The notes under the pieces were generated by a model. It was not told the DNA's origin. It worked only from the letters and a program-made list of their open reading frames with translations, and did not search any database. From Octopus vulgaris (Eukaryota): a DNA stretch of 64,000 bases. This document shows, one piece after another, positions 1-64,000 of this stretch. The stretch covers positions 26,722,001-26,786,000 of the forward strand of contig OX597824.1 of assembly GCA_951406725.2 (NCBI GenBank), read 5' to 3'. Positions within the stretch are counted from its first letter, which is position 1. Each line of letters begins with the position of its first letter. Both the position numbers and the translations under genes were made by a program.

Positions 1-90
1 CACCTGCCCAAGGGACACGCAGTGAGACTGAACACGGAACCTTGTGGTTGGGAAGCAAAGTTTTTAACACTCAGCCACGCCTTCACCCAC
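1..90 (-). mobile_element. SINE family B, 5' head fragment
   Basis: Reverse complement reads ggcgtggctgagtgttaaaaactttgcttcccaaccacaaggttccgtgttcagtctcactgcgtgtcccttgggcaggtg, matching the head of the full copy at 19348-19797. Confidence 0.8.
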
Positions 91-146
91 ATACGTATAA
101 TATTATGCAACACGTACGAACACACATATATATGTATATTTATTTG

Positions 147-196
<50 letters not shown>

Positions 197-395
197 CAAA
201 TTGAGATAGGGGTTGTGAGTGCAACCCACCATGGGATAACAATATCCAATATATTGCCAGTAAAGCACCCAACAAAGTTATTACATAAATGTTAAGAATT
301 GCGATGCAATTAATTCATTTATTGTATTATATGGGCGAAGGTAAAATGTTTTACCACAAATTTATAATACAAAATAAGAGGTAATAATTTTTTAC

Positions 396-695
396 AACTA
401 AAAATAAGGGTGTCTGAGAGACACCATCATGCTGAAATAGCAGTCAAATCCCTGACTCTAAAAACCACGTTAAATGTTCATATCGCATCATGAGATAAGA
501 CAGAGGGACAAAATAGACTAGCAAAAAGATATTACTGAATAATTCAAATATATTCAGTAATATCTTTTTGCTAGTCTATTTTGTCCCTCTGTCTTATCTC
601 ATGGTGCGATATGAACATTTAACGTGGTTTTTAGAGTCAGGGATTTGACTGCTATTTCAGCATGGTGGTGTCTCTGAGACACCTTTATTTTTAGT

Positions 696-696
<1 letters not shown>
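396..696. repeat. Long inverted repeat: 146-bp arms, 9-nt spacer
   Basis: 396-541 is the reverse complement of 551-696 with about 4 mismatches. The unit 195-696 is bounded by (TA)n. Confidence 0.95.
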
Positions 697-975
<279 letters not shown>

Positions 976-1558
976 GACATATTCCTATAATCTTTTTGTC
1001 TTTGAGTATCTGATTTAGTCTAACCATAAATCCTAAAATTCACCAACTCGTTGTCATATAACCTAACTACAATTTATTTCTGTCATAACAACAACAACAA
1101 GACCCCGCCACCACCGCCACCACCACCAACAACAATAACGAAACAAGTAATTATATATTTTTTGTATATTCTAAACAACTTAATGAATGTCTATCTGGAT
1201 GATATTAAAATAAAATAAGCCAATATTAAATTGAAATAAAATACAAAAAACATGGAACAAAAATACAGCTGGTAAATTGTATGTGTGTGTGTGTGTGTGT
1301 CTGTGTGTGCGTGTGAGTGAAAGAGAGAGTGAAAGAGATACAGAGAAAGAAATTAGGAGAGAGAGAGAGTAAATGATAGACACACGGTCAGACATTTACA
1401 GCTTTGAGTGCTGACATTTATTTATGTGACACTTCAGTTGGGATTGAAACCAGAACTATTTAATCTCTATTAGCCTACATTAGATTGAGAAATAATAATA
1501 CGGAATAACGTTTCTTGACTGAATACACACACACACACATACATACATACATACACAC

Positions 1559-1611
<53 letters not shown>

Positions 1612-2290
1612 TAAGAAACAGGCTTGGCTGTGTGGTTATGAAGCGAGTTTTACAATCACGTGGTTTCGGATACAGTCGAACTGCACGTCTCTTGTACATA
1701 TGTCTTCTATTAAAGACCCTGGCCGACCAAAGCCTTCTGAGTGAATTCAGTAGACGGAAACTATGAGGAAGAAAATGTTCTCTAGCCGGTAAATTGACTG
1801 CTGTAGTTTATTAACTGCAGAGTAAATTCCGATCTCAGCGCGCCAAAGTGAAGACATTTGGAAGATACACATAAATATACATTGTGGAACTTTATACAAT
1901 ACTGGATTTCGGTCGAGTGCCCTGTATCTAGTTCTAGAAATTATGTTTCGCAAACGACAGACTATGCTGATGATCTTGCAGATGTTCGCGTGTACATATA
2001 CGTGAATATTAACAAGTGAAACTAATTAGTACATAGGTAATCGTTTTTATTTCGTATATTTTCATTTGTCTTGCTTATTTTTTACGCTTTGGTTTTTTGT
2101 TGAACTTTTTCTTGAGAACACATTCTCCGTGGAAAATGGCGATTTTGACGTCTATATCTAGCATACAGGCTGTCCACGTTTAGTGGTCAATCCGCTAAAT
2201 TTTGTATGTAAAAAAAAATTTAAACTTCGGATTTTTAAATATGCTAGGCCACTGGTTTTAATTGACTAATATCAATTTCTACCCTTATTT

Positions 2291-2389
<99 letters not shown>

Positions 2390-3500
2390 AAGGTGACTCC
2401 AGGTCATCAGCGTCACTCGGTCTCATCACAAATTTCGCACAAGACAAACCTGTTCGAAGAATTTCACGTTTTCCCCGCTTTATTTCTAGTCCCAAATGGC
2501 TTGTTTTGTTTTTAATATCTAGTACTATGTCTTTCTCCATTTCAAAATTAAAGGTAAAAATAAATCAACCCTGCAAAACACAACAGATCTTTACACTCAG
2601 ACGTACAGAATGACAGCAATCAAATAATGACAGCAGAGTGCACAACAAACATCAGCGGTCTGGCTGTCCACTGTACCCTTGACAAGAGATGCCAGTTATG
2701 TATTGCGGGTTTGAATTGTGTAGGAGGAGGGTTGGGGGGGGGAGTATTGCACGGAGTTCGAGCCTCGAGTGAATTCTGAATTTGATGTTAAGATGTTTTG
2801 GGCAGTGTTTACCGCATATTCTTCACACTGTGCAAATGTTGCAGCGCTCTCGGCGGCGTTACATAACAATGACGTAATTTTAATGGCTTCGTCGTCGTCG
2901 TCGTCGTCGTCGTCGGAGGAGTAACGTCCATGACTCTATTCAGAGACTCCATGACTCTATTCTGAGATCCCATGACTGGTAGGAGAAAGTGGGGAAAATT
3001 TATCTTAAACCGGAGATCTTGTCTGAATATTTATAACGCGGTGGACTCCGATAAATTCAACCAGCAGTCACGTGGTACTATTAAACCCAGCTTGAGAACT
3101 AAGCCTACCCATCAAATTTGCACAAAGAAGCAAAACTTTGGCAACGAAAGGAAACAAATCATTAATCATAAAACAATTACCAATCTAGATTCGTTTATTC
3201 ATATCATTAGTTTTTACACTAATTGATTTTCACCAAAAATCGTGAATGCTAAAATGTCTCATTTACGCGAGACATTTTTCTTGGCTCCATTGATTCAGAA
3301 TTAAGCTGTCAACACAAATAGCTTGACGCCATCATCACAACCTCATGGCTGTCTTGAATATATGACGACGTTCTAATTAAGGATTTTTCATAAAATATAA
3401 TTTTTGTCATATTTTTGCATGTCTCTCTTGTTGTTTGTTTGGTAACAGAAGTTTTTAAATTCAACTTGAACATTTCAGTAATATTATCCCCTTATCTTGA

Positions 3501-3901
3501 AGGCATTGATTTGGTGGAATTCTTAGCACGCCGATCACAAACGCTTAGTGGTATTTCGTCTGTTTTTACGTTCTGAGTTCAAATTCCGTCGAGGGTAAAC
3601 TTTGCCTTTTATCCTTTTTGGGTCGATAAAATAAGTTCCAGTTGAGCCCTGGGGTCGATGTAATCGACTTAATCCGTCTGCCTGTCTGTCCTTGTTTGTC
3701 CCCTCTGTGTTTAGCCCCTTGTGGGTAGTAAAGAAATAGGTATTTCGTCTGTTTTTACGTTCTGAGTTCAAATTCCGTCGAGGGTAAACTTTGCCTTTTA
3801 TCATTTTGGGGTCAATAAAATAAGTTCCAGTTGAGCACTGGGGTCGATGTAAACGAATTAACCTATCCCCACACTTGCTGGCACTATGCCAAAATTTGAA
3901 G
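3501..3901 (+). mobile_element. SINE family A dimer (body + tail 2, then body + tail 1)
   Basis: tRNA-like head with B-box-like gagttcaaattcc and central gcctt(t/c)atcc..gggtcgataaaataag. The body restarts at gtatttcgtc immediately after the tail ...gtgggtagtaaagaaatag. Confidence 0.9.
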
Positions 3902-3998
3902 TGAAGATTATTCCTTATCTTCAAGATATTTACAATAGAAAGGAAATTCGCACCACGACACTGAGCCTCGTAGATACACACATACATGCATACATGTA

Positions 3999-4203
3999 CA
4001 GGGTCTCCATAAATTGCCTTTACAATTTGAAAAATTGGCAAAACAAGAAGAAAAATAAGGATAACTCAGCAAAGTTCTTTGGAAAATATAGGAAAACAAA
4101 TAAAGAATTATTAAAAGCACAAGAACGCTTCTATGAGGGCTCCATTGTTTGCACGCAATGATCTAATGAAGAAGAGGCTGTAAAGTTAATTTATGGACAC
4201 TGT
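3999..4203. mobile_element. Tc1/mariner-type MITE
   Basis: TA then cagggtctccataaattgcctttaca at the left, and imperfect inverted tgtaaagttaatttatggacactg at the right. Confidence 0.55.
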
Positions 4204-5055
4204 TTATTACGAGATACATCAGATATACGGATGATATAACCTCGCTAAAGGATGACGCAGAAAACGTAGTGAAAGGTGACCAAATACTAAATATAAATTA
4301 TTTACGGTTACTATTTAGAGGTCGCACTTTAAGGTTCAATGAAAATCAAAGATGACACCAAGTAACTTCCGACAAAAAGTTTTACAGAAGGTAATCGGAA
4401 CGGAAGTTACCATGATTCCACGGCATCTTCTCGCGCCTGTGTAGATGGGTTCCTCAAATTTAAATCGAATCGTAAATATTTTATCTATCTTAAAATCCGT
4501 CATCTTTTACTCGTTCCAGTCATTAGACTGAGGCCATGCTGGGGTACCACCTTGAATTTTTTGTCGAATGAATCGATTCTAGTACTTTTTTTTTAAAGTC
4601 TATTTTGTTGCTTGTTGCGATCTGTTGTCGAACCACTAAGTTATGGGGATGCTAACATACCAACACAGATTGTCAAGCGGTGGTGGGATAAACACAGACA
4701 GCAAGAAATACGTACACATATTCACACACATACATACACATATTTGTAATTGTGGCCTACTTTAGTATATTTTTGTACTCATCTTTACCTTACATGACTT
4801 GAGGGCCTGAAATCTGTGAAGAAATTATTATTAAGGCGGTACGCTGCCAGAATCGTTACCATGCCGGGTAAAATGCTTGGCGGCATTTAGTCCGGCTTTA
4901 CATTCTGAGTTCAAATTGGCTATCATCCTTTTGGGGTTAATACCATTCAAACACTGGGATCGATGTAATCGACTTCACCTCTCCTCCAAATTTTCAGACC
5001 TTGTGCCTATAGTAGAAAGGATCATCATCATCATCATCATCATCATTATTATTAT

Positions 5056-5581
5056 GACCCATATCTAGTTAGCACCTTCCTTGTCTTTCTGTCTAAGCTA
5101 TTTAGTTCGTCTACTGTCGATGCGATCACCCCTGCTCCATATCTAAGGAGTGAAACCGCCCAAGTGTTGATAGCTTCGATCTTATTCCGTCCACTTATTT
5201 TCGACTTAAGGATAAGCGTCAGTCTGCGCAATTACTCCACCTTAAATTTTTCTGTCATTTCTTTCTCCATCAATTTATCCATTTCCAAAATCCCCAAGTA
5301 CTTATAGGTCGTCTCTTCTATCTGCTTTATAACCTCTCATGACGGTATTTGATTTTGCTTCTTTTCAAGACTAACACACCACACTTTCTCTGTCCGAACT
5401 CCATTCTGTTATTAGAACTGAAAGTATACACCTTATCAACGAGGGAACTGACTTGAGCTTCATTCTTACCATAGAGTTTCAGGTCATCCATGAATAACAA
5501 CTGGTTGACTTTTTGTTGGCGGCTTTTGAATACATACCTAGCTTTTGCTTTCCTCAGAATCAGTGTTAGTGGTATCAAGCA

Positions 5582-5584
<3 letters not shown>
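5056..5584 (-). mobile_element. Non-LTR retrotransposon RT fragment, R4/Dong-like, degraded
   Basis: Translates CLIPLTLIL...VNQLLFMDDLKLYGK...MEFGQRKC, then after a frameshift YKYLGILE...LRRLTLILKSKISGRNKIEAINTWAVSLLRYGAG...ELNSLDRKTRKVL. This is typical of R4/Dong RT. It is flanked on both sides by (TAA)n on its sense strand. Confidence 0.85.
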
Positions 5585-5639
<55 letters not shown>

Positions 5640-5640
5640 T

Positions 5641-5682
<42 letters not shown>

Positions 5683-5986
5683 AGGCAGCGAGCAGGCAGA
5701 TACGTTAGTACGCCGAACAAAATATTTAGCTGGGTTTCATCATCCCTTACATTCTGAGTTCAAATTCCGCCGAGGTTGAATTTGCCTTCCACCCTTTCAG
5801 GGTCGATGAAATAAGTACCACCTGAACACTGGTGTTCATGTAATCGAATATTCCCCTCCCCCAAAATTGCTGGCCTTGTTGCAAAATTTGAAATCATCAT
5901 CAACGTCATCATCATCATCATCATTATTATAATTATAATTATTATTATTGTTATTATTGTTATTATTATTATTATTGTTATTATTG

Positions 5987-6068
<82 letters not shown>

Positions 6069-6290
6069 CAAGGCAGCGAGCTGGCAGAAACGCTAGCATG
6101 CCGGACAAAATAATTAGCAGCATTCCATCTGTCGCTAGGTTCCGTGTTCAAATTCCAACGGGAGTCGACCTTGCCTTTCATCCTTTCGAGGTCGATAAAA
6201 TAAGTATCATTCAAGCGCTGGGATCGATGTAATCAACTTATCCCCCTCCCTTCGAAATCGCAGTCACTGTGTGCCAAAATTTGAAATCTT
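5584..6290 (+). mobile_element. Two SINE A (tail 1) copies (about 5682-5893 and 6070-6287) within (ATT)n/(AGT)n tracts
   Basis: Each runs aggcagcgagc..gcaga..cgttag head, B-box, central domain, then ...gtgccaaaatttgaaa-type tail. Confidence 0.85.
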
Positions 6291-6319
6291 TATCCTTCTC
6301 TTTTGTGGTAGTTAGTGTA

Positions 6320-8282
6320 GCAATCACTGCTGCTGCTGCTGGAAAATGGCGGTGGCGGTGGTGGTGGTGCTGCTGCTGATGCTGTTGCTGATATTTTTTA
6401 ATCTCTTTATTGACAACAATTAAAAATGGCTACGTTCAAATGCGATGCTGTTTATTGACTTATAAATATGAAAATAACATCGAACATGGCTCCCGATATC
6501 CATCAATCTCGCAGTATGTTTCTCCCTCTTCCACCGTCACTCTATTCACACCATCACTCTCCTCTCCCAACTCTCTTTATCTCTATTCTGTTCTTCTTTC
6601 CTTCCTTCCTTCCATACTTTTATTTCTCGCCTTTATTATGCTTTTACTTAACATTTTTATAAATTATAATTTTTTAAAAACTTCTTTACATTTTCTAAAC
6701 GTTTCATTTAATTGATTAACGGCTCCAGTGGCAGCAGATGTTGTTATTGCTACCCGTATTATTCGTTAGCAATTCTGTTATTCTTGTTTTCGTTAATATT
6801 GTTGTTGCTGCTAGTGTTACAGTTGTTGCTATTGTTTTTGTTGCGATCGTTGCTGTTGTTGTTATATTGTTTCTGACTCTTTTTTTGTTGTTGTTGCTAT
6901 TATGCATTTGTTGCCGGTTTAGTTGTTGCTGTTGTCATTGCTGCTGTTTATATCGTTGTTCTTGCAGTTGATGTTTTCTGTTGTTGACGCTGTTGTTGCT
7001 GTAGTTGTTGTTGTTAATATTGCTGTTGCTTTTGCCTTAGTTGTTATTATTGATTTGTTTTTGTTGTCCTGTTATTGTTGCAATTGGTAATTTTTGTTGC
7101 CAACGTTGTCGCTGCTGTCTTCTTCTTCTTCTTCTTCTTCTTCTTCTTCTTCTTCTTCTTCTTCTTCTTCTTCTTCTTCTTCTTCTTCTGCCTCTTCCAA
7201 TCAGGAATCCCACCATTAGCCACAAAGAATAATCTCTAATTCGAGCCTACTCTAAGCTACTAAGAATGCGTGTAGCAACTTCAAGATCCACCCACCACAC
7301 ACGATAGACTGGCGGTTGCACGGGTGCGAAAGCTACGTTGTTATACTCATTCCGTAAACGGTGGCTTTTAACAGGTGGAGAACTGAACCACCCTGGGGTA
7401 CAGAGCATTCGCAATCTAGACTAGGTTCTGAAAGTTTACCACAACATAATGGGTTACACCATGGTTCCTCTGCTTTGTGGCAGAAGTAGGAGGAAAGAGT
7501 GAGTAAAAGTTGTGGCTAAAGAGTACAGCAGGCCTCCCCCCCACCGCCGGAGCCTTGTGGATCTTAGGTGTTTTTGCTCAATAAACACTCACAATGCCCT
7601 GTCTGAGAATCGAAATCGCGTTCTTACCACTGCGATTCCGCTGGATGCTATTGTTGTTTTTGATTGTGTTGTAGCTGTAGCTGTTGTTCCTGCCATTGTT
7701 GCTTGTTATAATCGTTTTGATAATTAATAATGGTTTTAAATCCTGATACAAGGCCAGTAATTTCGTGAGAGAGATGAAGTCGATTACATCGACGCCAGTG
7801 CTCAACTGGTACTTATTTTATCAACCCCCGAAAGGATAAAAAGTGAAGTCAACCTCTACAGGACTTGAACTCAGAAGTCAAAGACGGACGAAATACCTAT
7901 TTCTTTACTGCTCACAAGGGGCTAAACACAGAGAGGACAAACAAGGACAGACAAACGGATTAAGTCGATTATGTCGAGCCTAGTTCGTAACTGGTACTTA
8001 TTTAATCGACCCCGAAGGGATGAAAGGCAAAGTCGGCCTCGGTGGAATTTGAACTCAGAACGTAGCGGCAGACGAAATACTGCAAAGCCTTTCGCCCGGC
8101 GTGCTAACGATTCAGCTAGTTCTGCACCTTGTTTTTAGTAACTGACAATAACATTAGAGATTTAGTAGCTATGGTTATTCTGTGCTATAGTTATAGTCAA
8201 ACTTGCTTTTATACTAGCTGTTATTTGCTTCCTATCACTACTTCTGATGTTATTGTAATTGCTGCTATTGACGTAGTAGTAT

Positions 8283-8314
<32 letters not shown>

Positions 8315-8315
8315 A

Positions 8316-8348
<33 letters not shown>

Positions 8349-8539
8349 CAGCTGCAGCAGCAACAACAGCAGTACTATTAGGTCTTGTTGTCGAGACAGT
8401 TGTGGTCGTCGTCGTTCCCGTTTACAATCTTTGTTGTTGTAACTGTTATAACTGCTGCAGTGATTGTTATTATTATGTTTGCTGCAACTGTAGTAGTAGT
8501 AGTAGTAGTAGTAGTAGCAGTAGTAGCAGTAGTAGTAGC

Positions 8540-8577
<38 letters not shown>

Positions 8578-8919
8578 CAGCAGCAGCAGTAGTAATAGTA
8601 GTAGTAGTAGTAACTGTTGTTGTGCCTGCTGCCGATGATGAAGTTGCTATCGTTCTTATTGCTCGTTGCTCTTGTTCTTGTTGCCCGCCGAAAAAACTTT
8701 TATTATTATTTCTTTTCTTTTCTTTTTGTTGTTTTGTTATTGTTGTTATTCTTGCCATTGTTATTCGTTATTACCGACGTGATTATCGGCCATCATTTGC
8801 TGCTGTTATTCCTGTTACCGTTATTGTTGCTGTTGTTATTGTAATTCGTAGAATTTTCTTTCTTTTTCAAATGTGGAATTCCAGTTTTATTATTTTTGTC
8901 ATTCTTCCTTAAACAAATG

Positions 8920-8959
<40 letters not shown>

Positions 8960-9760
8960 ACCTCAGAATCACTCACTCACTCACTCACTCGCTCACTCTT
9001 CTTTCTCTCTTTCTCTTTTCCCCCTTCTCTCTCTGCAGTAAAAATTCATTTTTCTGATTTAAACTAATCTTTGCAATGGCCATCCATCATGACCAAACTA
9101 TCGTCTGCTCCATCCAGTTTTTTTCTTTTCTTTTCTCCTTATCTTCCTCTCTTTCTTCATTCATACACGTTATTTATTTATTTATTTAATTATTTATTTG
9201 AATTCTTAGTGTTGTTGTTTTGTTTTGCTGTTGTATTTCATTTCGTCTTTTTTTTTTTTTTTATCAAACTGTGCTTTGTGGGGGATTTTAACAATGCTTT
9301 TACTGATGATAGCAGTGATGATGATGACGATGAAGAAGAAGACGAAGAAGAAGAAGAAGAAGAAGAAGAAGAAGAAGAAGAAGAAGAAGAAGAAGAAGAA
9401 TAGAGAACGTAAAGGAAAAGAACATAAAAGAGAATAAAATAAAATGAAGGGGAGGAGGAAGAAAATGATCCAGAAACATATTTATTAATGACTTTGCAAT
9501 AGAGCAAATACAAATGAACTGATGGTGATGATGATGATTATAATGACGATGATGATGAAGGGAATCAAAGGAAAAGGGGTGGAAGGATGAAAGGATGAAT
9601 GATGATGATGATGATGCTCGTGATGTTGATGAGTAAAATAGGAGGAGGAGCAGTAGCAACATCATCAGCAGGGAAATTGTGAAGGATCGTTGAGAAGTAA
9701 GGAAAAGCAATAGTAAGGAGAGAAGACTGAAAAAAACAACAACAACATGAAAATGAAGAC
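6320..9760. repeat. Trinucleotide and low-complexity zone: (TTG)n-like, (TTC)n, (AGT)n, (GAA)n, (GAT)n, (CT)n
   Basis: Visible pure and degenerate triplet runs, which produce the homopolymeric ORFs in the track. Confidence 0.85.
7732..8129 (-). mobile_element. SINE A dimer: a near-consensus tail-2 unit inside a diverged tail-1 copy
   Basis: Junction reads gacgaaatac-ctatttctttact on the + strand. One head, two bodies. Confidence 0.85.
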
Positions 9761-9858
9761 CCCCCCCACGAACGAACAAGTATGAAACATGAAACATAAC
9801 AAATGATGAATCTCCTTTACATAAACTTAAAGATCCCAGCACATTACTGGTGCTTATT

Positions 9859-9921
<63 letters not shown>

Positions 9922-10075
9922 AGTATAGGAAAGAATGGAGCTGAACGAAGATTTAACAAAATTCCTTTATTTTATTTTCGACATATGTTTCAACCGTGCT
10001 CTTTCTGTTGTGAGTTTGCTACCCAGGTATCGGTTATCTTTCGAATTATCCCTAATAAGATAATTCATTTATCTA

Positions 10076-10151
<76 letters not shown>

Positions 10152-10152
10152 A

Positions 10153-10196
<44 letters not shown>

Positions 10197-10310
10197 CAGG
10201 TGCAATCGTGGCTGTGAGGTAAGAAGATTTCTTCCCAGCCACATAGTCCCGGCTCCAGTCCCAAAGCATTGTGAATAGATTTGGTAGACAGAAAGTGAAA
10301 GAAGCCCGTC

Positions 10311-10376
<66 letters not shown>

Positions 10377-10470
10377 GTCGAACCGCTAAGTTGCGGGGAC
10401 TTAAACACACCACCAACATCGGCTGTTATGTGAGGGTGCGAGTACAAACACAGACACACAAATATATACG

Positions 10471-10519
<49 letters not shown>

Positions 10520-10635
10520 TAGCAGTTCGGCGAATGAGCCCGATAAAATAAGTGCTAGGCTTAAAATTTGTTGGGCTAAGGGCGGTGCTCCAAAATGGCG
10601 GTAGTCAAATGACTGAAACACGTAAGAGAGTAAAA

Positions 10636-10637
<2 letters not shown>
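10197..10637 (+). mobile_element. SINE family B with internal (TA)n expansions, rearranged
   Basis: gtggctgtgaggtaagaag head, gatttggtagacagaaagtgaaagaagcccgtcg, and tail ggcggtgctcc...gtcaaatgactgaaac. Confidence 0.8.
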
Positions 10638-10706
<69 letters not shown>

Positions 10707-11119
10707 GGGAGTATAACTCCAAACTTACAGGGAAAAATTCAATTTAGTATTAAATCAAATTTCACAATATAAATATATAATATATAAATTAGAGAAAAAA
10801 CACTAATATGCAATTCAAACAATGATTCTCTAATTTATATATATATATATAAGTATATATAAATTGTGAGTGGTATAAGAATAATGACTGATCGTACCAT
10901 TACAAATGTCATTAGTTTAGCTAATGCTTGATCAAGGTGCTGATTTTGCTTCCACTTTATATTTCCTTTGTATTATTACTGTAGAGTCAGTTGCATATAA
11001 TTGCTTGCTTTTTCGTAAATGGTGATCGGAGAGTCTTTAAGGGCTATGTATATATGTATGTGTGTGTGTGAATATATATATATATGTGTATGTATGTATA
11101 TATATTTATGCATACATAC

Positions 11120-11191
<72 letters not shown>

Positions 11192-11412
11192 GTGTGTGTC
11201 TGTATGTATGTATGTATTTATATAAAAGAAATGTTTGCTGCCACTTAAACATGGCTGTTCCGTACAGAACTACGTTACTACTGTTTTTTTAACCCCAGGA
11301 GAACATCTCCTTCAACTGGTTAACGACACAACCTGTGTCTGATATAGAACTACTGACTTCGCTTATATATATGTATATGTGTGTGTATATATATATATAT
11401 ATACACACACAC

Positions 11413-11491
<79 letters not shown>

Positions 11492-11739
11492 AATTAAAAT
11501 GGAGGACAAGAGATGGAACGAACCGACGAATCGAAAACGAACACGTATATTTATTTATATATGCATGTATATATACATGTAGATGTAGGTACGTACATAT
11601 ATGTTTGTATGTATGCATATATTTTAATTATTACATATATATATATAAGGGAGTTTTCAGAAAAAGTAAAATAAAAGCCGAATTTAGGTGGTGTAGACAA
11701 CAAACAGATGTATTATTTTAACGCTCGGGAAGTGAAAAA

Positions 11740-11778
11740 GTCTTTAACGTTTCGAGCCTACACTCTTCCACAGAAAGG
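11740..11778 (-). ncRNA. Minimal hammerhead-ribozyme-like motif with variant core, Penelope-type
   Basis: Minus strand reads cttt-CTGTGGA-a-gag-tgtagg-ctc-GAAAC-gt-TA-aagac. Position 6 of the CUGANGA core is U rather than A. Confidence 0.5.
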
Positions 11779-11867
11779 AACACAGAAAGAAACAAGGAGA
11801 GAAAATAAAGAATGCGTAGTGGCTAGCGATCTATCATGGCGAATGCCGACAGAGAGGTCACACAGGA

Positions 11868-12203
11868 GAATCGACCCTAGGACTTATTCTTTTTAACCCT
11901 AGTACTTATTCTATCGTTCTCTTTTGCCAAACCGCTAAGTTACGGGGACCTAAACACACCAGCATCGGTTGTCAAGCGATGTTAGGGTTGGGGGACAAAC
12001 ACACACAGATGCACAGCATATATACACATACATATAAATATATATACATATATGCGACAGGCTCCTTTCAGTTTCCGTATACCAAATCCACTTACAAGGC
12101 TTTGGTCGGTCCAAGGCTATAGTAGAAGATATTTGGCCAGGACTGAACCCGGAACTATTTGGCTAGTAAGCAAGTTACTTACCACACAGCCACTCCTGCG
12201 CCT
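11868..12203 (-). mobile_element. SINE family B
   Basis: Head aggcgcaggagtggctgtgtggtaagtaac on the minus strand; body matches 19348-19797. Confidence 0.85.
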
Positions 12204-12838
12204 ATGTATGTATGTATATATGTATACATGTATGCATGCACGTATATTTGTGTGTGCATGATGCAAAGGTTAAGGTGACCAAATGCAAGACATACGGACG
12301 TTGAAGTTCAACAAGTGATGCTGATGTCGAGCCGGGCAGAATGTTGCTGCCGCTGCCGCTGCAGCTTCTGCTGTTATTGATGACGATTAGGATGATGATG
12401 ATGATTTGGATGATGACAAGGATTAGGAAGATGATAGGGATTAAGATGATGATGGTTTAGATGTTAACGGTGATGAATAGCAAAGCGCTAAATACTCACG
12501 CTCGTACGCATGCACGCACTCATACGTACGCAACCGATACACATTCCGATGATCTGAACAAACAACGCAGAATCAACAAGGTTTAAATACTGAACTCTCT
12601 ACAAACAGCCATTTTTTAAATTCTGTTCTTTTTTTTTCTCATATCACTTGTTTTTCTTAATACATGTGTATATTTGAATGCATGTGTCTATGTATGTATG
12701 CATGTATGTATGTGTGTATGTGGCTGTTTATGTACGTTTGTGTGTGATTATATATATGAGTGTATGTGTGTGTAAGCATTTGTACCTATATATATACATA
12801 CATATATACACACATCTACATATATATATATACATATA

Positions 12839-12879
<41 letters not shown>

Positions 12880-12951
12880 GTATATATATAATTATTAGCA
12901 TATAAATATATGCATATATATACATGTATATATATATGTGTGTGTGTGTGA

Positions 12952-13005
<54 letters not shown>

Positions 13006-13431
13006 GTGTATTTATATGTGTATATCCCCCCCACACACACACATACACATGCACGAGCATGTTTGCATGTATCAGAATTCATCTTTTCTCGTTTCGGGTT
13101 GTTTTCGTTTGTTCATCACAATTTTTGTATCTTTGACTGATTTTGTTTTCTTTAATTTCTGAAAAATAATTATTCATCTTTCTTTTTTCATCTATGCATA
13201 TACATTAAAAAAAACAAAAAAACAATTATTATTTCCATAACCTTTATTGTTGTTGTTCTGGTTGACGTTGCCGTTGATATTATCGTTATTTTTGGCTACT
13301 GGACTGTGTACTCTTTTCTTTTAAGCCACAACGAGAGGAACCTACACAAAAATATTAGTGAGAGATTGATGGCTAAACGATGGGATGTTATGTTTTTAGA
13401 TTGCGATACACTGTGTGTATTGATTGTCTCC

Positions 13432-13700
13432 AGTTCTTCTTCTTCTTCTTCTTCTTCTTCTTCTTCTTCTTCTTCTTCTTCTTCGTCGTCGTCGTCGTCT
13501 TCTCCCCCTCCTCCTCCTCCACCTTCTTCTTCTTCGTATTCTTCCCCTCCTCCTCCTCCTCCTCCTCCTCCTTCTTCTTCTTCTTCTTCTTCTTCTTCTT
13601 CTTCTTCTCCTTCTTCGTATTCTTCCCCTCCTCCCATCCTCCTCCTCCTCCTCCTTCTTCTTCTTCTTCTTCTTCTTCTTCTTTCTTCTTCTTCTTCTCC
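13432..13700. repeat. (TTC)n/(TCC)n/(TCG)n polypyrimidine triplet tract
   Basis: Visible directly; about 270 nt of almost pure pyrimidine on the + strand. Confidence 0.95.
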
Positions 13701-13701
13701 T

Positions 13702-14066
13702 CTTTCGTCCGGCTTTACGTTCTGAGTTCAATTTCCGCCGAGGTCACCTTTGCCTTTTATCCTTTCGGGGGTCGATAAATCAAATAACAGTGAAAAACTG
13801 GGGGTCGATGTAATCGTCTCATCTCCACCTACCCCTAACTGCCCTTGTGGCGAGCTGGCAGAAACGTTAGCACTCCGGGCGAAATGCGTAGCCGTATTTT
13901 GTCTGCCGCTACGTTCTGAGTTCAAATTCCGCCGAGGTCGACTTTGCCTTTCATCCTTTCAGGATCGATAAATTAAGAACCAGTTACGCACTGGGGTCGA
14001 TATAATCGACTTTGTCTATCCTTGTTTGTCCCCTCTGTGTTTAGCCCCTTGTGGGTAGTAAAGAAA

Positions 14067-14128
<62 letters not shown>

Positions 14129-14780
14129 TAGCATGCAGGACAAAATGCTTAGCGACATTTCGCCGTCTTTACGTTCTGTGTTCAAGTTCCTCTCAGGTTG
14201 ACTTTGCCTTTCATCCGTTCGGGTTCGATAAAATAATTACAAGTTGAACATTGGAGCCCAGGTAATCGGTTTATCCCTTCTCTGAAGCTGATGTCTTTAT
14301 GCCACAATTTGAAACCATTATTATTAATACTTTGAAGGCGGTGAGCTGGTAGAATGTTTTGCACGCCAGGCGAAACGCTTATCGGTATTTCGTCTGCCGT
14401 TACGTTCTGAGTTCAAATTCCGCCGAGGTCGACTTTGCCTTTCATCCTTTCGGAGTCGATAAAATTAAGTACCAGTTACGCACTGGGGTCGATATAATCG
14501 ACTTAATCCGTTTGTCTATCCTTGTTTGTCCCCTCTGTGTTTAGCCCCTTGTGGGTAGTAAAGAAATAGGTATTTCGTCTGCCGTTGCGTTCTGAGTTCA
14601 AATTCCGCCGTGGTCCACTTTGCTTTTCATCCTTTCGGGGTCAATAAATTAAGTACCAGTTACGTACTGGGTTCGATATAATCGACTTAATCCGTTTGTC
14701 AGTCCTTGTTTGTCCCCTCTGTGTTTTAACCCCTTGTGGGTAGTAAAGAAATAGGTATTTTGTCTGCCTTTACGTTCTGA
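13702..14780 (+). mobile_element. Cluster of SINE A copies including a trimer at 14336-14780
   Basis: Repeated ttacgttctgagttcaaattccgccgaggtcgactttgcctttcatcc, with aagaaatag-gtatttcgtctg-type junctions at about 14570 and 14755. Confidence 0.9.
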
Positions 14781-14799
14781 AAAAATATTAAAATATATA

Positions 14800-14975
14800 A
14801 AATTTGTAGAAAGTAAGGGTTTCAAACGAACAAACAACAACAGAGGCGACGCAAAAGGCCTATAATCACGTGTGATACATGTCTTCATCTTAGTTGCTTT
14901 CTCATATACAAGCAAAGCTATTGCTAGAAAGAATCACTGAAATGAGTCATTGTTGATACAATGTGAGTCCCTTGT
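14800..14975 (-). mobile_element. Highly degraded LINE RT N-terminal fragment (CR1/L2-like)
   Basis: Reads SHCINNDSF*...IALLVYEK...RDYRPFASPLLLFVRLKPLL, resembling the FNxCxxxGxFP..WK.A.V.P.xK...DYRPI motif. Confidence 0.35.
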
Positions 14976-15261
14976 AGGACTTTTGAGCCCGGCGAATGAT
15001 TTGCAATTTCTATTACATAATGCACAGCTGCCCTGGCTGGCAGAAGAAACAGGTGCCACAGTATGGACTCATTTGACGTGCTTTTTCAATCTTCCAACTG
15101 AGAGGCACACTTTTCCACGTATGGCCCATGTTCTGTTGTGAACAATAGCAATATCACAATTTATCATGCGTCGATTCCTGTGAGTTCTCTGACCGCTGAC
15201 CCAGCACGCACGACTCAAGCACCTCCTACCACAAACCACACAGATGTGTGCATGTATATTT

Positions 15262-15668
15262 TATTTGTTTCAGTCATTTGACTGTTGCTATGCTGGAGCA
15301 CCGCCTTTAGTCAAACAAATCGACCACAGGACTTATTCTTTGTAAGCCTAGTACTTATTCTATCGGAATCTCTTGCCGAACCGCTAAGTGACGGGGACGC
15401 AAACACACCAGCATTCCACTGAGGTCGACTTTGCCTTTCATCATTTCAGGGTCGGTGTTAGGAGGACAAGTACAGACACACAAACATGCATACGCACACA
15501 TATATACGACGGGTTGCTTTCAGTTTCCGTCTACCAAATCCACTTACAAGGCTTGGTCGACCGAGGCTATAGTAGAAGGCACTTGCCCAAGGTGCCACGC
15601 AATGGAACTGAACCCGGAACCATGTGTTTGGTAAGCAAGTTACTTACCACACAGCCACTCCTGTGCCT
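15262..15668 (-). mobile_element. SINE family B containing a short SINE A fragment (about 15413-15452)
   Basis: Family B head-to-tail match, interrupted by ttccactgaggtcgactttgcctttcatcatttcagggtcg. Confidence 0.85.
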
Positions 15669-16155
15669 ATATATATATATGTAATACATATTTTGTGCAC
15701 ATGTATATATGTGTGTATGTCTTTGCGTCTGTGTTTGTCCCAACTTCACCGCTCGGCATTAGGGGGTGGCGTGCTTACGTCCTCGTAACTTAGCGGTTCA
15801 GCAAAACAAACTGATAAAATAAGGACCAGACTTTAAAAAAAAATAAGTTCTGGGGTCGATACATTTTTAATGACTGGAACAAGCAAAAGATAAAAGATAG
15901 ATAACCTGCACCTGATATGTGTCTTATATTTAATGACTATATTACCTTTAAGAAACACTTTTTTAATTGTCTTCAAAAAAGTTCTTCTAGATAGATGAAA
16001 AGTATGTTAAACTCCAATCCGCTTGTCAGCCAATTGTAGTGAGTGGATGGCAGCAAAGCCATAGCAGTGCTGTACCACTCTGGTGACCCATCGTAATTAC
16101 ATAAGGCACTAAAGCCAGATATACGAGTTTTACATCCTGTATATAAGCAACTATA

Positions 16156-16539
16156 AAGGAGCACTCCGTCGGTTGCGACGATGAGGGTCCCAGCTGATAC
16201 GATCAACGGAACAGCTTGCTCGTGAAATTAACGTGTAAGTGGCTGAGCACTCCACAGACACGTGTACCCTTAACGTAGTTCTCGAGGAGATTCAGCGTGA
16301 CACAGAGTGTGACAAGGCTGGCCCTTTGAAATACAGGTACAAGAGAAACAGGAAGAAAGAGCGAGAGAAAGTTGTGGTGAAAGAGTACAGCAGGGTTCAC
16401 CACCACCCCCTGCCGGAGCCTCGTGGAGCTTTAGGTGTTTTCGCTCAATAAACACTCACAATGCCCGGTCTGGGAATCGAAACAGCGATCCTCCGACCGC
16501 GAGTCCGCTGCCCTAACCACGGGGCCATTGCGCCTCCAC
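16156..16539 (-). mobile_element. SINE family C, full length, 13-bp TSD
   Basis: tRNA-like head tgtggaggcgcaatggccccgtggttagggcagcggactcgcggtcggaggatcgctgtttcgattcccag. TSD ataagcaactata at about 16143 and 16540. Second copy at 38377-38756. Confidence 0.9.
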
Positions 16540-16950
16540 ATAAGCAACTATACTGCTGGTCTGAAAGAAGATAGAACTGGCAAACAATACTCCCATGACG
16601 TAGATTATTTGTGATAAATTTATGGTTTCATACTTCATTTCAGTATGCTGCCATTATATTGTAATGATTCTCAACAATCTCTACCCCTCAACTCCATTTG
16701 ACTCCTATTCTACTTGGGTGGACCCTGAGTGCTATTCGATGTTTTAAAGTTCCTATTATATTCTTACAATTAGGTATTATTAGGAATTGTGGTAAAAATT
16801 TTAATATTTGGTATATTGTAGTATAAGCCAATTATTGCGCATAAATTTTCACAAAAAATATCTTACATGGACTCTCCATGGTCATGTAGACCCTCGAGGG
16901 TCATGTTGACTCCCAAGAGTCATGTGGGTCCCGGGTGAGAACCACTGCTG

Positions 16951-17118
16951 TATTGTATTTACCGGCATAGAATCTTACATTTTGCCTATCAAAACCACTT
17001 TAAAATATGTGTATCATAAAACATACTAGATTTATTTTTCCTGAAAATATCCTTTGATAACACGGGTAGCGGATAGTTCTTATGAGGGAGTACGTCTTAT
17101 ACACCCGTAAATCCGGTA
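16951..17118. mobile_element. Degenerate pogo/Tigger-like MITE
   Basis: Imperfect TIRs tattgtatttaccggcatagaa and cttatacacccgtaaatccggta. Confidence 0.4.
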
Positions 17119-18052
17119 TTATTACTTTAATCGGTGCGTAACAATGTTAAAAGCCGTGAACATTTCCATATAAAGCTTAGCCACGTCTCTGAATATTCTG
17201 TATTCTCTATCTTTCCGGAACTGAATTTGCCTTTCATCCTTCCCGGAATCAGGAAATTAATTACCAATCAACTACATGGGTTGAATTAATTTTAATCAAC
17301 TTCTTCCCTAAAATCTGTAGCATCGTTCTGTTTTTTTGCTAAGCGTCATTATCACTAAAATTTATAGGCAACCGACGACGGTGGCGAGCTGGTAGAATAG
17401 TTAACGTGCCGGACAAAATGCTCAGCGGCATTTTCCCCGGGTTTACGTTCTTAATTTAAATTCAACCGAATTTTTCCTTTCAGAATCTTTAGAATAAAGC
17501 ACCTGTTAAGCTGGAAACATATAATTCACTAACAGCCCTCCCACAAAATTCAGACCATGAGTCCATAATAGAAATTGGGGAAAAATTATAGAAAAACATT
17601 TTAGTAATGAGTTAAAGGCCTCGGGGAACTTGGTTAGCTTTCTCTAGGTTGTGAGTTCAAATCCTACCAACGTTGGAAACAATTTCATGCCGTGTTCAAG
17701 TAAGTTTCTTAACATTCTGCAACTTTCTAGAAATGGCTGCCTTTTATTCTTCACCGACTCGAGAAATTATTTAATTATCTACCACCAAGGTTGAGTTAAT
17801 TAACATCTTCCTTAAAATCTGTCATAGACGAAATGCTAAACGTTACTATTAGTAAAATCAATTTAAGGCGGTGAGCCGGCAGAGTCGTTTGTACGCCGGA
17901 CAAAATGCTTAGTGGTATTTCGTCGTCGACTTTGCTATTCACCCTTTCGGGGTCGATGTAATAAGTACCAGTCAATTGAGGTAATTGTCTTCCCACTCCT
18001 TATGCCAAATTTCGAAACTATTGTCAAATAGAAAATCTATTATTTCGAAATC

Positions 18053-18483
18053 TCTCAACGAGAGAATTCAGTATACTTGAGTAAAGATTATTTGCCAACA
18101 TAATGTAGCAGTTCTGGTTAGGACGAGTTTTTCTGCTATTTAGCCCCAAGAAGCATCGTCTACAGCTGGCTATACGACACACTATATATGTCCTTATATT
18201 TTCGAACAAGGGAGTTTAGCGTTCCCACTCAGCACAAAGTAATATTTGCGTACCGCGGTGTCTGGGTTATTTCCTTTCGTCAGCACAGAATAACTGCTCG
18301 GCTACAGATGGCGCTGCTAAACTCTTGTTCGAAATATATAATTTTCAAAGTGACACACAGCCACTGATTACTAAATATCTCAACGAGAGACATTCAGTAA
18401 CAGTACACTAGAGTAGAGATTATTTGCCAACATAATGTGGAAGTCCTGCTTAGGACGAATGTTAATATTTTCTAGCTCCAAGA
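18053..18483 (-). mobile_element. Penelope-like pseudo-LTR remnant: direct repeats, inverted repeat and hammerhead-like motif
   Basis: Diverged direct repeats 18053-18152 and 18378-18483; inverted repeat 18194-18220 with 18316-18341; hammerhead-like motif at 18247-18288. Confidence 0.5.
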
Positions 18484-18652
18484 ATCTATTATCACTAAAA
18501 TCAATAATCAATTAATAAACTGCTGGACAAAAGGAATTTAGGCTGTTTGGTTAAATTTCTCCAAGACGTGAATTCAAATTTCCTCAACGTCTTATTAACT
18601 TTAATCTCCCTGAGAGTTGGGGGAATTCAATAAGTTATGTATTATTTTTCAG

Positions 18653-18766
18653 TTGAAATGATTAGGAAAATCTCCTGGATGTCGACTCGCCGGGAGATCC
18701 AAGCCTTCGCAACAGTGAATATCATTAAAGACTCCTATGAAGACAAGAAAAAGTATCAAACCGATG
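18653..18766 (+). CDS. Candidate coding exon (114 nt, phase 1-1) of an unidentified gene
   Basis: Acceptor attatttttcAG, donor GTatga, open frame xEMIRKISWMSTRREIQAFATVNIIKDSYEDKKKYQTD(G). No homolog recognised. Confidence 0.3.
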
Positions 18767-19285
18767 GTATGATTGGTTGACTCCCCTAAACTCACGTGTA
18801 GGTCAGAATGCGATGATAAACGGGTGGTGCATGGACCATCGAAACGAACAGCATAATTGGCGAACTCAGTTAGAAGCCAATATCGGCAAACTGGTGGGAT
18901 TTTAAGCTAAGCACAGCCGTTGCTGAACTTCACTAAAAGCAACCACTCGCGTTCATCTCGCTACTCTGCTCTAGCTGGTTCGAAAATGATTAGCAAAGTA
19001 ACTACCTTCAGACAAAAATCAATCTACATGTAACAGTAATATACTGAGATCAGTTCATTCAAATATCGTCTTCTTTGCTATTGATTAGATTTTCCACCAT
19101 AGCACATTCATTACCTGACAGTCCATTGAACTTATCAAGTGTTTGTAGCGTTATATTACGCAAAAATAAATTTTAAAAATATTTTACAATTTACCATTCA
19201 AAGTAGAATTTTCAATCAAAGTAGACAGACGTAATTTAAAAGTCAAAATATTGCTGAGCAAACACGGCTTTATTAGATAAAACAC

Positions 19286-19330
<45 letters not shown>

Positions 19331-19347
19331 GCACATACATTATAAAA

Positions 19348-19514
19348 GGAGTGGTTGTGTGGTAAGTAGCTCGCTTACCAACCACATGCTTCCGGGTTCA
19401 TTCCCACAGTGTGGCACCTTGGGAAAGTGTCTTCTACTATATCCTCAGGCCGACCAAAGCCTTGTGAGTGGATTTGGTAGGCGGAAACTGAAAGAAACCC
19501 GTCGTATATATGTA

Positions 19515-19599
<85 letters not shown>

Positions 19600-19797
19600 T
19601 TGTGTGTATGTGTTTGTCACCCCAACATCGCTTGACAACCGATGTTGGTGTCTTTACGTCCCCGTAACCTAGTAGTTCGGCCAAAGAGACCGATAGAATA
19701 AGTACTAGGCTTTCAAAGAATAATTCCTGGGGGCGATTTGCTCGACTAAAGGCGGTGCTCCAGCATGGCGGCAGTCAAATGACTGAAACAAGTAAAA
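19348..19797 (+). mobile_element. SINE family B, near full length (tRNA head, CORE-like segment, internal microsatellite)
   Basis: ggagtggttgtgtggtaagtagc...ggttcattcccac, then gtggcaccttgggaaagtgtctt (resembles the CORE motif gtgaccttgggcaagt), internal (TA)n(TG)n, and tail gcagtcaaatgactgaaacaagtaaaa. Confidence 0.9.
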
Positions 19798-19820
19798 AAA
19801 TATATATATAAACACTGCTT

Positions 19821-20232
19821 AAGGCATCAAGCTGGCAGAAACGTTAGCACGCGGGACGAAATGCTGAGTAGTATTTCGTCTGTCTTAACGGTCTGAGTTC
19901 AAATTCCGCCGAGGTCGACTTTAGCCGTTATTCTTTCAGGATCGATAAATTAAGTACCAGTCGCGTATTGGGGTTGATCTAATCGACTGGCTCCCACCCC
20001 GGAATTTCCGGACCTTGTGCCTAGAGTAGAAAAGAATCGTTAGCTTACTTGATGAAAAGCATAGGGGCATTTCGTCCATCTTTTAGTTCTGAGTTCAAAT
20101 TCCGCCGAGGTAGACTTTGCCTTTTATCCCTTTGTGTATCGATAAAATACGTACTAGGTTGTGCAATGGAGTTAACATAATCGCCTTACCCCCCCTCCAT
20201 CGAAACTGCTGGCCTTGTGCCAAAATTTGAAA
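19821..20232 (+). mobile_element. Two adjacent SINE A (tail 1 type) copies
   Basis: Two B-box plus central domains, each ending ccttgtgcc... Confidence 0.85.
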
Positions 20233-20389
20233 CGCATATGTAAACAATAATAAATGGCTTTATTAACTGTCGTTTGTATTCGTGAATTTATATACATTTT
20301 TATAGCATTAACTCATAGAAAGTAAACACTATTATCATTTGTTGTTTTTCCGAAATAAATGCAATTTTGTGTGATTTTTCTTTCGGCAG

Positions 20390-20421
20390 GTGTTAAAGAT
20401 CCTCATTATAATTTGCGGCAG
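20390..20421 (+). CDS. Candidate 32-nt microexon (phase 1-0)
   Basis: Acceptor gatttttctttcggcAG, donor cag/GTaatc, frame (G)VKDPHYNLRQ. It lies in a repeat-free island and its phase is compatible with 18653-18766. Confidence 0.35.
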
Positions 20422-20894
20422 GTAATCTATTTTAATTAACTTGACAAAAGCCAATGCAATTTCCTTTTGAAAAGTCAGTTTTATTTTCTGTTTTTAAAAT
20501 TATTTTCTTTAGATTTTTCTTGGTTCATTAAGTTTACCAAAAATTCTTTCAAAGAACACGATATTTCATATGCGTTATGTGTGGCAAATGATATTAAATA
20601 AACATTTTCTGTTTTATGAGTTGTGAGCAAAACTATGCATGTGTCTTCTCTTTATTATTTATATTCACAAATGAATTAAAGCGTTTTCCCAAACACGTCC
20701 CTACATTATGCACCCAAAGTATTTAATGCTCTCTTCTATCGACACAAGGCATGAACTTTTGTGGAGAGGGGTCAGTCGATTACATAAACCTCAGTACATA
20801 ACTGGTACTTATGTTAAAGTGGAGTTGATGCTATAGAAATGTGTGTGAATTCACGAAAATATACGACAGTTGATAAAACTATGTATTCTTATAT

Positions 20895-21270
20895 TCTTTT
20901 ACTTGTTTCAGTCATTTGACTACTGCCATGCTGGAGCACTGCTGCCTTCAAGGGTCTTAGTCGAACATATGAATCCTAGGACTTATTTTTTAAAGCTTAG
21001 TACTTATTCTATCGATCTCTGTACCACATCGCTAAGTTACGGGGACATAAATACACTAATACCGGTTGTCAAGCAGTGATGGGGACACACACACACACAC
21101 ATATTCGACAGGCTTCTTTCAGTTTCCGTCCACCAAATTTACTTACAAGGCGTTGGTCGGCCCGAGGCTATAGTAGAAGACACATGCCCAAGGAGCTACA
21201 CAGTGGGACTGAACCCGAAACCATATGGTTGGGAAGCAAGCTTCTTACCACACAGTAACGCCTGAACCTA
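20895..21270 (-). mobile_element. SINE family B
   Basis: Reverse-complement match to 19348-19797. Confidence 0.85.
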
Positions 21271-21287
21271 ATGTTTGCATATTGTTT

Positions 21288-21842
21288 ATGTGGTGAAGTC
21301 GTGTGGCCTAGCGGTTAGGGCATTCAGCTCACGATCGTAATGTCATGAGATCAATACTCGGCGGCGTGTCGTGTCCTTGAGCAAGACATTTTACTTCACG
21401 TTCCTCCAGTGCCCTCACTTGGCAAAAATGAGTTGTACCTGTATTTCAAATGGCCAGCTATCTCGCACTCTGTGTCACGTTAAATATACGTGTGTCTGTG
21501 AAGTGAACGGTAACTTGCATATTTGGGTGGCGAGCTGGTAGAATCGTTAGCACACCGGGCGAAATGCTTAGCGGTATTTCGTCTGTCGTTACGTTCTGAG
21601 TTCAAATTCCACCGAGGTCGACTTTGCCTTTCATCCTTTCGGGGTCGATAAATTAAGGACCAGTTACGCACTGGGGTCGATGTAATCGACTTAATCCGTT
21701 TGTCTGTCCTTGTTTGTCCTCTCTGTGTTTAGCCCCTTGTGGGTAGTAAAGAAATAGGTAACTTGCATATTAATTTCACGAGGAGGCTGTTCTGTTGATC
21801 GGATAAACTGAAACACTAGTCGTCGCAACCGACGGAGTACCA
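21288..21842 (+). mobile_element. SINE C-related element interrupted by a SINE A tail-2 copy (21525-21756) with 15-bp TSD
   Basis: TSD ggtaacttgcatatt flanks the SINE A copy. Outer sequence matches the family C 3' part (ttaatttcacgag..ggctgttc..ttgatcggat...cgtcgcaaccgacggagt). Confidence 0.85.
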
Positions 21843-21872
21843 GTTTATAAACTTCCGTTATATGAATATGTA

Positions 21873-21929
<57 letters not shown>

Positions 21930-22303
21930 TATCTAATAAATTCGTGTTTGTTCAGTAATATTTTCACTTTTAAATTACGACTGTCTACTTTGATTGAAAA
22001 TTCCACTTAGGATGGTAAATTGTAAAATATTTTTGAAATATATTTTTACGTAATATACCACCACAAACACTTGAGAAGTTCAATGGACTTTCAAAATAAT
22101 GAGCGTATTTTGATGGAAAATTTAATCAATGGCACGAAGTACAGTCAAGAGAAGATAATATTTGAATGAACTAACCTTAATACATTACTGCTACGTATAA
22201 ATTATTTCTGTCCAGAGGAAGTTACCCTGCTCATGGCTTTTGTACCTGCTACACCAGAATAGTGAAATGCACGCGATTGATATCAATGCGTCGGTCTTAT
22301 TTA

Positions 22304-22890
22304 AACGCTAGCACGCCGGGCGAAATGCGTAGCGGTATTTCGTCTGCGTTACGTTGTGAGTTCAAGTTCCGCCGAGGTCGACTTTGCCTTTCATCCTTTC
22401 GGGGTCGATAAATTAAGTACCAGTTACGCACTGGGGTCGATGTAATCGACTTAATACCTATGTCTGTCCTTGTTTGTCCGCTCTGTGTTTAGCCCCTTGT
22501 GGGTAATAAAGAAATAGAAATAGGTATTTCGTCTGCCGTTACGTTCCGAGTTCAAATTCCGCCGAGGTCGACTTTTCCTTTTATCCTTTCGGGGTCGATA
22601 AACTAAGTACCAGTTACGCACTGGGGTCGATGTTATCGACTTGATCCGTTTGTCTGTCCGTGTTTGTCCCCTCTGTGTTTAGCCCCTTGTGGGTAGTAAA
22701 GAAATAGGTATTTCGTCTGCCGTTACGTTCTGAGTTCAAATTCTGCCGTGGTCGACTTTGTCTTTCATCCTTTCGGGGTCGATAAACTAAGTACCAATTA
22801 CGCACTGGGGTCGATGTAATCGACTTAATCCGTTTGTCTGTCCTTGTTTGTCCGCTCTGTGTTTAGCCCCTTGTGGGTAGTAAAGAAACA
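22304..22890 (+). mobile_element. SINE A trimer with a single outer 11-bp TSD
   Basis: One partial head and three body + tail 2 units. TSD ggtcttattta at 22293-22303 and 22891-22901. Confidence 0.9.
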
Positions 22891-23938
22891 GGTCTTATTT
22901 ACTGTTAGCACTTGTTTGCTTTTAACAAAGTTCATCAACGACAGTGCCCGGCTTAAGATCCAATTAAGGATTGCTTTTAGCCGAGTTCACCAATGACGCT
23001 GTTCATTTCGTTGCTGTCTCTTGGCCCATGTATCTCACTCCCAGCAATTTGGCTGACTGTTCAAGCTTTGTATAGAATGCCTTCTTTAGTGAAATAGCTT
23101 CTGATAGAAAGGTATCAGACCGTAATAGTAAGAGGAAACATTGAAATAGTTGTGCGTATTTATGCGTGTATGGTAACTCTGAGTAACAGCTAAACGAGTA
23201 AAATCTGTTACATGGTTGGTCCTTCGCGACTAATAAAACTAATAGTAACAAAGGTGATTTTCGTTGGACAGTCTGTAGGATAGAAAACAGAACCTGTCGA
23301 AAGGCAGATGAACTCAGTAGAGTAAACAGCCAGCCAATAGCTGGGAGAGACTTCTAGTCTTTGTTTAGATATCACCTTAGAAGAACGAAGACACTGTTGT
23401 AACGCCTGTGAATTCTTTTGTATCCAATCATATAGACAAGTTGTTTTTGGAGCAAAATACATGCGTTATTTATAGAGTGGGATTAGGCTCCGTGGAAGGT
23501 CATTCCCAACGTTAAAAAGCATGCACCGGCATGGGTGGTAAACTCTCTAAACATATACTGCAACATGCACCCATAGTTATCACATCTATGCAAAGGAGTG
23601 TAGCTTCTTCGCAGGACTGAAAAGCGACATCTGTGCTATTCATGTTTAAGAGAACAATCAGATATTGGCATTGCTCGAAATTGAGTTGCAGCAATGAAAT
23701 ATTAATGACCTGTAAGGACACCGTATTTCATTATATCACTATAATATACCACAAAGTATATTGAAGGTTTCTGTGAGTCTACTGTGTTAGCAGTGCCATA
23801 ATTTTTTTATAGAAAATATATAGAGAAAACTTTAAAGAAGCAATCAAGTATGTATGTATGTATGTGTGTATGTATGTGTGTATGTATGTATGTGTGTATG
23901 TATGTATGTGTGTATGTGTATGTGTGTATGTATGTGTG

Positions 23939-23970
<32 letters not shown>

Positions 23971-25237
23971 TGTATGTATGTATGTATGTATGTATGTATG
24001 TATGTGTGTATGTGTGTATGTATGTATGTGTGTATGTATGTATGTGTGTATGTATGTATGTATATGTGCATGGTTGTATAATGTATGAAAGCATGTATGT
24101 TTGAATGAATGTATGTTTGCATTTATGTATGTTTGAATCTATCAATCTGTCTGTCTGTCAGTTTTCTGTGTGTGTGTGTGTGTGTGTGAAGGCATGTGTA
24201 TATGTGAGTGTATGTCTGTCTGTTTCTAGATCTGTTGTTCATAATTGAGTCAAACGAAGACAATAAAAAAAAAAATAAATAAATGAATAAATAAATAAAA
24301 ACATACATACAAATTGATAAAGAGAGGAAAATTGGAATAGAAACACGAGACCGAAAGCGAAAGGTATTTTTTTAAAAAAATCTCCATCAGTTGAACACAA
24401 AAAATACAAAAAAAAACAACAAAAAAAAAACAAACAGTTGAACGAAAATTACAAGTAACCAAACACATTGTGCATGAGAAAACAAACAAAAGAAAAAAAA
24501 CAAAAAAAAAACAAACAAAAACAAACAAACAAACAAATAACGCAAAACGAAGTGAATAAAAAAAAAGACAATGTGTATAACAAATAAATGTAATAATGAA
24601 ATATAATAAAAAGTATAATAAAAATTAAGTGACGATAAAGAAAATTTAAATAATTGCTTTAGTAATATCATTTTTCTGGGTGCAATCTTTAGAAATTGGG
24701 TAATTTAAAAATTAATTAGATTGCTATGGTTCACGTGATTTTCGCCCCCCTTTTAAGATGTCAAAAGATTTAATTTCAAGTCACAATTAATGTTTGAGCC
24801 TGTGAGCTACCATTACAATCGTATAGAATCCAACGTTGGTTAGAGTCGTGAGTGAGGGTGGGATTCCGGGTAAGAGCCATACCCAGCAAAATTCACAATG
24901 ATAGTAATGATTTCTTCTCCCTTTTCACCTTCTTTTCATTTCGCTAATGAAATATGCCTTACAATGTCAAGCTAACCTGTTGAAAAAAAAAACAAAAACA
25001 AAAACAAAAAAAACGAGAACAACAACAACAACAATAACAGCAACAATAATAATGGTTTCAAAATTCTGAATAGATCTAGCAGATTTGAGAAGAGTGGCTA
25101 AGTCGATTTCTTCGGTTCCGGTCTTCAATTGGTATTTATCTTATCGCCTCCGAAAGGACGAAAGGCAAAGTCGACCCCGGCGGCGTTTGACCTAAAACGA
25201 AATGCCGCTAAGCATTTTGCCCGGCTAACAATTCTAA

Positions 25238-26840
25238 TCTTCTATATTACCCACTACGGGGCGAACATATAAAGGACAATCCACAATATGCGGGGACATA
25301 CAAACAGAGGGAACAAAAATTAGAACCAATGTATGAAAAAAAAAATGACATGAAAAGTAAAATGAAAAATGGAATGAAGCCATTCTGCCCCACTTCATAG
25401 CAGTTTCATTTAAACCTTTTAAACTTCGTTCCCGCTAGAATATCGATTCCGGATTCTCCCACCAATTTCACCTCCCAACTCCCATATCCGCTTTTAAATC
25501 TTGTTATTTTTTTCTTTGTGTTCATCTGAGTACAACGCGCAACAGTGCCATCCCTTTATGTTGTCAAAACTCGTTCCAACTGTTTTAAAGTCTTCCCAAG
25601 ATAACACTTCTTTACACAGTGTTTCATTTGAGTCATCATACATTACTTGGGTAGAGTCTGGGTGTTGGGTAGAGTCTGACAGTTGGGTAGAGTCTGGAAG
25701 TTCTTGTCTGTTTGTACATTTTATGTGTCAGAGAGGGATGGACAGGTTTGGTGTCTGTAGGGGGAGGGTGGGTTGAAGAGGGTGTGGTTGGGGTTTGGAT
25801 GGTTATAAGGCTTAATTTTTTCTTTTTCTCTTGTTCCTTTTTCCTATTGTTTCCCATTCATTGTCTATTTCTATCTTCTCTACTTCTGTTGATAGTTTGT
25901 ATTCTTTCTTATTTTCTTGCTCTTTTGTGGGGGGATGAGGGGATCTTTCTCTTGTATCTCCTCCGTCTTTCTGGTCAGTGAAGGGCAGTCCACTCTAATG
26001 TGGCCCTTCAGGCCACATTTAAAGCATCGAAGGATTCTACCCTCCACCCTGATCCTCATTATAGCGTCGACCATAATTATTGTTTCTGTAATGTTTTCTA
26101 GGGTTTCGGTTCAATCTTGAAAAATCATGTCCAGTATCTGTCCCTTCCATATAGCACATAGCATTTTTGTAGCCTGGAGAACCGCTATGTTGTCCTCACT
26201 CCCCAGAAGGACAGCGGCTGCTATCCAGGCCACATCTATCTCTGGCGGATTTCCCTCCACCTTAACTCTGGTCGCACGTTGTCCACGGTAAGTGGGCAAA
26301 AGCACAACTTCTTTACTCTTAATGGTAGTCGCTGCGTGTTTTTTTGCTGTTGCCGCGTCCTTGAATCTTACCTCCACTACTCCGAACTTAGCACCTCTCG
26401 CAAGGTACTCAATTTCATGCCATATCGGTCCCAACGCCTTCTCCACCTGATCCGTGGTCACGACGTCAATCCTTCCTTCAATTATTGAAAACGTCTTGAA
26501 CAAATTTGTTCTTTCTTTGATATTATTAAAGGTCTCTTGCAGGGTGGGGTGGGGGGCAATTTAACGTCACATCCATCGAGACTTAATAAACGTTTGTAAT
26601 TTTCAAATTCACCAATATTAATATCATTTCCCTGGCACTTTGTCACGTCCACAAAGTTTCTCTTTTCTCCATTTAATTTTTCGTCCATTCTCTTGACCGT
26701 TTTCAAAAGCTTCTTCCTCTAAAGATGACATATCTGAATAGCTGAAGTCTTCTTCAGACATCTTTTTCACTAAGTCGACCTTCCTCTATGAGAAGCACAA
26801 ACAAAATTGCTGCAAAGCAGCACAGTAGCAACTAATGAAG
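25238..26840 (-). mobile_element. ORF1-only LINE derivative (Tx1/L1-like gag-type ORF1 with CCHC knuckle), about 1.6 kb
   Basis: Short 5' leader, a broken ORF from ATG 26761 to TGA 25406, and about 170 nt of 3' UTR. No endonuclease or RT sequence is visible. Confidence 0.7.
25406..26761 (-). pseudogene. Disrupted ORF1 nucleic-acid-binding protein with zinc knuckle
   Basis: MSEEDFSYSD..., an RRM-like stretch FGVVEVRFKDAATAKK...RVKVEGNPPEI, an in-frame TGA at 26113-26111, then IRVEGRILRCFKCGLKGHIRVDCP (CX2CX4HX4C). Several frameshifts; an 18-bp repeat x3 at about 25647-25697. Confidence 0.75.
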
Positions 26841-27143
26841 TGGTACTTATTTAATCGACCCCGAAAGGATGAAAGGCAGTTTGAAGTCAAAACGTAGCGG
26901 CAGACGAAATACCTATTTCTTTACTACCCACAAGGGACTAAACACAGAGAGGACAAACAAGGAGAGACATACGGATTAAGTCGATTATATCGACCCCAGT
27001 GTGTAACTGGTACTTAATTTATCGACCCCGAAAGGATGAAAGGCAAAGTCGACCTCGGCGGAATTTGAACTCAGAACGTAGCGGCAGACGAAATACGACT
27101 ACGCATTTCGCCCGGCGTGCTAACGTTTCTGCCAGCTCGCCGC
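26841..27143 (-). mobile_element. SINE A dimer with the second body truncated at the ORF1 element
   Basis: Full head + body + tail 2, then gtatttcgtctg...aagtacca joined to the 5' end of the ORF1 element. Confidence 0.9.
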
Positions 27144-27526
27144 TTTTGATACTCTCATTGGTGTTTACGATGCCTACAGTATAGCAGATAAAGAATTAGT
27201 GGGGAGCAATGGGAGCCTTCTTTTCTATTCACCTTCAACGTAGTCAGTTTTAAGAGAGGGTGAACAATGAAAGAAATGACTGGATACTACTGTCTCAAGT
27301 ATTAAGGCTCACAGAGCCAGTTACCCAGTTTCAAAGCCATATAAGTGACCGAGATTAAAATGCAGCCCTTGAGCGGCATGCTTGATCGTCGTATTTGTAT
27401 TCATTTGCCGGTGAGTGTCCTGGAGTGACGTAAAATAAGAGATTTTGTTCAAGATAACACGCTGCCCTGTCAGGGAATCAAAACCGCGATCTTGCTATAT
27501 GAGTACCACATCCTAAGCATTATCTT

Positions 27527-27888
27527 AATTGTTTCAGTTTCAATTATGCAGCGGCCATGCTGGGACACCGCTTTGAAGAATTTTTAGTCGAATGAATAGA
27601 CCCCAGTACTTTGTTTCAAATCTGGTATTTATTTTATCTGTTTCTTTTGCCGAACTGCTACGTTATAGGGACGTAAACACACCAACACCAGTCGCCAAGA
27701 TGTGGTGGGGGACACAAATATATATATACATACGACGGGCTACTTTGAGTTTCGGCCTTCCAAATCGACTCACAAGTCTCTGGTCGGCCCAAGGCTATAG
27801 TAGATGACACTTGCCCAATGTGCTACGCAGTGGGACAGAACCCGGAACCATGTGGTTGGGAATCAAGCTTTTTACCGCCCAGCCACGT
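27527..27888 (-). mobile_element. SINE family B
   Basis: Diverged reverse-complement match to family B. Confidence 0.8.
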
Positions 27889-28338
27889 GCCTTACGGCGC
27901 CGGTAATTTATTTATCGACCTTGATGGGATAAAATGCGAAGTCGACCTCGGAATGATTTGAACGCATAGAGCAAAACAAAAATAACATGTAGCAGTCACT
28001 TCACAGCTCTAAAAACCTCTCCCATTTCACCGACATGTTTTGAGCCATTTATTAATGTATTTGTCTGTTGGTTTGTTTTCTAAACAAACCCACAATGACG
28101 TCAGCGAAATGATTAAATTTTCTTTCTAAACAGAGAAGCATCACTAAAATATGTTTTTAAAAAATCAATTAGATTAAAAAAGAAATTCTTTAAATTAAGA
28201 CAACCTTTAATGCATTTATCAAAATATAATGGAATTACATCCAAAGATTTTATCTGCACGTGTGTTACTCCTTGAACCTATGTATATGTAAAAGTATGTG
28301 AGAATGTATGTATATGCATATGCATATGTATGTATGTA

Positions 28339-28375
<37 letters not shown>

Positions 28376-28423
28376 ATCTATCTATCTGCTAGCACATGTT
28401 TTTAAATATACATAGGCGTACAT

Positions 28424-28458
<35 letters not shown>

Positions 28459-28593
28459 GTGTGTGTACGTATGAAAATATATATGTGTTTGGGTCTTGTT
28501 TTTATTCGCCGACATAAAACTTCGATAAGTCTTAAATATAAGTTACAATTACACATAAACGTATAAAGTCATTCACAGGCATGCACATATATG

Positions 28594-28657
<64 letters not shown>

Positions 28658-28712
28658 CGGAGATGTACTTGCATAGCAAGTGATTTGATCTGAGATGGTG
28701 TGCTGAAACGAA

Positions 28713-28836
28713 AACAATTGCAGCGTGGAAGGTGCTTGTAAGCCATTTAAGAAACACACAAAAGCCGTTGGAAGTGAATCGAACGGCTTTTGTGTGTTTC
28801 TTAAATGGCTTACAAACACTTTCCACGCTGCAATTG

Positions 28837-28838
<2 letters not shown>
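28713..28838. repeat. Inverted repeat: 57-bp arms, 12-nt spacer, in a (TA)n-embedded module
   Basis: 28713-28769 versus 28782-28838 with 2 mismatches. A single-arm homolog lies at 51751-51814. Confidence 0.95.
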
Positions 28839-28897
<59 letters not shown>

Positions 28898-28926
28898 TAT
28901 ATACATACATACATATATATATTTAC

Positions 28927-28977
<51 letters not shown>

Positions 28978-29036
28978 TATATACATACATATATATATTT
29001 ACATATATATATATGTATATATATATATATATGTAT

Positions 29037-29081
<45 letters not shown>

Positions 29082-29093
29082 CATATATATATT

Positions 29094-29129
<36 letters not shown>

Positions 29130-29196
29130 CATGCATATATATATTTACATATATATATATATTTACATATATACATACATATATATATGTATGTAT

Positions 29197-29365
29197 GTGG
29201 CTGTGTGATAAGAAGCTTGCCTCCCAAGCACATGCTTCTGGGTTCAGTCCCACTGCGTGGCACTTTGGGCAAGTGTCCTCTACTATAGGTGCCACGCAGT
29301 GGGACTGAACCCAGAAGCATGTGCTTGGGAGGCAAGCTTCTTATCTCACAGCCACGCCTGCGCCT
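29197..29365. repeat. Fold-back duplication of a SINE B head: 67-bp arms, 25-nt spacer
   Basis: 29197-29263 versus 29289-29355 with 1 mismatch. Both arms share the private variant cctcccaagcacatgcttctggg. Confidence 0.95.
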
Positions 29366-29392
29366 GTATACATACATACATACATACATACA

Positions 29393-29482
<90 letters not shown>

Positions 29483-29534
29483 TTCATCCCCTTATTTCCC
29501 TGTATATTCCCTGTCTCCTCCTTTTCCATAATAA

Positions 29535-30356
29535 TCCCTTATTTCGAACGTAGTTAGTAATGAAGGAAGGCGAATATCATCAATTTATTCAGATGAGACG
29601 GCATTTCAAAATGCTGCACCTTATTACAATATAGTATTTAGGAAAAGTGGATTCGCGGAGAAGATCCAATATACTCAAGTTAATTCTAGCAATAATAGAC
29701 CACACAGAACAAGAACTAGGAAAGTTTTGTGGTTTAACCCCGCATTTGATATTGCCGTAAAAACTAAAATAGGTAGGGAATCCTTAAAATTAGTTTCCAA
29801 GTATTTTCAGTCTAGTCATAAGTTCTATAGAATATTTAATAGGAAAACACTGAAGGTCATCTATTTTTGTTGCAAAAACTTCGCCTCTTGTATTAGCCAG
29901 CAGAACACGAAACGTATTACAGACAACTACAGTGCCGAATCTAATCTGAGTTACTGCAACTTAAATGATCAGACTTCCTGTCCGTTGGAAGGCAAATGTT
30001 TTGAAAAAGGAATTGTTTATAGAGTCAAAGTCCAAGTAGATGGCTCACAAGAATATAAAACACACACAGGGGCTTCGGGAAATTCATTCAAGACTCCATT
30101 CTATTTCCACCGAAATTCTTTCCGATACCCCGAGAACAGGACAGCAACTTGTCTTGCGATGCATTTCTGGGAATTGAAAGAGAATGACACCCATCATTTC
30201 AATGTAACCTGGAAAATTCTAGAAAAAACATCAGCATGCAGACGTGGAGCTTATAAAAGACCTATGAAATGTAATCTTTGCCTCTCAGAAAAGTTCTTCA
30301 TTCTGTTCCGCGGAAAAAATGCTTTAAACCAGAGACATGAGTTCTTAAGTGTGTGT
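29535..30356 (+). mobile_element. Penelope-like element fragment: RT thumb/linker plus GIY-YIG endonuclease (possibly Naiad clade)
   Basis: One open frame of about 270 codons: RRISSIYSDETAFQNAAPYY...SG...RKVLWFNPAF...KIG...RIFNRKTLK, CNLN..SCPLEGKC..KGIVY...THTG...FK...HRNSF...T.LA.HFWELK...WKIL...CNLCLSEK...LNQRHE. Catalytic-motif residues are decayed and the frame runs into (GT)n. Confidence 0.85.
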
Positions 30357-30509
30357 GTGTGTGTGTGTGTATGAGTGTGTTTGTATGTGCATGTACTTGT
30401 GCTTCTAAGACTCTTGTAAACGTTTGCACGCACTTGGTGTGTTTTCAGAAGCGATCTTACTCGGTCACGAGCTGACTTCAAAACTTCCACAACACACACA
30501 TACGCACTC

Positions 30510-30588
<79 letters not shown>

Positions 30589-30844
30589 TATGTGTGTGTG
30601 GGTATATATGTACGGTTGATTCAGTAGGTTTATTGACATAGCTGAATCACAGTCAATGCGGATATTTGCGTCCCTTTCCTTGTAATTAATCATTAAAACT
30701 CTCCATCTATTTAGCTGTCTATTCTAACGAAGAGACGCACACACACACATGCACACGCACACGCATATATATTCATGTATGTGTATATATTTATATCGAT
30801 CTGTTTACCTATCTCGCATCGTTTCTTAAACTGTTCAGAGCTCG

Positions 30845-30891
<47 letters not shown>

Positions 30892-31160
30892 TACGTATTC
30901 CATCATTATCTCTTCCACTACAGGTCACTCTTTCCTTCTTTCTTTCTTTCTTTGTCATTTGTTTGCTTCTTTCTTTCTGTTTCTCACGTCGTCTTCCTCT
31001 TTATAATTTCTATCATATCCCCCATATATCTATGTATGTATGTATGTGTGTATGTATGAATGCATGTATTATGTATGTACCTACCTACCTACCTACCTAC
31101 CTACCTACCTACCTACCTACATACCTACCTACCTATCTATCTATCTATCTATCTACCTAC

Positions 31161-31228
<68 letters not shown>

Positions 31229-32028
31229 TCATTTGTCTGCCTATCTGTCTGTTTTCAATCTCTCTATCAGTCTATCTGTTTGTCTGTTTATGAACACACA
31301 TTGATATGTATCTGTGCATGTGTGTATGAATATGTCAGCGATATATATATATATCATACACACACGCACCCACACACACATATGTAGAAAGTGCGTGTGA
31401 TATGGTATGAGTGTGCGTATGCATCTATGTATCTCTCTGCGTAAAGCTTTCGTTCTCTGTATTTTCGCATCAGAATACGCGCATATATGCTCATGTGTGA
31501 GTGCTCTACGTCTCTATATCCATGAGTGCGTTTATGTAGGCGTGTTAAACCATCATCACTAAACAAAACTTTCCAAGTATATAATTTAAAAAAAGCAAAA
31601 AGAAACAAGGAAACAAACAGAAACAAAGAAAAAAAAGTAAGAAAACAAATGATTAACAACAAATTACAAAAATATATCAGAAAATAATATCAAACAATTG
31701 AGATTGATAGCAATATGGCGGATAGAAAAAAAAAAGTTGTAGGAGTGTTAAACGAACAAACATGGCGTCTGGCAGAGTTGTTTTTTTTTTCTTCTGTATT
31801 TCTGTAGTGCGTTATTTTCTTCCCGTATTTGTTTGGTTTATATTTCTGTTCAAATAATGTTTCACTTTGCTTATGTTTCAGTATTTATGAATTAATCAAT
31901 GCAGTGGAGGATTATTGAATTATCAGCGCTTAGTTTTATTTATTACAGCTTCTCCTGCTATCTCACGCAGAAACGCTCACGCGCACACAGCAACACAGCG
32001 CCATATTTGTATCACATACTTATACATT

Positions 32029-32101
<73 letters not shown>

Positions 32102-32360
32102 TGAATGCATAGATGTATGTTTTTCTTTGTGTGTGTGGCTATGTGAATTCTTAAATGAATAAAATAGAATAGGATTGTTTTTTTGTAGGTTACACACCCA
32201 ATATAATTTTCACTCATTGTGTATACTTTGTATGTATTAAGAGTAAGAAAAATAATAGGACTTAATATATAAGTATTCAAATGAGCACGTGTACAAATTA
32301 TAGATACACGCATATTCATGCATCTAACTATATACATACATACATACATGTATACAAACA

Positions 32361-32413
<53 letters not shown>

Positions 32414-32572
32414 GTGTGTGTGTGTATATATATATATATATAAATGTATTTATATATATACATATAAGAAATGCATAAATATGGCATTCTATGAAGATGT
32501 ACACATATATACAGATATATACGTATGTATACATATATATATATACATATATATATACATATATATATACAT

Positions 32573-32715
<143 letters not shown>

Positions 32716-32862
32716 TGATCAAAATAAAAACATGATGCCAAGGATTCAGCGGTACATATGTTTCGGGCCTTTATTAGACAGATTTATAACAATGCATAAT
32801 GTATGTCTGTGGCCGCGCACAACAACTTCCACAAGGGTCCATCTCGTTCTTCTCTCAATGTA

Positions 32863-32916
<54 letters not shown>

Positions 32917-33260
32917 TACATACACACACACATATATGTATATATATATATATATGTGTGTGTGTATGTATATATATATACAGATATATACATACATATA
33001 TATAAGAAATGTATAAATATAAAACTTTTTATGAAGATGTACACCCATACATATACACACACACATATTTAATTCTTAAGGAAAAAATCCAGAGAAATAA
33101 TTACCAGAGTAGCCAAATGTGACATAACCACTTCACGGTATTACTAACCGCAGATACATTGGTAACAATTCTAAGTAGAAGTGCGACATGTTCTGGAGGA
33201 TATTAAAAGAAGTGGAAAATGGAGACAAACGCACAAGATGTTATTCAAAATCATTTATAA

Positions 33261-33343
33261 GACTGACATATATGTTTCCATGGATACATTAAAATTAATC
33301 AGGAAAAATAAGGTGGAATAATGTATCAGTCTCATCAGGGTAG
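33261..33343 (-). ncRNA. Type I hammerhead-like motif with intact core nucleotides but imperfect stems
   Basis: Minus strand reads CTGATGA-gact-gatacatta...taatgtatc-catg-GAAAC-atatat-GTC. Confidence 0.5.
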
Positions 33344-33591
33344 ATATTAATATATCCACGTTGATGAGATTGATTTTTCTTATATATGTAAATATTAGTT
33401 TTTTTTTTCTTATTGTGCTACTGATAATAAATAGCAATAATAAGGAATTTATTGTGTTTGTGTACGAAACGGTCGTATAACGAAACGAATAGAAAATTTT
33501 TTTATTCCATATTAGCAGCTAATCTCCTCCATTTACGAAAAATATGATTGAATATGTCGAACTTCGTTCTATAGCTTAAATCATATACTTA

Positions 33592-33654
<63 letters not shown>

Positions 33655-33655
33655 G

Positions 33656-33723
<68 letters not shown>

Positions 33724-33745
33724 CTTCTCTCTCTCTCTCTCTCTA

Positions 33746-33797
<52 letters not shown>

Positions 33798-33896
33798 TTC
33801 AGCAAAATTTAGATTCTGATAAATATGGTACTTAAGTTAAAGGCACCAGAATTTGGTATGGTATTATCCATATAAATCAAATGGGGTGATTCATTG

Positions 33897-34067
33897 TATT
33901 AAGCAATGTAAGTATTACATCAGTTTTAAAATGTAGAGCAATCTTCAGCTATATATAGAATTCTTAAAATTTAATGGACAATATTAAGCAATGTAAGTAT
34001 TACATCAGTTTTAAAATGTAGAGCAATCTTCAGCTATATATAGAATTCTTAAAATTTAATGGACAAT
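33897..34067. repeat. Exact 85-bp tandem duplication in a (TA)n-bounded module
   Basis: tattaagcaatgtaag...aatggacaa repeated with period 85. Confidence 0.95.
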
Positions 34068-34079
34068 GTACATTTTATA

Positions 34080-34116
<37 letters not shown>

Positions 34117-34198
34117 GTGTGTGTGTGTGTGTGTGAGTATAAATCTCTCTCTCTCTATATAACATTAAAATTCTTATCAACATCGTCGTCGTCATCAC

Positions 34199-34276
<78 letters not shown>

Positions 34277-34714
34277 TTCGGGCTCCTTCTTCCCATTTTA
34301 ATCACCGAGTTCTATTCCCACTTCTTTGAGTCCTATTCGACTGAAGGTCAAATTCCTTTCCTTTACATCATTACTTAAACTTATCGCGGTACTGTTTCAC
34401 AGGACATGCAGTACGATTTCTATTATGTGAATTTGCTTAAAGTAAGATTTCACTTATCATCCAGCTCCTCCCTATTTTATATGTACCCTTCACAATTCGA
34501 TTGGAGTATATCGAATAACAATGAAACAGAATGCTGTGCATCAGCAAAATCACAAGCTGATTTTGCTCGCTTGTAACAGAAATATGATATTTGGTCCTCT
34601 GGTACTAACTTCAAGAACTGGGCCATATGAGCACACGAAGCAGCTAGAACTATGTTGCATTCTTGCTTCAAATCATAAGAAGAGTACCTTAAGTATCTGA
34701 GGTAAAGATTGAGG

Positions 34715-35120
34715 TGTGGCTGTGTGGAACGAAGCTTGCATCTCAATCACAATTTTTACTGCGTAGTAGCTTGTTCTGGTATCTTCTACTATAGTCTCAG
34801 ACCGACCAAGGCCTTGTGAGTGGATTTGGTAGACCGAAACTGAATGAAGCCTGCCGTATACATACATACAAACATTCACACACCTATACATATATATGCA
34901 CATGTATGTCTTTGTGTCTGTGTTTGTTCTCCATCACTGCTTGGCAACTGGTATTGGTGTGTTTACGTCCCCGTAACTAAACGATTCGGCAAAACCGACT
35001 GATAGATTAAATACCATACTTTTAAAAGATAAGCACTGGAGTCAATTTATTCGTTAAAACTTCTTCAAGGCAGTGTCACAGCATCGCCTCTGTCTAACGG
35101 TTGGAACACGTAAAAGTCCA
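34715..35120 (+). mobile_element. SINE family B, diverged
   Basis: gtggctgtgtgg...cttgtgagtggatttggtagac...gtttacgtccccgtaac. Confidence 0.8.
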
Positions 35121-35271
35121 AAGACGGGACTTTGCAGGGTTTGACACCAAAACGACCTGAAAGAAACAAAGCCAAAGTTGACTTCGGCAGTATTTGAAAT
35201 CAGAAGGTAAAGAGCCGGAAGAAATACCACATAACATTTTGTCAGACAAATTCTACCAGCTAGCAGTCATG

Positions 35272-35660
35272 TATAGGTAACATTAATCCCAATTTAATTT
35301 ACATATATGGCATAACCATCAATACATAATTTGTTTCTGATCAGATTGTATCTATATCTCGGAGGACGGTAGTATATTTTGCTCATTATCGACTAACGAC
35401 AGGAAGACTTAAATTGCAGGATTGAATTACAGGCAGAAATAATTATATCGCTCGGGATATATGTTATCTACAGCGATTTGAGGCATCGGCGGGGAATAAA
35501 ACAAAACCATTATCCAGGCTTTTGTGATGGGGAGTCGCGGAATTTCTGTTTCTGTGTCATAATAATGACACATGTGCCGATAAATATATCGGCTGTGATT
35601 AAGCAAGATAATTATCCTACATATGAATTTATAAATACAGCCCCAAAAAACACACAATCT
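35272..35660. repeat. Unclassified interspersed repeat, copy 1
   Basis: Homologous to 44785-45235 (aatcccaatttaatttacatat...gatcagatt...gctcattatcgact...gcaggattga..tacagg). Confidence 0.8.
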
Positions 35661-35665
35661 CTTCG

Positions 35666-35701
<36 letters not shown>

Positions 35702-35710
35702 ATAATTGTT

Positions 35711-35788
<78 letters not shown>

Positions 35789-36001
35789 GTATATATGTAC
35801 ATATATATATGTATATATGTATATATATATATGTATATATGTATATATATATATGTATATATATGTATATATGTATATGTATATATATATGTATATATAT
35901 ATATGTATATTTATATGTATGTATATATATATGTATGTATATATATATGTATGTATATATATATATGTATGTATATATATATATGTATATATATATGTAT
36001 G

Positions 36002-36086
<85 letters not shown>

Positions 36087-36161
36087 GTATATATATATAT
36101 ATGTATGTATATATATATGTATATATATATATGTATATATATATATGTATGTATATATATG

Positions 36162-36192
<31 letters not shown>

Positions 36193-36550
36193 GTATGTAT
36201 ATATATATGTATATATATATATGTATATATATATGTGTAAATTTATACGTATATATATATGTATATATATGTAGATATATATATGTATATATATGTATAT
36301 ATATGTAGATATATATATGTATATATATGTGTATATATATATATTTATAAATATATATATGTATATATACATACATGCATACACATACATATACACACAT
36401 GTGTATATATATATATTTATAAATATATATATGTATATATATATACATGCATACACATACATATACACACATGTGTATAAACCTTGATATAAAAACATGC
36501 CTACATATACCAATATATATATGCACGTATATAATATATGTATATATATA
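35666..36550. repeat. About 0.9-kb degenerate (TA)n/(TATG)n tract
   Basis: Directly visible. Confidence 0.95.
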
Positions 36551-36890
36551 TTTTTTTTTTACACACACTCACACAAATATATATATATTGCTATTAATCC
36601 AAGTGAGTGGACGAATAGAAGAAACGAAGTTGAATTACACAGAGAATATATTAGAACTAATTAGAAATTAAATATATTTAAAAATATGTCTTACCGGTTT
36701 CACATTAGATTTTCAAATGTGTGAAGCATATGGAGAGCTGTATCGTGAACTATCGCTATGTATGTATGTTTCTATGTATGTATCCATTTATCTAGCTATC
36801 TATATGTATGTATATATTTATACATGTATATGTACATATGGGTGTTTTGTATGATATATATACATATGTATGCATATGTATATGTACATA

Positions 36891-36952
<62 letters not shown>

Positions 36953-37059
36953 TAAAAAATGGAGTTAACGCAGGTGTAAACAAATATTTTTACTTTCGAC
37001 ACATGGTAACTATTTATTTATTTTTCCGTGTTAATTGTTAACAAGGTAAAAATACACTC

Positions 37060-37125
<66 letters not shown>

Positions 37126-37237
37126 ATATGTATATGCATATATACATATGCATGTACATACGTATATACGTATTGATTTATATGTATGCGTACGTGTGTG
37201 TATGTGTGTATGAGTCCTGTGTCCTAGTAAAGTTGTC

Positions 37238-37474
37238 TGTTGTGGCGAGAGTCACAACACCCCCTGCGATAATAGACCTGACCGAGCGACTATAAATAGT
37301 AGCGGACTGTGTGAGATAGGGATAGAGTAGGCGTTAATCGCAGATAGTCGTAAGGTGTCGTTTTGGTAGTTTGTCGGAATATCGTTTGTTGGTTCGTGTA
37401 TAGTTCGTGGCGAGTTTGTTGGATTGTTACGTTGTTGTTACCCTGCTTCGTTATATGTTTATTGTTTCTACACG

Positions 37475-37518
<44 letters not shown>

Positions 37519-37920
37519 ATTTGGCTCAAAAGCAAATAGCAAGGCCATGTAGGGGGACATGGAGTTAAGTACAGGGTGGTGTTCATGTAAAGAGTTCAGG
37601 CCACTTGAGGTCAAGGGAGGCTTTGAACAAAGCGGTCGTCGGCATCTTCACCATCTCGTCTGGCAGCTTGTTCCACGGATCCGCAACCCGGACGGAGAAA
37701 GCTCCTCTCCTTCGATTGAGATGAAATCGTCGCAGGTAGAGCTTTTCGGAATGACCCCGCAGCCGACGCTCTGGAGCAGGAGTGAAGAACAGCTCTTTCG
37801 AGAGGTTACACTTTCCGCTTATGATGTTGTGGGCGAGAATGAGATCACCACGGCGGCGGCGTTTTTCTGTAAACAAGTATCATCATAAATTGTGGCGAAA
37901 CTACAATAATCGGCGACGAG
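37238..37920 (+). mobile_element. Gypsy-type 5' LTR plus primer-binding site, interrupted by a CR1 insertion
   Basis: Starts tgttgtgg, has TATAAATA at 37291, ends ctacaata (37908), and is followed by atcggcgacgag, resembling the tggcgacgag PBS of Mag-like Gypsy elements. Confidence 0.55.
37475..37870 (-). mobile_element. 5'-truncated CR1-clade LINE 3' end with (TAAC)n tail
   Basis: RRRRGDLILAHNII...RLRGHSEKL...RRGAFSVRVADPWNKLP...FKASLD* is the typical CR1 ORF2 C-terminus, followed by a short 3' UTR and (TAAC)n at 37475-37518. Confidence 0.9.
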
Positions 37921-38126
37921 TAACTATGTTACAATACTGTTTTTGTTGCGATAATGTCTTGTTAAAAAGAAATAATCTTAACAATTATAAAACTTAAAGC
38001 TCCGCTCCACATACACACAAAAAAAAGCATTATAAGTTTACAAAAAATTTTCCTAAAATATAGAAATATGGGCTAAATTCATATTCGTAACCTAGCTTTA
38101 TTTTACGCTCCAATTTATCGAGTAAT

Positions 38127-38162
<36 letters not shown>

Positions 38163-38376
38163 GATTTTTTTCCGCTCATAAAAGACATTAGATGGTATCG
38201 TTAAAATGTTATCTTACTTATTTTCGCCCTCTCCTCAAATGAAACTATTGTAATGATGCGTGAAAACGAATTGGTTTCACTACAAAACTTAAACGTCTAA
38301 GTGCAGTTATTCTGCCATTCAGTATCATGAGAAATATGACAAGACATGAAATTATAAATTGATATGGGATGGATGG

Positions 38377-38756
38377 AAGCACGCCGTCGGTTACGACGAC
38401 GAGGGTTCCGGTTGATCCGATCAACGGAACAGCCTGCTCGTGAAATTAACGTGTAAGTGGCTGAGCACTCCACAGACACGTGTACCCTTGACGTAGTTCT
38501 CGGGGTGATTCAGCGTGACACAGAGAGTGACAAGGCCGGCCCTTTGAAATACAGGTACAACAGAAACAGGAAGTAAGAGTGAGAGAAAGTTGTGGTGAAA
38601 GAGTACAGCAGGGATCACCACCATCCCTGCCGGAGCCTCGTGGAGCTTTTAGGTGTTTTCGCTCAATAAACACTCACAACGCCCGGTTTGGGAATCGAAA
38701 CCGCGATCCTACGACCGCGAGTCCGCTACCCTAACCACTGGGCCATTGCGCCTCCT
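38377..38756 (-). mobile_element. SINE family C, full length, 13-bp TSD
   Basis: Highly similar to 16156-16539; TSD tataaattgatat on both sides. Confidence 0.9.
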
Positions 38757-38829
38757 ATAAATTGATATAACCCTTGATTTTCAACTAACCATTCATTTAC
38801 CTGGCAAAAAAGAAATTTCTATAATTCAT

Positions 38830-39702
38830 CTTTTATCTTTTATTTAATGTATTCATTGGACTGCAGCCATGCTGGGGCACCAGCTCGAAGTGTTTAACCG
38901 AACAAATCAATTTGTGTCTTTCTATATGTGTTTATCGCTCTCCATTCACTGTTTCACAAGCTTGTTAGCTTCTTTACGTCTTCGTAACTTAGCGGCTCGG
39001 CAAAAAGAGGCGACAGAATAGGTACCAGACTTTAAAAAGGAAATAACTACTGGGTCGATTCGTTCAACTAGACCCCGTCAAGTCAGTGCTCCAGCATGGA
39101 CGCAGTTCAAAAAGAAATGAATATAATCCTCGGTGTGACAGCGTGGTAAGAAGTTTTTTATGATTCCCAACCACATGACAGTGGGTTCAGTCCCTGTGCA
39201 TAACACCTTGAGTAAGTGCCTCCTAATATAGCCCCAGTTTCACCAAAGACTTATGAATGGATTTGGTAGATGGAAATTGAAAGAAGCCTATCGCATACCG
39301 TGTGGTAAGAAGCTAAATGCGGAGGAGTGGCTGTGAGGTAAGAAGCTTGCTTCCCAACCACGTGGTTCCTGGTTCAGTCGTGCTGCGTGGCTCCTTGGGA
39401 ATGTGTCTTCTACTATAGCCTCGAACCGACCAGAAGCTTCTGAGTGGATTTGGTAGACGGAAACTGAAACAAGTCCGACGTATGTATATATATATATATA
39501 TACATATATATGCATATACATATGTGTGTATCTCTGTGTTTGTGCCCTCACCATCGCTTGACAACCGCGGTTCGGCAGAAGAGACCGATAGAATAAGTAC
39601 CAGGTTTACAAAGAATAAGTCCAGGGGTCGATTTGTTAGACTAAAAGCGGTGCTCTAGCATGGCCCCAGTCAAATGACTGAAAGAAGTAAAAGAAAAAGA
39701 AT

Positions 39703-39739
<37 letters not shown>

Positions 39740-39882
39740 TTCTTTTACATATTTTAGTCACTTGACTGCGGCCATGCTGAAGCACCGCCTTAAAGGGTTC
39801 TTTGTAAACCTAGTACTTATACTTTAGTCTTTTGCTGAACTTCTGCGTTATGGGGACGTCAGCACACCAATATCGGTTGCCA

Positions 39883-39885
<3 letters not shown>
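38830..39885. mobile_element. Cluster of SINE B pieces in both orientations (fullest copy 39318-39705, +)
   Basis: Multiple family B heads and tails. Confidence 0.8.
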
Positions 39886-39923
<38 letters not shown>

Positions 39924-39924
<1 letters not shown>

Positions 39925-40686
39925 CGGCATAATACACTCCGGTATCTTATATGTAAGTATATATTTATCTAAATCTTGTACGACTCTATTCTCTTATTCT
40001 TTTATTCTTTTCTTCTTCTATCAGCCCTTTCACGCTTATTTCGTTCAATCCACTCTTCGTTCTTTTGTTTCCTCTCTCTCACATTTCATTGCTTTCTCTT
40101 CATGCTCACTTTCCCTCCTGCTTTCACTTCACTGTGTCCCTGTCATTTTTCTCGCCCCTCCTTATTTCTTCTGTCCCTCCGCCTCTACCTCTCTCTCTTC
40201 TCTCCCCACGTGAATGGTGTTCGGCCAAGCCCGACCTTTCTTTCTTGGTTCGGCCGTTGTCCGTGCAACATCTATATTTTTCCCTGTACCTGTGAAATCT
40301 TATATCCCTACCATAAGACATTACTTCCACACACGCCAGCTTAATTTAATTCGTCCTTAGTCGAAAGACACCTGTTCTTATGTCCTGTTATTTGTATTTG
40401 TGTAACTTTCTCCGTTTTTTTTTCCGTCCTTGTTTTCGTATACATTCGCTGCTTTCTTCCAAGGAATCTAATGCTCTTAGCCTAGTTTTTCCTTGGGGCT
40501 GGCCAGATTGGAGCAATCTTGAGTATAACCAGCCGAAATTGCAAAGATTATCTGGAACTCGACTGAGGAAAGAAAACTCCGAATGACCGGACCTCGTTTT
40601 CTTTGTATCGTCTATCTGGACGTTTTGCTTTCCCTTTCTTGTATCACCTAACTGTCTGGATGTTTTGCGTTCTTGTCCCATTTTGT
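39924..40686 (+). mobile_element. (TA)n-embedded non-coding element with structured 3' part, probably derived from a Penelope-like element
   Basis: Bounded by (TA)n, with a pyrimidine-rich body and hairpins at 40459-40534. Segment 40530-40620 is homologous to 58168-58290. Confidence 0.5.
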
Positions 40687-40754
40687 ATATATATATATAC
40701 ACATACATTTTGTATACAAATAAATAAATACATATATTCATACAAATAAATAAA

Positions 40755-40800
<46 letters not shown>

Positions 40801-41803
40801 CACGCATACGTACATATCTATGTGCGTTTACTTATCTATGTGTGTGTGTTATTTATATCCCTTCCTCTCCAACGCTAACGCCAGTGTTAGTTTGTTTAGG
40901 TCCCTGTAACGTAGCTAACATAGCGGTTCGTCAAAAGGACACCAATAGAATATGTGTGAGACTTTAAAAAATCACTAGGGTCGATTTGTTCGATTAAACA
41001 TTTCAAGACGTTGCCCCAGCATGACCGCTGTCTAAAGGCTGAAAAAAGTAAAAAAATAAAACAGTTTGGCATCAATTTGAAATGAATTTGCATAACCAAT
41101 CCGTAGACATATTCTAATAACCATTGTCAGCTGCAGAATTCATACGAAACCATATTGAAAAAAAAAGTTGCTTTCTATAAACATTCACATCTGATTTCCA
41201 GTTGCATGCACAGAAGATTCAGAACGTTTAAATTTTGTAAATCATTTGTGAAATAAATATGAATACGTAAAGCAAAGAGTGTCATTTCTCCTTGGAGCTA
41301 AAACGAATTTTAACGGATTCATAAAGAGTCCATTGTCTTTTGTTTTCTTTTTATTTTTCATTTTGCCTTGCACTAAACTTGCAGTTCTTGAATAATTCAA
41401 TATTTTTGAATTTCCTTATATTTTTTTTTTCTAATACGAATCTTATAATTACGGTAAAGAGAATTATATCATTCAATGAGATCGATTTATCTCATAAACA
41501 ATGTCGTTCTCGGATAATGGTAATAATAGAGCCGTTTAAAATTTGAAATACTATTATTATGGACTGTTATTTAAGACGTTTAGAGTTTTAAGCTGCTGTA
41601 TATTTTTTGCCTGATGTGTTTAAAAATTATGTGTCTGTAAGCATGTATATTCACATACGCACACGTGATCGTACCACGCACGTACGCACACGCACACAAC
41701 ACATACACAGTGTCATACATGTGCGCATGTGCGTGCGCACAAGTATATGGGAATTCATATATGTATTTAAAAAGAAAGACGTATATAAAAATGCATTCAT
41801 ACG

Positions 41804-41855
<52 letters not shown>

Positions 41856-41881
41856 ATATATCTATACCTGCATCTATCACA

Positions 41882-41957
<76 letters not shown>

Positions 41958-42142
41958 TTGTCTGTCTCTTCGCAAGTGTACATTCCAGTGCAGGTTTACA
42001 CCACTCCTTCCGTCTTAGATAAATATACGTCTGCCATTTTCTTCAAGTTCGGTATCCGTCTGTTATTTCCGTTCTTCCATTTTATTTTTCTTGGAAGTAA
42101 ATATATCTCATGTTTTATATTTTTCTTAAGCCTTAGGCGTAA

Positions 42143-42176
<34 letters not shown>

Positions 42177-42351
42177 CGAAAGTAGGGCTGTACGGTTGAG
42201 AAGCTCGAGTTGTGACCTTGCAGTTCCGGGTTCAGTCCCGCTACATGGCACGCTGAGCAAGCATCTTCAACTATAGCCTCGGGTTGACAAATGCCTTGTG
42301 AATGAACATTGTAAGAGGAAACCGTGTGTAAGCTCGACGTATACTTATCTG

Positions 42352-42416
<65 letters not shown>

Positions 42417-42574
42417 ACTGCTGTGTATACTTAAATACATACATACACACATACACATACATACACATATATATGATATGCGTGTGTGTGTGTATGCGTA
42501 GATATATATATGTGTGTGTATATATATATGTGTATGTATGTATATATGCGTATGTATATGTATATATATATACT

Positions 42575-42698
42575 GGCCTGATCGCTTAGCCAGTGGGATG
42601 GCGTCATTTGAAGGCTAAAAAAACAATGCGAAGCGCAATGTGACCAGCGATGTGTATCAATATCTGATAGCCTGGTCGGTCACGGTGATCACGGTGAC
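42575..42698 (+). repeat. Unclassified repeat family D (probable retroposon 3' end)
   Basis: Homologous to 50355-50461 (+) and, more weakly, 51475-51570 (-): tggcgtcatttgaagg...gtgaccagcgatgt...atctgatag.ctggtcggtcacggtga. Confidence 0.75.
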
Positions 42699-43119
42699 CA
42701 TATGACATACGTATGTTTGATCTCGACTTTAGGTTGTCTGCTTCGTGGCAACGTAGTGATTTGGCAAAAGAAATCGATAGAATACGTACCCTATCAAAAA
42801 CAGGTATTCAAATCTGTTTGATAGACTAAACCATTCAAGGCAATGCCCCAGCGTTGCCGTAGTCCAATGACTAGAAACAAGTAAAGGATAGATGATAATA
42901 GATAGTAGAGAGAGAGGGGGAGAAAGAGAAAAGTTGAATGTGTATGTATATGCATATATACCAATACATATATATATACTCACATGCATACCGATCTATC
43001 TATATAATGCATACATACATGTGCACATATATACATCTATACATGTACATATAAATATATATATACATTTTTATATTACATACATATATACACTGAATAC
43101 ACAATAGACTACACAATAA

Positions 43120-43299
43120 CAAGCCTATTAACACGTGTACATTCGTCCATATTTCCGATCTGTTGTTTGCTAGTAATTCAATCATATTTTCGTACAGATT
43201 ATTATCAATTGAAATAAAACATTCTATTGCCTGCCAAACAAATTGAATAATCTTACTGGCACAGTGATATCGTTTCTCCCTCGACTTCAATCGTTATAT
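43120..43299. repeat. About 180-bp near-identical duplication, copy 1 (copy 2 at about 46896-47074)
   Basis: aagcctattaacacgtgtaca...ctcgacttcaatcgt with about 4 substitutions. Confidence 0.95.
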
Positions 43300-43350
43300 T
43301 CCTCCAGAGGAGCCAATCGTCCATTATACTCCTGTAATATATGCTGTAAC

Positions 43351-43956
43351 TAAGGTGGAGAGCTGGCAGAAATGTTAGAACGCCGTGCGAAATGCTTAGC
43401 GGTATTTCGTCTGCCGTTACGCTCTAAGTTCAAATTCCGCCGAGGTCGACTTTGCCTTTCATCCTTTCGGGGTCGATAAATTAAGTACCAGTTAGGCACT
43501 GGGGTCGATATAAACGACTTTATCCGTTTGTCTGTCCTTGTTTGTCCTCTCTGTGTTTAGCCCCTTGTGGGTAGTAAAGAAATAGGTATTTCGTCTGCTG
43601 TTACATTCTGCGTTCAAACTCCGCCGAGGTCGACTTTGCCGTTCATCTTTTCGGGGTCAATTAAATAAGTACCAGTTACGCACTGCGGTCGATATGATTT
43701 ACTTAATCCCTTTGTCTGTCCTTGTTCGTCCCCTTTATGTTAAATCTCTTGTGGGCAACAAAGAAATATGAAACGTTAGAACGCCGGGTGAAATGCTTTC
43801 GTCTGTTTTTACAATATGAGTTCAAATTCCACCGAGGTCGACTTTGTCGTGCATCCTTTCGGGTCGATTAATTAAGTACCTGTTACGTAGCAGGATCGAT
43901 CTAATCGACCGCCTCGCTTCCCCAAAATTTCGGGCCTTGTGATGGAGTAGAAAAGA
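43351..43956 (+). mobile_element. SINE A trimer (two tail-2 units plus one tail-1 unit) with outer TSD
   Basis: TSD aatatat(g/a)ctgtaacta on both sides; internal junction aagaaatag-gtatttcgtctg. Confidence 0.9.
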
Positions 43957-44029
43957 ATATATACTGTAACTACTGTATTTAGTGCTTGTATCACCATATG
44001 TAAATGGTTTGCATCATTCCTGATTTCGT

Positions 44030-44472
44030 ATTTTCACACAAGGCCAGTAATTTCAGGGAACAAGGGAAGACGAAAAAAATTTCTCCTCCCGCCCAGTGCT
44101 TAATAGGTATTTATTTCATCATCCCTAAAGGAGGAAAGGGCATGTGGAACTTGCTGGAATTTGAACTCAGAACGTAAGGGTGGATGAAATACTGCAAAGC
44201 ATTTTGCCTGGTATGCTAATGATTCTGTAAGCTCACCGTCTTATCCAGATCTCATAATGCTGCTTTGAAATTTTGGCACAAGGCCAGCAATTTCGAGGGA
44301 AGGGTAAGTTGATATCATCGGTCTCGGTGTTCAACTAGTACTTATTTTATCGACCCCAAAAAGGATGAAAAGTAAATTCGACCCCGGAGGAATTTGAACT
44401 CAGAATGGGAAGACGAACGAAATGCCGCTAAGCATTTTGCCTGGCGTGCTAACGATTCTGCCAGCTCACCGA
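44030..44472 (-). mobile_element. Two tandem SINE A (tail 1) copies
   Basis: Two reverse-complement head-to-tail matches. The duplicated flank tta(t/c)ccagat(c/t)tcataat follows each on the + strand. Confidence 0.85.
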
Positions 44473-44784
44473 CTTACCCAGATTTCATAATATTGCTATG
44501 TCGATAGTAACACACAGACGCGGCGGACACTTATACAAACTCATATACATACATACATACATACTTATATATATATATATACATACAGAGATAGCTAGAT
44601 AAATGGATATATATATATATATATACAAACATACACACACGCACATGTGTGTATATATATATATATATATCCGCCATTGTGCTTCGAACAGTTGTTGGAC
44701 TATTCTAGGGGGTGAAAGCTCTTCAGAATATTTAGCCGTTTATGTTTTTTTAAAGTATTTATATATTATTTTCTCTAACTATTT

Positions 44785-45235
44785 ATAGGCAACATCAATC
44801 CCAATTTAATTTACATATAAATCTCAAATATCAATATATAATTGATATTTCCGATCAGATTATATCTGTATCTCGAAGGACAGTGGTATCTATCTGCTCA
44901 TTATCGACTGACGGCTGTAAGAATTTAGATGCAGGATTGAGTTACAGGATAAAATAATTATATCACTAGGGATACATAGATATCATTCACAACGATTTGA
45001 GGTATCGCCATGGAATAAAAGAAAGTAAAAAAACAAGCAAAAGCAGTAAAATATATAAAAAAAGAAACAACAATAAATGTAAACCAGACATTATGAAGGC
45101 TTATGGTGGTTAAGAACTATGGTAGTGGGTCTCTACAGGATAATAATAAGAACATATGCCGATAATTTATCGTGTATGTTTACATCTGTACATCAGACAA
45201 TTGTGATATTTAGAAATCTATAAAGTACAACATAA
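44785..45235. repeat. Unclassified interspersed repeat, copy 2
   Basis: Homologous to 35272-35660. Confidence 0.8.
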
Positions 45236-45439
45236 CACACTCGCACGCTCGTATTCGCAAGCATAATTACAGGAAGTCAGTTTTGTGTGTGTGTGTGTGA
45301 GTAAGTGTATGTGACTGTGTATGTGTATGTATATGTGTGTGTATGTATGTGTTTATGTGTATGCCTCTTTCTATGCACGGGTGAGTGCGCCGTGCGATAA
45401 TACCCATTCTATAGTGGAAAACATACATTCATTAACTGA

Positions 45440-45490
<51 letters not shown>

Positions 45491-45694
45491 GAGTGGGATG
45501 ACCACTATGTGGACAACCCTTATGCTAGAAGTAGATCAGCTATGGTCTTACCACTAAGAAATGTTCTCAAGCAAATTTAGTAAACACCAGAACGTAAGCG
45601 AGCAAGACAAATGAAAAGTAACAAAAATATAGATTAACCATAAACAAAATGAATATCCAATTTTTCACCCTCATTTTAAATTTATATATATGTA

Positions 45695-45787
<93 letters not shown>

Positions 45788-46592
45788 CTATATCTATCTA
45801 TAAATATATATATATATATAATGTCGAACGATGAAATGAGGTACTTGCTGCACAGTGGGATTAGGCCTTAAACTATGTGATCGCAGTGCAAAATTCTTAA
45901 CCTCACAACCATCTCAGCGCCAAGAAGATGCATCTAAAAACGGAAACACGGGTACTAAAATAAAGAGCGCACTTGGAGTGGAATATCTGCTCGCCCATCA
46001 AGTAAATAATCAAGCTACGTGGTTCAAAAACGGAAACATGTCATAGATTTTGTGTTTCAAGACAGCCCCATACTGAATCGATCGCCAGACGTGAAAAGAC
46101 AGCTTTTTTTGTGTTTTACTTTTGATAATATTTCGAAGACTAAGAGCTACAAACTGACTAAAGGCGAAATATCAGGTAAAGACACAATGTTTGGCTGTAC
46201 AGCACCCTTCTTATCTCAATCACCTCGTACTCCTCGGAAACGTGGAAAAATGTCGATTAGAAATGCTTTGTTTACGGAATAAACTTGAAGAAATGATAGT
46301 TGTTCTCGTACGAGATATACAGTAACAAGACAATATGAAATAATTCTAACACCTAACAAGTAGCATAATGTTTTCTTAACACTTAATTTGGTTTCAGCTA
46401 TAGTTAATGCATTAATATTCGTAGCTAGAACTGTTTTGACATTTCGTGTCTCGTCAGTGCAAAGTATTTTAAGGGAACAATGAGTGGGCTTGAGGGTTCT
46501 GAATTAGACATACAATTCAACAGGTGAATGATATGTATCAATGTATGTGTCTGCACGTATATATATTTACATATATAGATACATATGTACAC

Positions 46593-46636
<44 letters not shown>

Positions 46637-47314
46637 ACACACACACACATATATCAGAATAAAATTACATACACACACATATACACACATACATACATTC
46701 ATACATACATGCATGCATACATACATACATACATACATACATACATACATACATACATACATAAATACATACATACACAATATACACAGGCATCTATGTG
46801 TATTTTTAGGCAAGTAGCGAAATTACTATTTTGCTATGAACTTCTGTTGTTTACAGATATGTTTTGACATATTTTTGTACTAATTTTCTTACAATAAGCC
46901 TATTAACACGTGTACACTCGTCCATATTTCCGATCTGTTGTTTGCTAGTAATTCAATCATATTTTCGTACAGATTATTATCAATTGAAATAAAACATTCT
47001 ATTGCCTGCCAAACAAATTGAATAATCGTACTGCCACAGTGATATCGTTTCTCCCTCGACTTCAATCGTCATATGACTCGAGAGTGGTGGAGAATATTAT
47101 GGAAAGTCGAGAGAGATAGACTTATTGTATTTAGAATTTGTAGTACGCACTTTCAAGTTCAAATCTTCACAGGTTTCTTATTAATAATGCTAAACACACA
47201 AATGCGGAGAGCTATCGGAATCGTTAGCGCACTAGAGAAAATGATAAGTGGGAACTCGTCGTGTTCACATTACACACACATGCACGCACACACACACACA
47301 CACACATACATTTC

Positions 47315-47386
<72 letters not shown>

Positions 47387-47389
47387 CAC

Positions 47390-48597
47390 TTTGGTAGTGC
47401 AATATATGGATTCAAATAATCATTCGGCTATTGCTGGAGTTCCCTCAAGCGGACTCAACTAGCAAAACACAGCGTTAGCCAAAGCAGAGGAGTCCCATGC
47501 AGCCGAAACCCGGGAGATACGATTAAACGCTAACTGACAATCGCTCACATTTCTTTGTTTTATGACAATTAGTCAGTCCAACTTTTAGTCACTCGACTGG
47601 TGGTCGGAATCCTTCCACAATATCCTCCTTTTTAGAATCGGTCTCTCCTATCTTCTCCCCTTTTAGGAACTGAACTCTGCTCAAAGTTTCCATATCTCTT
47701 ACGCTTATGGTTCAATTCTAGTGGGAAAAATTCAGTACACACTGATTTTATTATTCTTTTCTTTACGAACGCAGTTGGTGATGCCCATTCAGAGTATTTT
47801 ACTTTTCGGTTAGCTCCAGTTTTTTGCCAGTCTCTCTAACTCTGTGCTAACGCTGCGAATGGTACCCTTCGATTTTTTTTTACTGTTGGTATGGCGTTTT
47901 CTTATATTTGAAACCGTGCCTTCGTTTTCGTACACAGACCTAAGTCATCGGACAAAACTTCAGGAAAAATATTAAAAATTATCTTTCAATTCGTCTAACG
48001 ACTTATTTGTACTGGAGGAAAAAACATTTATTGGAAGGCCTCATAAATTAAACAATTCCGTCCAGTCAGAGCTGATCAAATTTGTTGTATTATTTTAGCA
48101 CAAACAATTTAGCCTTTAAGGTTTTTTTCACGAAATGTACTGCCACTTATTAATTCGGGCATTTTTCGAGGTTTCATTTAATTTAGATCTCCCGATCTGT
48201 TTCCATGTATCTTTGCTAATTATTGAGATATCGCTGCCTCTAGCTTTACGTTTGTGTTATTAAATTTTACGTACACAAATTTTCTTTGAGTCTCATTCAT
48301 ATTTCTTGTTATCGATAATCCGTTTACGGGAAATTTTCTGTTGAACAGCTTTTTAGGTTCTGTTCTACAATGCGACATTTTTGACCTATTTTACCACATT
48401 TATAGCATTTTATATTTTTTAACAGACTGGTATTTTTAAAATGTAGACTACCGCACTCATAACATGGATTCGGTCTTGACATTTTTTTCTCTTGTTTCTT
48501 ATTTGTTACTGGTCGACATGCCTGAATCTGAGAGCGATCTTTCTCAATTTTATTTGCGTTATGTCGGAGATTAATAATCCTCTCACATTTTTTGCTA
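47390..48597 (-). mobile_element. Degraded Gypsy (Mag/K02A2.6-like) LTR retrotransposon: gag knuckles, protease, RT start, PPT and 3' LTR
   Basis: Minus-strand pieces: YECGSLH...KCYKCGKIG; KFVYVKFNN..VKL..GSDISIISKDTWKQIG; FPEVLSDDLGLCTKTKARF...RRVPFA...ELERL...YSEWASP..VK..NNKISVC. Purine tract aaaaaggagga at 47633-47623 is followed by an LTR-like tattgtgg...ctacca. Confidence 0.8.
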
Positions 48598-49132
48598 CTG
48601 CCTGTTATACATGGAGGAGGACCTGTGATGATCTGGGGGTCTATATCTTGGACACCCGCCGGCCCAATGGTTTCCCGTCATGGCAGAATTAATAGTCAAG
48701 ACTATTTAAGCATTTTATCTGATCAAATTCATCCTATGTTTGCGGAACTGTTTCCAGAGGGAAACGCAATCTTTCACAATGATAATGTACCAATTCACAT
48801 AGCTAAATTGTTACTGAATGGCACGAGGAACATTCTAGTGAATTGAACATCGTATCTGTCCACCACGGTCTCCAGATCTCTATATTATTGAACATTTATG
48901 GTGCATTTTAGAAAAACATGGAGTCAATATCCTCCACCATCATCACTACAAGAACTGGAGACTGTTTTAGCTGAAGAATGGACAAAAATAACTTTGGAAA
49001 CAATTCTAATTTTGTACGAGTCTATACCTCGTAGAATTCAAGCTGTAATTACTGCTAGAGGCGGTCTTGCCCCATATTAAAATTAATTTTTTTGAAATTT
49101 TAAGGTGTTTCCATTATTTTGTCCGATCTCTG
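48597..49132 (+). mobile_element. Tc1-family transposon 3' half (degraded DD34E transposase plus right TIR)
   Basis: VIHGGGPVMIWGSIS...GRINSQDYLSIL...IFHNDNVPIH, PPRSPDLYIIEHLW, EEWTKI...LYESIPRRIQAVITARGG..PY*. TIR ggtgtttccattattttgtccgatctctg followed by TA. Confidence 0.92.
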
Positions 49133-49951
49133 TATATATATAAAATTCCGAGACAAAGTATGTCTATGCAACCACTAACACTAAATCCACACACACACAT
49201 ACCAAGACAAGCGTAACGACCGCTACCATCACTATCAATACTGTCTCTGACACCACCACCACCACCACCAGCCCACAGTCACCATCACCACTGCGACTAC
49301 CACGGCATCTAGCCGAACTAGGCAACCCAGATATGTCGTCTTTATCTAGTGCGCCATGAAAACTTATCGTTTCATCATAGTCAGCATTGTGTAGTGAAAC
49401 GTAACCAACAAAAGACCTAATGACACCAGCACTAGACCTCCCCAAGGCTGATAAATTGGCCAGAGCTATTTACGAAATGCTGCGGGATTTTGTAGAGAGA
49501 ACTGGCTGCAAATCAATGCAATGTGTCATAGCTATGACCTTTAACTGTTCGAACAAAGGTCACCGAAAGGAGAGATTTACGGTGGCCTTTTCGGTAATAT
49601 TCTTCAAATAATAAAATGCACAGTCACTCTTGTTACCGTTGTCCGTTTCTTCTCTGATTGTTGTGTACTTAGCAACGACCAGTTACGCGTAACGACGCTA
49701 TTTCTTATCCTACTTTCTATCTCTGTCTGTCACTCTTTTTCTATCGATTTATCTACTTCTGTGTCTGTCTGTCTCTCTCTCTCTCTTTCTCTGTCTCTCT
49801 CTGTCTCTCTCTGTCTCTCTCTCTGAGGCATTTATCATTCTATGCTGCCTGTTCTTTATTTTACCTTATTTTATGTTTCGAAATCCATTTCTACGCTTTA
49901 AAAAAAATTGAGTGCACACTTGCTTAATGGTTGAATTTGTAAGGTGTGACG

Positions 49952-50345
<394 letters not shown>

Positions 50346-50456
50346 ATATATATATGCTCGCTTTGCCAGCGGGGTGGCGTCATTTGAAGGGTAAAACAAT
50401 GCGATGCGCATTGTGACCAGCGATGTTAGCAACATCTGATAGTCTGGTCGGTCACG

Positions 50457-50502
<46 letters not shown>

Positions 50503-50589
50503 TATATATACATACATATATACATACATATATATATTTCTATGTATGTAAACATAAATATACATGCTTATACATATACATATGTAGTG

Positions 50590-50641
<52 letters not shown>

Positions 50642-51343
50642 GTGTATATCCTTAAAAAGGATATACACATATGTATATATATATATGAATATATAGAAAG
50701 ATACGTATGTATCTATCAATTTATATATATGTATATATATGTATATTTGTGTGTGTTTACGTACATATATATATATCTGCGCGTACGTGCATATATGTAC
50801 GTGTGTGCGCGCGCGCGCGCGTGTGTGTAGTTATTTATGCATATATGTGTGTGTGTGTGTGTGTTTTCTATACGGAGTTTTTAATCAGCCGCAACATCAG
50901 TAAATAATATTTTGTAAATCTTTCCTATAGCAGAGGCGCCGAATTCTCGTAGGGCATTTGACAAGCTGCGAGTAAGCGCCATTGAAAAAAAGCAAAATGT
51001 GCTTCTAACGCACCTGTTAGCAGCTGTTGCGATGAATATATATCTCTCTTATGCTTTTTTTGTATTTAAGGGAGCGAGCTGGCAGGGTAGTTAGCATGCC
51101 AGGCAAAATACGTAGCAGCATTACGCACATCTTTGCGTTCAGAGTTCAAATCCAGTCAAGGTCAACAGTGCTTTTCATTTTTTTTTCGGGGTGGATAAAA
51201 TAAGTACCAGTTGGGCACTAAGGTCGATGTGATCGACTTCCCTACACCCTCGAAATTGCTGGCCTTGTGCCAAAACGTGAAACCAATATTTAAAAAAGTA
51301 TTTTTTAATTTTTAATGATAATGAAACAAATGTCTCCAAACAA

Positions 51344-51430
51344 ATGGTTGGGGGAGTACTTTTTGAACTAGAGGATATCAGGAAAAGGTGGAGAGAGTAC
51401 ACAGGAAACCTGTATGGAGATAAAAGACTG
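51344..51430 (+). mobile_element. RTE-clade LINE ORF2 fragment
   Basis: GGVLFELEDIRKRWREYTGNLYGDK resembles the RTE/BovB EAEDIKKRWQEYTEELY segment. Confidence 0.55.
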
Positions 51431-51817
51431 AACCGAAAAGGTGTCACCATCCAACCATAGCGATTAAAGATTTTGTGACCAGACAATTGGATGTGGTCAT
51501 GTATCGCTGGTCACAAAGCACTGTGCACCATTATAAATTGCGAATGATGTCCATTCCACTAGTTAGGCGTGTAGGCAAACACCACCCTTGATCAGAAGGC
51601 TAATCGGGCGCAGGGTTGCCCATTTACACCTCAGTGAACTAGTATCTATATATTCCTGTATATACATACAGCAACAAGAAGTTTTGTCAGTGAACAGATC
51701 GCGGTTTCAAATCGACGAAAATATTTTGACACAAATTAGGTTTTATTGGTGAAGTGAATTTAACGTTTTTTGCGTGTTTTTAAATGGCTTACAAACACCT
51801 TCCACGCTGCAATTATA

Positions 51818-52995
51818 TCTCTTATTATAAAAGGCAGATTTTATCTGCCTCCCTTTGGGAGTTATACAAATCTACAATATAGGATTTCTTCAATTACAAT
51901 TTACCTAGCATTTTTAAGAGTACAATGCATCGCGTCATACCAGGTCCAGTTTTTAAAATTTAAACTCCAATTAAGCAAAATTTACAGAAAACTCACATTC
52001 TGGTGTGTGTGTCAAATGCCTTTCTTAGTCTGGTTTACACCACACGCAAACGCACACACACAGTGTGCGACGAATAAAATGAAAGTAAATGTAATATTTG
52101 TTTCTGTCTATCACGCTGATAGATACATGAGTAAAATGTATGGGAAGCTAACAGATAACAGTGAGTGAAAATGTTCTTGGAAGAGAGTAAATTAGCGACA
52201 GAGTGATTTGAGCAAGACTAAACTGAAAGTATGAAACAGTGTTTATGTATAAACAGACGACACTTATATAAACCCTTTCGTTACCAAACCGCCCGAATTT
52301 ACCTATTCATATTTAAATGAGAATATCAGAGTAAATCTCTTTAGTACATTCGTGAAAACACGTATTATACTTCGTAAACACTTCAAATACAGTTTTGTAC
52401 AAAAATCGAAGTGTAATTTTAATTCCGTGAATTATGGGAGATTTTTTTCCGAAATTTGTTCCTATTGTGTTTTCAAAATTTGTAATTCTGACAAAAAATG
52501 GATACGAATTTCATTATATCAAGCAGCGAGTCAGAATTCGAAGGATTTTCTACTGAAGACCTTCATAAATCTAACTCTATGACTGAAAAAAAAAAGCATC
52601 TTTATATAAGAGTGAAGTTGTGTGTCTGTCCCCTTCGATTTAGATTCGTAACTACTCCCACATTTTGCCGTGAAGTTTAACCAAAAGCGGGTATCTTATA
52701 GTCGTGATTCATATCGAGCCCTTCTGGGTATTAGCGCGCGTCTACGATGAGTCTACGATTTAAAAAAAATTTACCATCATATTTTTCCATTTTAATGCAT
52801 TTTTTTCGCTATTATATAAGGGAAGTAACTCTCTAAAAATATCTACGATGTGTCAACGATTTTAAAAAAAAATTTACCTTAATTTTTTTTCAATTTTTAA
52901 TGCATTTTTTTGCTATTTTTTGGCTATAACTCTCTTAAAAATGCTTATATAGTTATTTCCCTTACAACCCGAGCAACGCCGGGCGATACTGCTAG
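51818..52995 (+). mobile_element. Composite non-autonomous Helitron (core unit 52599-52995)
   Basis: 5' a/TCtcttattataaaag and a second 5' end a/TCtttatataagagtgaagttgtgtgtctgtc. 3' hairpin cccg-agcaacgc-cggg followed by CTAG/t. Inserted between A and T; internal repeat of about 70 bp x2. Confidence 0.75.
52273..52597 (+). mobile_element. piggyBac-like left end and transposase N-terminus within the Helitron
   Basis: taaa/CCCTTTcgttacc terminus followed by MDTNFIISSSESEFEGFSTEDL, an acidic SxSEFEGF motif common at piggyBac transposase N-termini. Confidence 0.45.
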
Positions 52996-53037
<42 letters not shown>

Positions 53038-53882
53038 TGATATATTTGCACACACATACACACATAAATGCAAACACAAAAGCGCACACGCACACACACA
53101 TACACACACACGCACTCACACACACATATATAGAGAGAGACAGACTGAGAAAGATAAATGCAGGCTCACGCACACATATGTATACACACGCATACACATA
53201 TACACTCATATGAAAGTTTGTGTCATTGTAAGGTGGGGTGGGGGAGGTATTTATGAGACACATATATCAAATATCGCCCTAAATAACGAAATGCCACGAA
53301 CGTGTATGTGCGTATGTGTGCATGCATATGTGTGCATATGTGTGTATGTGTGGGTGTTTGGGTGCTATGTTTACAGCTAATTAGTAATGGTTCGATTGTC
53401 TAAATGGAATATTAATTCAATTAGGTAATATTTCAGACTTAACCTCTGATCCCTTTTCCCCCCTTACAAGCAAACTGTCACTTTGCCATATTGTTCTCCT
53501 CAAACTTGGAGCTATAAATTCTGTAGCCTCTACTCACACATAATATACACATCACACTACACATCACACTCGTACATATAGTTATATAATTAAATTATGA
53601 ATGATACTGAATAAACACAAGGATACTATTTAACTAAACGTAGATTAAAACTAGCTGCTCACATACCCTGGCGACCAGAACAACACCATTGTAAAATAGC
53701 TTTCAAATAATGTACACCACTGATGAGCTGGAGGACTGAACTTAGAGTGAATACCTTAGCGTGAATGCTTTAGCACGGTTTCTATGACTGGATGCCTTTC
53801 TTAATGCCAAATACTTCACAGAGTGTAGAGTGCTTTTTTCTATGGCACCAGCATTCTTGATGTCACCAAGCAACTTTATTTT

Positions 53883-54290
53883 AAGGCGGCGAGCTGGCAG
53901 AAACGTTAGCACGTCGGGCGAAATGCGTAGCGGTATTTCGTCTGTCGTTACGTTCCGAGTTCAAATTCCGCCGAGGTCGACTTTGCCTTTCATCCTCTCG
54001 GGGTCGATAAATTAAGTACCAGTTACGCACTGGGGTCGATGTAATCGACATAATACCTATGTCTGTCCTTGTTTGTCCCCTCTATGTTTAGCCCCTGGTG
54101 GGTAATAAAGAAATAGGTATTTCGTCTGTCGTTACGTTCCGAGTTCAAATTCCGCCGAGGTCGACTTTGCCTTTCCTCCTCTCGGGGTCGATAAATTAAG
54201 TACCAGTTACGCACTGGGGTCGATATATCCGACTTAATCCATTGGTTTATCCCCCTCTGTGTTTAGCCCCTTGTGGGTAGTAAAGAAATA
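53883..54290 (+). mobile_element. SINE A dimer with 12-bp outer TSD
   Basis: TSD aactttatttta; two bodies with different tail-2 variants. Confidence 0.92.
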
Positions 54291-56049
54291 AACTTTATTT
54301 TATCAAATTTACCATAGAGGCAGTACAAAGATGGGTAGCTTTGCGGGCTGGACAAGACATTGATGAGGCGAATGATAATAATACAGGATGATAAGGATGG
54401 GAGAAGACAGAAAGCGCCCGCCGACCCTCTGCTTCTCTATAACATTGTTCTTTTAATAAGACAAATCTTGAGGTAATGACCCTTTTACAATTTACAATAT
54501 TTTACAATTACTTGGACTAAGAAGCCTATTACAATTTAAAACATAATAAGATACATATTGAGGCGATGAACCTCTTACCTCAGGTTCCCGATTAATTCTC
54601 TTGCGACCTGCAGGAATCCCTGCATCCGCAATTTGGGTACCAAGAACATAATCTATAATCCTCCCTTGGGAAGGAGACTGATGTGTGAGATAAATCCTCT
54701 CTTTTTCCAGTAGCAGGGCAGCCACCTGCGGAGGCCACTCTGGTCTGTCAATGAAAGACGGTCCCATTAGTTCCAGACTCAGAACGATATTTTCCACATA
54801 ATTATCAATGGCCCCCTCCCCTGTGATAGAGGAACTTGCAAAACCAAGCAACTTGCATGATCAGACTCCTTCAGCTGAGATGAGGACTAGTACTAAGTGA
54901 GGTAGCTTTATGTCAGATGATGGGAGGTTAAATTTTGATGGAGGGACAGAAACAATTATATTGCAGCAGATGAGATACATGGTTACACCGGTTAGAAAAG
55001 GAGAGAAGATGGTGAAAAGGTGTCAGGGCGTACCCTCAAGTTACAGGGTACACTCTAAGAAATAGGAAGATGATGTGAAGCGTGGTGTGTGGGAGGGGGA
55101 GCGATACACTGTAATAAGGATGCAGATTAAATGTATGAATATGAAGTATGTGTGAGTGATGACCAATATGATAGGATATCAAACAGAACAATACAATGTT
55201 AAGAAATTATATTGAGAATACAAGGTGGATGACAAAAAGAGATGGCTTCAGGGTGTGTATAAGCGGGTAGCCCCAAAGTTGGGGATGGAATCTGTGCATC
55301 TTTACTTAGAAGTACTGCAGCTGAGTATATAGTGTTGTTGTAGTTATAAGTGTGGTGGTGGGATGGGTGCGGGCTGGGAAGAAGGGTTGTTGGGACGGCT
55401 TGAAGACCGAAGACTACCATTATTATGGCGCAGAAAAATTCAACAACCAGCATAAGACAGGCCAATATCACTTGGCCGGATGCACAGCAAATCTCAACAA
55501 ACAGGAAATGATAAGGTCAAATTGCTGTCCAAAGTAAACGAGAGCCCGTTGGAATTGAGAATGGGATTTTACTAGTCTCATCGTTCGAAACCCCAGAAAT
55601 ATTTTAAAATTCAGTCGAAAAAAATATTGTGTATTATTAATAATTTAGATTGGGATAAATTTACTTATCAGCCTTTAAGGTCAAATATGATGTCATTTTA
55701 TTTTATTCTTTTATCTAGTTTCAGCTCACGAGCTGTGGCCATGCTGGGGCACCACCATGTCATGTTCTAGTCTTATTAATAATTAACTGTAGTGTTTTCT
55801 CATAAATGCAATGTATTGTGAATACGTTAAACGTCAATATTATTTTCGCCAGTTGTTATTATATTTTGTTATCTAACTAGCAAAGAATTCTGGAAAAAGA
55901 AAAAAAAATTGCTGCATCATAGCCTTCTTATCGAAATCCATTCACGAAATACTCTTTTGTCAACTGAATGAAGTACTGTGTTTAAAAAAGAAACAATAAA
56001 AAAAAATGTAGCTTGTTATACTGATTGAAAGACCTCGACTAAAAAAGCA

Positions 56050-56115
<66 letters not shown>

Positions 56116-56432
56116 GAAATAAACAAAATAAAACAAGGGAATAAGAAACAAACGACGAGTCGTTGTTGTCGATGTTCTGCAAACAGACAAAATTTTTATT
56201 GTTGGACAAGTGTAGTTTCCGGTATGTCGACAATAGAGGTTTCCGCTTGGGATGTGATACATTTTTATTATTAACTTCTATGAAAAATAAATGTGGTTTT
56301 CGTCATCGGCATACAAAACTAGATGAGTTTAAGAACTTCGAAATATTCTGATGATGTGAAGGACACAGTGAGGATCCACTTCTTCTTCTTCTTTTTTTTC
56401 TTCTTCTTCTTCTTCTTCTTCTTCTTCTTCTT

Positions 56433-56461
<29 letters not shown>

Positions 56462-56463
<2 letters not shown>

Positions 56464-56870
56464 AAGTGCTGAGCTAGCAAAATGCTTAGCGTGCCGGGCA
56501 AAATGCTTAGCGGTGTTCCGCCCGTCGCTACGTCCTGAGTTCAGATTTCGCCGAGGTCGACTTTGCCTTTCAACTTTTCGGGGTCGATAAATTAAGTACC
56601 AGTTTGACACTGGGGTCGATGTAATCGACTTAATTCGTTTGTCTGTCCTTGTTTGTCCACTCTATGTTTAGCTTCTTGTGAGTGGTAAAGAAATAGGTAT
56701 TTAGCACGCCGGGCAAAATGCTTAGCGGGGTTTCGCCCGTCGCTACGTCTTGAGTACGAATTCCGCCGAGGTCGAGTTTAAATTTTATCCTTTCGGGGTT
56801 GATAAAATAAGTACCAGTTGAGCACTGGGTTCCATGTAATCGAATAGTCTCCTTGTGCCAAAGTTTGAAA
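56462..56870 (+). mobile_element. SINE A dimer
   Basis: Body + tail 2, then a restart at ttagcacgccgggc, ending with a tail-1 remnant. Confidence 0.85.
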
Positions 56871-57339
56871 TTTTTATTGTTGCTTGCTCTACTTTTACTC
56901 ATGTATATGTGTGCGCTTGAGCTAGGGAAGCGTCAGTTAATAGATTTACAACATTTGTTTGTAAATATCAAAAATTCTAATCTCCCACCCGTAGTAATAA
57001 AATTACTATTTCTTTACCGTTCCTTATATTTTCTTCCCCCTTAGAGTCAGCCTTACAAAATCGAATATTTCTCTGTTGTTCTAAATAGTGGGGAGTTAAC
57101 AACGCTTATTGCTTTCACGAAATCTATTGAGAATTTGCTTTTCATGCCAATATGTCCTTTTGATACTAGCTTTTGCCTTTTGATTCCATTTGATGTTTTT
57201 GTTTGGTAGATTTGTTTCTGCTTTAGTTACTTCCTTGCTTTGATGGGGTTTCAACATATTTTTTTCAAAATTTCTCGACAGGAATCCTTTTCCTTTCTTA
57301 TTTTTCCCCATTTATTTTGTTAGTAAAATATTCTATTGG

Positions 57340-57376
<37 letters not shown>

Positions 57377-57851
57377 CACACACTCACACATGTCTATATA
57401 ATATACATATATAATCATCTCTTTATACGCACATAAGAATATATAAAAATATCTTCCGCGTTTAAGTTCTTTTTTAGGCGTTGTTTTGGGTAGCCTCCAT
57501 TTTGTATAATTAATGTGTAAACAACTTTCATTTCACCGATTCGATTTAAACCGACTAAATCTGTGTTCGTTTAACATCAAAAAAGTAAAATTATCATTAA
57601 CAACAACAAGAGAAACAACATCTTCAAGAACATTTAAAGCGTAATATATTTTTTAATCTTGTATTCATTTCAGTCATTCGACGGCAGCATTAATGGGGCA
57701 CGGCCTTGAAGGGATTTCAGTTGATCCAAGATTTAAAAAAAAAATTTGGTCCCTATTCTATCTCTCTTTTCTGCTGAACCACTGGGTTACGGGAACGTAA
57801 ATAAATCAACACCGGTTAAGTGGGAGGTACTGTAAACATAAACTCAAGGAC

Positions 57852-58074
57852 ACGCGCGTGCTGAAAAGTTCCTGGCTTTAAGCGCAGCCCGAAAGGCCTA
57901 GTTGGAAGACCAAACTTCCGAGTTCTTTTACAGGACTTAGAAAAAAAGAAGGGCCGCTGCAATAAGTGTGTGAATCTGAGAGGGGAATATGTTGGATAAA
58001 ATCATAATTAACTGATCCTCCCGTATTTTCTTTTACTCAGAGCCAGCAACTTTTCACTTTTCAGCACCCATTCG
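57852..58074 (+). mobile_element. Mariner deletion derivative (MITE)
   Basis: TIRs gtgctgaaaagttcctggct and agccagcaacttttc..cagcac..cg followed by TA. Internal RCNKCVNLRGEYVG* matches the mariner transposase C-terminus. Confidence 0.8.
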
Positions 58075-58124
58075 TATATATACATGCATACATACATACA
58101 TACATACATACATACATACATACA

Positions 58125-58160
<36 letters not shown>

Positions 58161-58533
58161 TATATATACACAACTGCCCGAAACTGTAAGGACATCTGGT
58201 AACTTGACTGACGAAAGAAGGCCACGAATGACCTGTCCCTTTTTTCTTGTCCCTCTAATTGTTATTTTTCTTTTGTATCGTCAATCTGTCCAGATATTTT
58301 ATTGTACTATATTGTATTTTTGTTCCATGTTATATATATATATATATATATATATACATAAATAAACATCTTTTAAAATTGCATTTTCAAACCTTCTTTC
58401 ATATATATATATATATATATACACATCTAATATAGGATAAAATTTTTTCGAAAAAATTTTTTATCAATGTCCAGCATATCAAAAAATACCTTTAAAGGTT
58501 AAATTTATAAACAGCCCTTGTTTATAAGTTGTA

Positions 58534-58569
<36 letters not shown>

Positions 58570-58658
58570 TGTATGTATGTATGTATGTATGTATGTATGT
58601 ATGTATGTATGTATGTATGTATGTATGTATATATATATATATTATGTATGTATGTATG

Positions 58659-58818
<160 letters not shown>

Positions 58819-59059
58819 ATATTTATATATGACGACTTTCCACGTAATTTCCATCTACCAATTTCACTCACAATGCAAGGTATTGGTCGATCCAAAGCTT
58901 AACTTCTCCAAGGTGCGAAGCAGTGGAGTTGAACGCGTAGAGATTTGATTTTACGTAGGCAGTGCAATGAAAATTTTGATACCAAATAATAAATGATTAT
59001 GTTAACCGCATCTGTGTATTTTTGAATGTCTAAGTTCAGTCTTTCATACTGAATTTGTA

Positions 59060-59207
59060 ACATTTATATAGTTTTCTCAACAGTCTTCTAGTCTTTGTTT
59101 CAAATTATCTGGGCACGTTTCATCTAGTAAATAGTCAATCTCGTTGGCATAAAGAATTTCCAGTTCCACTTATGTAATCCTCCTTGCACGTGGGGCAGGT
59201 TATTACC
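59060..59207 (-). mobile_element. Penelope-like GIY-YIG endonuclease fragment, degraded
   Basis: VITCPTCKEDYISGTGNSLCQR resembles the IxCxxCxxxYIGETxxxLxxR motif; cut by a SINE B. Confidence 0.55.
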
Positions 59208-59362
59208 CTTTTACTTGTTTCAGTCATTTGACTGCGGCCATGCTGGAGCACCAGCTTTAGTCGAGCAAATGGACCCCAGAACTTATTCTTTGTAAGCCTA
59301 GTACTTATTCTATCGGTCTCTTTTGCCGAACCGATGGTAGGGGGACAAACACAAACACACAA

Positions 59363-59393
<31 letters not shown>

Positions 59394-59566
59394 CATATAT
59401 ACGACGGGCTTCCTTGAGTTTCCGTCTACCAAATCCACTCACAAGGCTTTGGTCGGCCCAAGGCTATAGTAGAAGAAAGTTGCACAAGGTGCTACGCAGT
59501 AGGAATGGCGTCGGAACCATGTGGTTGGTAAACAAGCTACTTACCACATAGCCACTCCTGCGCCTA
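59208..59566 (-). mobile_element. SINE family B
   Basis: Near-consensus head aggcgcaggagtggctatgtggtaagtagc and tail. Confidence 0.9.
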
Positions 59567-59852
59567 TTATAGCCCACAATTTTTGGTTTTTCAGTTTCTC
59601 CATCGGTTTCCTGAATATCGAAGACTAGAAACTCATTTGCCATGATTTGGGAAGGTTCACTTTCGAAAACACACGAACACAAACACACAAACACACATAT
59701 TTGCAGATTAAAATATTTTTTGTACACCACAAAACTAGGAATATACAAGCTTAAAGTACATGAACACATATACACATTCATAGATACGCATACTCACATA
59801 TACATACCGTCACACATATATACATACATATCTGCCTATATATCTACTTACC

Positions 59853-59941
<89 letters not shown>

Positions 59942-60447
59942 ATGTGCGTGTGTATAAATAAACAGTATATACGTGCATAATATACACGCATAGATTCAAA
60001 TTAAATGTAAGTGCACACTTACAAATTCCGGTCTAAGTTACAAATATTTAGCTTCATGAATACATAACGATATAAAATGGTTTCCTTTACATTGATTCAA
60101 CATGTTTTTCTACCTTCAATTTCTGAGCTCTTTTGTTATGGCAAAATAAAAAAAAAATACTATTTAATTTACTCCCGCTGTTCGTTTTCAAGTGTTGACG
60201 AAAATGTTTATTTTTCTTTCAAGCTTCTGCTTTTCTTTTCACGCCAAAGAAAAAAAAAAGCAACGAAAGAGCAAAATAAGAAGAAAAAAAATCGAAATGT
60301 AAAGAAAGAAAAATTAAAATGATGCTATGTTGTAGGATTCTTTTTCTCATTTATAAGAGTTTATAAAGAAAATAGCATGATGTAAATATGTATATGTGTG
60401 GATATATATATATATATATATATATATATGGATATATATATATGTAT

Positions 60448-60495
<48 letters not shown>

Positions 60496-60600
60496 ATATA
60501 TATATAGATGTATGGATATATATATAGATATATATATATATATGGATATATATATATATATGTGTATATATATATATATATTTGTATGTATGCACAAATG

Positions 60601-60684
<84 letters not shown>

Positions 60685-60879
60685 GCGTTTATTTCTTTCA
60701 CAAACACGTTCATAGACACATTTATAGATACGCCTAGTTGTCCGTACACTTACGTGTTTTGTGGAATGAATACCCTAGCATTGATGTTTTCTCTTTTTAT
60801 CACGAAACATTCAGTTCCGCGTTCAAACCCAACTAAGTTCGACTTATCACTCCTTACTCTTCTATAATAATATTTTGTA

Positions 60880-61535
60880 CTGAAGGCACAAGGAGAGCAA
60901 TTTCAAGGGAGAGGGTTGTGTAACTCGATCATATCGACCTCAGTACTGAATTGATACTTATTTTATCGACCTGGAGAGGATGAAAGCTGTTGTCGACCTC
61001 GGCAGAATTTGAACACACAGCCTTATTTACTGACAATATGATATTGATCTCCGATTTTGGCACAAGGCCAGCAATTTCGAGGGAGTGGGTAAGTCGATCA
61101 CATTGCCCCAGTGCTCTACTGGTACTAACTTTATCAACTCTGAAAGGATGAAAGACAAAGTCGATTATCGACCCCGAAAGGGATGCGAGGCAAAATCGAC
61201 CTCGGCGGAATTTGAACTCAGAACGTAACGCCGGACGTTTTGCCCAGCGTTTTGCCAACCGAGCTAACTCTTCTGCTAGCTCACCGCCTTATTTACAGAC
61301 AATAATATTGAAATATGATTTAAGGCAGTAAGCAAGCAAAATCGTTAGTATGCCGGACAAAATAATGCCTAGAAGCAATTCGTCCGTCTTTACCTTCTGA
61401 ATTCGAATGTCACCGGAGCCGACTTTGTCTTCCATGTTTTGGGATCGATAAAACAGGTATCAGTTGAGCACTGGGGTCGATGTAATCGAATCAACCCTCC
61501 TCCAGTATTGCTGGCCTAGTGCTAATATTTGAAAT
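60880..61535. mobile_element. SINE A cluster: two minus copies and one plus copy head-to-head
   Basis: 60880-61020 (-), 61052-61290 (-), 61322-61535 (+). Confidence 0.8.
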
Positions 61536-61577
61536 CAATATTAGAATTTACTAATTACCCTCGATATTAAAAAAACA

Positions 61578-62352
61578 TGGTTTCGTGGTAAGACGCTTGC
61601 TTTCCAACAACATGGTTCCAAGTTCAGTCCCACTACCTGGCACCTTGGTGCAAGTGTCTTCTACTGTAGCCTCGGACCGACGAAAATCTTGTGAGTAGAT
61701 TTTGTAGAAGGAAGCTAAAAGAAGCCCGTCGTGTGTGTGCGTGAGTGTGTGTGTGTGTGTGTGTGTGTTTGTCCCCACTGCTTGACAACCGGTACTGATG
61801 TGTTTACGTTCACGTAACTTAGCAGTTAGGTAAAAGAAACCGATAAAATAAGTATCAGGCTTAAAAAATAAATAAACACTGGGGCCGATTCGTTCGACTA
61901 AATCTCTTTAGACGTTGCTCCAGTATGACCACAGTCTAATGACTGAAACAAGTAAACCAGAAAAGGCATATATTACAGGCTTCTTTATTTTCCTTCTAGC
62001 AAATCCACTCAGAAGGCTTTGCTGGGCCCGAAGCTATAGTAGCAGACACTTGCCCAAGATACTGCACAGTGGGATTGAACCCAGAATCATGTTACTGTGA
62101 AGCAACCTCTTACTTGCACCATGTTCACCTAAATTTTTATTAACATGTTTAACAATATTTACAGGAGTGTGATTGCCAGCATCAAAATTAATATTTTTAT
62201 CATAAACATAGCTGTGCAGTTAAGAAGCCCGCTTTGTAACCAAATGATTTTGGTTTCAGTCCTATGGCGCAGTACCTTCTACTACAGCTCTGGATCGAGT
62301 AATGCCTTGCAAAAGAGTCTGGTTGATGGAAAGTGTGGGGGAAGCTGCCGTT
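61578..62352. mobile_element. SINE B cluster
   Basis: 61578-61956 (+), 61975-62120 (-), 62208-62352 (+, degraded). Confidence 0.75.
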
Positions 62353-62368
62353 TATATTTTGTGTATGT

Positions 62369-62600
62369 AAGGCGGCGAGCTGGCAGAAACGTTAACACGT
62401 CCGGCGAAATGAGTAGCCGTATTTCGTCTGCCGTTACGCTCTGGATTCAAATTCCGCCGAGGTCGACTTTGCCTTTCATCCTTTCGGGGTCGATAAATTA
62501 AGTACCAGTTACGCACTGGGGTCGATATAATCGACTTAATCCGTTCTTCTGTCCTTGTTTGTCCTCTCTGTGTTTAGCCCCTTGTGGATAGTAAAGAAAT
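62369..62600 (+). mobile_element. SINE A monomer (tail 2) with 17-bp TSD
   Basis: TSD tatattttgtgtatgta on both sides. Confidence 0.92.
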
Positions 62601-62980
62601 ATATATTTTGTGTATGTATTGTATATGTGTATGTGTGAGTCTTTGTGCCTGAGTTTGTTCTCCTATTTCTTAAGTATGATACGAAGTCTTTAAACACGAA
62701 ACAAAGCAAAAAGAATATTGTATTTCCGAGGATCAAGCCATTGAAACAAGACAAATATTGTGAAAGAAGGGACGTTTTAAAATGTGGGTTTATATTAATA
62801 GTTGTTTATTCAGGGTTTATTGAATTCCAATAAACAAAGCTGAAAAATTAGTTAAATCGATTACAAGAAATTTTCATCTTTCTATAAAGACCACCTGGCA
62901 CCTGATCTGGGTCTATTTTGCAAACGATTCTGTTTGTGATGCGAAAAAAGGATAATTCTCATTGAACAGAAAATATCATC

Positions 62981-63140
<160 letters not shown>

Positions 63141-63141
63141 C

Positions 63142-63239
<98 letters not shown>

Positions 63240-64000
63240 GAGAGAAAAAGAGAGCGAGAGAGCTGGGGAGAAAGAGATAGGGAGAGAGAAGGAAATAGAT
63301 TCATATACATATATATATCATATTCTTATATATACATATATTATACAGAAATGTATGTTTGTGTGCGTGTGTACAGAAATCTGAAATGGTAATCCTTTCA
63401 GCAAACACACTGTGCGTGTATAGTGAAAGATGACTCTGAATATCGGGGAAAATTTTCGATAAAAGACGTAATGTTTTATCAGCTGAACAAGCGAAGGAAA
63501 AAAAAATAGCTCTTTAGCTTTTTGCAAGTGCAGGAATGTAATACAAAATACAATGTAATCAACTTCAATTGATCCCGGAAAACGAGGGAAAAACCTTACG
63601 TCAGTCCAATATAGCATTATTCATCCGCTGGTTTATCAGCCGATAAATTTTCCATTGAAGCAGACGTTAACATAAAGGTGACGCTTCTAAATTGTTTCGC
63701 TGCTGATGGACTTGTAGGAAGGAAAAAATGGAAAACGAAATGTCATTTAACTCTTTCCTATTTGCCTCTTACAAAAGTAATGTAGTTTTCTGATCCGATT
63801 TGTTTGGTCATTGTAAAAATCTGAAGTTCGTCATTTGCTGAATATCGATAATTCCAGCCAAATAACTGGACTATTATGTCGATCTTTCTGTATTGTTACA
63901 ATGTGACGATAAGTTGTATATAAAAGTCAAATGTAGAAATAGAAGAAAAAAGAAAACAGACGCCAATAATAATCAAAAGGATGTATAAAATAATGGAATG

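Follow-up and report, generated by a model that had tools for sequence, protein, structure and literature searches.

HAL1 (half-L1), HeT-A and Ag-Sponge are non-autonomous LINE derivatives that keep only ORF1, as does the octopus family described here (excerpts of PMC5786205 and PMC5753468). They are reported from the L1, Jockey and CR1 clades, and neither a Tx1 member nor an element inserting at a single SINE base is named in the excerpts of these two papers. LINEs that target a mobile element include Tx1-Mar, found with SINEU in Mariner-N4_AMi, and the Xenopus Tx1 in Tx1D; as at the present locus, passengers share the target, two sites are used, and copies stack in tandem between target duplications (excerpts of PMC4494074). 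In those excerpts the targets are DNA transposons, the passengers are non-coding and most families are looser, whereas here a SINE head receives passengers that code for ORF1 (PMC4494074). Dictyostelium TRE5-A.2 is also without ORF2, is mobilised in trans and has a Pol III unit as its target, but its insertion ~50 nt upstream of tRNA genes is position-specific, while the octopus family is sequence-specific inside a SINE (excerpts of PMC5633606). For SART1Bm and R1Bm, a short target-like RNA was proposed to ensure accurate priming by annealing with the nicked strand, which resembles the idea of a tag considered below; these are sense sequences at or near the RNA end, and the available parts of that paper describe no antisense tag that folds onto the junction (PMC7265360).

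The excerpts searched (PMC4494074, PMC5753468, PMC5786205, PMC5633606, PMC7265360, PMC4758252, PMC11194090) describe no insertion into a SINE head, no ORF1-only family of the Tx1 type and no tag of this kind, and PMC13282606 does not contain the terms target, nested or ORF1; the families could already be listed in Repbase or Dfam. A site-specific ORF1-only family is a variation on known kinds. The names HAL-A, HAL-B, HAL-C, alpha, beta, SINE B, site 12 and site 46 were coined in this analysis, and SINE sites are numbered along the SINE A copy at 27141-26914.

Anatomy and relatives of the window element

The original prediction described a 1.6-kb unit with a leader, a disrupted gag-like ORF with a CCHC knuckle, a 3' UTR and no ORF2, and all of these were found on the - strand of the window (the whole 64-kb stretch analysed). 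The DNA search and alignment with other copies delimit an ORF1-only non-LTR element, the window copy of HAL-A, at 25236-26840. It consists of a leader remnant (26762-26840, aligned to the leaders of other copies), one broken ORF (25406-26761, start codon inferred) and a 170-nt 3' UTR, and ~90 bp of the 5' leader present in other copies are missing. No ORF2-like match was detected anywhere within the 64-kb window, in the element or in its surroundings. The ORF1 is 42% identical to that of an open 391-aa relative, L024, across residues 7-391 and has 8 stops in that frame. Based on the fold of L024, it is predicted to encode tandem RRMs, a CCHC knuckle, a low-complexity linker and a small C-terminal domain. 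Residues 10-200 of L024 are modelled with high confidence and match structures of tandem RRMs (best E 2e-4); a CCHC follows the RRM region. The CCHC knuckle of the window ORF1 (codons at 25985-26026, - strand) was identified by Pfam zf-CCHC with an E value of 4.4e-5. The C-terminal region was modelled with moderate confidence (pLDDT ~57-74), and a structure search gave no separate fold match for it.

Related copies were sought in the 2.80-Gb assembly. Scoring of the best 40 of 518 DNA-search candidates and the best 40 of 116 3'-end-search candidates (14 of these with matches of at least 77%) gave at least 19 HAL-A loci, which are ~86% identical in pairs (73 pairs). Five loci span the whole query in one piece, and full copies of ~1.65-1.7 kb contain a single ORF1 (two predicted RRMs and the CCHC) and the longer leader. 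HAL-A is a multi-copy family that has kept ORF1 and lacks ORF2, and it carries the hallmarks of retrotransposition, namely target duplication, 5' truncation and a fixed 3' end. The proposed ORF1-only family was borne out by this search, in which the ORF2-less anatomy recurred at independent loci; the alternative that all other copies contain ORF2, the window copy being a one-off deletion, fails because no HAL-A locus has room for ORF2. In the leader of L006, a 33-bp stretch of HAL-A leader is tandemly amplified.

Relatives with an intact frame also exist, L069, L070 and L077 among them. The L024 ORF1 had 33,400 first-look candidates in the genome, and the 20 loci fetched for a long open ORF1 comprise some two-ORF LINEs and others that are ORF1-only, with open frames of 340-510 aa and often in tandem. 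In L075 and L077, ORF1-only elements with frames open over 400-510 aa are arrayed head to tail, and one array ends in an autonomous LINE. The HAL ORF1 is homologous to the ORF1 of autonomous LINEs. In a tree of 61 ORF1 cores (alignment anchored on L024, one row dropped for short cover), 44 rows labelled ORF1-only stand apart from all 13 LINE rows with a support of 98; four other ORF1-only rows cluster among the LINEs, and two of these are plain ORF2 deletions of LINE alpha-1. HAL-A is not HAL1 proper, which is derived from mammalian L1, but an independent analogue with its own octopus ORF1 group of the RRM + CCHC type. The dN/dS ratio was 0.72 within HAL-A, 0.20-0.35 against three sister groups and 0.11-0.27 among young intact ORF1-only elements, all rough values because dS is near saturation. 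Read as such, dN/dS of 0.1-0.35 indicates past purifying selection on ORF1 as it diverged between families. Two sister families have their own targets. HAL-B flanks in L018 lead into a DDE_Tnp_1_7 transposase, and the HAL-B copies L018, L020, L022 and L023 have a common target in the repeat leading into this piggyBac-like gene. The HAL-C target is the 3' end of another repeat, and the empty target was seen in three loci.

The insertion site in the SINE A head

Sixteen of the 17 HAL-A loci with a readable end share a single insertion base in the SINE A head (GGC^AGAAWCGTTAGCACG), and two further loci were unreadable. By eye, the 5' end directly follows AGAAWCGTTAGCACG in 10 of 10 readable copies, which is where the fuller leaders begin, and the 3' end adjoins AGAAWCGTTAGC in 12 of 13. 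Both junctions are at the site in six copies, with a target duplication of ~15 bp. The exceptions are L006, with a degenerate 3' end, and L026, located at another target. An insertion would by chance fall within 2 nt of such a site with a probability of ~0.0023, as estimated from the SINE-rich window, in which there are 60 site-like 13-mers. SINE A had been proposed as a preferred target, with random flanks as the alternative; the specificity is stronger than proposed, and the single base common to nearly all readable loci disposes of random flanks. Between the two halves of a copy the variable A/T base of the site matches in all six cases (T in 4, A in 2), and it differs among copies, indicating independent target duplications. 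A reading of the flanks as terminal repeats or as parts of a composite element was ruled out, the flanks being the two halves of one SINE head.

In L003, L013 and L017 the tail of another element lies directly upstream at the same site, and five separate ORF1 lineages have inserted at site 12 (HAL-A, L312, L313, L350/351 and L302/303). The 5' junction pattern had 92 matches in the genome search. Nearly all of the 50 that were read are deleted SINEs or microsatellite breaks, and none is a LINE start; one more HAL-A leader among the matches (L432) was not counted as independent. ARAGORN found 0 tRNA genes in the SINE A head, and Rfam gave no meaningful match. SINE A has A/B-box-like motifs and may be a tRNA-derived SINE of the octopus OR1/OR2/OK families.

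At the window copy, the SINE A head remnant AGAATTGTTAGCCGGGC (25235-25219) is found directly past the 3' terminus; the right half of the target site starts at 25235, and SINE A from position 12 on occupies 25096-25235 (- strand). On the other side the element is preceded by the SINE A sequence AAGTACCA. A SINE A piece with an internal deletion, beginning at SINE position 46, occupies 26841-26912 (- strand) in place of the lost leader and the left target half, and a complete tail-2 SINE A at 26914-27141 (- strand) is joined downstream at the second site (position 46). Both neighbours claimed in the original prediction, the head remnant and a SINE A body cut at aagtacca, are present, but the aagtacca cut does not mark the target. 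The SINE junction upstream of the element arose secondarily, the deleted SINE piece having come in by a later lesion or a template jump. Among four sequencing runs, contigs near-identical to the window locus occurred in runs labelled as two organisms, and no empty allele was distinguishable from SINE noise.

SINE tails, the 3'-UTR tag and related LINEs

A terminal hairpin (25249-25262, - strand) is common to SINE tail 2 and LINE tails, according to tail comparison and RNAalifold. The alignment of the element terminus with SINE tail 2 that had been reported is real, with 44 of the last 63 nt identical to the neighbouring SINE tail, but it is no better than those with LINE tails (37-46/63, reaching 46/63 for two of them and 44/63 for a LINE with other targets). 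Since this likeness is common to many LINEs, it names no partner and marks the LINE clan. The tail-2 SINEs of the window use the second site, ~34 nt deeper in the SINE, and chain there at 14543, 22491, 22681, 43559, 54090 and other positions. In loci that had not been selected by target, a strict pattern placed 21 of 37 SINE tails at site 46 and 0 at site 12; a looser count, biased by HAL-A neighbours, gave 17/38 and 5/38, respectively. Exact site-12 junction patterns had 24 and 108 matches (0 in reversed controls), and two further tail pattern searches had 2 and 1. Full SINE tails are carried by 91 of the 94 site-12 junctions read, so that the HAL-A site is shared by one SINE subtype but not by the tail-2 copies in the window. 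Tails of the GGGTAGT subtype are associated with site 46 and those of the GGGCAAT subtype with site 12; a GGT start is also frequent among non-SINE targets. The three-part system originally envisaged, comprising an autonomous LINE, an ORF1-only passenger and the tail-2 SINE, retains its ORF1-only family, its SINE A target and its L1/Tx1-like LINEs; the generic tail and the location of the tail-2 SINEs at a second site weaken it as a system served by one enzyme.

The 3' UTR of the window element contains a tag (25315-25327, - strand) complementary to a stretch that combines the end of the element with the target's first bases (AGAA). In HAL-A the tag, GTTCTAATTTT, is located ~75 nt before the element end and is complementary to the junction; the HAL-C tag GTCCTA complements TAGGAC. 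In a test of 26 hand-chosen tails (L233, L234, L242, L243, L246, L254, L256 and L257 were left out), A tags fit A junctions better in 10/11 and C tags fit C junctions in 8/8, and with six target groups 2 of 720 group permutations match the tag-junction fit. For 52 tails taken by rule the tag score was 5.30 vs 4.72 (0 of 5000); 27 tails with other targets showed no tag excess (4.26 vs 4.29). L313, L350 and L351 use site 12 but have no tag or a weak one. Pairing of the tag extends to the terminal bases of the element itself, which favours fold-back of the RNA over pairing with DNA. When folded singly, 5 of 6 tails formed a closed stem spanning the junction, and RNAalifold on the 26 tails gave the terminal hairpin only, with no compensatory pair and no long tag-junction stem. 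The tag signal is real in some lineages, tracking the target in two families, and is not required; its function is putative.

The autonomous relatives fit the Tx1 architecture: they have two ORFs, and ORF2 contains an APE endonuclease, an RT of the L1 group and a C-terminal zinc domain (zf-RVT), with human L1 ORF2p as the closest solved structure. They insert sequence-specifically into repeats such as the SINE B head, (TC)n, (ATT)n and other repeated flanks. An ORF2 protein search returned no named Tx1 reference (its second match was from Argonauta hians), and the label Tx1-like is provisional, drawing on architecture and target specificity. The autonomous LINE that had been predicted is partly recovered, in that L1/Tx1-like LINEs with a homologous ORF1 and the same kind of tail exist, but none with a long ORF2 was found at site 12. 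There were 0 in ~150 ends read overall, made up of 70 zf-RVT ends (70 of 150 listed places; 25,801 first-look candidates), 30 alpha ends that overlap in part with the zf-RVT loci, and 70 beta ends, and none among the 94 junctions selected for site 12.

The closest LINE, alpha-1, has a tail similar to that of HAL-A and a tag that matches AGAAACG. It is loose in its target: 6 of 11 readable copies begin AGAAA, some possibly by tail stutter, and both sides fit only in L217. At site 12 there are two internally deleted alpha-1 derivatives and one truncated 5' end, while the full-length L304 is located elsewhere. The two derivatives, L302 and L303, have an identical ORF2 deletion and represent the recent birth of a half-LINE. 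Alpha-1 is a candidate partner only. The beta LINE inserts strictly in the SINE B head (30/30 young copies; 27/40 older copies by script and several more by eye), and ORF1-only passengers occupy the same SINE B head site. This family (L362-L431) includes many intact ORF2s of 1140-1150 aa; another LINE with an intact ORF2 is L305. Its 3'-UTR tag and target shift together in older copies, and it has ~25 nt in common with SINE A tail 2. Further LINE families have (TC)n, (ATT)n or a long repeated flank as fixed targets (L061-L066; L276, L281, L290; L260, L261, L266, L270). In L284 (G000:C18:49051070-49052350), a LINE 3' end is joined directly to the start of a sequence that we take to be U1 snRNA-like; L274 has the same tail with a few matching bases. 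Beside a truncated element in L348 (2560-3897) there is an intronless 446-aa ORF that appears G-protein-coupled-receptor-like (DRY motif, by eye).

Proposed insertion mechanism and alternatives

The reading we prefer, with a probability of about 0.72, is that the window element is a dead copy of an ORF1-only family located at one SINE A head base with a ~15-bp duplication, likely through target-primed reverse transcription (TPRT) by the ORF2 protein of an L1/Tx1-type LINE acting in trans. The element itself would supply the ORF1 protein, the LINE enzyme would recognise the tail hairpin, and the endonuclease of the partner most likely picks the site, as in the sister LINE with a second SINE as its target. 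A probable aid is the read-through of a few target bases (AGAA), which would fold back on the 3'-UTR tag and pair with the nicked primer. Insertion rebuilds the site, and SINEs and other ORF1-only elements consequently stack there. The partner enzyme likely comes from a full-length relative, none of which was seen at the site among the ends read. This absence of a long-ORF2 LINE at site 12, the looseness of alpha-1, the off-target L026 and the gaps in the tag among three site users were weighed against this reading.

It is possible, though improbable, that the RNA of the passenger picks the site: a loose LINE of the alpha-1 type would nick widely, read-through bases held by the tag would pair with the primer, and families would inherit the site of their master copy. 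No autonomous copy found for site 12 is as strict as the passengers, and tag and junction shift together in families A and C and in the single copies L053, L253 and L029a. The same co-change is apparent by eye in alpha-1 vs alpha-2 LINE tails and in the beta LINE (52 A/GTA, 2 T/GAA), and the stems closed across the junction in single-sequence folds point the same way. However, the comparison windows were chosen after the pattern had been seen, the three single-copy groups were picked for fit, and copies within one family are not independent. The tails with other targets and the three site users lacking a clear tag also speak against a choice by RNA, four paired bases are too few to account for so strict a site, and the identity of the A/T base is set by the local target, which argues that the read-through is not copied. 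We are doubtful of a long-lived ORF1-only clan whose tag would fold on the read-through, change with the target and reprogram a borrowed LINE enzyme to single bases of SINE heads and other repeats.

Both SINE sites are in or beside motifs that we take to be A-box-like, and this location, together with the purifying selection on ORF1, would suit a tethering of the particle by ORF1 protein to RNA polymerase III factors on SINE promoters, which would explain why ORF1 is retained. Such a tether has been proposed for Dictyostelium TRE5-A (excerpts of PMC5633606), but for HAL-A it is very unlikely: near relatives from its own ORF1 group have other targets (the 3' end of a different repeat and a flank resembling a transposon), unrelated ORF1 lineages occur at the same site, and single-base precision is not expected from it. 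The density of SINEs in the window and the existence of simple ORF2 deletions (L302, L303) could suggest that the SINE pieces belong to one composite element copied as a unit, or that a LINE suffered a one-off deletion near SINEs by chance. This is hardly credible and is refuted by the junction table, as the ORF2-less anatomy recurs at independent loci, the flanking SINE halves vary among loci while the duplicated halves agree within each locus, and the C-terminal ORF1 region and the UTR are common features of the family.

Read as trans-mobilised passengers, HAL-A elements extend the ORF1-only kind to the Tx1-like, site-specific LINE clan and add SINE heads to the list of LINE targets. With many sister families, different targets and intact ORF1s and ORF2s in one genome, the retention of ORF1 and the choice of site by endonuclease or by RNA become testable. 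If the tag does steer insertion, it would have a bearing on programmable insertion by TPRT.

Follow-up and report, generated by a model that had tools for sequence, protein, structure and literature searches.

An array of SINE units with a single head lies within the window, the whole 64,000-nt stretch of Octopus vulgaris DNA that was analysed. Its components are listed in Table 1, together with the other arrays and copies of the family in the window. A full copy of the element is 234 bp long: a head of 50 bp and a body of 118 bp are followed by a tail of one of three kinds (T1, T2 or T3). The bodies of monomers diverge from the young consensus by 15% where they carry T1, 11% with T3 and 4.8% with T2.

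Table 1. Positions of the SINE features in the window
Positions	Strand	Feature	Basis
53872..53883	+	Left outer target-site duplication, 12 bp, last base shared with head	Sequence, duplication search
53883..53932	+	Single SINE head, A-box-like motif (by inspection)	Sequence
53909..53948	+	12-bp stem-loop; insertion site at 3′ end of loop	-20.7 kcal/mol as RNA
53933..54050	+	Body 1; variants at body positions 12, 23 and 64 common to body 2	
54051..54115	+	Tail 2, subfamily variant of 33/417 units; last 43 nt LINE-like	
54116..54120	+	Target motif GGTAT; tail meets restarted body	
54117..54234	+	Body 2, headless	
54235..54290	+	Tail 2, canonical type, ~10-bp deletion	
54291..54302	+	Right outer target-site duplication	
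3500..3890	+	Old head, body + tail 2, body + tail 1; shared private tract ~100 bp; ends approximate	
7732..8129	-	Old head, young body + tail 2, old body + tail 1; no shared tract	
14331..14780	+	Head, two tail-2 units, third body cut after ~26 bp	
22304..22890	+	Trimer of tail-2 units, 5′-truncated; outer duplication starts GGT	
26838..27146	-	Head, tail-2 unit, deleted downstream body	
43351..43768	+	Dimer; last (C-type) tail joins A-box region of further tail-3 copy	
56471..56850	+	Tail 2 + GGTATTT joined inside head of tail-1 copy; units share variants near body start	
21526..21760	+	Tail-2 monomer in unique DNA; duplication starts GGTAA (five-base target habit)	
62368..62601	+	Tail-2 monomer; duplication starts TATAT	

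The SINE and its arrays in the window

The element is short, dispersed and of high copy number, with target-site duplications of median 16 bp, as expected of a SINE. Tail 2 followed by AGGT has 39,443 exact matches in the 2.8-Gb genome. The tail also resembles that of a candidate partner, an APE-RT LINE, with 37 of 43 nt identical for the C-type and 36 of 43 for the T-type of tail 2. The head contains A- and B-box-like motifs by inspection, while ARAGORN returned 0 genes and Rfam no tRNA match. An Rfam scan for ribozymes and known RNA families gave only two chance-level miRNA matches, and the fold of the whole element has z = -1.2. The label MetaSINE finds no support in the published passages available.

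The earlier note had described the focal bodies (53883-54290) as sharing private variants while their tails differ. The two tails are different tail-2 variants, and the three variants common to the bodies occur together in 0 of 417 other tail-2 units. The tract CCTCTCGGGG, taken there as private, is not, with 387 exact 35-mers genome-wide and 6 of the 417 sampled units. In the sharing test, which sets neighbour pairs against permuted pairs at a 1% or 5% threshold, the body of the focal dimer passes at 5% and the tail does not, and the pair misses the 1% threshold. The sequence of the dimer fits a long duplication, with later conversion as a possible alternative.

All nine junctions reported in the window, where a body restarts directly after a tail, are present (3740, 7896 (-), 14570, 14755, 22524, 22708, 26912 (-), 43586 and 54117), the two on the minus strand lying 1 base from the numbers first given. 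One head is seen in each of these arrays, as described, and outer duplications are visible at 53872/54291 and around 22304-22890. The best case of a long duplication is the array at 3500-3890. There the units at 3551 and 3740 do share variants while carrying tail 2 and tail 1, and a shared 25-mer occurs exactly twice in 2.8 Gb, both times here. The units at 22524 and 22708 had been linked through AAACTAAG; this link is weak, the motif being found in 9 of 647 units and the pair failing the sharing test. The bodies at 7732-8129 were said to share nothing private, and they have no shared tract, which is the common case (84 of 92 pairs).

Other repeats lie in the same region. At 13703-14068 a tail-2 copy is nested in the tail of an older tail-1 copy and ends in (TAT)n. 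In unique DNA there is an exact 85-bp two-copy tandem duplication at 33897-34067, and a 101-bp two-copy repeat at 52741-52942. The upstream flank contains three near-identical reading frames, at about 135,000, 148,600 and 168,800 of the joined stretch (L044-L047), with what we take to be an alpha-tubulin-like motif; they are possibly a local gene cluster.

Insertion at one base of resident elements

Headless SINE arrays are real and genome-wide. The junction 30-mer has 7,450 exact matches in the genome and its reversed control 0, so the headless junctions do not arise by chance. The junction sample comprises 409 tail-2 ends; an unselected 464 kb surrounding the window supplied 60 of them, and the other 349 come from loci picked by pattern. 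The body is joined at one offset in 265 of these. In the remainder, 7 are joined at the same base after an extra GAAATA and 10 to a head close to the A box; no join was scored for 116, and 11 are joined elsewhere or unscored. The join to the body start is found in 28 of the 60 unselected ends. Tail 2 is joined to an old-type body start in 223 matches genome-wide, and the exact junctions are estimated at ~29,000 (64/88 x 39,443), from component patterns that differ in stringency. Arrays in the sample have 2-5 units; six adjacent junctions occur at one place in the genome. Inverted junctions, with tail-2 parts back to back or reversed, were observed at L169:4930-5070, L159:5221, L204 and L216. 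These often turn at the GTCGAT...ATCGAC hairpin of the body end, and possibly reflect twin priming or fold-back.

Some arrays have two heads. The pattern of a body start followed by a new head has 51 exact matches genome-wide, and 40 of the stretches were fetched. Most of them run from an old head through a duplication and a full new copy to an old body. The second head belongs to a tail-2 copy in 37 of the 40, and an old body follows the tail of the new copy in 30, carrying T2 (11), T3 (9), T1 (6) or no called tail (4). The duplication, that is the stretch from old to new head repeated after the tail, is mostly 15-17 bp, and local variants are found on both sides of it (e.g. L382, L375 and L361). 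Where tail-2 copies have landed in unique DNA in the ordinary way, the duplications measure 9-22 bp, with a median of 16 (47 of 102 terminal tails), and begin directly after AAAGAAATA. With duplications of ~16 bp the two-headed arrays are therefore ordinary target-primed insertions at the junction base. Tail-2 copies thus insert at a fixed base inside resident SINEs, as the earlier note had proposed, and the mosaics described below agree with it. In L350, L374 and L384 heads are stacked, the head and the 16-bp duplication being repeated at 65-bp spacing.

The one-headed arrays are mosaics of old and young segments. In 23 arrays ending in T1 the divergence is 13.2% in head positions 5-24, 8.1% in head 25-48, 4.4% in the first body and 12.1% in the last body; the same segments in 64 arrays ending in T3 give 10.5, 8.1, 4.7 and 9.1%. 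In the first unit of T1-ending arrays T1-type alleles are present in 11 of 21 at head position 20 and 8 of 22 at head 37, compared with 8 and 3, respectively, of 42 tail-2 monomers (p=0.01 and 0.006). Further on they fall to 2 of 22 at body 1, 1 of 23 at body 10 and 0 of 23 at body 92-93. By eye, the outer duplication of the old element is visibly kept in many mosaics among the matches listed. Heads of this kind are thus old towards the 5′ end and younger beyond it, and in the usual product new sequence has taken the place of part of the resident head and of the short duplication. Replacement of the 5′ part of the resident, not its duplication, is the usual outcome. Together with the two-headed arrays, the divergence data also uphold the proposal that tail 2 is grafted ahead of old tail-1 and tail-3 bodies. 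Plain 5′ truncation was rejected as the source of the head switch, because in 41 of 47 ordinary insertions the copy begins no more than 10 nt from the 5′ end; resident alleles, present in roughly half of the heads, are too common for so few truncations.

The mosaic head might also arise in two stages, if every insertion were two-headed at first and recombination later dropped one head. Two-headed arrays exist, a crossover between heads would yield the gradient from old to young, and two-headed copies are slightly younger than one-headed (3.5% versus 4.0% divergence), although this difference is not significant (p=0.10). We nevertheless regard this route as distinctly unlikely. There are 51 two-headed matches against the ~29,000 estimated junctions, and a handful of such forms among ~300 sampled junctions, and loss of almost all of them through a 65-bp repeat would be hard to square with the surviving 118-bp body repeats. 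Since two-headed forms are rare and barely younger, and the longer body repeats survive, replacement by joining at insertion is favoured over replacement at a later stage. Chimeric L1 insertions and those with large duplications are a possible analogy. For LINE 5′ ends an annealing pathway is published (available passages of PMC4245944).

Alternatively, the whole head-body-tail-body-tail unit could be inserted at once, from a dimeric master or by reverse transcriptase jumping between two RNAs. Read-through array RNAs could be inserted whole, some tail-2/tail-2 arrays have one outer duplication of tail-2 type, and 4 of 43 headed dimers share both body and tail. Yet the downstream tail-1 and tail-3 bodies are 2-3 times older than those upstream, many heads are of resident type, and the variants at 3551 are unique in the genome, which leaves this explanation very improbable. 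A dimeric master was what the earlier note had named as fatal to its proposal, and the old, varied downstream bodies and the unique 3551 variants speak against it; on the same grounds an Alu-like dimeric class was rejected for the family.

A shared tract is found at the 1% threshold in 8 of 92 T2-to-T1/T3 pairs, and the other 84 share nothing. Six of the eight tracts run from the junction to an end point at 45-108 bp, and three of the eight pairs are in trimers. The pattern of private bodies with different tails is therefore real and uncommon, and it fails as the rule (bodies private to the locus, tails following the subfamily) that had been expected. Likewise, of the duplications of about 10 to over 100 bp that were proposed, the long ones would correspond to these eight tracts, whereas the normal size is ~16 bp. 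Among T2-T2 pairs 30 of 132 pass at 1%. At 5% the same pairs divide into 27 sharing body only, 18 tail only, 18 both and 69 neither, with ~7 passes expected by chance in each test. Locus clustering is seen for the tails in 36 of the 132 and for the bodies in 45. Rare alleles shared by neighbours across 149 pairs number 55 in bodies and 44 in tails, compared with 3.4 each in permutations. Clustering of tails by locus, the other result that the earlier note would have counted against itself, thus holds in part, within the T2-T2 pairs, and there it indicates that arrays gain units later through unequal crossover. In several of 35 trimers the middle unit is a hybrid, with the 5′ end of the last unit and the 3′ end of the first, and derived alleles of both (most clearly L086, also L181 and L073); this is a signature of unequal crossover.

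DNA-level duplication thus builds a considerable proportion of the units. As the source of the long shared tracts it is a fair rival (about 40% by our estimate). That tandem duplication, unequal crossover or gene conversion acted alone, with no self-insertion, is hardly credible, even given the shared tails, the hybrid trimers and the published reading of headless SINE arrays in a clam (available text of PMC11481361). Such processes cannot fix 265 junctions at one base, they leave two heads around a 16-bp duplication unexplained, and in 97 pairs a young tail-2 unit lies between an old head and an old tail-1 or tail-3 body. The two-headed arrays refute DNA duplication as the origin of the arrays; as secondary growth it is accepted.

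Target choice and the candidate carrier

In 82 unselected non-SINE targets positions 3-5 are T, A and T in 56, 61 and 50 cases, and the first two bases sort into GG or TA classes (22 GG, 10 GA, 4 TG and 19 TA; p=0.0003). Twenty GG-type non-SINE targets with a duplication, 9 of them selected on the first three bases and one row probably a SINE fragment, match the SINE site over the first five bases on the primer side only, with nothing upstream. In the 464 kb a tail-2 junction is found at 24 of 50 SINE GGTAT sites versus 1 of 573 other GGTAT sites, an enrichment that is overstated, given that the 50 include sites restored by previous insertions and that DNA duplication produced some of the junctions. 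The target class can be predicted from a single tail position (p=6e-19 over five classes). The C tail accounts for 18 of 20 AG-type targets, among them the A-box site, and the T tail for 117 of 126 body junctions; T-type tails also use TATAT targets. This link could reflect two different carriers, since the A-box site is used by a non-SINE element as well.

The base preceding the body is C in 19 of 42 T2 monomers, and C after the tail has only 226 matches genome-wide. Insertions at C-type residents have 6 matches compared with 51, by patterns that differ, and 2 of 3 informative two-headed arrays at such residents keep the C downstream. The RNA would thus select the site rather than overwrite it, and target choice explains the clean junction. 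For this reason overwriting of the junction by the RNA was dropped. Two hints had pointed to it: GGT in 8 of 8 unselected downstream tail-1 units, a triplet outside the six commonest of 26 tail-1 monomers, and a cleaner first 10 nt.

Pol III terminates at T runs. The longest such run in the reference head, body and tails is 3, and with no run of four T Pol III would read through the arrays. Site use, target classes, the tail link and the lack of four T together favour the view that a run-on RNA pairs with the resident body. Insertion by R2Ol rose strongly when the 3′ target sequence was extended from 4 to 100 nt (PMC6795142), and SART1 and R1Bm employ 3′ annealing (PMC7265360), according to the available passages of both papers.

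The LINE family was reached through non-SINE sequence with a tail-2-like end. It has 20,352 first-look candidates, many with open frames of >1,100 aa. The copy L303 has a 1,152-aa frame with Exo_endo_phos (APE), RVT_1 and zf-RVT domains, and an upstream frame with no Pfam match. From its motifs we assume that it is of the Tx1 type. Dong/R4, an initial guess, was dropped as carrier when the tail match led to the APE-type LINE. In nearly all the copies shown the 3′ end runs into (TATC)n-type repeats, and one clear duplication starts (T)CTAT. None of 29 young LINE copies lies at the SINE body-start site, and the LINE tail is absent from 48 body starts with no preceding head or tail 2 and from 25 pattern matches. 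For the SINEU/Tx1-Mar pair the carrier LINE lies at the site of the SINE, which is not so for the LINE family examined. The LINE is accordingly at least a relative of the carrier, rather than the proven carrier.

A few LINE observations stand apart. Two of the 29 young copies (L281 and L299) run into apparent ORF2 of the same LINE, possibly by self-insertion. The young family has dozens of open frames of >1,100 aa and the target (TATC)n, and may generate or expand (TATC)n microsatellites.

The A-box site appears from its junctions to be a second self-targeting hotspot, used by tail 3: tail-3 copies join it in other copies through their own last bases (window 19819-20190, L079, L177 and L147). 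One of 13 matches at the A-box site is non-SINE. This element (L334:1-1530, minus strand of the locus) has a Tx1-like tail and is joined at AGAAAC; no ORF2 match was found in 1.5 kb upstream, which is ORF1-like by eye.

A site-specific Tx1 endonuclease of another family could instead cut at the body start, RNA pairing being minor. In the available text of PMC4494074 target choice in the Tx1 clade is mainly endonuclease-driven; the non-SINE element at the A-box site and the rare use of C-type residents also favour such an enzyme. Against this, the body starts and pattern matches carry no LINE tail, off-SINE targets share no upstream sequence with the site, and the T-type tail is also found at TATAT targets. 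We judge this explanation unlikely, but by no means negligible.

Proposed pathway and related systems

The reading that we prefer, with a probability of about 0.7, is that tail-2 copies insert at GGTAT in their own family, probably carried by a Tx1-type LINE and probably primed with the help of read-through RNA. The LINE endonuclease would nick at NN-TAT. Array transcripts ending in the tail and GGUAUUUCGUC... would pair with the nicked resident body and so fix the start, a run-on tail-2 RNA continuing into GGUAUUUC... The usual product would form when the cDNA anneals to the head of the resident, which would leave a single head whose 5′ end is old and whose remainder is young. The rare product, seen in the two-headed arrays, would be a full copy joined end to end, with two heads around the ~16-bp duplication. 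In fewer than 1 in 10 cases a shortened cDNA may anneal further down, so that 45-110 bp of the resident body is duplicated. Unequal crossover or slippage would then add units, as the hybrid units suggest. Contigs of four runs (three other organism codes) were compared with window 3000-4690; the flanks are orthologous in two, and none of the contigs bridges the array, repeat copies swamping the alignment.

More tentatively, and at somewhat less than even odds, the SINE may inherit its target from its last landing place, such that body, A-box and TA-repeat copies beget insertions of the same type, as run-on RNA pairs with DNA that matches it, and old SINEs are rewritten seamlessly through homologous joining of the 5′ end. 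If so, this would be a self-reinforcing, RNA-guided targeting loop with the enzyme unchanged. The surviving head would drive the young body and tail, old loci would be revived, and LINE partners would be swapped in place. Such self-made landing pads would feed the spread of the SINE.

Several consequences follow. The arrays provide an observable route for the swapping of SINE tails, which is usually ascribed to RNA template switching (available passages of PMC4824008), and here site preference is seen to seed short tandem arrays. Nearly half of the tails fall within repeat DNA that was already there, which offers a harm-avoiding strategy. Tens of thousands of natural events record LINE 5′ joining at homologous targets, an issue also relevant to R2-based gene insertion. 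Estimates of repeat number and age, and subfamily trees, made for the octopus genome combine old heads with young bodies.

In largely open-access literature no case was found of a SINE whose target is one base within its own family and whose second head is lost. The long duplication of R9 in bdelloid rotifers is reportedly 126 bp and of fixed length. A fixed long duplication of this kind is not the case in the octopus SINE, where the normal size is ~16 bp and long tracts of 45-108 bp occur in 8 of 92 pairs; its long tracts do recall the long target duplication of R9 (available text of PMC3636483). In R2Ol, R1Bm and SART1 read-through sequence of the target, carried at the RNA's 3′ end, sets the start and raises efficiency (PMC6795142 and PMC7265360, in the passages available), as proposed here. 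Those are autonomous LINEs of rDNA or telomere repeats with specific endonucleases, whereas the octopus element is non-autonomous and is its own 'target gene'.

Like the octopus, the blood clam S. broughtonii has TSD-(SINE)n-TSD arrays with a full-head first unit, later units cut at the same head position and one outer duplication (PMC11481361). They differ in comprising 3% of SINEs and in having truncated internal tails, and unequal recombination is invoked; self-insertion, old/young mosaics and tail grafting do not figure in the available passages of that account. In squamate SINE satellites (PMC10702118) and TE dimers (PMC5932611) site preference leads to dimers, which recombination expands, the dimers arising by double insertion (PMC5932611); jerboa SINE multimers are another near case (PMC10702118). 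These statements rest on the portions of both papers available. The octopus arrays differ from the squamate satellites in staying at 2-5 units in the sample and mixing subfamilies. A further close likeness is to SINEU-3/Tx1-Mar of crocodilians, which in the available text of PMC4494074 likewise has a Tx1-related tail, a strong preference for one site in a dispersed repeat, a 16-bp duplication and tandem copies formed by sequential insertion. Its target is a Mariner transposon and its tandem copies sandwich the duplication, whereas the octopus SINE targets its own family, with about half of its tails, and the second head is usually absent.
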